Shown here piece by piece: positions 1 to 48,902 of a stretch of DNA of 48,902 nucleotides (the first letter of the stretch is position 1; the number at the start of each line of letters is the position of its first letter). The DNA comes from Deltaproteobacteria bacterium. Lineage in GTDB: Bacteria > Desulfobacterota > Desulfobulbia > Desulfobulbales > S012-135. Below the pieces are notes generated by a model, which ran no database searches, had not been told where the DNA came from, and saw only the letters and a program-made list of their open reading frames with translations. A program made the position numbers and the translations under genes. The stretch is taken from positions 1-48,902 of the forward strand of contig WFOD01000287.1 in NCBI GenBank assembly GCA_015488275.1, written 5' to 3'.

Positions 1-667
1 GCATGGCCGTGAGGGCGGCCAGGCGTTTTGTGAGATGGCGGCGCAAGGCCTTGTCCGTGGTTTGGGGTAAGATGCTTTTCAGGTAGAGGATGCCAAGATC
101 GGTCTCTCCGCCATAGTAGCTGAAGCGGGCGGCAAGCCCTTTGAGAAAATCCGGGCCGCCCGGCAGGGAGGCGGCCCGCCGCAGATAGGGTGCGGCCTTT
201 TTGGCGTTTTTTTCAAAAAAGAAGGCGTTGAAGCCAAGGAGGTACCAGGGGCGAAAGTCCTCGGGCCGGGCGCGAGTGGCCTTTTTGAGCAAGCGGTTGG
301 CCTCGTCGAGTTTACCCGCATCCCAGGGGAGCGTCATGGCGGCCAGGAGATAGGGATCCCAGAACTTGGGATCGAGATCAGTGATGCGGTCCAGCATGGC
401 GATCACCTGTTCCCATTCCTTCTCGTCGAGCCGTTCTTTTTCAAGGAGTTTGTAGCCGATGTAGGAAATTGTTTTGAGAAGGAGATAGTCGGCTGTCACG
501 CCTTTGAACTCGAGCGTTAAAAGCCGCACCAGGGGAGAAGGCAACAACCCGAAATGGCTGATCGTCTCCCGTTGGTAGCGGAGTTGCAACTGGTAGGCGA
601 GGGGGACGCAAAAAACGGTCGCTGTTGCCGCCAGCAGAAAGAGTGTCCAGGCTCCCTTGCTCTTCAT
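1..667 (-). CDS. Membrane-anchored TPR-like protein of the pilin-linked ABC operon (3' end runs off the window)
   Basis: Not in the ORF track; translated by hand. ATG at 667-665 overlaps the permease stop (ATGA). The frame MKSKGAWTLFLLAATATVFCVPLAY...RITDLDPKFWDPY...EANRLLKKA...WYLLGFNAFFF... stays open to position 1, with an N-terminal hydrophobic helix and TPR-like helices. Confidence 0.8.
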   Translation of the reverse strand, partial: MKSKGAWTLFLLAATATVFCVPLAYQLQLRYQRETISHFGLLPSPLVRLLTLEFKGVTADYLLLKTISYIGYKLLEKERLDEKEWEQVIAMLDRITDLDPKFWDPYLLAAMTLPWDAGKLDEANRLLKKATRARPEDFRPWYLLGFNAFFFEKNAKKAAPYLRRAASLPGGPDFLKGLAARFSYYGGETDLGILYLKSILPQTTDKALRRHLTKRLAALTAM

Positions 668-1479
668 GTCAGATCACGTCGCTGAAAGATTGCTGTGGCG
701 AGGGCCAGGGTCGCGGCCGTATAGGCCACTCCATAGGCGAGAAGAAACAAGATGTCGGCCAGGGGCGCGAGCTGGCCGTGCGCTGCGGCCAATTTGAGGT
801 CAAAGGCGGCGAGATTGGGAAAGATGTACATGGCCGCTTTCACGGTCTGGGCGACTACAGGGGTGATGGTGACCCCTGGCACCTTGCTGGCGATGAAGTG
901 GACCATATCCCCCACGGTCTGGCCCACGCAGTAGGTGGCCACGGTCAGCAAGGTGGCGAGAAAGGAGCTCGTGGTCACTGTGGACCAGAGGACTACCGTG
1001 GCGATGAACACGGCGATGCCGAGAAAGCTGATCCCCACGGAGACGAAAACGGCGGGCCAGGAGAGGTCCTGAAAAAAGACCGCCGCATAGAGGTGCTTGC
1101 TGATGAGCAGGGCGATCACCGTTGCGCCGGTAAGGATGCCCATGATCGTGGCGCAGAGGAGCGCCAACCCGCAGAATTTGCCAAGAATATACCCTGGCCG
1201 GGAAACGGGCTTGGCGAGAATGGTAAAGACGGTGCGGCGTTCGAGGTCGCGGGCCAAGAGATGCACGGCGAGAAAGAACGGCACGAGCAGTCCTCCCAGG
1301 TTGACGGCTGTGAGGCAAAAGTCCAGCGTGATCTTGGCGATGTCGCGCATGAACAGGCCGGCGAGCAACACGGAGAAAAAGATGATCCCCACGGCGAGGA
1401 GCATGGCGCCGTAAAGGAGGCGCTGCCGTAATCCCTCCTTATAGCTGATGATGGCTACTGCGGCGGTTCCCTGGATCAT
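664..1479 (-). CDS. ABC-2 type transporter permease (PilI/Xap-like, pilin-associated)
   Basis: About 6 hydrophobic segments and an 'ERRTVFTILAKPVSRPGYILGKF' ABC-2 motif. Start MIQG at 1479 overlaps the ATPase stop (ATGA). Confidence 0.88.
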   Translation of the reverse strand: MIQGTAAVAIISYKEGLRQRLLYGAMLLAVGIIFFSVLLAGLFMRDIAKITLDFCLTAVNLGGLLVPFFLAVHLLARDLERRTVFTILAKPVSRPGYILGKFCGLALLCATIMGILTGATVIALLISKHLYAAVFFQDLSWPAVFVSVGISFLGIAVFIATVVLWSTVTTSSFLATLLTVATYCVGQTVGDMVHFIASKVPGVTITPVVAQTVKAAMYIFPNLAAFDLKLAAAHGQLAPLADILFLLAYGVAYTAATLALATAIFQRRDLT

Positions 1480-2237
1480 GGTTGCGGGGTGCCTTCTGTT
1501 TGGATGGTGGAAAGAAACAGGTGCTCCAGTGGGCTGAGGCGGCCCGCCGGATCGGCAATACCGGTCAGGTCGTCTGGCGTGACCGTGGTCTTGAGCTGTC
1601 CTTGGTCCAGGATGGCGATCCGGTCGCACATCCGTTCCACGTCGGTGAGGATATGGGAAGAAAAGAGGATGGTGTGGCCTTCGGCGTGATATTCCTGGAT
1701 CAGTTCCACGACCAGATGCCGTCCTAAAGGATCCAGCCCAGACATCGGCTCGTCGAGCACCAGAATATCCGGTTCATGCACCAGGGCGTAGGCCAGGGCG
1801 GCGCGCTGCACCATGCCCTTGGAATATTTCCGCACCGGCCGGTCGGCGGCCTCCAGCAGACTCACCCGGGCGAGGGCGCGATCGATACGGTCCCGTTCTC
1901 GCCGTGGCGACATGCCGGCCACCCGCAGGGCGAACTCCAGATGTTCTCTTGCCGTGAGATTGTCGTACAGGCAGGGATTTTCCGGCAAAAAGCCCACGAT
2001 GTTGCGGGCGGCGGGATCGGTTGGCGGCCGGTCGGCCAAAAGGACCTCGCCCTGGTCAGGACGAAGAAACCCCATGAGGATCTTGAGCGTTGTGGATTTC
2101 CCCGCCCCGTTGCGGCCAATAATGCCAAAGACTTCGCCCCGGCGGATTTCAAGGCAAAGGCCGGAGAGCGCCCGCACAGGACGCTGGCCGATGGAGGCTT
2201 TGAAGGTCTTGGAGACGTGGGTGAGGACGATATCCAT
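1476..2237 (-). CDS. ABC transporter ATP-binding protein (PilH/Xap-like)
   Basis: Walker A GRNGAGKST, signature YSKGM, Walker B ILVLDEP, H-loop SSH. Start MDIVL at 2237. Confidence 0.92.
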   Translation of the reverse strand: MDIVLTHVSKTFKASIGQRPVRALSGLCLEIRRGEVFGIIGRNGAGKSTTLKILMGFLRPDQGEVLLADRPPTDPAARNIVGFLPENPCLYDNLTAREHLEFALRVAGMSPRRERDRIDRALARVSLLEAADRPVRKYSKGMVQRAALAYALVHEPDILVLDEPMSGLDPLGRHLVVELIQEYHAEGHTILFSSHILTDVERMCDRIAILDQGQLKTTVTPDDLTGIADPAGRLSPLEHLFLSTIQTEGTPQP

Positions 2238-2341
2238 TGGCGAGAAAAGGTTGGGCCAAAGAGTTTTTGTTGCAAAGCGGGCCGTGAGAGCGGGATGGTG
2301 GTGCCGGCTCTGCTTCGCCCAGGGAGAAGATAGAAGATAAC

Positions 2342-2379
2342 AAAAAAAAGCCCCTGGCACGAGGGTGACAGGGGCTTTT
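2342..2379 (-). terminator. Rho-independent terminator after the pilin pair
   Basis: Stem AAAAGCCCCTG...CAGGGGCTTTT with an A8 tract (U tract on the minus strand), just after the stop at 2399. Confidence 0.75.
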
Positions 2380-2398
2380 GTCGGCAACGGCAAGAAGC

Positions 2399-2785
2399 TC
2401 AGGAGCTTGCGCCCATCCACTGCCAGGTTTCGCTGTCGAGAGTGGACTCGTCGGTTACGTCGCTGGGACCACTGTTGGCCTCTGCAGAGGTCTTTTGCCG
2501 CTGGGCGTAGCCGGGGTTGCCGGCCACCACCCCATACACCATGCCGTTGTCGGCGTCCGTGTTGGTGTTGGCGGACTTGGCGGCATAGGAGGTCGCCGAG
2601 GTCTTCGCCTTGATCTGGACGTTGGGGGATGTGGTGTAGGTGAAGCTGGAAGATGCGCCCGTGACGTTGCTCACGGTGATGGTGACGGTATTGCCTGATT
2701 GCGAGGAAGTCGTCGTCGCGGAAGCAGTGGTGGCAAAAATGCCGACCAGCAACGCGCAAGCGGCGATCGAGAGAATCTTCTTCAT
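2399..2785 (-). CDS. Secreted Ser/Thr-rich protein, PilA-C-like partner of the short pilin
   Basis: GGAGG RBS at 2795-2791; Sec signal MKKILSIAACALLVGIFATTASA; 128 aa and beta-rich. Sits directly downstream of the truncated pilin, as Geobacter pilA-C does. Confidence 0.7.
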   Translation of the reverse strand: MKKILSIAACALLVGIFATTASATTTSSQSGNTVTITVSNVTGASSSFTYTTSPNVQIKAKTSATSYAAKSANTNTDADNGMVYGVVAGNPGYAQRQKTSAEANSGPSDVTDESTLDSETWQWMGASS

Positions 2786-2835
2786 GGTGTCCTCCTTAGT
2801 AGGAAAAGAGAGTGGAAATCTTCGCCTCGTTGGGA

Positions 2836-3054
2836 TCAGTTGGGATACGCCTGCCATTCGGCATAGAAGCCTTCCAGGTCGGTCCTCATGTTGCGCAGGT
2901 CGGAAAGCGCCGCCGAGTTCTGCGCCCGGGCCCGGTATTTGGCGAACTGCGGAATAGCGATGGCGGCCAAGATGCCGATGATCGCCACCACGATCATCAG
3001 CTCCACCAGGGTAAAGCCCTTTTCGTTTTTTGCGGTTCTGATCCGTTGCAGCAT
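2836..3054 (-). CDS. pilA: Type IVa major pilin, truncated (PilA-N-like, 59 aa mature)
   Basis: Prepilin site KG|[22 protein letters not shown] and a GGAGG RBS. The mature sequence closely resembles G. sulfurreducens PilA-N (NSAA.SDLRN...YP). Confidence 0.92.
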
Positions 3055-3127
3055 GATAACCTCCTTGGCTGTACTGAAGTTTTCGACCGGTTTTGCCTTC
3101 TCTGGCGTCTGATGCTCCAAAAAGAGA

Positions 3128-3143
3128 ATCAAATGGTGTGCCA
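3128..3143 (-). promoter_or_regulatory. Putative sigma54 (-24/-12) promoter of pilA
   Basis: Minus strand reads TGGCAC-ACCAT-TTGAT, one mismatch to TGGCAC-N5-TTGCW, about 75 nt upstream of the ATG. Pilin genes are commonly RpoN/PilR dependent. Confidence 0.55.
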
Positions 3144-3618
3144 GAAGAGGTCGGCTTGTGCTGCCGTTGAAAATTTCTTGTTTTTTCACTGCGTTGTTCG
3201 TAGCTCTCGCGTAAAGAGCCATGCGGGGATGCCGGTGTGGGGAAGGGGGGATGACAAAATACGGCAGTCTGGGTGACGATAAGGGGCAGGCCGGGACTGG
3301 TTGAAGGTGAAAAAAAGTTTAGGGGTGGGAGGCGTTCCGGCCGGGAGAAAATGGCGAGGAACCCTTGCTTGGTTTCCAGGCGAAGTATGATAGAATCATG
3401 ACACTCTCATCAGGCGCCGTTTCCATAGCTCGATGTCTAACTTGCTGAAGATACGTCGTTCGCGTGCGTTGTGTCGGGGGCGGCGGCCGCGCCTGCCGCC
3501 GTTGCGGCGGTTTGTTTCGGTGACCGCTTGGTGAAGATGGCGTGGGTGGTGTGATTTTTGCTGTTTTTGTTTAAGGTGGAACGCGGAAAAGCCAGGGGGC
3601 AGGAAGGTAGGCGGCTTG

Positions 3619-4131
3619 ATGATGAAACGATCAGACAACGTGTGGGAGGAGGGTGGAGGGCGGAAAGACGAGACCGGATTTTCGTTGCTGGAACTCCTGG
3701 TGGTGCTCGGCGTGATGGCGGTGCTGGCGGCCACGGCCGTCCCTTTGCTCACCGACAATATTCCGCGCTTCCAGCTCAAGAGCGCTGCCCGGGTGCTGCT
3801 CGCCGATTTCCAGCGGGCCAAGGTGGAGGCGGTGAAGCGGAACTGCAACGTGGAGATCCGTTTTTCGCCAGGTGTTTATAATCCAGCAGGGGAAGTGGGG
3901 TCATACCAGATTGTGGAGATGTGCAACAACACCACCTTGCTGTCCCGCAACATGCCGCGGTGGGTAAGCCTGTATCAGACCAACTTTACGAGCAATACGA
4001 CCGGGTATCAGCCAGATGGCCTGCCCATCCGCACGGGCAGCGTCTGGTTGCGGAACAACAAATCGGTTTATTACCAATTGGCGCTGTCCGTGGCTGGCAA
4101 CGTTTCGCTCTCTATGGGGGAGTTGCCATGA
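3619..4131 (+). CDS. fimT: FimT/FimU (GspH-like) minor pilin
   Basis: G|FSLLELLVVLGV N-methyl motif and 'AKVEAVKRN' GspH/FimT motif. First gene of the minor-pilin cluster; start could be 3616, 3619 or 3622. Confidence 0.8.
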   Translation: MMKRSDNVWEEGGGRKDETGFSLLELLVVLGVMAVLAATAVPLLTDNIPRFQLKSAARVLLADFQRAKVEAVKRNCNVEIRFSPGVYNPAGEVGSYQIVEMCNNTTLLSRNMPRWVSLYQTNFTSNTTGYQPDGLPIRTGSVWLRNNKSVYYQLALSVAGNVSLSMGELP

Positions 4132-4790
4132 GTAAGAGACGTAAGCCGGGTTGGGGGAAAACGGCCGGCTTTACGCTGGTCGAGATGTTGATCGCCGTCC
4201 TCATGGCGAGCATCATTGGCGTGGCGATCTTTAACACCACCCGGACGCAGCAGGATACGTTCGTCGCCCAGGACAGCGTGGCGGCCGCGCAGCAAAATTT
4301 GCGGGCAGCGTTGCTGTTGATGACGCGGGAGATCCGTATGGCGGGCTGCGATCCAACCGGCCGGGCGGGGGCTGGCATCACAGCCGCCTCCTCGAGTTCG
4401 CTTTCCTTCACCTCGGACCTCAACGGCGACGGCGACACGGCCGATAGCGGGGAGAACCTTACCTATACACTGTATACGCCGGCCGATGGGATCCAGAAAC
4501 TCGGGCGGCGGAATCCGACGGCAACCATGCCGGTGGCCGAATATATCGCCAATCTGGAGTTTTTATACCTGCTCGCCAATGGCAGCACCACCACTGCGCC
4601 GGCGAGCAGCCAGTACGATGATATCGTCGCCGTGCGGGTGACGGTGCTCGCCCGCGCTCCGACTGCCGACGCCAAGCTCCAGGACGCCTTGAGCTTCACC
4701 ACGCCGGGCGGCAGCACCTGGACCCTTCCGACGGGCGTGCGGGGGCGGCTGGCGTCGGTGACCATCCGGTGCCGGAACCTTGGCTTGTAG
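4128..4790 (+). CDS. pilW: PilW minor pilin
   Basis: G|FTLVEMLIAV and the 'QQNLRAALLLMTREIRMAG' PilW motif; ends in RNLGL. ATGA overlap with fimT. Confidence 0.85.
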   Translation: MSKRRKPGWGKTAGFTLVEMLIAVLMASIIGVAIFNTTRTQQDTFVAQDSVAAAQQNLRAALLLMTREIRMAGCDPTGRAGAGITAASSSSLSFTSDLNGDGDTADSGENLTYTLYTPADGIQKLGRRNPTATMPVAEYIANLEFLYLLANGSTTTAPASSQYDDIVAVRVTVLARAPTADAKLQDALSFTTPGGSTWTLPTGVRGRLASVTIRCRNLGL

Positions 4791-4868
4791 GGATGATGGC
4801 CTCGTAAAAAGGCCGTCATCCGCGCCCCGGAACGGCTTTTTCGATGGACCGATTATGGAGGAGGTAGT

Positions 4869-5387
4869 GTGAGACGGTCGTTGCCGCAGCGAAACGGCTT
4901 CACCTTGATCGAAGCGCTGGTCGCCTTGAGCGTGTTCGCCGTGGGCGTGCTGGCCGTTATTTCCATGCAGGAGAGCGCCATGTCTGGCAGCGCCAAGGGG
5001 AGGTGGCTCACCGGCGCGTCAACCGCCGCGATGGACCGGCTCGAGTATGTGCTTTCGCTCGATCCTTCCACGAGCACCTTGCTCGAGGATCCTCCGGCAA
5101 GCGGCCCTGGCACCAACGCCCGGAGCGACGGCGTGGACAACGATGGTGATGGCTCGGTGGACGAAGCGGATGAGAACTACACCGTGTATTCCACCGCCTC
5201 GGATGGGATCGACAACGATGGCGACGGCTCGGTGGACGAGGACGGCGAGGCCGATGGTTATACGGTGCAGTGGTGGGTGACCTCTGGCTCGCCGGTGGCC
5301 AGCGCCAAGAGCGTGCAGGTCGTTATTTCCCACCCGCAGTTGAACAATACGGTGACCTTTTCCCTTGTGTTGGCGAGTTCGCTATGA
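4869..5387 (+). CDS. pilV: PilV minor pilin with two acidic DGxDNDGDGxVDE repeats
   Basis: GGAGGAGG RBS and GTG start; G|FTLIEALVALSVFAVGVLA motif. Confidence 0.8.
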   Translation: MRRSLPQRNGFTLIEALVALSVFAVGVLAVISMQESAMSGSAKGRWLTGASTAAMDRLEYVLSLDPSTSTLLEDPPASGPGTNARSDGVDNDGDGSVDEADENYTVYSTASDGIDNDGDGSVDEDGEADGYTVQWWVTSGSPVASAKSVQVVISHPQLNNTVTFSLVLASSL

Positions 5388-5977
5388 GCGCTGCTTCTTT
5401 CCGGTCCGAGCGCGGTTTTGTCTTGGTGATGGTCCTTGTCACCCTGATGTTGTTGGTCGTTTTGGGGGTTTCCACCACGACCCAGACATCGATCGAGCTG
5501 CAGATCGCTGGCAACGACAAGGTGGCGAAGCAGACGTTCTATACGGCGGAGAGTGCGGTTTATCACGCGGCGCAGCTCATTGAAAACGCATCGTCCACCA
5601 GCCTGGAGCAGCGGAGCTCGCTGGACTCTGCCTCCTTTGCCCCCACATCAAGCATGACGGCCAGGCCCTATCGGATGTCGGATCTGTTGTCCCTTTCCAC
5701 GGGCCCTTCTTCGCTTTTCCCTGATACGGACGGCGATGGCTCGTTGTCCGATGCCGAGATCGTGGCGGCGTTGACTGCCATGACCAACGGTGGCGTGCAG
5801 ACAGGCGCGCCGTATTCCTTTGTGATCATCGACCGTGGGATCGCCACTGGCGCCTCGCAGCGGATGGAAGGCTCCAGCGGCAGCCGGTTGCATGAGTACA
5901 CGTTGTATGGCCGGGCGGTTGTGAGCAACGCCGGCGCGGCCACCACCATAAAAATTGGATACAAACGGCGGTTTTAA
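5384..5977 (+). CDS. pilX: PilX minor pilin
   Basis: ERG|FVLVMVL (no Glu5) and the 'IAGNDK...TFYTAES' PilX motif. ATGA overlap with pilV. Confidence 0.85.
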   Translation: MSAASFRSERGFVLVMVLVTLMLLVVLGVSTTTQTSIELQIAGNDKVAKQTFYTAESAVYHAAQLIENASSTSLEQRSSLDSASFAPTSSMTARPYRMSDLLSLSTGPSSLFPDTDGDGSLSDAEIVAALTAMTNGGVQTGAPYSFVIIDRGIATGASQRMEGSSGSRLHEYTLYGRAVVSNAGAATTIKIGYKRRF

Positions 5978-6004
5978 TAGTCCGCAGAAAGCGGACGGCT
6001 AAAG

Positions 6005-9000
6005 ATGGGAGCCCCTGAGGGGGCGAGGGCTTGCGGCTCCTTGGGGGCCGGGAGGTGCTGTATGGCAGGTCGTGGTAGGCGCATGGCGGGAAGAAAGGAG
6101 GGGGCGTTGCGCGTGCGGTTGGCCAAGGCTGGGCGCTGCGGCCCTGTGATGCTAGCGCTGCAGACTCTGTTGGCCTTTCTTTTTTTCGGAAGCGGGCCCT
6201 TGGCCGCCGCCACCATAGAGGTCATCGTGGACAACGATACCCCTGGGGTGATGGACGCCTGGACCGGCTCGTGGAGTACGTCGGGCGGCCCAAATCCGTA
6301 CGGCTCCACCTCTAAGTACACCACCCAGATCGGCGCCACCGCGGTGTGGACGCCCACCTTGCCCCAAGCGGGGCTGTATCAGGTATACGTGTGGTACACC
6401 ACTATTGGCAATCGGGACGAGCAGGCGCCGTACACCATCACCCATGCCTATGGCACCTCTGAGGTGACGCAGAACCAAAAGGCGAACGGCGGTCAGTGGA
6501 ATCTGTTGGGAACCTTTTGCTTCGAGGCGGGCACGGCGGGCAAGGTGACCCTCACCCGCCGGAGCGGCACGGTGCATGGCGGCCACACCAACGCCGATGC
6601 GGTGAAGTTCGTCTATGTGCCGCCCACAGCCCTGTCGCTGGCCGATTCGCCCCTGGACGCCAAGCTCCAGCCGGCGCCGGCGAATATCATGTTCGTACTC
6701 GACGATTCGGGCAGTATGGACTGGGAGTTCATGACGCCACAAGCCGATGGGCTGTTCAACAGCCGGCGCTACGTGTTCGACAATCCGGGCGACAACGTGT
6801 ACTCCGGCGTGCTCACCGGCCAGTACCGGGGCTGGTGGAAATCCCAGTGGTGGGGCTACAATCGTATCTACTATAATCCAACGGTCACCTATACCCCCTG
6901 GCCATCAACGACCACCTACCCGATGGGCGACGCCGACCCGGACACGCCTCGCTCCCACCCGGCCCATTCCTCTCCCACCTTTAACCTGAACGCCACCTAT
7001 CATACGATCACCGTGACGCCGCCCGGCGCGGTGGTCGTGGACAACAAGGATTCTGGTTTTAGCCGCTCTTCTTACTGGAGCGAGTCCGGGGCGGTGCCTG
7101 AGTACAATGGCAGCTCGTACTATACCTATAAAACCGGCATGTGGGCCCGCTGGACGCCCAACCTGTCGCTGAGCGGCAACTACGACGTGTATGCGTTTTG
7201 GACCTGCGGCTGGAACGAGAGCGGAAAGTGCAGTTGGTCGCGGGACGAAAGCGCGCCGTACCTGATCGCTTACGATGGCGGCTCGACCACGGTTTCCGTC
7301 AACCAGCGGTACAACTATGGGCAGTGGAATCTGCTGGCCGCGAGGCTGCCTTTTCGGGCGGGGACCAGCGGCTATGTAACGTTGGAGCATAAAAGCGGTC
7401 ATGCGACGACCAGCGCCGATGCGGTGATGTTCGTGCCGTCGGGCGTCTCCATCGCCTCAGGCGTGATCATCAACGCGCATTACTATACCTTTGACGATAA
7501 GGACGGCGATGGAGAATTGGATACCGGCGAAAACGTGTATCTCGTCAACCTGACCAATCCGATCGAATATTATTTGGTGAACGACAGTGATGGCGACGAG
7601 ATGATCGAGTCGGGCGAGTTGGTGGCGGTGGCCGCCGCCGCGGTGCCGAGCACGGTCAAGACGTATGCTTCGCCCACGGCGGCGGACGCCTATACGCAAG
7701 AGCGGCAGAACTTTGCCAACTGGTATTCGTATTACCGGCGGCGGGAGTTGAGCGCCACCGCCGCGGTGGCCAGCGTGATCGACGGCGTGAGCGGCGTGCG
7801 GATCGGCATCCGGAGCATCAACGGCAAGATCGTCCAGCCGGTGCTCGATATCGACACCTCGTCTGGCGACTATACCGAGCAGTTGCTCGACATCCTTTAT
7901 TCCTACTCCATTTCCGCGCAAGGCACGCCGTTGCGGCGCGGCTTGCAGATGGTGGGCCAGTACTTTCATGCCGCGGACGGCAAGACCGGCGGGCTTGGCT
8001 CGTCACCCATCGCCACGGCGGCGGATGGTGGCGAGTGCCAGCAGAACTTCGCCATTGTCATGACCGATGGGTACTATAACGGTCCCTCGCCTGGGGTGGG
8101 CAACGTCGATGGCGACAACGGCGCGCCCTATGCCGATCTCTACGGTGAGACACTGGCCGATGTGGCGATGTACTACTACGAGAACGACCTTGCGCCGACC
8201 TTGAGCAACCAGGTGCCAGCCACCGACGAGGACCCCGCCACCCATCAGCACATGGTGACCTACGGCATTTCCTTTGGCGTGATCGGCACCCTCAATCCGG
8301 CGGACTATGATTTTGCCAACGGGATCTATCCCACCTGGCCCAATCCCTACGCCCCGCCTGCCTCTCATCGGATCGACGACCTCTGGCACGCCACGGTCAA
8401 CGGCCGGGGCACCTTTGTCAGCGCCGGCAATCCCACGGAGCTCACCAACGCCATTTTGGCCGTGTTGGAGAACATCGAGTCCCGTTCCGGTTCGTCGGCC
8501 GCCGTGGCGGTGAACGGCGATGAACTGTACGAAAGCATTGATGAGGAGATCCGCATGTTCCAGTCGGTGTACAATACAGACGGCTGGTGGGGAGACCTGA
8601 TCGCCTACGAGTTGGATTCCGACACCGGCGCGGTGGTGACCGATTCGCCGTTGTGGGCCGCGGCCACGGTGTTGGAAAACTTTCTCGACACCAATGGCCA
8701 CGATCAGCGCCTCATCGCCACCATGCTCCCCAATGGCACGGGGACGCCCTTCCGCTACGCCAGTCTGGACGCCAGCCAGCAGACGCTCCTCTCCGCCGAT
8801 CCGGCAACGGCCCAGGACATCCTCGCCTTCATCAGGGGCGATAATTCGCAGGAACAGGCAAACGGCGGGTCGTTCCGCGACCGGGTCAAGCGGCTTGGCG
8901 ATATCGTGCACTCCATGGCCGCCTACGATGAGGCCAACGATCTGTTGTTCGTCGGCGCCAACGACGGTATGCTGCACGCCTTCGATCCCGCCACGGGCGC

Positions 9001-11137
9001 AGAACGGTTCGCCTACGTGCCCAATCTCGTGTTTTCCAACCTTGCCGCCCTTTCCTCCCCCACCTATGGCCACAAGTACTACGTGGACTTGACCCCCACC
9101 GTGGCCCAGATGGGCTCCACCACCTATGTGATCGGCGGCCTCGGCAAGGGAGGCAAGGGTTACTACTGCCTGGATGTCTCCAATGCCGCGGAGATCACCG
9201 ATGAAACCAAGCTGGCGGCGCGGGTGAAGTGGGAGTTCCCGGCCTCGCTCGATCCCCTGCTGCCCACCACCACGCCGGCCAAGCAAAACATGGGCTACAG
9301 TTTCAGCCAGCCCTACGTGCTCAAGTCCAACTACTCGTCGCTGAACAGCGGCACCGACCTGGAGAGCTATGTGGTCATTTTTGGCAACGGCTACGGCAGC
9401 GCCAACGGCCATGCGGTGCTCTACGTGGTCAACCCGGCGGATGGTTCGCTGGTGGCGATGATCGATACCGGGGTAGGCGGGGACAACGGTCTTTCCAGTC
9501 CAGCGGCCATTGACGTGGATAACGACTTTGACGTTGACTTTGTGTACGCCGGCGACCTCAAAGGCAATCTCTGGAAGTTCGACCTGCGGGATCCTGATCC
9601 GAGTAACTGGGGCGTGGCGCATCAGTCCGGCGGCGCGCCGGCGCCGCTCTTTACGGTGAAGAACGCGGTGGGCGAATGCGGCACGCCGGCCATTACCTCC
9701 CGGCCGGATATCATGGCCATGTCGGCGTGTGTGGCGGAAGATGGGACCAGCCTACCCGGCTACATGGTGGTGTTCGGCACGGGCCGCTATCTCGGTGATG
9801 CGGATTTGACCGACACCACGCAGCAGACGATTTACGGCATTTGGGACTACGGTGACAGCGACGACGCAAGCGAGTTTTTGGGCACGTTCGATCCATCGGC
9901 CTCCCAGCCCCTTTCCAACCTGACCGCGCCGATTACCTTGTTGCAACAAACCGATATCTTCAACGGCGAGACCGTGGTGGCCGACTTCACCGCCACGGAG
10001 ACCGATACGCCCAACTCGGCCAAGGTGGCCTTTTCCGACCAGTCCAGCGGCACGATCACCTCCCGGTACTGGGATCTTAATGGCGACGGCATAGTGGACA
10101 GCTATGCCAGTGATCCTGTTTATACCTATTCCACGCCCGGCACCTATCAGGTGACCCTGGTCGTGGTGCGTTCCTATCCGCTGCCCTATGTGGCCAACGC
10201 CAAGACCGCTGTTGTCACGGTGTCGCAGCCGTGGGAGGTCAGCGTGGCCACTGACCTTGACGAGGACACTGTCCTCATCGACACGACCTTGGCGGCCAAC
10301 TTCAAAGTGGACGGGGTGAACACTGCGTCGGACGCCAAGGTGGAGTTTGGGGATATGTCGGAGACCTCGGCCGCTGATATCGTCTCGTGGTATTGGGACT
10401 TTGGCGACGGCACGACCAGCACCGAACAATCGCCCACCCATGTCTATGCCTCGCCCGGCACCTTTACCGTGTCGCTGACCGTAACGGACGCCGACGGCCT
10501 GACATCCACCAAGACCAAGACCGACTATATTACGGTGAGCCATCCCTGGCGGGTGAACATCGAGCTGGCGAGTGGCACGGCCAGTTACCAGGATATTCGG
10601 GTGTTGTCCGACAACACCATCCGCTACTGTCCAGTGGCGGATACCGATGCGGGCCAAGACGCCAATCCAGGCGTGTGCAGCACTGACCCCTCTTCTTCCC
10701 ATGCCGGTTGGTACTTCGACCTGCCGGATGCGGGCGAGAGGGTCATTTCCGACGTGTTCATCCGCGACGGCCGGGCCATCGTGGTGTCGTTCGTGCCCCA
10801 GGCGACCCAGTGTAGCACGGGCGGCTATTCGTACGTCCATGAGCTGGACGCCTGCTCCGGGGCGCGGTTGAGTTCTGCGGTGTTCGATATCAATGCCGAT
10901 AAACTGATCAACGAGAGCGACATGGTGACGATCGCTGACCCGGACAATTACGGCGAATATATTTCCGTGGCGCCAACGGCCATTCGTTTCGAAGGGCGCT
11001 TGCAGCCGCCGGCCATTCTCATGGCGCCGCCCACCAAGACCGAGATCAAGTACTTCAGCACTTCGGCGGGGAATATTGTCACGCAGCGGGAAAAGGGCGA
11101 ACAGCGAGGCATGTTTTATTGGTTGCAGGCAGACTGA
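6005..11137 (+). CDS. pilY1: PilY1/PilC pilus tip adhesin with vWA domain, two golvesin/Xly-CBD-like modules and two PKD-like inserts
   Basis: NIMFVLDDSGS (MIDAS), MTDG, and PilY1 propeller motifs RLGDIVHS, FVGANDGMLHAF, YAGDLKGNLWKFDL, FGTGRYL and GWYFDLP..GERV. The true start is probably the TTG/GTG at about 6107-6113 after an AGGAG RBS. Confidence 0.9.
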   Translation: MGAPEGARACGSLGAGRCCMAGRGRRMAGRKEGALRVRLAKAGRCGPVMLALQTLLAFLFFGSGPLAAATIEVIVDNDTPGVMDAWTGSWSTSGGPNPYGSTSKYTTQIGATAVWTPTLPQAGLYQVYVWYTTIGNRDEQAPYTITHAYGTSEVTQNQKANGGQWNLLGTFCFEAGTAGKVTLTRRSGTVHGGHTNADAVKFVYVPPTALSLADSPLDAKLQPAPANIMFVLDDSGSMDWEFMTPQADGLFNSRRYVFDNPGDNVYSGVLTGQYRGWWKSQWWGYNRIYYNPTVTYTPWPSTTTYPMGDADPDTPRSHPAHSSPTFNLNATYHTITVTPPGAVVVDNKDSGFSRSSYWSESGAVPEYNGSSYYTYKTGMWARWTPNLSLSGNYDVYAFWTCGWNESGKCSWSRDESAPYLIAYDGGSTTVSVNQRYNYGQWNLLAARLPFRAGTSGYVTLEHKSGHATTSADAVMFVPSGVSIASGVIINAHYYTFDDKDGDGELDTGENVYLVNLTNPIEYYLVNDSDGDEMIESGELVAVAAAAVPSTVKTYASPTAADAYTQERQNFANWYSYYRRRELSATAAVASVIDGVSGVRIGIRSINGKIVQPVLDIDTSSGDYTEQLLDILYSYSISAQGTPLRRGLQMVGQYFHAADGKTGGLGSSPIATAADGGECQQNFAIVMTDGYYNGPSPGVGNVDGDNGAPYADLYGETLADVAMYYYENDLAPTLSNQVPATDEDPATHQHMVTYGISFGVIGTLNPADYDFANGIYPTWPNPYAPPASHRIDDLWHATVNGRGTFVSAGNPTELTNAILAVLENIESRSGSSAAVAVNGDELYESIDEEIRMFQSVYNTDGWWGDLIAYELDSDTGAVVTDSPLWAAATVLENFLDTNGHDQRLIATMLPNGTGTPFRYASLDASQQTLLSADPATAQDILAFIRGDNSQEQANGGSFRDRVKRLGDIVHSMAAYDEANDLLFVGANDGMLHAFDPATGAERFAYVPNLVFSNLAALSSPTYGHKYYVDLTPTVAQMGSTTYVIGGLGKGGKGYYCLDVSNAAEITDETKLAARVKWEFPASLDPLLPTTTPAKQNMGYSFSQPYVLKSNYSSLNSGTDLESYVVIFGNGYGSANGHAVLYVVNPADGSLVAMIDTGVGGDNGLSSPAAIDVDNDFDVDFVYAGDLKGNLWKFDLRDPDPSNWGVAHQSGGAPAPLFTVKNAVGECGTPAITSRPDIMAMSACVAEDGTSLPGYMVVFGTGRYLGDADLTDTTQQTIYGIWDYGDSDDASEFLGTFDPSASQPLSNLTAPITLLQQTDIFNGETVVADFTATETDTPNSAKVAFSDQSSGTITSRYWDLNGDGIVDSYASDPVYTYSTPGTYQVTLVVVRSYPLPYVANAKTAVVTVSQPWEVSVATDLDEDTVLIDTTLAANFKVDGVNTASDAKVEFGDMSETSAADIVSWYWDFGDGTTSTEQSPTHVYASPGTFTVSLTVTDADGLTSTKTKTDYITVSHPWRVNIELASGTASYQDIRVLSDNTIRYCPVADTDAGQDANPGVCSTDPSSSHAGWYFDLPDAGERVISDVFIRDGRAIVVSFVPQATQCSTGGYSYVHELDACSGARLSSAVFDINADKLINESDMVTIADPDNYGEYISVAPTAIRFEGRLQPPAILMAPPTKTEIKYFSTSAGNIVTQREKGEQRGMFYWLQAD

Positions 11138-11159
11138 CGGGTAACAAGGAGGTTGACGG

Positions 11160-11492
11160 ATGCGAAATATGCGGTGGTTGCTCGCAACAGGGATGGTCGT
11201 GCTGGCCATGACCGCCGGAGGCGGCAGGGCGGCGGCGCAAGATGTTGATGAGTTCGGCCTGCCCATCGTCCCTGGCCGCACGGTTGTCATTGAGCGGATG
11301 GGCACGGTAAACCGGATCGAGGAGGCCGGGATGGTGGTCGATGACGCCTGGGTGGGCTTTTCGGCCCGCACCCGGTTTTTTTCGCGCAAGAATCAGCCGA
11401 TACAGCGGGATGCGCTGCAGGAGGGCGACAAGGTGGGTTTTGCAATGGAGGCGGACGGGACTACGGCGAAGGCGGTGTGGAAGCTGCCGTGA
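11160..11492 (+). CDS. Small exported hypothetical protein following pilY1
   Basis: AAGGAGG RBS, signal peptide ending AAA|Q, OB-fold-like pattern (LQEGDKVGF). Confidence 0.7.
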   Translation: MRNMRWLLATGMVVLAMTAGGGRAAAQDVDEFGLPIVPGRTVVIERMGTVNRIEEAGMVVDDAWVGFSARTRFFSRKNQPIQRDALQEGDKVGFAMEADGTTAKAVWKLP

Positions 11493-11629
11493 AGTATCTG
11501 GTCTCAGGGGCGTCGGCGCTGATTCCCCGCAAAGCCTTGCCCGGTAAGGGGCCGCGCCGCAAGGACGACGGCGTGGCAGTTTAACATATCCGAACAAAAA
11601 AAGAACGCCGGCAAAGGCCGGCTGGATGA

Positions 11630-13429
11630 ATGTACAACGACAACCGTTTGCTTGAGCTGCTGGTGCGCCAGGGGCTCTTGACCGCCAAGCAGCGCTCCCT
11701 TGTGGAGCTGAAAAAACGTCAAGTCCGGCAAGAACTGCTGCGCCGCCGGGAGCAGCGCAAGGGCGGGCAAGGCAAGGAAGGGGCGGATATTTCTCAGGGC
11801 GCCCCCGATCTTATCGATGTGATTTTGGCCCTGCGCCTGGAACATGCGCAGACCGGCAGGCCCCTCACAGAAGAGGATCTTTTTCAGGCCATCGCACGGG
11901 AGAGTGGCCTGCCCTTTGTCAAGCTCGATCCCCTCGACCTGGATATCGAGGTCGTTACCAAGACCTTGCCCCGCTCTTTTGCCCTCCGTCACCTCATTTT
12001 GCCGTTCAAGGTGGCGGACGGCGTGCTTTCGGTGGCCGTGTGCGACCCTGACAGCCGGGAGGTGCTGGAAGAGGTCGAACGGGCCAGCCAGCGCCCCATC
12101 AGGCCCCATATCACCAGCCGGAGCGATATCCGTAAGCTGCTCGGCGAGTTTCACGGCTTTCAGTCCTCCATCTCGGCGGCTGAGAGCCACCTCGGCGGGC
12201 CAGCGGTGGATATCGCCAACCTTGAGCAGTACGTGCGCATCGCCTCCTCAGATGAGGCGGCAATGAGCGACCGCCATATCCAGCGGGCCGTGGACCATTT
12301 GTTCGCCTACGCCTTTGAGCAGCGGGCAAGCGATATCCACCTGGAGCCCAAACGGGAGCACTGTCTGGTGCGGCTGCGGATCGATGGCCGCCTGCACACC
12401 GTCTATTCCTTGCCCAAAGTGGTGCATCCCGCCATCGTCTCCCGCATCAAGGCCATGAGCCGGCTGAACATTGCGGAAAAGCGGCGGCCCCAAGATGGCC
12501 GGATCAAGGTGGATAGGGATGGCAAACAGTCCGAGATTCGCGTCTCCACTGTTCCCGTGGCCTTTGGCGAGAAAGTGGTGCTGCGGATCCTCGATCCAGA
12601 CGTGCTCTTCCGTGATCTTGGCGATCTTGGTTTTTCCGAACGCGACTTGCGCGTTTTCCGCTCGCTGATCGCCAAGCCCTATGGGATTTTTCTCGTCACC
12701 GGTCCTACTGGCAGTGGCAAGTCCACGACTCTGTATTCAACCCTCAAGCAGGTGGCGCGGCCCGAGCTTAATATCGTCACCGTGGAAGATCCGGTGGAGA
12801 TGGTGTGCGAAGAGTTCAACCAGATCTCAGTGCAACCCCAGGTGGATGTCACCTTTTCGTCGATCTTGCGCAACATCCTGCGGCAAGACCCTGATATCAT
12901 TATGATTGGTGAGATTCGGGACGGCGAAACCGCAGCCCACGCGGTGCAGGCGGCCCTGACCGGCCATCTCGTTTTCTCCACGCTCCATACCAACGACGCG
13001 GTCTCTGCCATTACCCGTTTGCTGGACTTGGGCGTTCAGCCTTTTTTGATTGCCTCCACGTTGATTGGCGCGATGGCCCAGCGTTTGGTGCGGATGATCG
13101 ACCGCCGGTGCAAGGTTTCCCGGCCCACGCCAGCGCAAACGATCACAGGTTTTGGTTTTCCTGCTGACCAGGATATGGTCCTCTACGAAGGAAAGGGGTG
13201 CCGCGAGTGCCGGCAGACCGGCTATTTCGGCCGCTGCGGCATCTTTGAGATCTTTGCCGTGTCTGACAAGTTGCAGAGCCTGATCAGCGCTGGCGCATCA
13301 GAGGCGGAGCTCCGCGCCGCCGCCCAAGCGGAAGGGATGACCACCTTGCGCCAGGACGCCTGGCGTAAGGTGGCGGCTGGCGTCACCACCCTGGGGGAGG
13401 CGGTGCGGGTCGTGGGCACCGCTGGTTAA
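11630..13429 (+). CDS. PilB/GspE-family pilus assembly/secretion ATPase
   Basis: ASDIHLEP, RRPQDGRI, Walker A GPTGSGKS, LRQDPDIIMIGEIRD and His-box TGHLVFSTLHTND. Confidence 0.92.
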   Translation: MYNDNRLLELLVRQGLLTAKQRSLVELKKRQVRQELLRRREQRKGGQGKEGADISQGAPDLIDVILALRLEHAQTGRPLTEEDLFQAIARESGLPFVKLDPLDLDIEVVTKTLPRSFALRHLILPFKVADGVLSVAVCDPDSREVLEEVERASQRPIRPHITSRSDIRKLLGEFHGFQSSISAAESHLGGPAVDIANLEQYVRIASSDEAAMSDRHIQRAVDHLFAYAFEQRASDIHLEPKREHCLVRLRIDGRLHTVYSLPKVVHPAIVSRIKAMSRLNIAEKRRPQDGRIKVDRDGKQSEIRVSTVPVAFGEKVVLRILDPDVLFRDLGDLGFSERDLRVFRSLIAKPYGIFLVTGPTGSGKSTTLYSTLKQVARPELNIVTVEDPVEMVCEEFNQISVQPQVDVTFSSILRNILRQDPDIIMIGEIRDGETAAHAVQAALTGHLVFSTLHTNDAVSAITRLLDLGVQPFLIASTLIGAMAQRLVRMIDRRCKVSRPTPAQTITGFGFPADQDMVLYEGKGCRECRQTGYFGRCGIFEIFAVSDKLQSLISAGASEAELRAAAQAEGMTTLRQDAWRKVAAGVTTLGEAVRVVGTAG

Positions 13430-13451
13430 CAGCCCGTTGAAAAGCAGGCTG
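13430..13451. repeat. Short palindromic REP-like repeat CAGCCCGTTGAAAAGC(A/G)GGCTG
   Basis: Near-identical copies at 33657-33678 and 34529-34550, and an inverted variant at 32480-32503. Confidence 0.6.
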
Positions 13452-13597
13452 TGTGCGCCAAGGATCTGCCGCGCCGAATTTTGTTTTTGTTGGAAGCGCT
13501 TGCCTTTTTTCGTGCTTCTCCCTATAGTTTTCTTTTCTCCCATACCGTCACCATGTCCTGATTTGGCTGCCGGCCCGCCTGCCGGGGATGCACCTCT

Positions 13598-14059
13598 ATG
13601 TCGCGCAAAGTCGTTGCTACCAACAAAAAGGCCTTCCACGATTTCCATATAGAGGAGACCGTGGAGGCGGGAATCGTGCTCAAAGGCTCGGAGGTCAAGT
13701 CGCTCCGCGCCGGCAAGGTGAATCTGCGCGATAGCTACGGCAAGATCAAAGGCGGCGAGGTCTTTCTCGTCAACGTCCATATTTCGCCCTATTCCCATGC
13801 CACCTACGATCGGCAGGACCCGTTGCGGCTCCGTAAACTCCTGTTGCATCGCCGCGAGATCCGCAAGCTGATCGGCAAGGTGCAAGAGCGTGGTTTTTCT
13901 CTCGTGCCGTTGCGCTTGTACTTCAACGAGCGGGGCAAGGTTAAGGTGGAGTTGGCCCTTGCCCGCGGCAAAAAGCTTTACGACAAACGGGCCGCGCTCA
14001 AGAAAAAGCAGCTCGACCGGGAAACGGAACGCGCGGTGCGTGACTACCGCCGTTATTGA
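13598..14059 (+). CDS. smpB: SsrA-binding protein SmpB
   Basis: NKKAFHDF..EAGIVLKGSEVKSLR...RKLLLHRREI...GKKLYDKR; adjacent to tmRNA. Confidence 0.98.
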   Translation: MSRKVVATNKKAFHDFHIEETVEAGIVLKGSEVKSLRAGKVNLRDSYGKIKGGEVFLVNVHISPYSHATYDRQDPLRLRKLLLHRREIRKLIGKVQERGFSLVPLRLYFNERGKVKVELALARGKKLYDKRAALKKKQLDRETERAVRDYRRY

Positions 14060-14167
14060 GGCGTTGCCTTGTCCTCTGCCTGCCCCTTGAAAAAAAGAAA
14101 GAGCAGGGGGTTTACGAAAGGATGGGGGCGTACTATGGTATGAAGTATACGCTTGTTCTTTGACAGT

Positions 14168-14528
<361 letters not shown>

Positions 14529-14849
14529 TGAAAAAGACAACCCGTCTCTCCGCAGGTCTTCTCCGGGACGACGGGTTTTCTGTTTCTTCCCAGATTCTTT
14601 GGCCTCGAAGTCCGAAGTCCGTCCGGTTGGCAACCCATTTTGTATCAATTAAAGCAATGTATTAGGGTGAGAGTTGTTTGCGCGGAAAAGAATGAGTCCT
14701 CATTCATTTTTTGGTTGCGACAAATTGCCGCAGGTTGTAAGCTTTTTGCGCCGGAACCACCACAGTGCCCGGGTAACGGGGGCCGGGCGCCGTGATCCGG
14801 CAGAAAGGGGGAAACGGCAACTGCTAACCAAAGAGAAGGAGGAACCATT

Positions 14850-16004
14850 ATGCGCAAACGGATACGGATCGCCACCGGACTCGCCGCCGCTGCTTTCGGG
14901 ATCACGGCCCTTGCCGCAACGGCCCTGGCCAAGCAGTACCGGGCCACCTTCTACGTGGCCACCATGGGCGGACATTTCGCGGTCGCCGATGTGACCATCG
15001 ACCCGTCGGATCCGCAGCCGATCAAGCTCGACAAGCTCGACCGGATCGTGATCGGCGACTACGAGACCCACGCCACCCATGACCCACGGATCGACGTCAC
15101 CAACCGGGACGTGATGTTCTGGTCCACCTATCACATCGATCCCAACACCAACCAGACCCACGTGGGCAAGAGCGACCTGCGCACCGGCAAAAAGCTGATG
15201 GACATCAATGTGCCCACTCCGCGCGAGGCGACCCACACCCACCACATGTACTGCGCCTCGGCCCAGACCAAGGATTACTATCTGCCGATCTCTATGGCCA
15301 ACCTGGCCTACATCGACGTGTTCCGCAAATCCGATCTCTACCATGTCCGCACCGTGTTCCTCGAGGGGACCGAGGCGGACATCGGCAAACCCTACCTCTT
15401 CTACCACGGCATCAACACGCCAGATATGACCAAGCTGCTCATCACGATCAACGAGGCCGAACGGCCCCAGGGGCCGCCAGTGGGCCGGCTGCACCTCGAG
15501 TTGCTCGACATGGAGGAGCTGATCCACGGCAAGGTGAAACTCCTGGCCAAGAACGTGGTCCCAGGCAAGCCGGGACGCACCATGAGTTTCCGGCAGTACT
15601 TCTCGCCCGACGGCAAGTATCTCGCCAACTCGGGCGCGGACCGTATGTACCTGCTCGACGGCCAGACCCTGGAACTGCTCGACGTGGAGATGCTGGCGCC
15701 CAACGAGGAGAACCACGACGACATCTTCACCCCGGACAGCCGCTACGTGATCGCCACCTCGCGCACCAAGCTTCCCGAGGACACAGCCGCCTCCCTGAGC
15801 CTCAAGAACCCGTTCTGCCAAACCGAGGTTTCAGGCAAGGATCTGGGGCCGGACAACTTCATCATGGACGGCCAGCTCAAGCTCTACGATGTCCAGGCCA
15901 GGAAGTTCATCGGCCAGCCGACCTCGGTGTGCATGCCTTGCCATAACGAGGAGGGGGTCGAGGAACACGCCGTGCTTTGTGGCATCGACGCCAACTGGAA
16001 GTAG
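14850..16004 (+). CDS. Exported His-rich putative beta-propeller protein with a single C-terminal CxxCH motif
   Basis: AGGAGG RBS; signal peptide ending ALA|K; propeller-type motifs FSPDGKYL, TPDMTKLLI and FTPDSRYVI; CMPCH at 15930-15944. Confidence 0.7.
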   Translation: MRKRIRIATGLAAAAFGITALAATALAKQYRATFYVATMGGHFAVADVTIDPSDPQPIKLDKLDRIVIGDYETHATHDPRIDVTNRDVMFWSTYHIDPNTNQTHVGKSDLRTGKKLMDINVPTPREATHTHHMYCASAQTKDYYLPISMANLAYIDVFRKSDLYHVRTVFLEGTEADIGKPYLFYHGINTPDMTKLLITINEAERPQGPPVGRLHLELLDMEELIHGKVKLLAKNVVPGKPGRTMSFRQYFSPDGKYLANSGADRMYLLDGQTLELLDVEMLAPNEENHDDIFTPDSRYVIATSRTKLPEDTAASLSLKNPFCQTEVSGKDLGPDNFIMDGQLKLYDVQARKFIGQPTSVCMPCHNEEGVEEHAVLCGIDANWK

Positions 16005-16070
16005 CCTCCTCGCTCGTTTCTCAAGCCTTGATGCCGGCGGCCGGTCGCGGCCGCCGGCCCGCACTCTCCT

Positions 16071-17273
16071 TTGCCCCCCAACGCATCCGCCGTCATGGGC
16101 CCATTGCCGCCGATCATCTGGAAGAACCTTGTCCGCACGCCCTACCGGACCACCGTCCTCTTGGTGGCCGTGGCCGCGCTTTCAGCCTTGCTCGCCTTCG
16201 CCCTGCTCTTCAACCACGCGGTGCAGAGCGATCTCGACACCACGACCCGCAAGCTGGGGGCCGATATCGTTATGGTGCCGGTGGAGGCTATGGGGCCGGC
16301 CCAGGAGTTCATCCTGGAATCCAAGGAGAAGACCTTTTACATGGACGCCGCGGTCTTCGGCAAGGTCAAGGACCTGCCGGAGATCGAGGCCGCCACCTAC
16401 CAGATCTACCTGAATACCCTGGCCTCGGGCTGCTGCTCAATCATCGACGGCCAGGTCGTGGCCATTGATCAGAAGACGGATTTCATCGTCCGGCCGTGGC
16501 TTGATCATCCGCCCCCCCTTGGCCGTGGCGAGGTATACGTGGGCAGCTACGTGTACGAGTATCTCGGGCTCATCCAGACCCCGTCGCTCTTTGGCCGCAA
16601 GGTCAAGGTGGTCGCCCATCTGCCGCCCACTGGCACCGGCTTGGACCACGCGCTTTTCATGCGGGTCGAGGACCTGGACCTAGTGTCCGAGGAGGCGCGG
16701 GGCGCTTACCGGCCCGGCAGGATCTCCATCGTGTTCCTCAAGGTGCGCAAAGGCTACGACGTTGAGCGGGTGGCCGACAAGATCCAGGAGATCACGCCCA
16801 CCATCGGTATCCTGACCCGCGGCACCCTGGGCGGTTCGATCCGCGAGATCCTGGCCGACATCATGGGTATCTTCACCGTGACCATCGGTTGCTCCACCAC
16901 CTTGGCTGTGCTCCTGGTTTGGTCCGCCTTCACCGCGATCAGCAACGAGCGGCGGCGCGAGGTGGGCATCCTGCGCGCCATCGGGGCCCGGCGGCGCCAC
17001 ATCTTCCTGCTCTTTCTCGGTGAGGCGGCTGTGATCGGCGCGGTCGGCGGCACGGTGGGCGTGGGGGCCGGCGTCGTTCTCCTGCGTCTGGTGGGCGGTC
17101 GGTTCCACGTCTTGGCCAATATCGGGGCCATGATCGGCTGGTCTGCGGCCACGGCGGCCTACGCCGGCGTGGCCCTGGCCTGCGGCATCCTGGTCTGTCT
17201 GCTCGGCGCCCTGCCGCCGGTCTGGCGGTTGGCCCACATGGAGCCGATGGTGGCCGTGCACGGGATCTCTTGA
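16071..17273 (+). CDS. FtsX/MacB-family ABC transporter permease
   Basis: WKNL.R...R N-terminus, LGADIVMVP, ERRREVGILRAIGA motif and 4 TM segments. Start may be the ATG at 16095. Confidence 0.88.
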   Translation: MPPNASAVMGPLPPIIWKNLVRTPYRTTVLLVAVAALSALLAFALLFNHAVQSDLDTTTRKLGADIVMVPVEAMGPAQEFILESKEKTFYMDAAVFGKVKDLPEIEAATYQIYLNTLASGCCSIIDGQVVAIDQKTDFIVRPWLDHPPPLGRGEVYVGSYVYEYLGLIQTPSLFGRKVKVVAHLPPTGTGLDHALFMRVEDLDLVSEEARGAYRPGRISIVFLKVRKGYDVERVADKIQEITPTIGILTRGTLGGSIREILADIMGIFTVTIGCSTTLAVLLVWSAFTAISNERRREVGILRAIGARRRHIFLLFLGEAAVIGAVGGTVGVGAGVVLLRLVGGRFHVLANIGAMIGWSAATAAYAGVALACGILVCLLGALPPVWRLAHMEPMVAVHGIS

Positions 17274-17400
17274 TCACGGGAGCGGCCCTGTACAGCGGCC
17301 CGGCGGTTTCTCCCCTGTAATCTTGGCCACCCTGTAACTAGACTCCCGGTCTGTGAGGTCGCGACTTCGGCATACAGAGGAGTAGGCCCCTGACCAGTTG
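17270..17400. repeat. Degenerate copy of the ~163-bp MITE-like repeat
   Basis: The 3' half CCCGGTCTGTGAGGTCGCGACTTCGGCATACAGAGGAG...CCTGACCAGTT matches the 40012-40174 copy. Confidence 0.55.
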
Positions 17401-17518
17401 CTCTCCCCTCACTCCAGAGTTTTCTTGGACATCGAATTGAATTGGGATAATGTGGGGGTGATCAACCAAGACCGAGTGCTCGAAACCCTGGGGCGTGCGG
17501 CCCCTGGCAGGATGCGTC

Positions 17519-18682
17519 ATGGAGCGGATTGTTACGGTCGAAGGCGGCGTTCCCCTGAAGTTGTGGCTTGACCGGCTGGACGCGGGGACGATGGAGCAGG
17601 CTGAACATTTGAGCCGGCTGCCCTTTGTCTTTCAGCATGTGGCGATCATGCCTGACGCTCATGTGGGCTACGGCATGCCCATCGGCGGCGTGATGGCCCT
17701 GCGTGATACGGTGATTCCCAATGCCGTGGGCGTGGATATCGGCTGTGGGATGTGCGCTCAGCGCACTTCGTTGTCGCGCCTTTCGCGGGAACAGTTGACG
17801 CGGATTATGACCGAGGTGCGGCGTCGCATTCCTTTGGGCTTCAAGCACCACCGCCGGCCGCAACCCCGCGATCTCATGCCAGCGGCCACGGGCCCCTTGC
17901 GCGTTGTTGAGCAGGAGTATGAGCGGGCCTTGCACCAGCTTGGCACGCTTGGCGGGGGCAACCACTTTATCGAGATCCAGCAGGGATCGGATGGCCGGAT
18001 CTGGCTGATGATCCATTCTGGGAGCCGCAATCTCGGCTACCGCGTGGCCAACTACTACAACAAGGTGGCAGCCAACCTGAATCAGCGCTGGAAAGAGGCG
18101 GCCCCTGCCGCATGGCAACTCGCCCATTTACCGTTGGAGCATGAAGTGGGCCAGGCGTATCTGGCCGAAATGCAGTTCTGCGTTGCGTTCGCTTTGGCAA
18201 ACCGGATGTTGATGATGGAGCGCCTGAAAGAGGCGGTGTTTTCTGTGGTTCCAGGCGTGACCTTTGACACGTTCATCAACATTGCTCATAATTACGCTGC
18301 GGTGGAGGAACATTTCGGCGTGCCGGTGGTGGTGCATCGCAAAGGGGCCACCCGGGCTGAGTCCGGCGAATTGGGCATCATTCCTGGCTCGCAAGGGACA
18401 CCGAGTTATATCGTCCGCGGCCGCGGCAATCCGGAAAGCTTTCGCTCGTGCTCCCACGGCGCTGGCCGTCGGCTGGGCCGTAAACAGGCGCAACGCCAGC
18501 TTTCCCTGGCGGCAGAGAAGAAGCGCCTCGACGCCCAGGGCATTCTTCATGCCATTCGTGGCGTGCGTGATCTGGACGAGGCTGCGGGCGCGTATAAAGA
18601 TATCGGCCGGGTGATCGCCTGTCAGCGCGACTTGGTGGAAGTGGTGGTGGAGTTGCGTCCCCTGGCCGTGATCAAGGGATAA
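17519..18682 (+). CDS. rtcB: RtcB-family RNA ligase
   Basis: MPDAH.GYG.PIGG, GVDIGCG, GTLGGGNHF, HSGSR, HNY, HRKGAT, SHGAGR and DEA..AYK motifs. Confidence 0.95.
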   Translation: MERIVTVEGGVPLKLWLDRLDAGTMEQAEHLSRLPFVFQHVAIMPDAHVGYGMPIGGVMALRDTVIPNAVGVDIGCGMCAQRTSLSRLSREQLTRIMTEVRRRIPLGFKHHRRPQPRDLMPAATGPLRVVEQEYERALHQLGTLGGGNHFIEIQQGSDGRIWLMIHSGSRNLGYRVANYYNKVAANLNQRWKEAAPAAWQLAHLPLEHEVGQAYLAEMQFCVAFALANRMLMMERLKEAVFSVVPGVTFDTFINIAHNYAAVEEHFGVPVVVHRKGATRAESGELGIIPGSQGTPSYIVRGRGNPESFRSCSHGAGRRLGRKQAQRQLSLAAEKKRLDAQGILHAIRGVRDLDEAAGAYKDIGRVIACQRDLVEVVVELRPLAVIKG

Positions 18683-19823
18683 GCGCCTCTGCCAGCGCGG
18701 CCGCTGCTTCCTCTAGCCGCGAAGCGGTATGATGGAGCGTGATGGTGAAACGGAGCCGGGCCGTTCCTGGCGGCACGGTGGGCGGCCGCACGGCGGTCAC
18801 ATAGAAACCGCGTTGACAAAGGGTTTGGGCGGCAGCAACGGCCGCATCGTCCCGGCCGACGATCACGGGAACGATCTGGGACGGGCTGGAGGTCTCGATA
18901 CCGTGCCGCGAGAGGGCCTGTTTAAACCATTGGCTGCGGCCGGCGAGTTCTGAGCGCAGGGAGGGGTCGGCGCGCACCACTTCGATGGCTGCCTGCGAGG
19001 CGGCCGCAGTGGCCGGCGGCAGGGCGGTGGAAAAGATAAAGGTGCGGGCCCGGTTGATGAGCACATCGATGAGCATTGGACCGGCGGCGACAAAGGCGCC
19101 GTAACTTCCTAGCGCCTTGCCAAAGGTGCCCAGCACGAGATCCACCTCGGCCGACAGGCCCATCTCTCTTACCCGCCCTCCTCCTTCAGGACCATAGAGG
19201 CCCACAGCGTGCGCCTCGTCCACCATGAGGAGAAATCCGTAGCGCTTTTTGAGGGCGACGATATCGGCCAATGGGGCGAAGTCGCCGTCCATGGAGTAAA
19301 CCGACTCCACAACGACCAATGCCGGGCGGCCGGAATGTTGGCGGAGGAGCGCCTCCAGGTGGTCGCAGTCGTTATGGCGGAAACGGAGCATCCGGGCCCC
19401 GGCCAGCCGGCAACCGTCGTAAATAGAGGCGTGGTTCAGGCGATCGGTGAGCACCACCCCATGCCGGCCGATCAAGGCGGGGATGATGCCGGTGTTGGCC
19501 AGATAGCCGCTGCCGAACACGAGGGCCCGCTCCTTGGCGACCAGTGCCGCTGCCGCCTGTTCGAGACAGCGGTGCGGCGGCAGGTCGCCGCTCATGAGGC
19601 GAGCCGCTCCCGCGCCGGTTCCATACCGTTCGATGGCGGCTTGCGCGGCGGCCGCCAGCCTGGGGTCATGGGCCAGGGCGAGATAGTCGTTGGAGGCAAA
19701 GTCGTGAAGTTGCCGGCCCTGCTGTTCTGTGACCCGTCCAGGGGCGGGACGATCGATAACGGGCAAACGCCGAAAGCGGCCCGCTGTGCGCAACCCTTTT
19801 AGCCAAGCTGCGAATGACTCCAT
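18672..19823 (-). CDS. bioF: 8-amino-7-oxononanoate synthase
   Basis: FASNDYL, GYLAN, HASIYDG, SMDGD, DEAHA and GTFGKALG (PLP Lys). Start MESF at 19823 overlaps the bioB end. Confidence 0.93.
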   Translation of the reverse strand: MESFAAWLKGLRTAGRFRRLPVIDRPAPGRVTEQQGRQLHDFASNDYLALAHDPRLAAAAQAAIERYGTGAGAARLMSGDLPPHRCLEQAAAALVAKERALVFGSGYLANTGIIPALIGRHGVVLTDRLNHASIYDGCRLAGARMLRFRHNDCDHLEALLRQHSGRPALVVVESVYSMDGDFAPLADIVALKKRYGFLLMVDEAHAVGLYGPEGGGRVREMGLSAEVDLVLGTFGKALGSYGAFVAAGPMLIDVLINRARTFIFSTALPPATAAASQAAIEVVRADPSLRSELAGRSQWFKQALSRHGIETSSPSQIVPVIVGRDDAAVAAAQTLCQRGFYVTAVRPPTVPPGTARLRFTITLHHTASRLEEAAAALAEALIP

Positions 19824-20749
19824 AGTTCTTGCACTGCGGCCACCAAGCGGTGGTCGGCTTCGGGCATGCGGCCGCGTTGGGTGAGATAGCCGCCAATCAT
19901 CATTGCGTCGGCGCCGGCCATGCACGCCATGCCGAGGAGGTCGGTAAGGGCGGTCTCCCGGCCGGCGCAGAGGCGCAGGGGCGTTGAAGGGTTGATGAGC
20001 CGCCACAAAGCGATGGCGCGCAGGATCTCCGTGGCTGTCAGCGGCGGCCGCTTGGCAAGCGGGGTGCCGGGAAGCGGAATGAGGATGTTGAAGGGGACGG
20101 AATCCACCTGTAGTTCCCGTAACGTACAGGCCAGGGATATGCGGTCCTCTTCGCTTTCTCCCAAGCCGATGATGCCGCCGGCGCAAACCTCGAGCCCCGC
20201 ATCCTGGGCTGCGCGAATGGTGGCGATCCGTTCCTCAAAGGTATGGGTGGAGACGATCTGCGGGAAAAACTCCCGGGATGTTTCCAGGTTGTGGTGGTAG
20301 CGGTTGACGCCAGCCTCCTTGAGGATGAGGAGCTGATCGCGGTTCATGATGCCCAGTGAAGCGCACAGGGTGATGTCCACCTCCCGCCGGATGGCGGTGA
20401 ACGCCTCGGCAATGCGCTCCACTTCCCGGTCCGTGGGGCCGCGGCCGCTGGTGACGATGGAAAAGCGATGCGCGCCGATCCGCTTGGCCTCCCGGGCGGC
20501 GGCCACGATCTCCTCCGTTGTTTTGAGGGGGTAGACCGGCGCGTCGGTGGCGAAATGGGCCGACTGCACGCAAAAGGCGCAGTCTTCGCTGCACTTGCCA
20601 GATTTTGCGTTGATGATCGAGCAGAGGGAAAAGCGCCGGCCCCGGTTGTTCAGTTTGGCGGCCAGCGCCTCCTCCATGAGCTTAGGCAGGGGAAGACGGC
20701 GCCAAGCTTCGATGGTGTCGCGGCTGGGAACAGCGTTGTTGGTCGTCAT
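19799..20749 (-). CDS. bioB: Biotin synthase
   Basis: Radical SAM motif CSEDCAFC, YHHNLET, CAGGIIGLGES and GGYLT. Confidence 0.96.
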   Translation of the reverse strand: MTTNNAVPSRDTIEAWRRLPLPKLMEEALAAKLNNRGRRFSLCSIINAKSGKCSEDCAFCVQSAHFATDAPVYPLKTTEEIVAAAREAKRIGAHRFSIVTSGRGPTDREVERIAEAFTAIRREVDITLCASLGIMNRDQLLILKEAGVNRYHHNLETSREFFPQIVSTHTFEERIATIRAAQDAGLEVCAGGIIGLGESEEDRISLACTLRELQVDSVPFNILIPLPGTPLAKRPPLTATEILRAIALWRLINPSTPLRLCAGRETALTDLLGMACMAGADAMMIGGYLTQRGRMPEADHRLVAAVQELWSHSQLG

Positions 20750-20926
20750 GGGGAGGCTCCTTGCAACACATTTTCGTTGTGATGGTTGCCGGACGGCTCG
20801 GCGAAAGAGGCGAGCAGCGTCCGAGTACGGGCAAGCACGGCGGTCAAGCCGCTGCCTTTTGGTTGCCGCGCGGATTTGCGCGACGTGAGCGCATGGACCA
20901 GGAGCAAGCGGCTTTTCCGCCGCCGC

Positions 20927-22282
20927 TCACCGTCGCTTGAGCCCAAAGACCCCCCCCTTGGTCTTGCGGGCAAAGGCCGGCGTCCGTCCGCCGGGCCGGT
21001 ATTTACGGCCGGTTTTGGCCGGTTTTTTTGCTTCTTGCGGTGTGGTGGATTGCTGTTTCTTGCGGCGCGCCTTTTTGGCGGGCAGCGGGATCACCTCGGC
21101 CTTTTGTCCGCCGGCGCCTTCCCGGTAAAGCTGAAAGAACTGGAGCCCTTGCTCAAAGTAGCTCTTGCGCTGGAGTTTTTTCGGCCAAGAGCCGCGGTGG
21201 CTGTGTTTTTCAAAGGTGATCACGTTCACGAGCAGGCCGGTGATCACTTCTTTGTCCATCCGTTTGATGTTGAGCCGGACGAGGAGATCATCGAGCGCGG
21301 CGCGGACCTGCCGGGAATAGGCGAAGAACTCCGCCCCCTTGCGCTCGGTCAAAAGGTCGAGCCGTTTGATGGCGTACGGCAAGAGGATAAGGGCGAGGAG
21401 CATGGGCTCAGGCAGGGATTCCGGCTGTTGCCGGTGAAAACGGTCGATAATTGCTCCGAGACGAAGCAAGAGACGCATGCTCTGCCCATCGGCCGGCAAC
21501 ATGTCGCGATAGCAGGGAAAGAGGCGGTGAAAGACGCCGCTGTCCACGGCGAGGCGCAGCCAACGCTCCACGGTGGTGCCTTTGAGGTCTTTGAAGAGTT
21601 CGTCCCGCAGGCGGGACACAGGGCAAAGATCGAGAAGATGGCACAGCTCCTTGGTGGCCGCCCAGGTTTCCGTTTCTATGGAGAAGTCGTTGCGGGCCGC
21701 ATGGCGGATCACCCGCATGGTGCGCACCGGATCGTGGGTAATGCGCAGCCTGGGGTTGCCTATCAGGCGGATGACGCCGTTGCGCAGATCCTCCATGCCG
21801 CCGGTGTAGTCGATGACCGTAAAGTTTTCGATTTCATAGAACAAGGCGTTGATGGTCAGGTCGCGGCGGAAGGCGTCTTCCGCAGGCGTGCCAAAGGTGT
21901 TGTTGGAAGGGAGCACCGCGGTGTCCTCGGTCTTGTCGTCGTATTCGCTGCGGGTACGGAAGGTGGACACCTCGATGACCTTGCCGCCTTTGAAGAACAC
22001 CTGCACCAACCGGAAGCGGCGGCCGATGATGCGGCTGTTGCGAAAGATCTTGCGGAGTTGGCCAGGGCGGGCATCGGTGCTGATATCAAAGTCTTTGGGC
22101 CTATTGCCCAACAGCAGGTCGCGCACGCCGCCGCCCACCAGGTAGGCGATATGGCCGGCGTCGCGCAGGCGGTACATAACTTTGAGGGCCTCGCGGTCGA
22201 TATCCTTGCGGGAGATCGGGTGTTCGCTGCGTGGAATGATCGTTGGCTCGGGCAGCGGCTCCGATGAGGTGGATGTGTGCAT
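20927..22282 (-). CDS. pcnB: Poly(A) polymerase I
   Basis: VGGGVRDLLLG..PKDFD, the PAP-specific IIGRRFRLV motif, RRDLTINAL and a basic C-terminal tail. Start approximate. Confidence 0.9.
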   Translation of the reverse strand: MHTSTSSEPLPEPTIIPRSEHPISRKDIDREALKVMYRLRDAGHIAYLVGGGVRDLLLGNRPKDFDISTDARPGQLRKIFRNSRIIGRRFRLVQVFFKGGKVIEVSTFRTRSEYDDKTEDTAVLPSNNTFGTPAEDAFRRDLTINALFYEIENFTVIDYTGGMEDLRNGVIRLIGNPRLRITHDPVRTMRVIRHAARNDFSIETETWAATKELCHLLDLCPVSRLRDELFKDLKGTTVERWLRLAVDSGVFHRLFPCYRDMLPADGQSMRLLLRLGAIIDRFHRQQPESLPEPMLLALILLPYAIKRLDLLTERKGAEFFAYSRQVRAALDDLLVRLNIKRMDKEVITGLLVNVITFEKHSHRGSWPKKLQRKSYFEQGLQFFQLYREGAGGQKAEVIPLPAKKARRKKQQSTTPQEAKKPAKTGRKYRPGGRTPAFARKTKGGVFGLKRR

Positions 22283-22378
22283 AAGCGATTTTGCCGTGCG
22301 AAGCGGCGCTGTTTTTTGGTATGGTTGAGGGGTCGTCTGAACCGGCAACTGTAAAGGGGAAGGTCCGTGGAGCCAGCA

Positions 22379-23521
22379 ATGAAGCAAAAAGACGTGGAGA
22401 GAGCCAGCGCGCCTCCCAAGTTTCAGGGACGGGAGTACATTGTGGTCCTTTTCCTGGTCACTTTGCTGCTTTTGGGCCGTCTCCTGTGGCCGTTCCTTTC
22501 CATCCTGGTGCTCGCCTTCTTGCTCGCCGGCATCTTTCAGCCGGTGTACACGTTTTTCCGCCGGTGGCTGTCGCCTAACGTGGCGTCGCTCGTTACCTGC
22601 GTGCTCATCGTGCTGGTGGTGTTCGTGCCGCTCACCTTTTTTGTGGCCTCGTTGTCTTCCGAGGCGTATGGGTTGTACCAGAGCGGGAAAAACGTCAATC
22701 TCGGGGTGAAACTCAAAGAGTTGATGCAGGAGAACGAGCTTCTCGCCCGGATACGCGCTGTGCTCGACGGATACGGCGTGTCGATTGCTCCGGAAGACAT
22801 GAGCGCCTGGATCGCCGACGCCACCCGTTTTGTCGGGCTGTTTCTCTACAATAAGGCGAGTTCCTGGGCCGCCAATATTATGACCTTTCTCCTTGATTTT
22901 TTCATCATGATCTTAACGATCTTTTTTCTGCTCATCGATCACCGGCAACTCCTCGACTATTTGTTGCGGCTCCTGCCCCTTCCCTCTGCCCAGGGGCAGC
23001 GCCTGCTCGACAAGTTTCAGGAGATCGCCGGCGCGGTGCTGATTGGCAACGGCGTGTGCGGCCTGATCCAAGGCACGTTGGGAGGGGTGCTTTTCGCCCT
23101 GTTTGACCTCGGCCCTCCCATCCTCTGGGGAGGGGTGATGGCTATTCTCGCTTTTTTGCCCATCTTTGGCATTGGCTTGGTCCTCATCCCCGTGAGCGTG
23201 ATCATGCTGCTCAAAGGCCGGTTGGGTCTGGCGATTGGCGTATTCGTTTTTTATCTGCTGCTCTCGTTTTCTGTGGAGTACGTGCTCAAGCCGAAAATGG
23301 TCGGCGAGCGGGTACAGATGCATACCTTGCTTGTTTTTCTCGCCATCATGGGCGGGTTGTCTGTTTTCGGCTTTTTGGGCATCATCTACGGCCCGCTCAT
23401 TGTCACCGCCTTCCTGACAATGGCCGAAATGTTCATGATGACTAAAGAGGCAACGGCCTCCAGTGAGGTAGGTGGTGGCGGTGAGTTCGCCTGCGATGAG
23501 GGAGATTGCTGCTCCGGATGA
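22379..23521 (+). CDS. AI-2E family (PerM/YdiK) transporter
   Basis: Multiple TM segments with LKPKMVG and GGLSVFGFLGIIYGPL motifs. Confidence 0.9.
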   Translation: MKQKDVERASAPPKFQGREYIVVLFLVTLLLLGRLLWPFLSILVLAFLLAGIFQPVYTFFRRWLSPNVASLVTCVLIVLVVFVPLTFFVASLSSEAYGLYQSGKNVNLGVKLKELMQENELLARIRAVLDGYGVSIAPEDMSAWIADATRFVGLFLYNKASSWAANIMTFLLDFFIMILTIFFLLIDHRQLLDYLLRLLPLPSAQGQRLLDKFQEIAGAVLIGNGVCGLIQGTLGGVLFALFDLGPPILWGGVMAILAFLPIFGIGLVLIPVSVIMLLKGRLGLAIGVFVFYLLLSFSVEYVLKPKMVGERVQMHTLLVFLAIMGGLSVFGFLGIIYGPLIVTAFLTMAEMFMMTKEATASSEVGGGGEFACDEGDCCSG

Positions 23522-23535
23522 CGGGCAGAAGATAA

Positions 23536-23612
<77 letters not shown>

Positions 23613-23726
23613 ACCCGAGTGGCTGGCGGAACTTCAGGCCAGCATCAGTGTTTCGTTCGTAATTTGATAGCATTAGCATGGAGGCTTGGCGCCGTCAAGC
23701 GAAAAGGGCTTTGCCGGGTAAAACCC

Positions 23727-23755
23727 TTGACGCCTGCTTCACCTTTTGTTATAGT
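23727..23755 (+). promoter_or_regulatory. sigma70 promoter of tRNA-Asn
   Basis: TTGACG-17 nt-TATAGT. Confidence 0.65.
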
Positions 23756-23782
23756 AGGGATCGCCTTTAACGGAATGAGTGC

Positions 23783-23858
23783 TCCTCGGTAGCTCAGTTG
23801 GTAGAGCAGGTGGCTGTTAACCACCCTGTCGCTGGTTCGAGTCCGGCCCGGGGAGCCA
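23783..23858 (+). tRNA. tRNA-Asn(GTT)
   Basis: TCCTCGGTAGCTCAGTTGGTAGAGCA..CTGTTAA..GGTTCGAGTCC..GGAGCCA. Confidence 0.97.
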
Positions 23859-24080
23859 GATTTCAATCCGCCAACTTGAGGCGGTTCTTTAGTTAACGCA
23901 GAACCCCGACGGCTGACCCGCTCGGGGTTTTGTTTTGCCCCGTGTCAACGTTTTGCCTGCCCTCACCCCTCACCCTTTCGTGTTTTTTTGCCGGCCTTGC
24001 CAGGCCCTTTTTGCGGCTATGGCTAGGCGCTGCGGTTTTTCTGTCCGGTGACCGTTGCATAGCCTGCTCTGGAAAGCGTC

Positions 24081-25214
24081 ATGCTCAAAATCATCAGTGT
24101 TGTGGGGGCCCGTCCCAATTTCATGAAGATCGCCCCTATCGTGGCGGTCATGGATCGTTATCCCATGGCGATCGATCATCTTCTCGTCCATACCGGGCAG
24201 CACTACGACGAGAAGATGAGCAGGGCCTTTTTCCATGCTTTGCGCTTGCCCAAGCCGGATATTGATCTGGGCGTGGGCAGTGGCAGCCATGCCGAGCAAA
24301 CGGGCAGGATCATGATCGAGTTCGAAAAGGTCTGTTTGCGGGAGCGGCCGGATCTTGTCCTCGTGGTCGGCGATGTCAACTCCACGATGGCCTGCGCCAT
24401 CACCGCTAAAAAATTAGGGATCAAGGTGGCGCACGTCGAGGCTGGCCTGCGGTCGCGCGACATGGCCATGCCGGAAGAGATCAACAGGCTGTGCACAGAC
24501 GTGCTGTGCGACTTTCTTTTCACCACCGACCGCTTTGCCAATGAAAATTTGCAGAATGAGGGGGTGCCGGCAGACAAGATATTTTTTGTTGGTAACGTGA
24601 TGATCGACACGTTGCTCAGACACAAAGAGGCCGCCAAGAAGCTCTCGCTTCGCCGCGAACTTGGCCTCAAGCCCAAGCAGTACGCCACCCTCACCTTGCA
24701 CCGGCCGTCCAATGTGGATGACAAACAGACCCTTGAGGGCATTCTCCAAGCGCTGACCGCCATCGCCAAGGAACTGCCCATTGTTTTTCCCATGCATCCC
24801 CGCACGAAGAGCAGGGTGGAAGGGTTCGGCCTGGGCGGTTATCTCAACTTTGGCCAAGAGGTTCGCGGTATTTGGTGTACCGAACCGCTGGGCTATTTGG
24901 AACTGCTTCATCTGAACATGGAGGCCCGCATGGTGTTGACCGATAGCGGCGGGCTCCAGGAGGAGGCCACAGTGCTCGGTGTGCCGTGCATCACGTTGCG
25001 CCACAATACAGAGCGGCCGATCACGTGCACGGAAGGGACTAACAGGATCGTGGGCAACGCCCCCCAAAGTATTGTCAGCGCGGCCCGCGCGGTCGCCGTC
25101 CAGCCGCCGCGGAAAGCGCGCATCCCAGAAAAATGGGATGGCCGGGCTGCGGAGCGGATTGTTAGGATCTTGCTGGATAGGCTCGGAAAAGCCTCTTCAT
25201 CCTCCTGCGCTTGA
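24081..25214 (+). CDS. wecB: UDP-N-acetylglucosamine 2-epimerase (non-hydrolysing)
   Basis: GARPNFMK, HTGQHYD, GDVNST, HVEAGLRS, PEEINR, TDSGGLQEE and TERP. Confidence 0.96.
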   Translation: MLKIISVVGARPNFMKIAPIVAVMDRYPMAIDHLLVHTGQHYDEKMSRAFFHALRLPKPDIDLGVGSGSHAEQTGRIMIEFEKVCLRERPDLVLVVGDVNSTMACAITAKKLGIKVAHVEAGLRSRDMAMPEEINRLCTDVLCDFLFTTDRFANENLQNEGVPADKIFFVGNVMIDTLLRHKEAAKKLSLRRELGLKPKQYATLTLHRPSNVDDKQTLEGILQALTAIAKELPIVFPMHPRTKSRVEGFGLGGYLNFGQEVRGIWCTEPLGYLELLHLNMEARMVLTDSGGLQEEATVLGVPCITLRHNTERPITCTEGTNRIVGNAPQSIVSAARAVAVQPPRKARIPEKWDGRAAERIVRILLDRLGKASSSSCA

Positions 25215-25661
25215 AAAGCGCAAAAGGATCCAAAGGCAGCCAGCCGCATACGCGCCTGCGGCCAAGTCGTCGGCCATGATGCCGAGGCCGCCGTGCAGCC
25301 GCGTGTCGAGCCAGCCCACGGGAAAGGGCTTTACGATATCGAACAGCCGGAAAAGGAGAAAGCCTGCCGTCCAGGTGACAAGGCTGGGCTCAAAGGGCGC
25401 CAAGGCGACCAGCATTCCAGCGATCTCGTCGATCACCACGAGCCCAGGATCAGGCCGGTCGAGGATTTTTTCAGCTGCGCCGGCGCTCGCCACGCCCAGG
25501 GCAACGGTTACCGCCAGGGCGATCCCATAGCCGGTTGGGGAGAGACGGCTGAAGAGCCAATGGAGGGGCAAGGCGGCAAGCGATCCCCAGGTGCCCGGCG
25601 CCACCGGCAGGTAGCCAGCGCCAAAGCCCGAGGCGAGAAACAAAAAGGCGCGTGGCGTCAT
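25197..25661 (-). CDS. pgpA: Phosphatidylglycerophosphatase A
   Basis: APGTWGS, DP..VVIDE, FRLFDIVKP and GIMADD. Confidence 0.95.
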   Translation of the reverse strand: MTPRAFLFLASGFGAGYLPVAPGTWGSLAALPLHWLFSRLSPTGYGIALAVTVALGVASAGAAEKILDRPDPGLVVIDEIAGMLVALAPFEPSLVTWTAGFLLFRLFDIVKPFPVGWLDTRLHGGLGIMADDLAAGAYAAGCLWILLRFSSAGG

Positions 25662-26854
25662 GTTTCTTCTTCCTGCATATTCTCACGGTTGGCCGCAAGC
25701 CGTGTCACCTCGTCGTAAATCCGGCGCAGCGGCACGTTGTGACGCCTGGCAAGATGTTGGCACGAGTCGAATTCCGGCCGCCACTCGATACCGTTTGGGG
25801 TCTCCACCTCCTTGACCTCCACTTCCCCCCAGGCGCAGCACACCGTGCGTTTCCGGCGCGGCAGGGTCCACCGCTGCGCGCGACGGCGGCACAGGCCAAT
25901 GGCCGTGGTCTCCCCTAGGATCAGACGGCAAAGATCAGTGGCGCTGGCTGGATCGGCCAAGACCCGTAACAGCCAGCCAGGCCGGCCTTTTTTCATGGTC
26001 GCGGGGAGCCAGGCCACATCCAGTGCCCCTGCCGCCAGGAGCTGTTGGCCGACATGGCCGCAGATCTCGGCCGGGCAGTCGTCAATAGTGGTTTCAATGA
26101 TCTCTACGGTTTGCGCTTCTTTGGTTTCGCTGCGGGCCTCGCCCAGGAGCAGCCGCAGGATATTGGGCCGACCGTCTGGCCGCTGTTGGCTTCCGGCGCC
26201 GCAGCCCCAGCGCGCCAGACGCATGGGGGGAATGGGGCCGAACGCCGCGGCCAGTTGCCGCGCCAGGGCCGCGCCAGTGGGGGTCACCACTTCCATGCGC
26301 ACGCCGCTGTCTTCCACAGGCACGCCGTCGAGCAAGGCGAGCACCGCTGGCGCGGGCAGGGGCAGGGGGCCGTGCGCGCTGCTGATCCAGCCGCGGCCGA
26401 GGGGCAGGGGACTGCACACGACTTTCTCGACACCCAAGTGGTCAAGGCCGGCTATGACGCCGGCAATATCCACCAGGGTATCGACCGCGCCGACTTCGTG
26501 AAAGTGCACTTCGTCGATCCCACACCCATGTACTTGGGACTCGGCTGCGGCCAGCCGATGGAACACAGCGAGCATCTGCTCTTTGATAGTGTTGGCGAAC
26601 GCGGCCCGGCCGATCTGCTCCCTGATCGCCGCTAAGGTGCGCAGTGGTTGGCCGTGCGGGGCCTCGACCACGATGCGGGTGGCGGCCAGAGCGCCCACGT
26701 TGCCCCTGGTGATGGCCAGGCGTACGTGATCGAGCCCGAGCCGGGCGGGAATCTCGCGGACAAAACCGGCCTCCAGGCCGGCATCCACCAGGGCTGCGAG
26801 CAACATGTCGCCAGCTACCCCGGAGCAGCAATCGAGATAGGCGAGCAGGCCCAT
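25658..26854 (-). CDS. larC: Nickel-pincer cofactor biosynthesis protein LarC
   Basis: DC.SG..GDM, AE..VHG, HFHEVG.VD, HG..P.PAPA, TPTGAA, MKKGRP and PEFD.C motifs. Confidence 0.92.
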   Translation of the reverse strand: MGLLAYLDCCSGVAGDMLLAALVDAGLEAGFVREIPARLGLDHVRLAITRGNVGALAATRIVVEAPHGQPLRTLAAIREQIGRAAFANTIKEQMLAVFHRLAAAESQVHGCGIDEVHFHEVGAVDTLVDIAGVIAGLDHLGVEKVVCSPLPLGRGWISSAHGPLPLPAPAVLALLDGVPVEDSGVRMEVVTPTGAALARQLAAAFGPIPPMRLARWGCGAGSQQRPDGRPNILRLLLGEARSETKEAQTVEIIETTIDDCPAEICGHVGQQLLAAGALDVAWLPATMKKGRPGWLLRVLADPASATDLCRLILGETTAIGLCRRRAQRWTLPRRKRTVCCAWGEVEVKEVETPNGIEWRPEFDSCQHLARRHNVPLRRIYDEVTRLAANRENMQEEET

Positions 26855-26857
26855 GCG

Positions 26858-27562
26858 TTAATCCTCCTCCACGTGATAACGGCCGAGGAGACGGCGGCGC
26901 AGCAAGTAGCAGGGCACGAAGATCACGGCGCACAAGAGCAAGAGGAGCCCAAGCTCGGCAAAGTTGCGTTCGTACACCTTGGCGCCGTTCAGGGAGAGGA
27001 GCAGGGTGCCCGGCATCCGGCCTACTGCGGAGATGAACAAAAACACCGGCAGGGGCATCCGGCTCATGCCAAGTATATACGAAAAAATATCCTTGGGCAG
27101 GCCGGGCAAGAGAAAGAAGACAAAGGGCCAAACAAAATCGTTGCGGTGTACCAGGCGGTCGAACTGTTCATAGCCCTTCATCCGCTGCAAGCGGGGGCCA
27201 ATGAGGTCGGCGAAGGAGCGGCCGATGGCAAAGGCGATCCATGATCCCAGGGCCAGGCCGATGGTCGAGTACCAGAAGCCCGGCCACAGGCCGAAGAGAT
27301 AGCCGCCCAGGATGCCGGTGGCCTCTCCTGGCATGGGGGCGAGCAGGATCTGCAGCACCTGCAGGCCGATAAAAACGAGTGGCGCTGCCGCGCCGTAGTC
27401 GAGCACCTTGGCGCGCAGGGTTTCGCCGTTGTCGAGCAAGGCGTCCACCCGCGCCAATAGGCGCACCGTGTCGAGATCGGCGAGCCAAAAGAACGCTGTC
27501 GTCCCGGCAACGACGAAAAGAAGCAGAACAGCAAGACGGATGGCGTGTTTGGCGTTAGGCAA
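26858..27562 (-). CDS. TVP38/TMEM64 (DedA/VTT) membrane protein
   Basis: LQILLAPMPGE, GGYLFG, LPGLPKD..SY..G and GRMPG motifs. Probable TTG start overlapping the fmt stop. Confidence 0.85.
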   Translation of the reverse strand: MPNAKHAIRLAVLLLFVVAGTTAFFWLADLDTVRLLARVDALLDNGETLRAKVLDYGAAAPLVFIGLQVLQILLAPMPGEATGILGGYLFGLWPGFWYSTIGLALGSWIAFAIGRSFADLIGPRLQRMKGYEQFDRLVHRNDFVWPFVFFLLPGLPKDIFSYILGMSRMPLPVFLFISAVGRMPGTLLLSLNGAKVYERNFAELGLLLLLCAVIFVPCYLLRRRLLGRYHVEED

Positions 27563-28505
27563 GGCAGGTCCCTGGCGGCAGGGGATGGCCCTGGAGAAAG
27601 GCCGCCACGGGCATCCGGCGGCCGCCTTCCCGCTGGACTTCCCGGATGAGCAGTAATCGGCCATCGCCGGCCGCCACGGCCAGCCCCTGGCGACCGGCGC
27701 GCACCACCGTCCCTGGCGCGGTTCCGTTTGCCGTCTCTTCCAGGGGGCAGGGGGCGAACAGGCGCAACCGCTTGCCCGCCACAAAGGAATAGGCCGAAGG
27801 CCAGGGATCGAGTCCGCGGATCAAGCAGCCGATTTCAGCCGCTGGCCGTTGCCAGTCGATGTGGCCGTCCTCTTTTTTGAGCGGCGGGGCAAAGGTGGCC
27901 TGGGCGTCGTCCTGGGGAGTAGGGGAGAGGGTGCCGGCCCGCAGGCGGTCAAGGGCCTCCACCAGAAGTTGGCCGCCGAGTTTGGCCATTTTGACCGCCA
28001 AGGTTCCGGCCGTATCGTCCGGCTCGATGGGAAGCGAGCCAGGCAAAAGGATATCGCCGGTATCCAGCCCTTCATCCATTTGCATAATGGTGATGCCGGT
28101 CTCGGTTTCGCCGCGGATGATCGCCCACTGGATCGGGGCCGCGCCGCGATATTTGGGGAGAAGCGAGCCGTGAACGTTGATCGTGCCTAACGGCGGCAGA
28201 CGCAAGAGCGGGCCCGGCAGGATGCGGCCATAGGCGCAGACCACGATCAGATCCGGGGCAAAGGCGGCGATCTCCTGCTGGAAGGCGTCGGTCTTGATCG
28301 CTGTAGGCTGCAGCACCGGCAAGCCGGCCTCCAGGGCCACTTCCTTGACCGGCGGCGGCGCGGGTTTGCGGCCCCGGCCCCGGGGCCGGTCCGGCTGGGT
28401 GACCACTGCCACTACCTGCTCGCCGTGGTCGAGCATGGCGGTGAGGGACGGCACGGCAAAGGCCGGCGTGCCCATGAATACGATGCGGGGATATTCGAAA
28501 GACAT
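27555..28505 (-). CDS. fmt: Methionyl-tRNA formyltransferase
   Basis: IVFMGTPAFA, VTQPDRP.GRG, NVHGSLLP.YRGAAPIQ and MDEGLDTG. Confidence 0.97.
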   Translation of the reverse strand: MSFEYPRIVFMGTPAFAVPSLTAMLDHGEQVVAVVTQPDRPRGRGRKPAPPPVKEVALEAGLPVLQPTAIKTDAFQQEIAAFAPDLIVVCAYGRILPGPLLRLPPLGTINVHGSLLPKYRGAAPIQWAIIRGETETGITIMQMDEGLDTGDILLPGSLPIEPDDTAGTLAVKMAKLGGQLLVEALDRLRAGTLSPTPQDDAQATFAPPLKKEDGHIDWQRPAAEIGCLIRGLDPWPSAYSFVAGKRLRLFAPCPLEETANGTAPGTVVRAGRQGLAVAAGDGRLLLIREVQREGGRRMPVAAFLQGHPLPPGTCLA

Positions 28506-28517
28506 GGCTTGTTTCCC

Positions 28518-28681
28518 GTATCTGGTTGCAGGGGACCCCATACTGTGGCGTCATCGGCACCCTTGCGTAGCTCCAAGCACGCGGCGCGTGCTTCTTCCCT
28601 GCATCTGGGGCGCCCTGCAGCCAGATATCCGGTCCGCAGGTCCGCAGCCCCGGCATACGAAGGAGCGATCCCGTGACCAGT
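28518..28681. repeat. ~163-bp palindromic MITE/REP-like element, copy A (between def and fmt)
   Basis: Aligns end to end with 40012-40174. Internal inverted arms TATCTGGTTGCAGGG...CCCTGCAGCCAGATA. Confidence 0.8.
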
Positions 28682-28701
28682 CAGTTTTTTCCTGGTCACG
28701 G

Positions 28702-29226
28702 TCAGCGGCTGCCGGCCCGTTCTTGCTCCCGCAGGATTTTTTTGAGTTTTTTTTCATACATCGACCGTTTGAGGCGACTGATCCGGTCAATGTACAGAAT
28801 GCCGTCCAGGTGATCAACTTCGTGTTGCACCACGCGGGCGAACCATTCCTCGGCCACAAAGGAAAACGGCCGGCCCTCGAGATCCTGAGCCTCCACCCTG
28901 ATTTTAGCGGCCCGTTTCACCTTGGCCGAGTATTCGATCACGGAGAGGCATCCCTCGGTGTCGATGATTTCGCCTTCAGGATCGAGGATGCGGGGATTGA
29001 CGAGCACTTTGAGATCGCGGCCTTCTTCTTTTGGCGTAATATCGATGACCACCACCCGCAGGGAGACGCCGATCTGCGGCGCGGCCAGGCCCACGCCTGG
29101 CGCAGCGTACATGGTGTCGGCCATGTCCGCCACCAGGCGGGCAAGCTCAGGGCCAAATTCACGCACCGGCTGGGCCTTTTTGCGGAGCCGGGGGTCAGGA
29201 TATGTCAAGATCGCGCGCACGGTCAT
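28702..29226 (-). CDS. def: Peptide deformylase
   Basis: GVGLAAPQ, EGCLS and QHEVDHL motifs. Confidence 0.98.
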   Translation of the reverse strand: MTVRAILTYPDPRLRKKAQPVREFGPELARLVADMADTMYAAPGVGLAAPQIGVSLRVVVIDITPKEEGRDLKVLVNPRILDPEGEIIDTEGCLSVIEYSAKVKRAAKIRVEAQDLEGRPFSFVAEEWFARVVQHEVDHLDGILYIDRISRLKRSMYEKKLKKILREQERAGSR

Positions 29227-31448
29227 AACAGGTTTTCCGGATCGATATCCACGGCCAGGCGCACCCGCCGGGAACGGCAGGCGGCCGGCGGCCGGTGTTG
29301 GACGAGGCGGCAGGCGCGGTGCAGGGCCGCCACTGTACCGGCCTGCACCACGAGCTGCCAGCGGTAACGGCTCCGCAGGCGGGCGAGCGGCGCCGGGGCT
29401 GGGCCGAGCACCCGCACGCCGTCGAGTCCTTGCAGCTTTGCACAGACCTCCCGGGCCGCGCCAGCCGTTGCCCCTTCGTCCACGCCTTCGAACGCCAAGC
29501 AGGCCATGCGGGCAAAGGGCGGATAGCCGAGCGCTTTGCGGAACGCCGCCTCTTGGGAATAGAAACCGTTATAATCGTGTCGGCGGGCACATTCAAGGGC
29601 GTAGTGGTCGGGCCGAATGGTTTGCACTACTACCCGGCCTGGTTGCGCGCCCCTGCCTGCCCGTCCCATTACCTGGGCCAGAAGCTGGAATGTGCGCTCG
29701 CCGGCGCGAAAATCGGGTAAGCCCAGGCCCGCATCGGCCCAGACCACGCCTACCAGAGTAACGCCGGGAAAATGGTGCCCCTTGGTGATCATCTGGGTGC
29801 CGACCAGGATATCGATTTCGCCTTCCCGGACCCGTTGCAAAAGGGTGTGGAACTTGCGACGGTCGCGGCTGGTGTCGCGGTCGAGGCGGCCGATGGCGGC
29901 GGTGGGAAACCGGTGGCGCAGCTCTTCTTCCAACCGTTCGGTGCCAAAACCCACAGCGGCAAGACCGGTGCCGTTGCAGGCGGGGCAGAGCGTGGCCGCA
30001 GGCAGGAAGTAGCCGCAGTAGTGGCAGATCAGCCGGCCGGCGCCCTTGTGAAGCGTGAGGGAGACCTGGCAGTGCCGGCAGCTCACCACGGTGCCGCAGT
30101 CGCGGCACACCATGAAGTTGGCAAAGCCCCGCCGGTTGAGAAAGAGCAAGATCTGCTCGTTTCTTTTCAGGGTCGCGGCAATGGCGTCTTGCAAGCGGTG
30201 GCTGAACAGGGGCGGATCGCCATTGGCGGATCGCAGCTCCTGCCGCATGTCCACGATCTCCACCTCTGGCAGGGGGCGGTCTTCGATGCGGTGACGCATG
30301 ACGAGGAGGCGATACTTGCCCCGTTCCGCGTTGCGGAAACTCGCCAGGGAAGGGGTGGCGGTGCCGAGAAGCACCACTGCCCCTTCCCGGCTGCCCCGCA
30401 CCAAGGCTGCATCGCGGGCGTGGTAGCGCAGCCCGTCTTCTTGTTTGTAGGCTGGATCGTGCTCTTCGTCCACGATGATGAGCCGCAGGTTGGCCAGCGG
30501 CGCAAAGAGAGCGGAACGGGCGCCGATAACGATTGGCCGCTGGCCGGCGGCCACTAGCCGCCACTGGTCGTAGCGTTCGCCAGGCGGCAGACCGCTGTGC
30601 AGCAGGGCGACGCGGCCAGGAAACCGGGAGTGGAAATGGGCCTCGACCTGGCCGGCCAGGGCGATTTCGGGCACCAGCACGAGCACGCCGCCGCCTTGCG
30701 CCACCACCTGGGCCGCGGCCCGGAGATATACCTCGGTTTTGCCGCTTCCTGTGACGCCGTGCAGAAGAAAGGGCGCAAAGCCGCCCTGGCGCAAAGCGGT
30801 GGAGATCTGGGTCAGGACCTGTTGCTGTTCATCGGTCAGCGCAGGAGGGATCTCCTCTTTGTGCGGCGTCAGATCGAAAGGATCGCGCTGGATTTCGACC
30901 TCCTCGATCGTCACAAGCCCTGCTTCGGCCAAGGCGGGAAGGGCGCGCCGGGCCGAGGGATAGCGGCGGCAGAGTTCTGGCCGCGCCACCGGCCGTTGAT
31001 CGGCCGCCAACTCGCGCAATATCTCTATGGTGCGCTGGGCGCTGGGTTTGAGGGAGGCGGGAGGATCAGCGCCAGGGGAAAGGAGCAGGCGCACGCCGGC
31101 CACCCGCTTGACGCGCACCCGTTCCAGACCGCCGGGCAGGGCCTCGCGGATCACCTCGCCAATGGGATGGCAGTAGTAATCGGCAAGCCATTGGAAAAAT
31201 CCAAGCAAGGAGGGGGGAAAGAGCGGTTCTTCGTCGAGGATCGCGAGGACCTCCTTGAACTCTTTTGTCGGACAGTCCTCTGGCGGCCGGGCGAGCAGGT
31301 CGGTGCAGTAGCCGGTTACCTGCCGGTGGCCGAGGGGCACCCGGCAGCGCATGCCCACCGCTATCCGGCCGGCAAGCGGCCCTGGCACCAGATAGGTAAG
31401 GGGCTGGGAAAGTGGCGCGGGGACCGCTATCTGGGCGTAACGGCTCAC
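29223..31448 (-). CDS. priA: Primosomal protein N' (helicase)
   Basis: GVTGSGKTE, DEEH, four CxxC zinc motifs, GTQMITKG and Q..GRAGR. Confidence 0.97.
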   Translation of the reverse strand: MSRYAQIAVPAPLSQPLTYLVPGPLAGRIAVGMRCRVPLGHRQVTGYCTDLLARPPEDCPTKEFKEVLAILDEEPLFPPSLLGFFQWLADYYCHPIGEVIREALPGGLERVRVKRVAGVRLLLSPGADPPASLKPSAQRTIEILRELAADQRPVARPELCRRYPSARRALPALAEAGLVTIEEVEIQRDPFDLTPHKEEIPPALTDEQQQVLTQISTALRQGGFAPFLLHGVTGSGKTEVYLRAAAQVVAQGGGVLVLVPEIALAGQVEAHFHSRFPGRVALLHSGLPPGERYDQWRLVAAGQRPIVIGARSALFAPLANLRLIIVDEEHDPAYKQEDGLRYHARDAALVRGSREGAVVLLGTATPSLASFRNAERGKYRLLVMRHRIEDRPLPEVEIVDMRQELRSANGDPPLFSHRLQDAIAATLKRNEQILLFLNRRGFANFMVCRDCGTVVSCRHCQVSLTLHKGAGRLICHYCGYFLPAATLCPACNGTGLAAVGFGTERLEEELRHRFPTAAIGRLDRDTSRDRRKFHTLLQRVREGEIDILVGTQMITKGHHFPGVTLVGVVWADAGLGLPDFRAGERTFQLLAQVMGRAGRGAQPGRVVVQTIRPDHYALECARRHDYNGFYSQEAAFRKALGYPPFARMACLAFEGVDEGATAGAAREVCAKLQGLDGVRVLGPAPAPLARLRSRYRWQLVVQAGTVAALHRACRLVQHRPPAACRSRRVRLAVDIDPENLL

Positions 31449-32323
31449 ACCACCTCGGCTACTTCCTTGATATAGGCGCGAAACGCGTCTTTCAACTCTG
31501 GATGGCGCAAGGCGTAAGCGACCACGGCCTTGAGATAGCCGAGCTTGTCGCCTGCGTCGAACCGGGTGCCCTGGAATTCGTAGGCATACATCCCCCGCTT
31601 TTTGGCCAGGGCCTGGAGGGCGTCGGTGAGCTGGATTTCGCCGCCGTGGCCTGGTGTGGTGTGCTCGAGCAGGCCAAAGATTTCGGGCATGAGAAGGTAA
31701 CGGCCAATGATCGCCATGTCCGAATCCGTGGTGCCGGGCGCTGGCTTTTCCACCATCCGCTCCACGCGCAACACCCCGTCCCGCACTTGCTCGCCCTCCA
31801 CAATGCCGTATTGGTGCGTTTCCTCCATTGGCACCCGCTGCACGGCCACGATGGCCTCTCCCACATCTTCGTACAGATCGAGCATCTGACGGCAGCAGGG
31901 CGTGGTGGAGAGTACGAGGTCGTCACCGAGCAGAACGAGAAAGGGTTCGTTGCCCACCACATTGCGGGTGGTCCAGATGGCGTGTCCCAGGCCCAGCGGC
32001 TTTTTTTGGCGCACGGCAACGATGTCAATAAGCTCGGAGATGTGGCGGACTTCTTCGAGGAGCTTTTTTTTGTTTTTGCGGGAGAGAATGGTGTCCAGCT
32101 CAAAGTCGTAGTCAAAGTGGTTTTCTATGGCCTGTTTGCCTGCGCTGGTTACCAAGATAATTTCCTCGATGCCCGAGGCCACCACCTCCTCTACGATGTA
32201 CTGGATGGTGGGCCGGTCCACCACGGTGAGCATCTCTTTGGGAATCGCCTTGCTGGCCGGCAGAAAGCGGGTGCCCATACCGGCCACTGGGATCACGGCT
32301 TTACGAACTTTGGATGGCGCCAT
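31445..32323 (-). CDS. galU: UTP--glucose-1-phosphate uridylyltransferase
   Basis: KAVIPVAG.GTRFLPASKAIPKEML, GLGHA, VEKP and GEIQLTDAL. Confidence 0.97.
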   Translation of the reverse strand: MAPSKVRKAVIPVAGMGTRFLPASKAIPKEMLTVVDRPTIQYIVEEVVASGIEEIILVTSAGKQAIENHFDYDFELDTILSRKNKKKLLEEVRHISELIDIVAVRQKKPLGLGHAIWTTRNVVGNEPFLVLLGDDLVLSTTPCCRQMLDLYEDVGEAIVAVQRVPMEETHQYGIVEGEQVRDGVLRVERMVEKPAPGTTDSDMAIIGRYLLMPEIFGLLEHTTPGHGGEIQLTDALQALAKKRGMYAYEFQGTRFDAGDKLGYLKAVVAYALRHPELKDAFRAYIKEVAEVV

Positions 32324-32559
32324 TGCTCTGTTTCCTCCATGTTTTCCCTATCAGTCCGTGGAAAAGCCGTCTCTGGCTTTTTCAACTATCGGTTGGCCAA
32401 AACGAGTTTCGGCCAACCTCTCGAATTCCGCAGCCCTTTCAGAGCCACGGAATTCGGCGGCAGATCCATGTGCCGCGCGCAGCCCGTTTTTTTCAACGGG
32501 CTGCTATGCTACGATACGGTCAAATACAAATACCCCATCATACTCGCAGGCCGTTATCG

Positions 32560-33588
32560 ATGCACCCCCTTGAGAAAAAATTCCAAGCCGTTGTTCGTGA
32601 CAACAACCTGTTCCTTCCTGGAGACCGGGTGCTGGTGGGGTTTTCCGGCGGGCCGGACTCCACAGCGCTCCTCCTGTTGCTCGCCGGTTTACGGTCGGTT
32701 TTTTCGATAAGTCTTGCCGCCCTTTATGTCAACCACGGCTTGCGGCCTGCGGCGGCTACCGCGGCCGACGAAGAACACGTGCGCAACGTGTGCCGCGCCC
32801 TTGATGTGCGCCTTACGATCCGGCGCCTCGATGTGGCGCGGGTGGCGCGGGCGCGGCGCACCGGCATCGAGGATGCGGCGAGAGTCTGCCGCCACGCCGC
32901 CCTGCGCACCACGGCTCAACGGCTCGCCGCCAGCCGTATTGCCCTGGGCCATACGGCCGACGATCAGGCCGAGGAGTTGCTGTTGCGGCTCGTGCGCGGC
33001 GCGGGACGCGGGGGGCTTGCCGGTATGCGGTTTATCCGAGACGGTCTGGTGGTGCGCCCCCTGTTGTCGTTCCGCAAGCAGGAGCTACTGGCCTTTCTCC
33101 GCGATCGGGGCGTTGGTTTTTGTCACGACGAGAGCAACAACGATCTCTGCTTTGTCCGCAACCGTATCCGGCGGCGGCTCTTGCCCTTTTTGGCGGCAGA
33201 GTTCAATCCCAATATCACCACCACCCTTGTTCATACCGCTGATATCCTGCGGCAAGAAGATGAGCTGCTCGCCCGCTTGGCCGGTCAGGCGGCCCAGGAG
33301 ATCGTGCTCCGCCCGGCGGATCGGCCGGAAATCCGCCTGCGCCGCCGGCGGCTGCTGGCCACGCCCGTGGCCCTTGGCCGCCGCGTGCTGGAGCAAGTAC
33401 TTATTGAGCTTGGTTGCCCGCCGCGCTTTGAGCACGTGGAGGCTGTCCGCCGGCTCGCCTTGGCGCCGCCGGGCAAGCGTCTTCATCTGCCTCGCGGCCT
33501 GCGGGTCCGTGGTGAGCGGGATGTGCTCGTTTTGCTGTATCCCCAGGGGCGCCGCCGTGTGCGCGGCGACCTGGAGACGGTTTTCTGA
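32560..33588 (+). CDS. tilS: tRNA(Ile)-lysidine synthetase
   Basis: SGGPDS PP-loop, NHGLR, GHTADDQAE, RPLL, DESN and RNRIR. Start MHPLE at 32560. Confidence 0.95.
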   Translation: MHPLEKKFQAVVRDNNLFLPGDRVLVGFSGGPDSTALLLLLAGLRSVFSISLAALYVNHGLRPAAATAADEEHVRNVCRALDVRLTIRRLDVARVARARRTGIEDAARVCRHAALRTTAQRLAASRIALGHTADDQAEELLLRLVRGAGRGGLAGMRFIRDGLVVRPLLSFRKQELLAFLRDRGVGFCHDESNNDLCFVRNRIRRRLLPFLAAEFNPNITTTLVHTADILRQEDELLARLAGQAAQEIVLRPADRPEIRLRRRRLLATPVALGRRVLEQVLIELGCPPRFEHVEAVRRLALAPPGKRLHLPRGLRVRGERDVLVLLYPQGRRRVRGDLETVF

Positions 33589-33682
33589 GCCGCGTGCTGC
33601 GAGGTTTTCTCTTTACGTCATTGGCTTCCTGTGGTAAAAAGCTGGCTGTTGTCGAGCAGCCCGTTGAAAAGCGGGCTGATAA

Positions 33683-33759
<77 letters not shown>

Positions 33760-33768
33760 CGGAAGATC

Positions 33769-33802
33769 AAGGGGTTGTGTCACGCGGCACAACCCCCTTT
33801 TT
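33769..33802 (+). terminator. Terminator after tRNA-Arg
   Basis: GGGGTTGTG...CACAACCCC stem followed by a T run. Confidence 0.7.
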
Positions 33803-33832
33803 GTATATTGGTCACAGGGGTGCTCCTTCGGC

Positions 33833-34420
33833 TGTTAGCGGCAAATAGAGTTGTCCGTCTTAAAGCTTGCAAATTGTCTGGATCGATTCCTGTGAAGCCT
33901 CTTTGGTTCGAGCAGGGGAGGAAGAAGCGGCGTGCTTGGTGAAAGCTCTAGAGTTTTGTGCCGGTCGAGCAAACGTTCCCGAGCATTGTAGCATAGCGCG
34001 CCAGCAGCCTGGGACCGTGAAAGACCGCCAGGGCGCCGTCCGGATAGCGGTGCGCCCGGACCTTGACCTTCTGTAGCGCATGCGGTGCTCGCTCGTTCGG
34101 GGAGGTCTGGAGCCTCATCCGCTCGCATGAGACGCGGTTAGCGTTACCCACGCGCCGTTCATACTGCTCGTAGGGGAGGTCTGTAACATCCTGGTTGAGC
34201 AGCGGCACAAAGGCCCAGCCTGTTGCGCCGGTGGTTGGGTGGACTCCCGATTGAAGGCGGGATGTAGATCTCGTGGAGGTAGCGGTTGGCGCTTTCCAGC
34301 TCCTGCGTCAGCCGACCTCTGCGCTACTCCCCGTAAACTTCTTCGAATCGCGTATCATGCGGGTCTCCTGTAACCATTGTCTCCGGGTCTTTTGAGCCGC
34401 CTCCTGGCTACCCACTCAAC
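33833..34420 (-). pseudogene. Internally deleted ISNCY/IS1202-like transposase remnant
   Basis: Minus strand gives an N-terminal fragment WLQETRM..FEEVYGE*RRGRLTQE joined to C-terminal fragments (ANRYLHEIYIP; ERRVGNAN..; VRAHRYPDGALAVFHGPRLLARY). The end ...GGACAACTCTATTTGCCGCTAACA resembles an IS right end. Contains stops and frameshifts. Confidence 0.65.
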
Positions 34421-34599
34421 CAAGACTTGTCGGCTTCAAGATGCCATCAAAAATCTTGCAGCCAGCCCGCGCACAGTGTACACTGTCGGCCGTCCGCAGC
34501 CAGTGCGGCGCGGGCACCCATTACATAACAGCCCGTTGGGAAGCGGGCTGTGGTCGAAAAAAGCCTGGAACGGCTTTTTTGACGGACTGCTAGAGGCTT

Positions 34600-34675
34600 G
34601 GGGCTGTAGCTCAGCTGGGAGAGCGACGCGTTCGCAACGCGTAGGTCGGCGGTTCGATCCCGCTCAGCTCCACCA
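34600..34675 (+). tRNA. tRNA-Ala(CGC)
   Basis: GGGGCTGTAGCTCAGCTGGGAGAGCG ACGCG-TTCGCAA-CGCGT ...GGTTCGATCC...CTCCACCA; G3:U70 pair. Confidence 0.97.
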
Positions 34676-34851
34676 CTTCGATATGACAAGGGCGCTTTTT
34701 TGCGCCCTTTTTCTTTTTTTGCCGGCGGGTTGCGTGATACAATGAATACCGTTTTTCGGAGGTCGTTCTTGCAGGCCGGGACCGCGGAGGGGAGAGACGC
34801 GGTATGCCGGCGATGCAGTGACTGCGGTTCGTGAGAGAGGGGGGAAACGGT

Positions 34852-36405
34852 ATGCTCGAACGGTTCAGCCTGGGCAAACGGCTTGTGGTCCTAGTGGTCT
34901 TTTTCGGTGTGGTGCTGGTGTTGGGCATGGTGGCCGGATTCGCCATGATCCGCCATGTGCAGATCGGCGGCCGGCTGTACGCTGGGATCGATCTGGTGCA
35001 GCGCCAGACCGATCAACTCGCCCGGCTCCGCATGAATCTGAATTTTATTAACGGCATGTTGTACGCCATGCTGGCTGAATACGACGAAGATGATGACGAA
35101 ACCGTGCGCCGGGTCCTCGCCCGGGGCGAGGAGCTTCTGAGGGCCCTGGAGGCCCAGTTTCAGGGCAAGGAGGGAGAACGCTTTACCTGTCTCTCCTGCC
35201 ACGGGCCAGAGTACTACGAGGAGCCGCACGAGCTCAACACCTCAGCCCTGGAAGCGTGGCGGCAGATGCGCGCCGTGATCGTCGATACCCTCTTGCCATT
35301 GCTGGCCGAGGAGGAGAGTGAAGAGGCGCTGGGCGTGCTGGAGGGCGAGTACTCCGACTGGTATGTGGAGATCATGGTCGCCACCAAGGAAGAGGTAGAG
35401 CAGCTCCGGGATTCGCTCGCCACCGTGCAAGAGGCGGCGAACGCCACCATTGCCTCGGTGCAGCGCCTTTTTCTCTACAGCGGGGTGGGCGTTATCCTCC
35501 TGGCCAGTGTGTTCGTCTTTTTCTTTATCCGCTCCCTGGTCCGCGGGGTAAAGGCAGTGACCGCAGAGCTTGGCGACAGCGCCGATCAATTCCAGCAGAC
35601 CTCTGAAGCCGCCGCGCAAGCATCTCGCAACATCGCTGGCATGGCGGCGGATTTGGCCGCCGGCTTGGAGAAGACGGCCACCTCCTTGGGGCAGATCAAC
35701 GCAATGGTACAGCAGAACGAAGAGGGGACCGGCAAGGCGCGGGACACGGTGCGTCACAACGAGGCCATTGTCCAGCGGGCCAACAGCGCCATGCAGGACC
35801 TGCTGATGACAATGGAAAAGATCAAAAAGGACAGCGACCGGATCGCCACGATTATCCAGGATATCGAGGGGATCGCCTCTCAGACCAATCTATTGGCCTT
35901 GAATGCCGCGGTGGAGGCGGCCCGGGCCGGCGAGCACGGTCAGGGGTTTGCTGTGGTGGCCGACGAGGTGCGCAACCTGGCCCAGCGGACCGCTGGTTCG
36001 GCCCAGAACTCTTCCGCCCTGCTCGTCGCATCCCTGGCCAATGTGGACGAGGGGCTCGCACAGGTCGAGGTGGTGGCCAGAGAGTTGTCGGCCATCACTG
36101 AGAGCACGGGCGAGACCTGTCGGGTCCTTGAGGAGATCGCTACCGCATCGCATGAGCAGGCGGTCGGGGTGGAGCAGATCAGCGGAGCCATCCAGCAGAT
36201 GGAGGGCGGCACCAAATCGCTGACCGGACACTCCGATCTGCTCGCCAGCACTGCCGAAATTCTGCTGCAACATACTGGCGTGCTGCGGCGCAACATCGGC
36301 CATCTCGTCGCCCTGGTCCAGGGGCGCGGCGCGGCTGCTGGGACCTCTGCCGTAAACGCGAACGATACCGCCGCCGGGTCTCCTATCCCAGCCCCTGCCT
36401 CTTGA
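34852..36405 (+). CDS. Methyl-accepting chemotaxis protein with a periplasmic CxxCH motif
   Basis: Two TM helices; signalling hairpin [37 protein letters not shown]; CLSCH between the TMs. Confidence 0.92.
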
Positions 36406-38260
36406 GGTGCACCTGGAGCACGGCGATAGCGGCCGGGGTCACACCTGAGATCCGCATGGCCTGGCCCAGGGATCTGGGCCGGACGCGGGAGAGCTTTTCC
36501 ACCACTTCGGCGGACAGGCCGGGCATGGCCGTGTAGTCGAGATCGTCGGGCAAGCGGCAGTCCTCCATCCGGCGGAAGCGGGCCACCTGTTCTTCCTGGC
36601 GGGCGATATAGCCCTGGTACTTGACCTGCACCTCGATCTCCCGCCGGGCCTCTGGGCTTGCGCCGAATCGCCGGCCAGCGAGCCGCTCCACGGTATCGAG
36701 ATCCACTCCCGGCCGCCGCAGGATGTCGGCCAGCGTGGCCGGTTGGCGCAAAGGGACCAGGCCGAGATCCTGGAGCCGCTGGTTGGTCTCCCGGTCCGGC
36801 CGTAGGGAGATGGCGGCGAGCGCTGCTGTGCCTTCCTCGATCTCCCGCCGTTTGGCGGTGAACCGCTCCCAGGTTGCGTCGTCCACCAGGCCGATCCGCC
36901 GGCCCAGATCCCGGAGCCGCAGGTCAGCGTTGTCTTCGCGCAAGAGCAAGCGGTACTCGGCCCGGGAGGTGAAAAGGCGATACGGCTCCTTGGTGCCACG
37001 GGTGACGAGATCGTCGATCAACACGCCGATATAGGCCTGCGAGCGGTCGATGACGATTGCCTCCTCGCCCCGGACCCGCCGGGCGGCGTTGACACCGGCC
37101 ACCAGACCCTGGGCCGCCGCCTCTTCATAACCCGAAGTGCCGTTGATCTGGCCGGCGAGAAACAGCCCGGCGAGGCGCTTGCTCTCCAAGGTGGGATAGA
37201 GCTCAAGGGGATCGACGTAATCGTACTCAATGGCGTAGCCCGGCCGGATGATCTCCACCCGCTCGAGACCAGGAATGCTCCGCAGCATGGCGCGTTGCAC
37301 GTCCAGCGGCAGGCTGGTGGACACGCCGTTGGGATAGACCTCCACCGTCTCCAACCCTTCGGGCTCCAAAAAGATCTGATGGCGTTCTTTGTCGGGAAAG
37401 CGCATCACCTTGTCTTCGATGGAGGGGCAGTACCGTGCGCCAATGCCGGTGATGACGCCGGCGTACATTGGCGAGCGGTTGGCCGCTTTGCGGATGATTT
37501 CGTGGGTCGCCGGCGTGGTGTAGGTGATGTGGCATGGCCGTTGGGGTAACTGCGGCCGGGGCGGACTGGAAAAGGAGAACACAGCCGGGGGATCGTCGCC
37601 CGGCTGGAGAGCAAGGCCCGCATAGTCAATGGTGGTGCCGTCCAGCCGCGGCGTGGTGCCCGTCTTCATTCTCCCCATCCGAAAGCCGATTTCCCGCAGG
37701 TGTTCGGGCAGTTGGAGGGAGGGGGCGTCGCCCATGCGGCCCGCGGGCCACGACTGCAGGCCAATGTGGATGCGGCCGTTGAGAAAGGTGCCGGTGGCGA
37801 TCACCACGGCCCGGGCGCCAATGGTCTCGCCCAAGGAGGTGCGCACCCCTACCACTTCCTGGCCGCGGAGTTCGAGCCGGTCCACCACCGCCTGCCGGAT
37901 GACGAGGTTGGCTTGGCGTTCGAGCACAGACTTCATCCGCAGGCGATAGCGCAGCCGGTCCGCTTGGGCGCGGGAGGACCAGACCGCCGGGCCCTTGCTC
38001 GTGTTGAGCCGGCGGAACTGGATGGCCGTGGCGTCGATGTTTTTGGCCATCTCGCCCCCCAGGGCGTCGATCTCGCGCACGAGATGGCCCTTGGCCAATC
38101 CCCCTACCGCTGGGTTGCACGACATGGCGCCGATGGTATCGGCGTTCATCACGCACGCCAGGGTGCGGCAACCAAGACGGGCCGCGGCCAAGGCCGCCTC
38201 GCAACCGGCGTGACCGGCGCCGATCACCACCACGTCGTAGGTCGTTGCATAACTGGTCAC
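36383..38260 (-). CDS. mnmG: tRNA uridine 5-carboxymethylaminomethyl modification enzyme MnmG/GidA
   Basis: [34 protein letters not shown] and [13 protein letters not shown]. Confidence 0.98.
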
Positions 38261-38317
38261 AGGATATCCCTCACATCTGCCGGCGTCGCGGCGTTTGCAG
38301 GCTGGGTATACGGGCTG

Positions 38318-39955
38318 TTATCGGGAGCGAGAACGGTTGAGGAGGCCGGCCGCGTCGAGCAGGTGGCGGGGCAGGTCATCGGCTGTTGGCGGAGCTTCCG
38401 CCTCTTGCCGCCGCTGCTGGGCAAAGATGTCGAGCAGCCGGTTGGCCAGGGCCTTGCCGAGCTGTACGCCTTCTTGGTCAAAGGAGTTGATGTTCCAGAC
38501 AAAGCCCTGAAAGGCGATCTTGGCCTCGTACAGGGCCAGGAGGGCTCCCATAGCGCGGGGCGTGAGGCGGTCGGCGATGAGGATACAGCTTGGCCGGTTG
38601 CCGGCGAACCGCTTGTTGGGGTTGTCGTGCGGCCGCCCGGTGGCCAGGGCCAGGGCCTGCGCCAGGATGTTGGCAAGGAGTTTTTCCTGCGATGTCGTGC
38701 CGTCCACCTCGGTGTCTTCGCCGTACTGGCTTTGCCGGAAGGCGATAAACTCGGCCGGGACCACGGTGGTTCCCTGGTGAAGGAGTTGGTAGAAGGCGTG
38801 CTGGCCGTTGGTGCCTGGTTCGCCCCAAACGATGGGGCCGGTTTGGAAGGACACGGTCTGGCCCAGCCGGTCGATGGACTTGCCGTTGCTTTCCATGTCG
38901 CATTGCTGGAGATGGGCGGGAAAGCGGTGCAGGGCCTGACTGTACGGCAGCACGGCCACGGTCTCCATACCGAGAAAGTTGCGGTTCCAGATACCGATGA
39001 GGGCGAGGAGCAGGGGAAGGTTGTCTGTGATCTGCGGCCGGGCCGCCACTTCGTCCATTTCGTGCGCGCCGCGCAGGATCTCGACAAAGGCGTCGTAGCC
39101 GAGCAGAAAGGCGAGCGGCACGCCGCCCACCATTGAAGTGGCCGAATAGCGGCCGCCGATGAAGTCGAACATGAAAAAGGAGCGCAGGTAGCGTTCGGGA
39201 TCGTCCATCGGACTTCCCTTGCCGGTCACGGCCAGGATGCGGCGGCGTGGATCGCAGCCGGCCTGGAGAAAGAACCGGCGGACCAACTCCTCGTTGGTGC
39301 GGGTCTCAAGCGTTGTGCCGCTTTTGGAAACCACGCAGGCCAAGGTTCGGGCCGGCTCCACCTTGCGCAGCACGGCGGCGGCGTCGTCGGGATCCACGTT
39401 GGCGATAAAGTGTACGCGGCGGCCCGGCAGGGCAAAGGGCTGCAAGGCCAGGGCCAGGGCCCGGGGGCCAAGATCCGAGCCGCCGATGCCGATGCAGACC
39501 AGATCGGTGAACGGCTCGCCCGCCTCGTTGAGCAGCGCGCCAGAGGCCAGGTCCTGGGTGAACTCGTGGAGCCTGGCCAACTGCTGTTTGGCCAGTTCCG
39601 TGGCCTGCGGATGCTTGGGCGTAGCAGAAAAGATATCGCGGCAGGCGGTGTGGAGCACGGCGCGGTTTTCACACTCGTATCCCACGATCCGGTTCATGAC
39701 CACGCCGCGCCGCATCATGTCGAACTGCTCCACGGCCCGGCGCTGGTCGGCAAGCTCCTGGAGGGCGGCGAGCGTCTGGTCGTCGAGCCGCGCAAAGGCG
39801 TAGAGCAGATCAAATCCTGCGCCTGAGGCGCGGTAGCGCTGCAACCGCTCCGGGGTGAGCAGACCTGGGGCGGTGAGATCGCATGGCCTGCTGGCCAGCT
39901 CCAGGAGGCGGCGGTATGCCGGGGTCGTTCGCCAGTCTTGCAGGTAGGTTTCCAT
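38318..39955 (-). CDS. pgi: Glucose-6-phosphate isomerase
   Basis: ENRAVLH, GIGGSDLGP, SKSGTT.ET, GGRYS, MESNGK, GTNGQHAF and FDQ.GV.LGK. Start METY at 39955. Confidence 0.96.
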   Translation of the reverse strand: METYLQDWRTTPAYRRLLELASRPCDLTAPGLLTPERLQRYRASGAGFDLLYAFARLDDQTLAALQELADQRRAVEQFDMMRRGVVMNRIVGYECENRAVLHTACRDIFSATPKHPQATELAKQQLARLHEFTQDLASGALLNEAGEPFTDLVCIGIGGSDLGPRALALALQPFALPGRRVHFIANVDPDDAAAVLRKVEPARTLACVVSKSGTTLETRTNEELVRRFFLQAGCDPRRRILAVTGKGSPMDDPERYLRSFFMFDFIGGRYSATSMVGGVPLAFLLGYDAFVEILRGAHEMDEVAARPQITDNLPLLLALIGIWNRNFLGMETVAVLPYSQALHRFPAHLQQCDMESNGKSIDRLGQTVSFQTGPIVWGEPGTNGQHAFYQLLHQGTTVVPAEFIAFRQSQYGEDTEVDGTTSQEKLLANILAQALALATGRPHDNPNKRFAGNRPSCILIADRLTPRAMGALLALYEAKIAFQGFVWNINSFDQEGVQLGKALANRLLDIFAQQRRQEAEAPPTADDLPRHLLDAAGLLNRSRSR

Positions 39956-40011
39956 AAGGGTGAGAGGCCTTCGTTGGTTTTGTCCGCCGGGCGGCAAAAG
40001 GGGAAGCAAGA

Positions 40012-40174
40012 GTATCTGGTCACAGGGCACCCCATCTGCGGCGTCATCAGCACGCTTGCGTAGCTCCCAGCACGCGGCGCGTGCCTCTTCCTTGCATCTG
40101 GGGCGCCCTGCAACCAGATACCCGGTCCGCGAGATCGCGACTTCGGCATACGAAGGAGCAACTCCGTGACCAGT
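40012..40174. repeat. ~163-bp palindromic MITE/REP-like element, copy B (upstream of pgi)
   Basis: Aligns with 28518-28681. The termini CTGGTCAC...GTGACCAG are inverted repeats. Confidence 0.8.
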
Positions 40175-40239
40175 TCCAAGCAAGACGGGTCAAGGCCCGC
40201 CGCCCGGCAAGGTTCCAGGGAAATAACGACAGTTTTGCC

Positions 40240-40268
40240 TTGACAACCGTAAGGTCTCGCAATACGCT
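40240..40268 (+). promoter_or_regulatory. Putative sigma70 promoter of the J-domain gene
   Basis: TTGACA-17 nt-TACGCT. Confidence 0.5.
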
Positions 40269-40372
40269 CCTTGGATATATCTATTTGCACGCACTATTGC
40301 AGGAGCGGCAACGCCTGTCAAGCCGGTGGAACATTCCCTGTCCGGTTCCGGCTCCATCCTGGAGGTGACTTG

Positions 40373-41242
40373 ATGACGGCCGTGGTGGCGGAGCACCAAC
40401 TGTATCGCGCCTGCGAGATCCTGTTCGGCAGCGAGTTGCGCCTGTCGCGCGAGTTTCTCGAATACTTGCAGCCAGCAGGGGTCAAAAGCGCTTTCCGGCG
40501 GCGGGCGCGGGAGACCCATCCCGATACTGCGGCGGCTGGTGACCAGGAAGCGCAACAGCGCTGCTCTGTGCTGTTTCACGACGTCAAACAGGCCTACGAA
40601 GACCTGCTCGCCTATCTCGACGCCCGGGAGAAAGGCTACCGGCTCTGTGGCCCAGGCAACAACGGCCACTCTCGAGGGCCGGCTTGGGCGGCGGCCGAGC
40701 CGGGCGACGGCGCGACGCACCGGCACCGGCCGGAGCGTAACGGCAAGGGCCACGCCTGGAGCGGAGGGAGCGCGCGCCGTTTCAGGCGCGCCGGGGAAAA
40801 GGGCTGGCAGGAGCGCTTGCAGCGGCGTTACCAAGGACCTATGCCCCAGCGCCCCTTGTTGTTCGGTCATTTCTTGTACTACGCCGGTGAGGTCTCCTGG
40901 CGCCAGGTCATCCAGGCCCTGGTCTGGCAGCGGCAGCAGCGGCCGCGCCTGGGCGAGCTCGGCCGCCGTTTAGGTTGGCTCTCCGAGGCCGATATCCTCC
41001 AGGTGCTCGATCGGCGTCTTCCCCTGCGGCCGTTCGGCGAAGAAGCGGTCCGCCTGGGGCTGCTCGACGAGCCCCGTTTGCGCGTCCTCGTCTGGCAACA
41101 GCGCCGGCTCCAGCGGAGATTCGGCGATTATTTCGTTGAGCACGCCATCCTTTCCGGGCCGCGGGTGGAGACGCTTGCCGCCCGTCACCGGCAGCACAAC
41201 CTGCGCTACGCCCGTACGCGGCAGCAGAGCGGGAGCTGCTGA
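40373..41242 (+). CDS. J-domain (DnaJ-type) protein with C-terminal MshEN-like repeats
   Basis: GGAGGTG RBS; VKSAFRRRARETHPD...FHDVKQAYE.L; C-terminal RLGELGRRLGWLS-type repeats. Confidence 0.85.
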   Translation: MTAVVAEHQLYRACEILFGSELRLSREFLEYLQPAGVKSAFRRRARETHPDTAAAGDQEAQQRCSVLFHDVKQAYEDLLAYLDAREKGYRLCGPGNNGHSRGPAWAAAEPGDGATHRHRPERNGKGHAWSGGSARRFRRAGEKGWQERLQRRYQGPMPQRPLLFGHFLYYAGEVSWRQVIQALVWQRQQRPRLGELGRRLGWLSEADILQVLDRRLPLRPFGEEAVRLGLLDEPRLRVLVWQQRRLQRRFGDYFVEHAILSGPRVETLAARHRQHNLRYARTRQQSGSC

Positions 41243-41278
41243 GCGCAAGAAGGCCCGCCACTCCCCGTCGCCTCCCTC

Positions 41279-43108
41279 TTGCATTACTGGTGGAAGTCTG
41301 CCTTGTTTTACAACAATATCATCTACCTACTGGTCGTTATTCTCCTCTTTTCGGCCAGTACTGTGCCGGAAACGCCCCAACTCCCCCCTCTGTGGAGCCT
41401 GGCGCTGTTCGCCGCCAAGCTGTTCGCCTTTCGGGAGGTTTGCAGGGCCCTGTTTCGTCCTTTTCGCGCCACCTCACCGCCACGCTACTTTGCCGCTGAA
41501 CAACGTCTCTCCATACTGGCCATCGTCATGGTGGCGGTGGACATCTATCTGCTGGACTGCCAGTACTACATTGCCCGCTTGCCGTTCGTAGGCCTCCTGC
41601 CCTCTCTGGTGGACGGGGTGGGCATGGCGGTGTTTTTCTTTTATCTGGCGGTGATGTGGGCCGAGGCGGTGGACGCTTACGGCGTCGTTTTTGGCCGCCG
41701 CTATTCCCGCGGCCGGTTCGTGCTCAACAGCCTGAAGGCCAACGTGCCGGTCGTCCTGCCTTGGTTCCTCCTGTCGCTTTTATCCGATCTTTTGCGGTGG
41801 TTGCCCATCTCCTGGCTGGGCCGCTTTCTCGACACCGCTTGGGGCGAATGGGCGGTGCTCATGCTGTTCTTCCTCGTCCTTGCCGTGTTCTTTCCGGTCA
41901 TCGTCACCCGGATGTGGAACTGCACGCCGCTTCCCTCCGGCGAGACGCGGCAGCGGATCGAGCGTTTTTGCCGCCGCCAGGGGGTCCGCTACGCCGACAT
42001 TCTCCTTTGGCCGTTGTTCGAAGGGCAGGTGCTTACCGCCGGCGTGCTCGGCATTGTTGGGCGTTACCGGTATCTGCTCGTAACCCCCGCCCTGTTGCAT
42101 ACCGTGACCCCAGAAGAGGTGGAGGCGGTCATGGCCCACGAGCTGGGACATGTGAAGTACCGCCACATGTACCTCTACCTCTTTCTCTTTTTGGGGTTTG
42201 GTCTTCTTTCGCAGGTGGTGAGCTATCCAGCCCTGTCGCTCCTGTTGGATTCAGACCTGTTTTACTGGTTTGTGGATATTGCGGACAAAGAACCGAACTC
42301 GGCCCTGACCCTGGTGACCACTGTGTCGATGATGGGGCTGCTCGTGGTCTATTTCCGTTTTGTGTTCGGTTTTTTCATGCGCAACTTTGAGCGGCAGGCA
42401 GACCTGCACGCCTGGGAGGTGATGGGCAGTGGCCGTCCTCTGGCCTCGGTGCTCGAAAAGATCGCTGTGTTGAGCGGCGATATCCGTGATCTGCCGAGCT
42501 GGCACCATTTTGGCATCGGTCAGCGGGTCGCGTTTCTCGAGCGGTGCGACCGCGATCCCCGGGCAGCCGCCGGGCATCACCGGAAGGTACGGGCCGCCCT
42601 TTTCGCTTACTGCGCTGTGCTCGCCCTGGCCGGGGCGCTGCTCTTTCAGATGCCCAGCGATCTTTTGGAAGGCGCGCCACGGGAGAAGTTCGCCGCCGCT
42701 GTGCTCCAGCAGCGGATCGAACAGGAGCCGCAGAACTATGTCTGGCGTCTTTTGCTCGCCGATTTGGAGCAGAGCCGCCACCGCTACGCCGAGGCCATTG
42801 CCGCTTACGAGGAAGCGCGGCGGCTGGCTCCTGCCAATGCCGACATCATGAACAACCTTGCCTGGCTCTACCTGACGGCCGAGGACCCGCGTTTCCGTGA
42901 CTACGACATGGCCCTCATCCTGGCCCGTGAGGCCGCCCGCCTGAAGGCCGCAGGCTATATCTACGATACCTTGGCGCTCGCCTATTGGGAGAACGGCTAT
43001 CCCGAGTTGGCCATCAAGGCAGAGGAGCGGGCCCTGGCCCTGGACCCTGCCAACGCAGTGTACTACCGCCAGCAACTGGCAAAGTTTCGCCAGGGGGAAG
43101 AAGAGTGA
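41279..43108 (+). CDS. M48-family membrane zinc metalloprotease with C-terminal TPRs
   Basis: HELGH (HExxH), FERQAD, multiple TMs, and TPR motifs NNLAWLY and DTLALAY. Start approximate. Confidence 0.9.
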   Translation: MHYWWKSALFYNNIIYLLVVILLFSASTVPETPQLPPLWSLALFAAKLFAFREVCRALFRPFRATSPPRYFAAEQRLSILAIVMVAVDIYLLDCQYYIARLPFVGLLPSLVDGVGMAVFFFYLAVMWAEAVDAYGVVFGRRYSRGRFVLNSLKANVPVVLPWFLLSLLSDLLRWLPISWLGRFLDTAWGEWAVLMLFFLVLAVFFPVIVTRMWNCTPLPSGETRQRIERFCRRQGVRYADILLWPLFEGQVLTAGVLGIVGRYRYLLVTPALLHTVTPEEVEAVMAHELGHVKYRHMYLYLFLFLGFGLLSQVVSYPALSLLLDSDLFYWFVDIADKEPNSALTLVTTVSMMGLLVVYFRFVFGFFMRNFERQADLHAWEVMGSGRPLASVLEKIAVLSGDIRDLPSWHHFGIGQRVAFLERCDRDPRAAAGHHRKVRAALFAYCAVLALAGALLFQMPSDLLEGAPREKFAAAVLQQRIEQEPQNYVWRLLLADLEQSRHRYAEAIAAYEEARRLAPANADIMNNLAWLYLTAEDPRFRDYDMALILAREAARLKAAGYIYDTLALAYWENGYPELAIKAEERALALDPANAVYYRQQLAKFRQGEEE

Positions 43109-43174
43109 TGTCCTCCAAGAGGAGAAAAGGCCCTTGTCTTTTTGGCCGGCTCTGTTTATATATTAACCCGTGCT

Positions 43175-43250
<76 letters not shown>

Positions 43251-43262
43251 TTTCGTCAGAAC

Positions 43263-43293
43263 AAGGAGCCGAACGGTCGGCTCCTTTTTTTTT
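43263..43293 (+). terminator. Terminator after tRNA-Val
   Basis: AAGGAGCCGA-ACGG-TCGGCTCCTT followed by a T run. Confidence 0.8.
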
Positions 43294-43338
43294 GGTACGC
43301 CAGGCATGGCGCGCAGCGCCGTGAGTGCGCACCAAATA

Positions 43339-43419
43339 AAAAAGCCCGCAAACCGTTGTGGCTTGCGGGTTTTGTGGACTTCCTTGGAAGCCCTTGGATG
43401 TAAACATGGTGCGAAGGCC
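43339..43419. repeat. Left att direct repeat, including a tRNA-3'-end-like core (minus strand GGCCTTCGCACCA)
   Basis: 43345-43412 is identical to 48835-48902 (68 bp; 74 bp with one mismatch) and includes a terminator hairpin. Confidence 0.85.
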
Positions 43420-43480
43420 ACACCCACTTTCGCATGTATCACCTTGAAATTGAATAGTTTTTATTTAGAAACCTTAAAAA

Positions 43481-43501
43481 TTGCCCCCAAAGTTGCCCCC
43501 A
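43481..43501. repeat. Integrase arm-type repeats (TTGCCCCCAAAGTTGCCCCCA)
   Basis: The same motif occurs three times at 48741-48782 upstream of int. Confidence 0.65.
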
Positions 43502-43803
43502 GATGATCGCCGCTGGGAGGCATTGGGGAGCGCAAAATACCTGTTCACCCCGCCGCGCCAGCATGGCATTTGAGGGATAGGGGGTGGCGTTTTCTGGGGC
43601 CGCAAAGGTCTAGACCGGCGGCCCACCCAATTTTTTTCCGGCGCAGGTTGGTCCCCAAGCGATGGCAAACTTGTCGAAAAAACATTAACTTTTGCTAAAA
43701 TCAGGCAAAGAATTGATTACAAACTTATTAAACTCCGGCTGGCCCCTTGGTCCCACCGATCACCGGGAAGACCATGCCGCACCGCTCACACCGCCAGCCG
43801 TCC

Positions 43804-44211
43804 TCAACGGCCGTGTATGTCGCGTTGCCGCCACCTACCGCACCCCGTTCCTTTCGCCCGCACCGTCCGTCGGTCAGGGGCCGCCTCTTGGCGTTCCCCG
43901 CACCGCTTCAGGTCCGCCGGCAGCCGCCGCCACCCCTCACGCCAGGGGCCGCCGGGCAACGGTCGGACACAACCGGCACCAACACCAGGGATGATCTCCA
44001 GAGCGTTGCAGCCATGACAGCAGGGCGGGACAGAGGCCGGCTCGTGCTGGTCTGGTACAGGTAATTTCCCTCCTTCGGGGGGCGAATCGGGCGAATTGGG
44101 CGAAAACGTTTTGATTTCAGCACGTTGCCTTGGGCGAATGCGGGGCGAATCGGGGCGAATTTCGGGCGAATCATCGAAAAGTTCGGCCAGCAATGCCATT
44201 ACCCTGCTCAT
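43804..44211 (-). CDS. Hypothetical protein overlapping iteron array 1
   Basis: ATGA overlap with the primase stop; contains CCHGC and two further Cys; part of its sequence is dictated by the repeats. Confidence 0.4.
   Translation of the reverse strand: MSRVMALLAELFDDSPEIRPDSPRIRPRQRAEIKTFSPNSPDSPPEGGKLPVPDQHEPASVPPCCHGCNALEIIPGVGAGCVRPLPGGPWREGWRRLPADLKRCGERQEAAPDRRTVRAKGTGCGRWRQRDIHGR
44080..44170 (+). repeat. Iteron-like array 1: 7x GGGCGAA
   Basis: Copies start at 44080, 44089, 44098, 44132, 44143, 44153 and 44164. Confidence 0.8.
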
Positions 44212-46646
44212 CTCTCCATCTCCCGCGTGACAGCGAAAACGATGCCTTCGTTTTCTTCCACCAGGCCCACCTCACCCAAGACTGCCAGCGCGGTATCACG
44301 CCGGGACTGGGATCGTAGATGCTTGGGCGTGACGAGTTTGAGCATGGCGCTCTTGGGGTATTGCAAGCCTGGCCGACGCAACAGCCATTCGTACAGTTGC
44401 AGCGCCCACACTCGTCCCTCGTCGTCATCCTTGCCGTCGAAGACGCGCAGCCATGAATCGAGGGAATACGTGGCTAAGGTGATACCGTTCCTCATTGCCC
44501 CTTCGTCGATTTCCCGTTGCCCGTCGAAAACGGACAACACGGCGGCAATGCGTAGTGCTTGTTCTGTAGCGCGAACCGCGAACGGTTTGATGAGTTTCAG
44601 TATCCCCTCCTCGGTTTTGGCCTGAACCTGCATCTTCTCGTAGAATCTGCACGCCAGCGCCAGCGCCTTCTCCGTGGGACGAATCACGGGAAGGCCAGAG
44701 CAGTCTTCTCCAAGCTCACGGGCCAAGAATTCACGGCACTGAGACCAAAATTCACGGATCGCTGAAAAGCTCTCAGGTTTAAATGGCCGCGCCTTGAGCG
44801 GCCCTGTTGGGGCCGGGCTAGCCAAAAGGAAGCGGGGCCAGAAGCCAACCGTTGTCAACAACGGGTCATGGATTGCCTGATGGGCGATGTCCGGCTGGAC
44901 AAGCCAATGGATCGACAATCGGCGGTCGTAAAGCTGGAGACGGCCGTCCTTGCCTCGCGCAACGGAAAGCTCGCCACCGTCCCATAGCGAGTTGAAATTA
45001 CCAGCCGTCTTCCCTCGCTGCTCCTCGCTCATGCCGTAGCCGGCCAGCATGACGGCAGCTTCACTCGTGAAAACGCCTTGTGACGGAAGCCCCTCTTTGA
45101 AGCCGCGTCGAATTCCCTCGACCGTGCCGTCTTTCAACACCCGGTAAGGTTCACGGGGGAAGACGATTGGCGAGTCGTCTTGCCGCCGGCCGTTGTTTCG
45201 CCGTTCTTGAAGGATCGCCCGATACCGGCGTCCGTCTTTCCGTTGCTGTTCCGTAATCGGCCGCAGGGCCGCTTCTTCTGCTGTACTTTTCCCTTCGCCG
45301 CTTTCAGCTACGGTCAGACAGTACAGCGACAACGGTTTGGTGCCGGCCAGCGTTTCTACGTTCGCCACGCTTTGCGTCAGGAGCGCCACCGTTGCAAGCA
45401 GGCATTGGCCCGCGATCTCCGCCGGCACCTGCCCATTGGTGACAAGCACCTTGCAAGCACCGGCAAGCGGTCCGAGGGCTTCGACTGGGTATGGGGGGCG
45501 ATCCTGGTCTGTGACGCCCCGGAAGAGAAGCCGCCGCGCCTGCTTGAGCATAACGACAACTTCATTTTCGCCCAAAATTCGCCCCCTTTCGCCCGTGTTT
45601 CGCCCGCCAGAATTCCTTGCCCTGCTTGGGTTTTCGCCCAATTCGCCCCTTTCGCCCCTACGCCGGCCAAAACCGGCCTCCTGCAACGCCTTGGCCGCCG
45701 CCTGAAAGTCGCCGCCGTGCTCCAGGTACGAATACACCGAAAAGGCGGAGTGCGGGCCGGTCGGTATGCTGGCGTTCGTGGAGAAGACGAAGAACCAGCC
45801 ATCCTTTAGCGTGGCGCTCGTTCCCTTTTCCTTTCCTGGCCGTGTCCAATGAGCGCCGCCCGGTCCATGCCTGCCGGTGGGCTTCCACCCGTGTCGTTTC
45901 AGCAAGGCCGGCAGCACGTCGCGCCATCTGGCGTTGTACTCGTCGCCAGGCCGGCCGTGAGGGGTGGCGCTCACTGGTTGTCCGGCAGCTTCCACTGGCT
46001 CCTCGGTGAAGGATTGCGCCAGGACGTGGAGTAGCCGCCGTTCTTCAGCCGTAATGACGGGGCACTTTGTCAACTCCCCAGAGATGGCGCGGTAGCCGGC
46101 CGTCGGGACAGTCAAAAAGTAGCCGCCCTCGCCCCTGGTCTCGATTAGGGTCCGCTTTCCGTCCTGGTCGCGGCCAACGGCTAGTTTCAGGTTGCCGTCC
46201 ACCGGTTTCGCGCATCTGTACACCAGATGGTAGCCACCGGACGGTGTTCCCACCTTGACGGTCAGCTTGGCCGCCAAGTCGGGGTCGATCTGCTCCAGGG
46301 CCTCCAGGAAGGGCTGGAACAGGGTAGGCTCGTCAAAATCGAGGCATTCCAGGTTGCCGGAGACCTTGCCCCCGATCACGGCAAGGCCGCAGCCGTCACG
46401 AAATAGGCGGGCTACCTCCCAGAGAGCCATCGGCTCGGACTGATATTGTCGCCATGAGCGGACCGCCGGGGCCTTCGGCTTGTCGTGATGGGTGGGCGGA
46501 AAGACGGGGAGGACCGAAAAATCAGCCTCTAGCAGCCTAGAGGCCGCCTGTTGGACCAAAGGCGCACTTCGCCTGTTCCCCCCCGGTCCGGGGGCCTGTT
46601 GCCGCAGGCATGGGGATACCTCCTCACGCCTTGCGGGCTTCGGCAA
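44208..46646 (-). CDS. Replication protein: N-terminal Prim-Pol (bifunctional primase/polymerase) domain plus C-terminal DUF3987/YfjI-like P-loop domain
   Basis: LECLDFD, TPSGGYHLVYR and IETRGEGGY Prim-Pol motifs; Walker A AESGEGKS; GFWPRFL. The start is ambiguous (see findings). Confidence 0.82.
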   Translation of the reverse strand: MPKPARREEVSPCLRQQAPGPGGNRRSAPLVQQAASRLLEADFSVLPVFPPTHHDKPKAPAVRSWRQYQSEPMALWEVARLFRDGCGLAVIGGKVSGNLECLDFDEPTLFQPFLEALEQIDPDLAAKLTVKVGTPSGGYHLVYRCAKPVDGNLKLAVGRDQDGKRTLIETRGEGGYFLTVPTAGYRAISGELTKCPVITAEERRLLHVLAQSFTEEPVEAAGQPVSATPHGRPGDEYNARWRDVLPALLKRHGWKPTGRHGPGGAHWTRPGKEKGTSATLKDGWFFVFSTNASIPTGPHSAFSVYSYLEHGGDFQAAAKALQEAGFGRRRGERGELGENPSRARNSGGRNTGERGRILGENEVVVMLKQARRLLFRGVTDQDRPPYPVEALGPLAGACKVLVTNGQVPAEIAGQCLLATVALLTQSVANVETLAGTKPLSLYCLTVAESGEGKSTAEEAALRPITEQQRKDGRRYRAILQERRNNGRRQDDSPIVFPREPYRVLKDGTVEGIRRGFKEGLPSQGVFTSEAAVMLAGYGMSEEQRGKTAGNFNSLWDGGELSVARGKDGRLQLYDRRLSIHWLVQPDIAHQAIHDPLLTTVGFWPRFLLASPAPTGPLKARPFKPESFSAIREFWSQCREFLARELGEDCSGLPVIRPTEKALALACRFYEKMQVQAKTEEGILKLIKPFAVRATEQALRIAAVLSVFDGQREIDEGAMRNGITLATYSLDSWLRVFDGKDDDEGRVWALQLYEWLLRRPGLQYPKSAMLKLVTPKHLRSQSRRDTALAVLGEVGLVEENEGIVFAVTREMER
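45567..45657 (-). repeat. Iteron-like array 2: 7x TTCGCCC (inverted), inside the replication gene linker
   Basis: Copies start at 45567, 45578, 45588, 45599, 45633, 45642 and 45651. Confidence 0.8.
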
Positions 46647-46857
46647 TGGTCTGGTCCATCCATGCCTGGATCTCGCTTTCCAGCCAGACGACAGTGCGGG
46701 GGCCGATAGTGATGGACTTCGGGAAGAGGCCGCGCTTCATGCGTTCATAGATAGTGGTGCGGGCCAGGCCAGTGATGACCATCACGTCCTTGATTCGCAG
46801 GAAGCGACCGGTAGAGGTGGGAGGATGATGTCGGAGAGAATTTGTGTTTGTGGGCAT
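46624..46857 (-). CDS. alpA: AlpA-family regulator/excisionase
   Basis: RFLRIKDVMVITGLARTTIYERMKRGLFPKSITIGPRTVVWLESEIQAWM; GAGGTG RBS. Confidence 0.93.
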   Translation of the reverse strand: MPTNTNSLRHHPPTSTGRFLRIKDVMVITGLARTTIYERMKRGLFPKSITIGPRTVVWLESEIQAWMDQTIAEARKA

Positions 46858-47451
46858 AAGTCACCTCTTGTTGGAGTTGACGGTTTTGCCCACGTGGAAG
46901 GGAACGCTCCACACCACTACCGTCAAATCTTTGTCAATTGACAAAGCAACGATGGCATCGTAGTGTGATAGTGTTGGCATTGGCCCTCCACATGGGCCAC
47001 TAGCCCCGCCCGCCCGGAAGTTGCAGCTTCCAGGGGTAAACTGGACGGGGCTTTTTTTATGCTGTATCCGCATAGATACTCTAGTATTCTGTTTTTAGCA
47101 AGGCAAAATCTGTTGCGGGAAAGCGACCGTGGCCCAGGAAAATATTACATTTTTGCAAGAATACGAAGTAGGGAAAGTTTTTCGCGCCCGGCCAACGCTT
47201 GCGCCTCTGGGACCCGCATTACCCCCACGCCTAGCAAGGACCCGCTTCGGCACGTCCGTTGCTTGCGCTTGTGGTGTCAAGCAGGTGACACACAATTGAC
47301 GCCGCCAGGCACAAAAAAACCCCGCTTGGTTACAGGCAACACGCTCAGTTCTGAGCCCGTTACCTGTCAATTGCCAAGAGGGGGCTGGTACGCCGGCCGG
47401 CAGTGAAACTGTATAGTCCCCGCCTGAAACATGAAATCTATGGGCAGGGGG

Positions 47452-48681
47452 TCAGCCGGCCGCTCTGAAGGGGACTACCTTTGGGGGCTTGCTGGCCGCC
47501 AGCTGGTCTAGGTAGTCGGCCCAGGTCTGCATCATCTTCCGTCGGTCTGCCAGATACTCGGATCGGTGATAGGCGGCCCGCACCTTGTTCCGTTCGGCAT
47601 GGGCAAGCTGGCGTTCGATCACGTCCGGCCGCCAGCCCATTTCATTCAGGATGGTGGATGCCGTGGCCCGGAAGCCGTGCGGGGTTGCCCGCTGGTGGTA
47701 ACCCATGCGGTACATGGCGTAGAGCAGGGTATTCTCGCTCATGGGCTTTTCGGGCTTGTTCTGCTGGGGGAAGACCAGCCGGCCATTGCCGGTCAAGGCA
47801 TGGATTTCCTGGAGCACTGCAACGGCCTGTCGGCTCAAGGGAACGATGTGCTCTTTTCTCATCTTCATCCGTTCGGCCGGAATCCGCCAGGTGGGGGCAT
47901 CTCCCTCAAGCTGGAATTCCTGCCATTCGGCGGCCCGTAATTCGCCGGGCCGGACAAAGGTCAGCAACAGCAAGCGCAGGGCCAGCTTGGTGAGAAGATG
48001 CCCGTCATAGGCGTCCAGCCTGGTCAAGAATTCGGGAAGATCGGCTTCTTTCAGGGCCGGCCGGTGGGTCACCTTTCGGGTCTTGAGAGCGCCTTGCAGG
48101 TCGGCCGCCGGGTTGCGGTCGCAGTAGCCGGCGGCAATGCCATAACGGAACACCGCGCCGCTACGCTGTAACAGACGGCTTGCAACGTCCAAGGCTCCAC
48201 GGGCCTCCACCGCCCGCAGCGCCTGGAGCAGTTCCTTGGGGGAGATTTCTGCAAGCGGTCGATGCCCGAGAACCGGGAACAGGTCTTTCTCCAGGGATTG
48301 CAGAACCCGCTTGCCGTGCTCTTCGGTCCAGCGTCCAACCTGCTTGTCGATCCATTCCCTGGCGACACGCTCAAAGGTTGTGCTGGCGCGCTTTTCCTCG
48401 GCCAGCTTGCGGGCCTTTCGTTCTTCGGCCGGGTCGATGCCGGCCTTGAGCAAGTCCTTGGCCTTGTCACGCTCCTTCCTTGCCTCGGCCAGGGAAACCT
48501 TGGGGAAGACGCCCAGACTGATTCGCTTCTCCTTGGGGCCGATCCGATACTTCAGCCGCCACCATTTGCTCCCGCTGGGGGCGACTTCGATGTACAGGCC
48601 GCCACCGTCGAACATCTTGTAGGGCTTTTCTCGTGGTTTCGCGGCCTTGATCTCAACGACAGTCAGCTTTCCGGTACTCAT
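47452..48681 (-). CDS. P4-like tyrosine integrase with arm-binding domain
   Basis: DGGGLY and KRISLGVFP.VSLAEAR arm domain; catalytic motifs VRPGELR, HGFR, QLAH and RAAY. Confidence 0.95.
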   Translation of the reverse strand: MSTGKLTVVEIKAAKPREKPYKMFDGGGLYIEVAPSGSKWWRLKYRIGPKEKRISLGVFPKVSLAEARKERDKAKDLLKAGIDPAEERKARKLAEEKRASTTFERVAREWIDKQVGRWTEEHGKRVLQSLEKDLFPVLGHRPLAEISPKELLQALRAVEARGALDVASRLLQRSGAVFRYGIAAGYCDRNPAADLQGALKTRKVTHRPALKEADLPEFLTRLDAYDGHLLTKLALRLLLLTFVRPGELRAAEWQEFQLEGDAPTWRIPAERMKMRKEHIVPLSRQAVAVLQEIHALTGNGRLVFPQQNKPEKPMSENTLLYAMYRMGYHQRATPHGFRATASTILNEMGWRPDVIERQLAHAERNKVRAAYHRSEYLADRRKMMQTWADYLDQLAASKPPKVVPFRAAG

Positions 48682-48828
48682 TGGGGCAGCTCCAGGGGGT
48701 AAGATTCCCGGTTATACACTGCGATGATTCCCAGGAATTGTTGCCCCCATTTTTGAATCTACTGCCCCCAAAGTTGCCCCCATTTGTCCCCGGATGTCAA
48801 GGGGTTTTTTTGGACGTTCTCGGACAAG

Positions 48829-48902
48829 AAAAAACCCGCAAACCGTTGTGGCTTGCGGGTTTTGTGGACTTCCTTGGAAGCCCTTGGATGTAAACATGGT
48901 GC
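48829..48902. repeat. Right att direct repeat (runs to the window edge; probably the 3' flank of a minus-strand tRNA ending GCACCA at 48902-48897)
   Basis: Matches the left copy at 43339-43412 (one mismatch). Confidence 0.8.

Follow-up and report, generated by a model that had tools for sequence, protein, structure and literature searches.

The window, which denotes the whole stretch of 48,902 nt analyzed herein, was found to carry an island of ~5.5 kb with the gene order int-alpA-rep-orf135 at a tRNA-Leu gene (Table 1). The copy of the bounding direct repeat at its right end extends beyond the contig, and the continuation on another contig (C72) enters tRNA-Leu(GAG). Further repeats TTGCCCCCA were observed near both island ends, and these are better candidates for the arm sites of the integrase than the arrays described below. 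Within positions 43250-48902, no Rfam family reached the gathering score, and a promoter scan returned 2 sites against 1.1 expected, neither of them at an array. In the likely source run, the mean contig depth was 13.3-17.3 for the island vs. 16.4 for the flank; these are per-contig means, which cannot measure copy number and thus offer no evidence of replication. In the Logan contigs of four sequencing runs, neither an excision joint nor a circle joint was found.

Table 1. Features of the island and its repeat arrays (aa, residues of the 812-aa Rep)
Feature	Position	Strand	Remarks
attL	43339..43412	+	direct-repeat copy bounding the island
orf135	43804..44211	-	ATG overlaps rep stop (ATGA)
Array 1	44080..44170	+ (TTCGCCC on gene strand)	7 x GGGCGAA(W); spacing 9,9,34,11,10,11
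rep (primase-helicase)	44208..46646	-	longest ORF, 812 aa from TTG
Predicted winged-helix domain	44211..44429	-	Rep C-terminus, aa ~740-812; candidate iteron reader
Helicase part, DUF3987 P-loop	44436..45569	-	aa ~360-737, between both arrays; PF13148, E 1.3e-48
Array 2	45567..45657	- (gene strand)	7 x GGGCGAA; mirror spacing 11,10,11,34,9,9
Prim-Pol domain	46083..46538	-	aa 37-188; PF09250, E 1.3e-12
alpA-family regulator gene	46624..46857	-	PF05930, E 3.8e-20
Tyrosine integrase gene	47452..48681	-	arm-binding domain
attR	48829..48902	+	direct-repeat copy; extends beyond contig

The TTG start of the 812-aa Rep is a provisional, longest-ORF choice; the database version of the protein comprises 740 aa and begins at M73. 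The best stretch of the DUF3987 match covers aa 496-737, and no PDB chain matched Rep by sequence at E ≤ 1. The downstream orf135 is probably a real gene, and the Cys-rich C-terminal part of its product is conserved in other elements.

Two mirror-image arrays within coding DNA

The sequence-only reading had described two inverted 7-copy arrays in mirror-image spacing about 1.4 kb apart, and the coordinates confirmed this exactly. GGGCGAA starts at 44080, 44089, 44098, 44132, 44143, 44153, and 44164 on the + strand in array 1, and lies at 45567, 45578, 45588, 45599, 45633, 45642, and 45651 on the - strand in array 2, with 1396 nt between the inner arms. The heptamer matched 31 times in the window as compared with 14.4 ± 4.2 in shuffled sequence (100 shuffles, with a maximum of 26 and none reaching 31), and the two 91-bp arrays held 14 of these matches; the Poisson estimate for at least seven copies within 91 bp was ~2e-15. 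While all of the heptamer bases were identical between the arrays (49/49), only 14 of the 42 spacer bases were, which is near the level expected by chance (shuffles gave a mean of 9.8 with an sd of 2.7, and 9% reached 14), and the earlier statement that the spacers have diverged therefore stands. Each of the two genes, rep and orf135, moreover reads the heptamers in two codon phases. The identity of the heptamers as against that of the spacers, together with the two codon phases per gene, thus supported the proposal that selection acts on the DNA of the arrays, apparently for protein binding, by which phasing is kept while the spacers drift. The inner gap of array 1 has a GC content of 0.43 and that of array 2 of 0.57, the locus value being 0.60.

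Both arrays are translated. As proposed from the sequence, array 2 encodes the linker between the Prim-Pol and DUF3987 domains: it corresponds to Rep aa 330-360 and yields the peptide RGERGELGEN...GGRNTGERGRILGEN, in which the repeats are read as GE or GR in the two codon phases. In the AlphaFold model, aa 330-354 had pLDDT < 50 and aa 324 to 359 were devoid of helix and strand, this segment being the sole long low-confidence, structure-free stretch between the halves of Rep, so that the linker is predicted to be disordered. The placement of array 2 inside rep was upheld. Array 1, too, is more than an intergenic feature: it begins 38 bp past the rep stop and occupies codons 14-44 of orf135, the N-terminal part of whose product it encodes with SP/RP motifs. 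The peptide motifs GERGE... and SP/RP would in this manner be imposed on proteins by a constraint at the DNA level.

Layouts, repeat words, and module linkage in related loci

Relatives of the island were found by an alignment query of genome contigs; a single-protein query of the same contigs returned none, and viral contigs yielded no relative with the query used. The survey comprised 44 non-duplicate homologous loci having both zones and a strong repeat word, which was defined for each element solely from the 450 nt following the rep stop. Fourteen loci were split like the window, 25 had a contiguous arrangement after rep, 2 had both, and 3 had neither. The contiguous form is an imperfect palindrome directly 3' of rep: its left half carries the sense-strand word in three copies at 9 bp, a gap, and three or four copies at ~10.5 bp, and its right half mirrors the left. 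The two arrays of the window matched one-to-one with both halves in these 25 loci. In L033, the spacing of the linker array was 9,9,34,11,10,11 and that after the stop 10,11,34,9,9 (six exact copies). The check for paired arrays in homologs, which had been set beforehand, thus had a positive outcome, since mirrored arrays recurred with other words, in loci titled Gamma-, Beta-, and Deltaproteobacteria.

A further 18 loci were classed as weak under the exact 6-mer rule, and seven of them were inspected by eye. Three proved to be split arrays with degenerate words (L051, L055, and L073), one had a decayed linker array only, none being evident in the 185 nt past the stop (L063), two showed no arrays (L062 and L032), and one was without the linker zone (L028). 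On the helicase tree, the split elements did not form one clade and at least four changes among the three layouts were required. The inner gaps of 74 half-arrays measured 34-35 (40 half-arrays), 43-47 (27), 52-57 (5), or 38 (2), and these steps of ~11 could reflect helical phasing or, equally, degenerate copies missed by exact matching. A terminal overlap marking a circular contig was found in 0 of 43 whole-contig loci.

The words of homologous elements included GGGCTAA, TGGCGAA, GGGCGAT/C, TGCGAT, and TGCTAA, with the same change present in both arrays. In the four GGCTAA elements, the linker zone contained 3-5 copies of GGCTAA and 0-1 of GGCGAA, and GGCTAA did not occur in the linker zone of the other 12 elements except for L071 (2 copies). 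Even finer variants were shared, in that in both arrays of L059 and L073 the distal triplet carries ...GAT and the proximal copies carry ...GAC.

The arrays accompany the helicase/winged-helix half of Rep irrespective of the primase domain upstream, and the motif GERGE.GE..G.R.GE.G was located at the junction in relatives whose N-terminal domains are unrelated. Conversely, P0008 has the PrimPol half in common with Rep (294/317 identical, aa 19-331), while its helicase half differs and the GERGE motif is absent; P0123 shares orf135 aa 61-135 except for one residue but not the N-terminal part encoded by the array. This linkage lent support to the earlier suggestion that the repeats are recognized by the element's own Rep.

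As for the candidate reader, the last 100 aa of Rep adopted the order H-E-H-H-E-E in the AF2 model (pLDDT 78.5), and VIA-align gave Z values of 8-9 and an rmsd of ~2 Å over 62-67 residues with many winged-helix domains; Foldseek with the same model returned nothing at E ≤ 0.001, and weak winged-helix matches only at E 0.03 or more. The Rep C-terminus is hence predicted to be a winged helix. Phage P4 alpha has a C-terminal origin-binding domain, which was not among the 50 VIA-align entries listed. The repeat word followed the winged-helix clade, and the residue after a conserved GP/TP tracked the 5' end of the word: with kinship among the loci ignored, it was K in 17/17 GGGC loci, R in 5/5 [T/C]GGCGA loci, and neither of the two in 18/18 TGCG-type loci. 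Such matched pairs of word and protein (GGGCGAA, GGGCTAA, TGGCGAA, TGCGAA, and others) offer material for decoding how winged-helix tails read iterons.

Candidate origin halves and competing explanations

We consider it fairly probable that the arrays are Rep-binding iterons that together constitute the replication origin of the ~5.5-kb island, an origin of the SaPI/PICI type that has been split into a layout resembling P4 ori/crr. The arrays most likely represent two origin halves because related elements share the layout with matching changes of the word. Besides the observed anatomy, conservation, joint word change, and linkage to the helicase module, this reading includes Rep binding, firing of the origin, and cooperation of its halves, which we infer. 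In the lineage of the window, the putative left half lies instead at the 5' boundary of the helicase module, so that the DNA coding for the helicase and winged helix, 1.4 kb in length, separates the two halves. Six or seven Rep subunits might assemble on each half through their winged-helix domains to load a single ring helicase, the two rings being oppositely oriented, and the halves would either act singly or be united by looping. Counting against this scheme, no tested precedent exists for double-ring loading at half-origins separated by 1.4 kb. No consistent AT-rich unwinding stretch was found in the centers of the contiguous origins, which span 3-46 bp with GC near the locus value, or in the inner gaps, which average 0.004-0.039 below the locus GC.

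The sequence-only reading had proposed a novel bipartite convergent origin or a looping system. Its two-part origin was supported, whereas its novelty must be tempered, since the arrangement is the split form of an inverted-iteron origin that is contiguous in 25 of the 44 loci and known from SaPI/PICI; looping and firing we infer. Origins with inverted iterons that are read by a self-loading helicase have been described before. As a bolder and rather doubtful extension, the segment from array 2 through the helicase and winged helix to array 1 may be a portable cassette for replication specificity bounded by inverted half-origins, with initiation occurring either at two single-ring sites 1.4 kb apart or in a Rep-held loop around the helicase gene. 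The half-origins would then link the reader to its sites and mark the joints of exchange between islands, and each copy would encode the disordered linker of its own host protein (Rep for one, orf135 for the other).

Unequal roles for the arrays, with one serving as the origin (most likely array 1, as in SaPI/PICI) and the other as an auxiliary Rep site such as a crr-like enhancer, a copy-number or autoregulatory site acting by handcuffing, or a block to rep transcription, appear unlikely. Precedent for such a division exists in P4, where crr lies 46 bp past alpha and ori 4.7 kb away across the operon, and handcuffing by iteron-bound Rep is described as established in iteron plasmids (PMC6312765); in stand-alone helicase genes, moreover, the upstream array takes an operator-like 5' place 8-95 codons past the upstream in-frame stop, and in the window the gap of array 1 is the AT-richer one. 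However, the two arrays mirror each other exactly in copy number, spacing, and sub-variants, and they correspond one-to-one to the contiguous halves in 25 loci; both points favor equivalent, symmetric roles over a division into origin and control site. We regard as very unlikely that the arrays act as nucleic-acid structure, through either RNA pairing over 1.4 kb that couples or gates orf135 translation or pairing of ssDNA. The predicted inter-array RNA duplex of -118 to -120 kcal/mol (vs. -60 ± 5 with shuffled partners) and the presence of both arrays on the rep-orf135 transcript, where the orf135 start overlapping the rep stop lies 41 nt ahead of array 1, are in line with this account, but a strong duplex energy is expected from any inverted repeat. 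Pairing, furthermore, needs complementarity of the arms only, and leaves unexplained the same-word copies within each arm, their 9-bp and ~10.5-bp spacings, and the tracking of the word with the winged-helix clade.

Recognition by some other protein, whether AlpA, the integrase, the orf135 product, or one supplied by the host, with a role in partition, transcription, or the control of excision, is similarly improbable. The Cys-rich product of the adjacent orf135 would be a candidate binder; yet P0123 has its C-terminal domain without the array-coded part, P0008 has the PrimPol half without the array motif, the integrase has better arm-site candidates in the TTGCCCCCA repeats, and the array words co-vary with the helicase/winged-helix module. 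It seems scarcely credible that the arrays are functionless remains of a recombination or duplication event, or that selection for the encoded peptide repeats maintains them. Their location at module boundaries where domain swaps happened (P0008 and P0123) and the degenerate remnant in L063 would suit relics, but perfect heptamers amid near-random spacers, two codon phases per gene, and recurrence with co-varying words are unexpected of relics or of selection for peptides.

If the arrays are origin halves, relatives of the island form a natural series in which the same putative origin is either contiguous or split around the helicase coding sequence, with the halves translated as linkers, and this series may be used to test whether the loading of two ring helicases requires contact between the half-origins, a point stated as open for the SaPI Reps (PMC9371898). 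The segment also provides a candidate minimal replicon (~2.9 kb) for DUF3987 primase-helicases, and the arrays indicate where small islands swap replication modules. In the openly accessible articles searched, no description of origins of DUF3987 primase-helicases was found, and DUF3987 and iterons were not mentioned together.

Comparison with known replication systems

In SaPIs, a C-terminal winged-helix domain of Rep is described as reading the iterons of an origin directly after rep (PMC9371898), and in SaPI/PICI the iterons form two oppositely pointing sets and self-loading of two hexamers is thought to occur (PMC9371898, PMC6092414). The present island resembles these in having a helicase with a predicted C-terminal winged helix and iterons 38 bp past the rep stop, and its int and alpA genes are reminiscent of Gram-negative PICIs. 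It differs in employing DUF3987, a relative of which is reported to be a 5'-3' helicase (PMC11724360), instead of an SF3-type 3'-5' Rep, and in that its two sets are separated by 1.4 kb, with the helicase encoded in between, and are both translated. The central AT-rich region of SaPI/PICI was not encountered here, the short centers of the contiguous relatives being not AT-rich. PICMIs (phage-inducible chromosomal minimalist islands), which are defined in Vibrionaceae by their integration next to fis, measure ~6 kb and comprise hardly more than int, alpA, and a DUF3987-type primase (PMC10803314). They share this core with the window island, which is instead located at tRNA-Leu(GAG); the word "iteron" is absent from the main text of that paper.

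The analogy drawn earlier with P4 ori/crr is fair in view of the P4 distances given above: both systems have two separated clusters of the same repeat, one of them just after the rep gene, and a multidomain primase-helicase. Rep nevertheless showed no similarity to P4 alpha (best BLASTP E 0.59), and the P4 clusters, which lie 4.7 kb apart, are outside alpha and are not mirror copies, whereas those of the island are mirror copies 1.4 kb apart, one inside rep. [quoted passage not shown] Array 2 is likewise inside an initiator ORF and translated as a predicted flexible segment. Lambda, however, carries a single cluster, which adjoins an AT-rich tract, and its O protein is no helicase, while here a second, mirrored cluster is situated in the next gene and no AT-rich tract adjoins array 2, the inner gap of which is close to the locus in GC. 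In P1 (incC-repA-incA) and F (ori2-repE-incC), rep is bracketed by clusters of the same iteron, of which one serves initiation and one control via pairing; their initiators are small winged-helix Reps that recruit host DnaB, and the clusters are non-coding and unequal in number and role. In the island, too, clusters of one putative iteron stand on either side of the helicase module of rep.

Two mirror-image arrays in an integrated island

The two mirror-image seven-copy GGGCGAA arrays claimed by the sequence-only reading were recovered with the same extent and spacing. The window is itself an entire contig (C287). The start-to-start spacing was 9, 9, 34, 11, 10, 11 in array 1 and 11, 10, 11, 34, 9, 9 in array 2, an exact mirror, with the inner arms 1396 nt apart. 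The window holds 31 copies of GGGCGAA, 14 of them inside the two 91-bp arrays, versus 14.4 ± 4.2 expected (100 shuffles, none reaching 31), and at least seven copies per 91 bp gave p ~2e-15 by Poisson estimate. With the arrays in register, all 49 heptamer positions were identical. The spacers agreed at just 14 of 42, a level attained by 9% of shuffles (mean 9.8, sd 2.7), which bore out their supposed divergence. Each gene reads the heptamers in two codon phases, as GE or GR in rep and as SP or RP in orf135. The array sequence has two match sites in the entire 2.8-Mb draft genome, both being the window arrays.

Both arrays lie inside a small island, all genes of which are on the − strand. The attR repeat extends on contig C72 (L110, positions 1-102) directly into the 3′ end of tRNA-Leu(GAG); the att repeat, of at least 74 nt, includes a terminator-like hairpin. 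The TTGCCCCCA-type repeats near both island ends are candidate arm-type sites of the integrase. In a variant contig of sequencing run X3, 46662 is joined to 47164, skipping 501 nt that in the window contain alpA and the 70-aa ORF. Two studies include several hydrothermal-vent runs in which the island is present, 2-5% diverged. Four more tRNA genes besides tRNA-Val occur elsewhere in the window. PMC10803314 describes the PICMI satellites of Vibrionaceae, about 6 kb long, as likewise built around an integrase, AlpA and a DUF3987 primase.

Features of the island and its surroundings
Feature	Position	Strand	Remarks
tmRNA gene	14168-14526		tag ADDYAYAVAA
tRNA-Val	43175-43250		~90 bp left of attL
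28-nt stretch	43300-43327		immediately left of attL; found again, at 96%, on two other contigs of the genome (C176 and C133)
Direct repeat bounding island (attL/attR)	43339-43412 = 48829-48902		74 nt, 99% identical; runs off contig end
TTGCCCCCA-type repeats	43482-43501, 48741-48782		20-nt exact direct repeat, extra copy beside integrase gene
orf135	43804-44211	−	contains array 1
Array 1	44080-44170	+	GGGCGAA at 44080, 44089, 44098, 44132, 44143, 44153, 44164
rep	44208-46646	−	812-aa ORF: Prim-Pol (aa 37-188) and DUF3987
In-frame ATG (Rep M366)	45549-45551	−	15 nt past array 2
Array 2	45567-45657	−	GGGCGAA at 45567, 45578, 45588, 45599, 45633, 45642, 45651
AlpA-family regulator	46624-46857	−	
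70-aa ORF		−	between integrase and AlpA genes
Tyrosine integrase	47452-48681	−	arm-binding domain

Array 2 encodes Rep aa 330-360, and its placement in the linker between the Prim-Pol and P-loop domains agreed with the full-length AlphaFold model, in which it coincides with the one extended disordered segment that separates the halves (pLDDT<50 for 330-354; no secondary structure in 324-359). Since stand-alone helicase genes of relatives begin near the array, a helicase-only Rep product by internal initiation is conceivable.

Array 1 begins 38 bp past the rep stop and covers codons 14-44 of orf135, whose ATG overlaps that stop (ATGA), an arrangement of translational coupling. Judging from its recurrence elsewhere, orf135 is probably a genuine gene, because its Cys-rich C-terminal part also follows the array in two homologous loci, L050 and L049 (46% and 41% identity; tblastn E about 1e-9), and occurs in the database proteins P0123 and P0124. 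P0123 is identical to orf135 over aa 61-135 but for one residue, its N-part being unrelated to the array-coded one, and in P0124 GTPGTP-type repeats replace the latter. The orf135 product consists of an N-terminal 'LLAELFDD' helix, the array-coded SP/RP stretch and the Cys-rich domain, whose motif CCHGC...GC...PWRE.WR...RC is kept in all four relatives; orf135 matched no Pfam family.

Layouts and words among homologous loci

In protein relatives the junction motif 'GERGE.GE ... G.R.GE.G' is kept even with an unrelated N-terminal domain, and it is absent from more distant ones with short linkers. DNA of relatives was surveyed at 33 loci from genome contigs and 57 from metagenomes, L045-L048 (22-29% identity) being excluded. 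For each locus, the most frequent 6-mer within 450 nt downstream of the rep stop was taken as its word, or short repeat unit, and then counted elsewhere in the locus. The window was counted among the 87 loci, of which 14 had too little downstream DNA, 7 lacked a linker zone and 18 lacked a word at ≥5 copies; with four duplicates dropped, 44 were classifiable.

The split layout, with the sense-strand word in the linker zone and the mirror array after the stop, was found in 14 of the 44, so that the expectation of paired arrays in homologs, other words included, was upheld. The contiguous layout, with both halves after the stop, the sense-strand half first and none in the linker, was found in 25, both layouts in two (L019, L023) and none of these in three. 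Three of seven 'weak' loci inspected by eye (L051, L055, L073) also had split arrays with degenerate words. The spacing recurred in L033 (9, 9, 34, 11, 10, 11 in the linker; 10, 11, 34, 9, 9 after the stop, six exact copies) and L053 (9, 9, 34, 11, 10, 10 and 11, 10, 11, 34, 9, 9). The loci span Gamma-, Beta- and Deltaproteobacteria per database records, and the split elements are not monophyletic on the helicase tree, which needs at least 4 changes among the three layouts.

Among split or both-layout loci, the array is the inter-domain linker of a fused protein in six (the window, L016, L017, L019, L050, L064), and nine have a stand-alone helicase ORF, in which the array sits 8-95 codons past the upstream in-frame stop; the helicase ORF of L033 is preceded by a gene for a CHC2 zinc-ribbon protein. 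Many of the scanned loci carry an integrase gene, and some carry alpA. The linker array of L063 is decaying (GGGCGAA, GGGTGAA, GGGCGGA, GGGCAAA) and no array was evident by eye in the 185 nt after its stop; it may be a defective element.

The word of an element changes jointly in both its arrays. The linker zones of GGGCTAA elements (L016, L017, L049, L050) hold 3-5 copies of their word versus 0-1 of GGCGAA, and L071 alone among the other elements has GGCTAA (2 copies), each of its arrays being a mixture of the two words; L024, L025, L030 and L053 use TGGCGAA. Both arrays of L059 and L073 have T as the last base of their three distal copies and C in the proximal ones; with L051 included, the last base is T in distal (9-bp spaced) versus C or G in proximal (~10.5-bp spaced) iterons, mirrored in both arrays, which would hint at two binding modes per half-origin. 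Several elements share a semi-conserved motif, about CAG..GGCGCGGGTTTC, within the 27-bp inner gap: L078 in both arrays, L033 in the linker, and L024, L053 and L071 in the downstream array, whether the copy is coding or non-coding. This motif, possibly a second site, is not shared by the window's two inner gaps.

The helicase module and its candidate reader

Sequence comparisons indicated that the arrays accompany the helicase half of Rep. P0008, a database protein without the junction motif, matches the PrimPol half at 294 of 317 positions over aa 19-331 and departs from Rep only a few residues away from the first heptamer; the best matches in relatives' genomes cover only Rep aa ~13-341; and P0123 departs from orf135 about 10 residues past the last heptamer. 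From these breakpoints, 44080-45657 (± about 30 nt) appears to behave as a single exchangeable unit.

The last ~70 Rep residues are predicted to form a winged helix, which resembled many such domains (Z 8-9, rmsd about 2 Å over 62-67 residues); Foldseek returned weak E values only. PMC9371898 describes SaPI Reps as reading iterons via such a C-terminal domain, and PMC11724360 one DUF3987 protein shown to be an oligomeric 5′-3′ helicase with a small C-terminal domain. One position of this domain, next to a conserved GP/TP on its C-terminal side (Rep aa ~773-776; window ~44319-44330), followed the 5′ end of the word, being K in 17/17 GGGC loci, R in 5/5 [T/C]GGCGA loci and neither in 18/18 TGCG-type loci, where it is small, although these statistics ignore kinship. 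As a lead only, it is a candidate specificity determinant.

A putative split origin and its relation to known systems

The arrays are real and conserved and most likely constitute a split replication origin. Several observations do not fit, among them the lack of a single split clade on the helicase tree. A search for AT-rich unwinding regions found none in the centres of contiguous origins (3-46 bp, GC near locus GC) or in inner gaps (mean just 0.004-0.039 below locus GC), with the exception of the array 1 gap of the window (GC 0.43 vs 0.60). There was no sign of replication or excision. Contig-mean depth in the likely source run was 13.3-17.3 for the island versus 16.4 for the flank, a measure that cannot give copy number. 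Excision joints were absent from four hydrothermal-vent runs of two studies, and circular terminal overlap from all 43 whole-contig loci.

An unlikely alternative is that a single array serves as the origin, the other having an auxiliary or control role. In P1 and F plasmids rep is bracketed by two iteron clusters. The alpha gene of P4 is followed at 46 bp by crr, with ori 4.7 kb away. Iteron plasmids use handcuffing (PMC6312765). Equal roles are favoured by the exact mirror symmetry of the arrays and by the correspondence of each to one half of the contiguous origins. A long-range stem in RNA or DNA, to which the inter-array duplex energy of −118 kcal/mol versus −60 ± 5 for shuffles would point, is very improbable, as it leaves identical words within one arm unexplained. 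Sites of another binding protein and relics are both disfavoured by the linkage to the helicase half, the candidate winged-helix reader and the contrast between heptamers and spacers.

By analogy, the proposed split origin would work like that of SaPIs and PICIs. In PMC9371898, SaPI iterons form two oppositely directed sets directly downstream of rep, and a pair of hexamers is believed to load itself; PMC6092414 gives Gram-negative PICIs the same design. The island arrays are laid out like P4 ori/crr, and the origin is coding as in lambda (PMC7466680). It is not a member of the SaPI/PICI, P4 or lambda families, given its DUF3987 helicase, the lack of similarity of Rep to P4 alpha (E 0.59), the lack of an AT-rich core and the split halves. 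Our literature search found no paper combining 'DUF3987' and 'iterons', and the searched text of the PICMI (PMC10803314) and AgaPH papers does not mention iterons. Origins with inverted iterons are already known, and the arrays of the island would be a split form of them.
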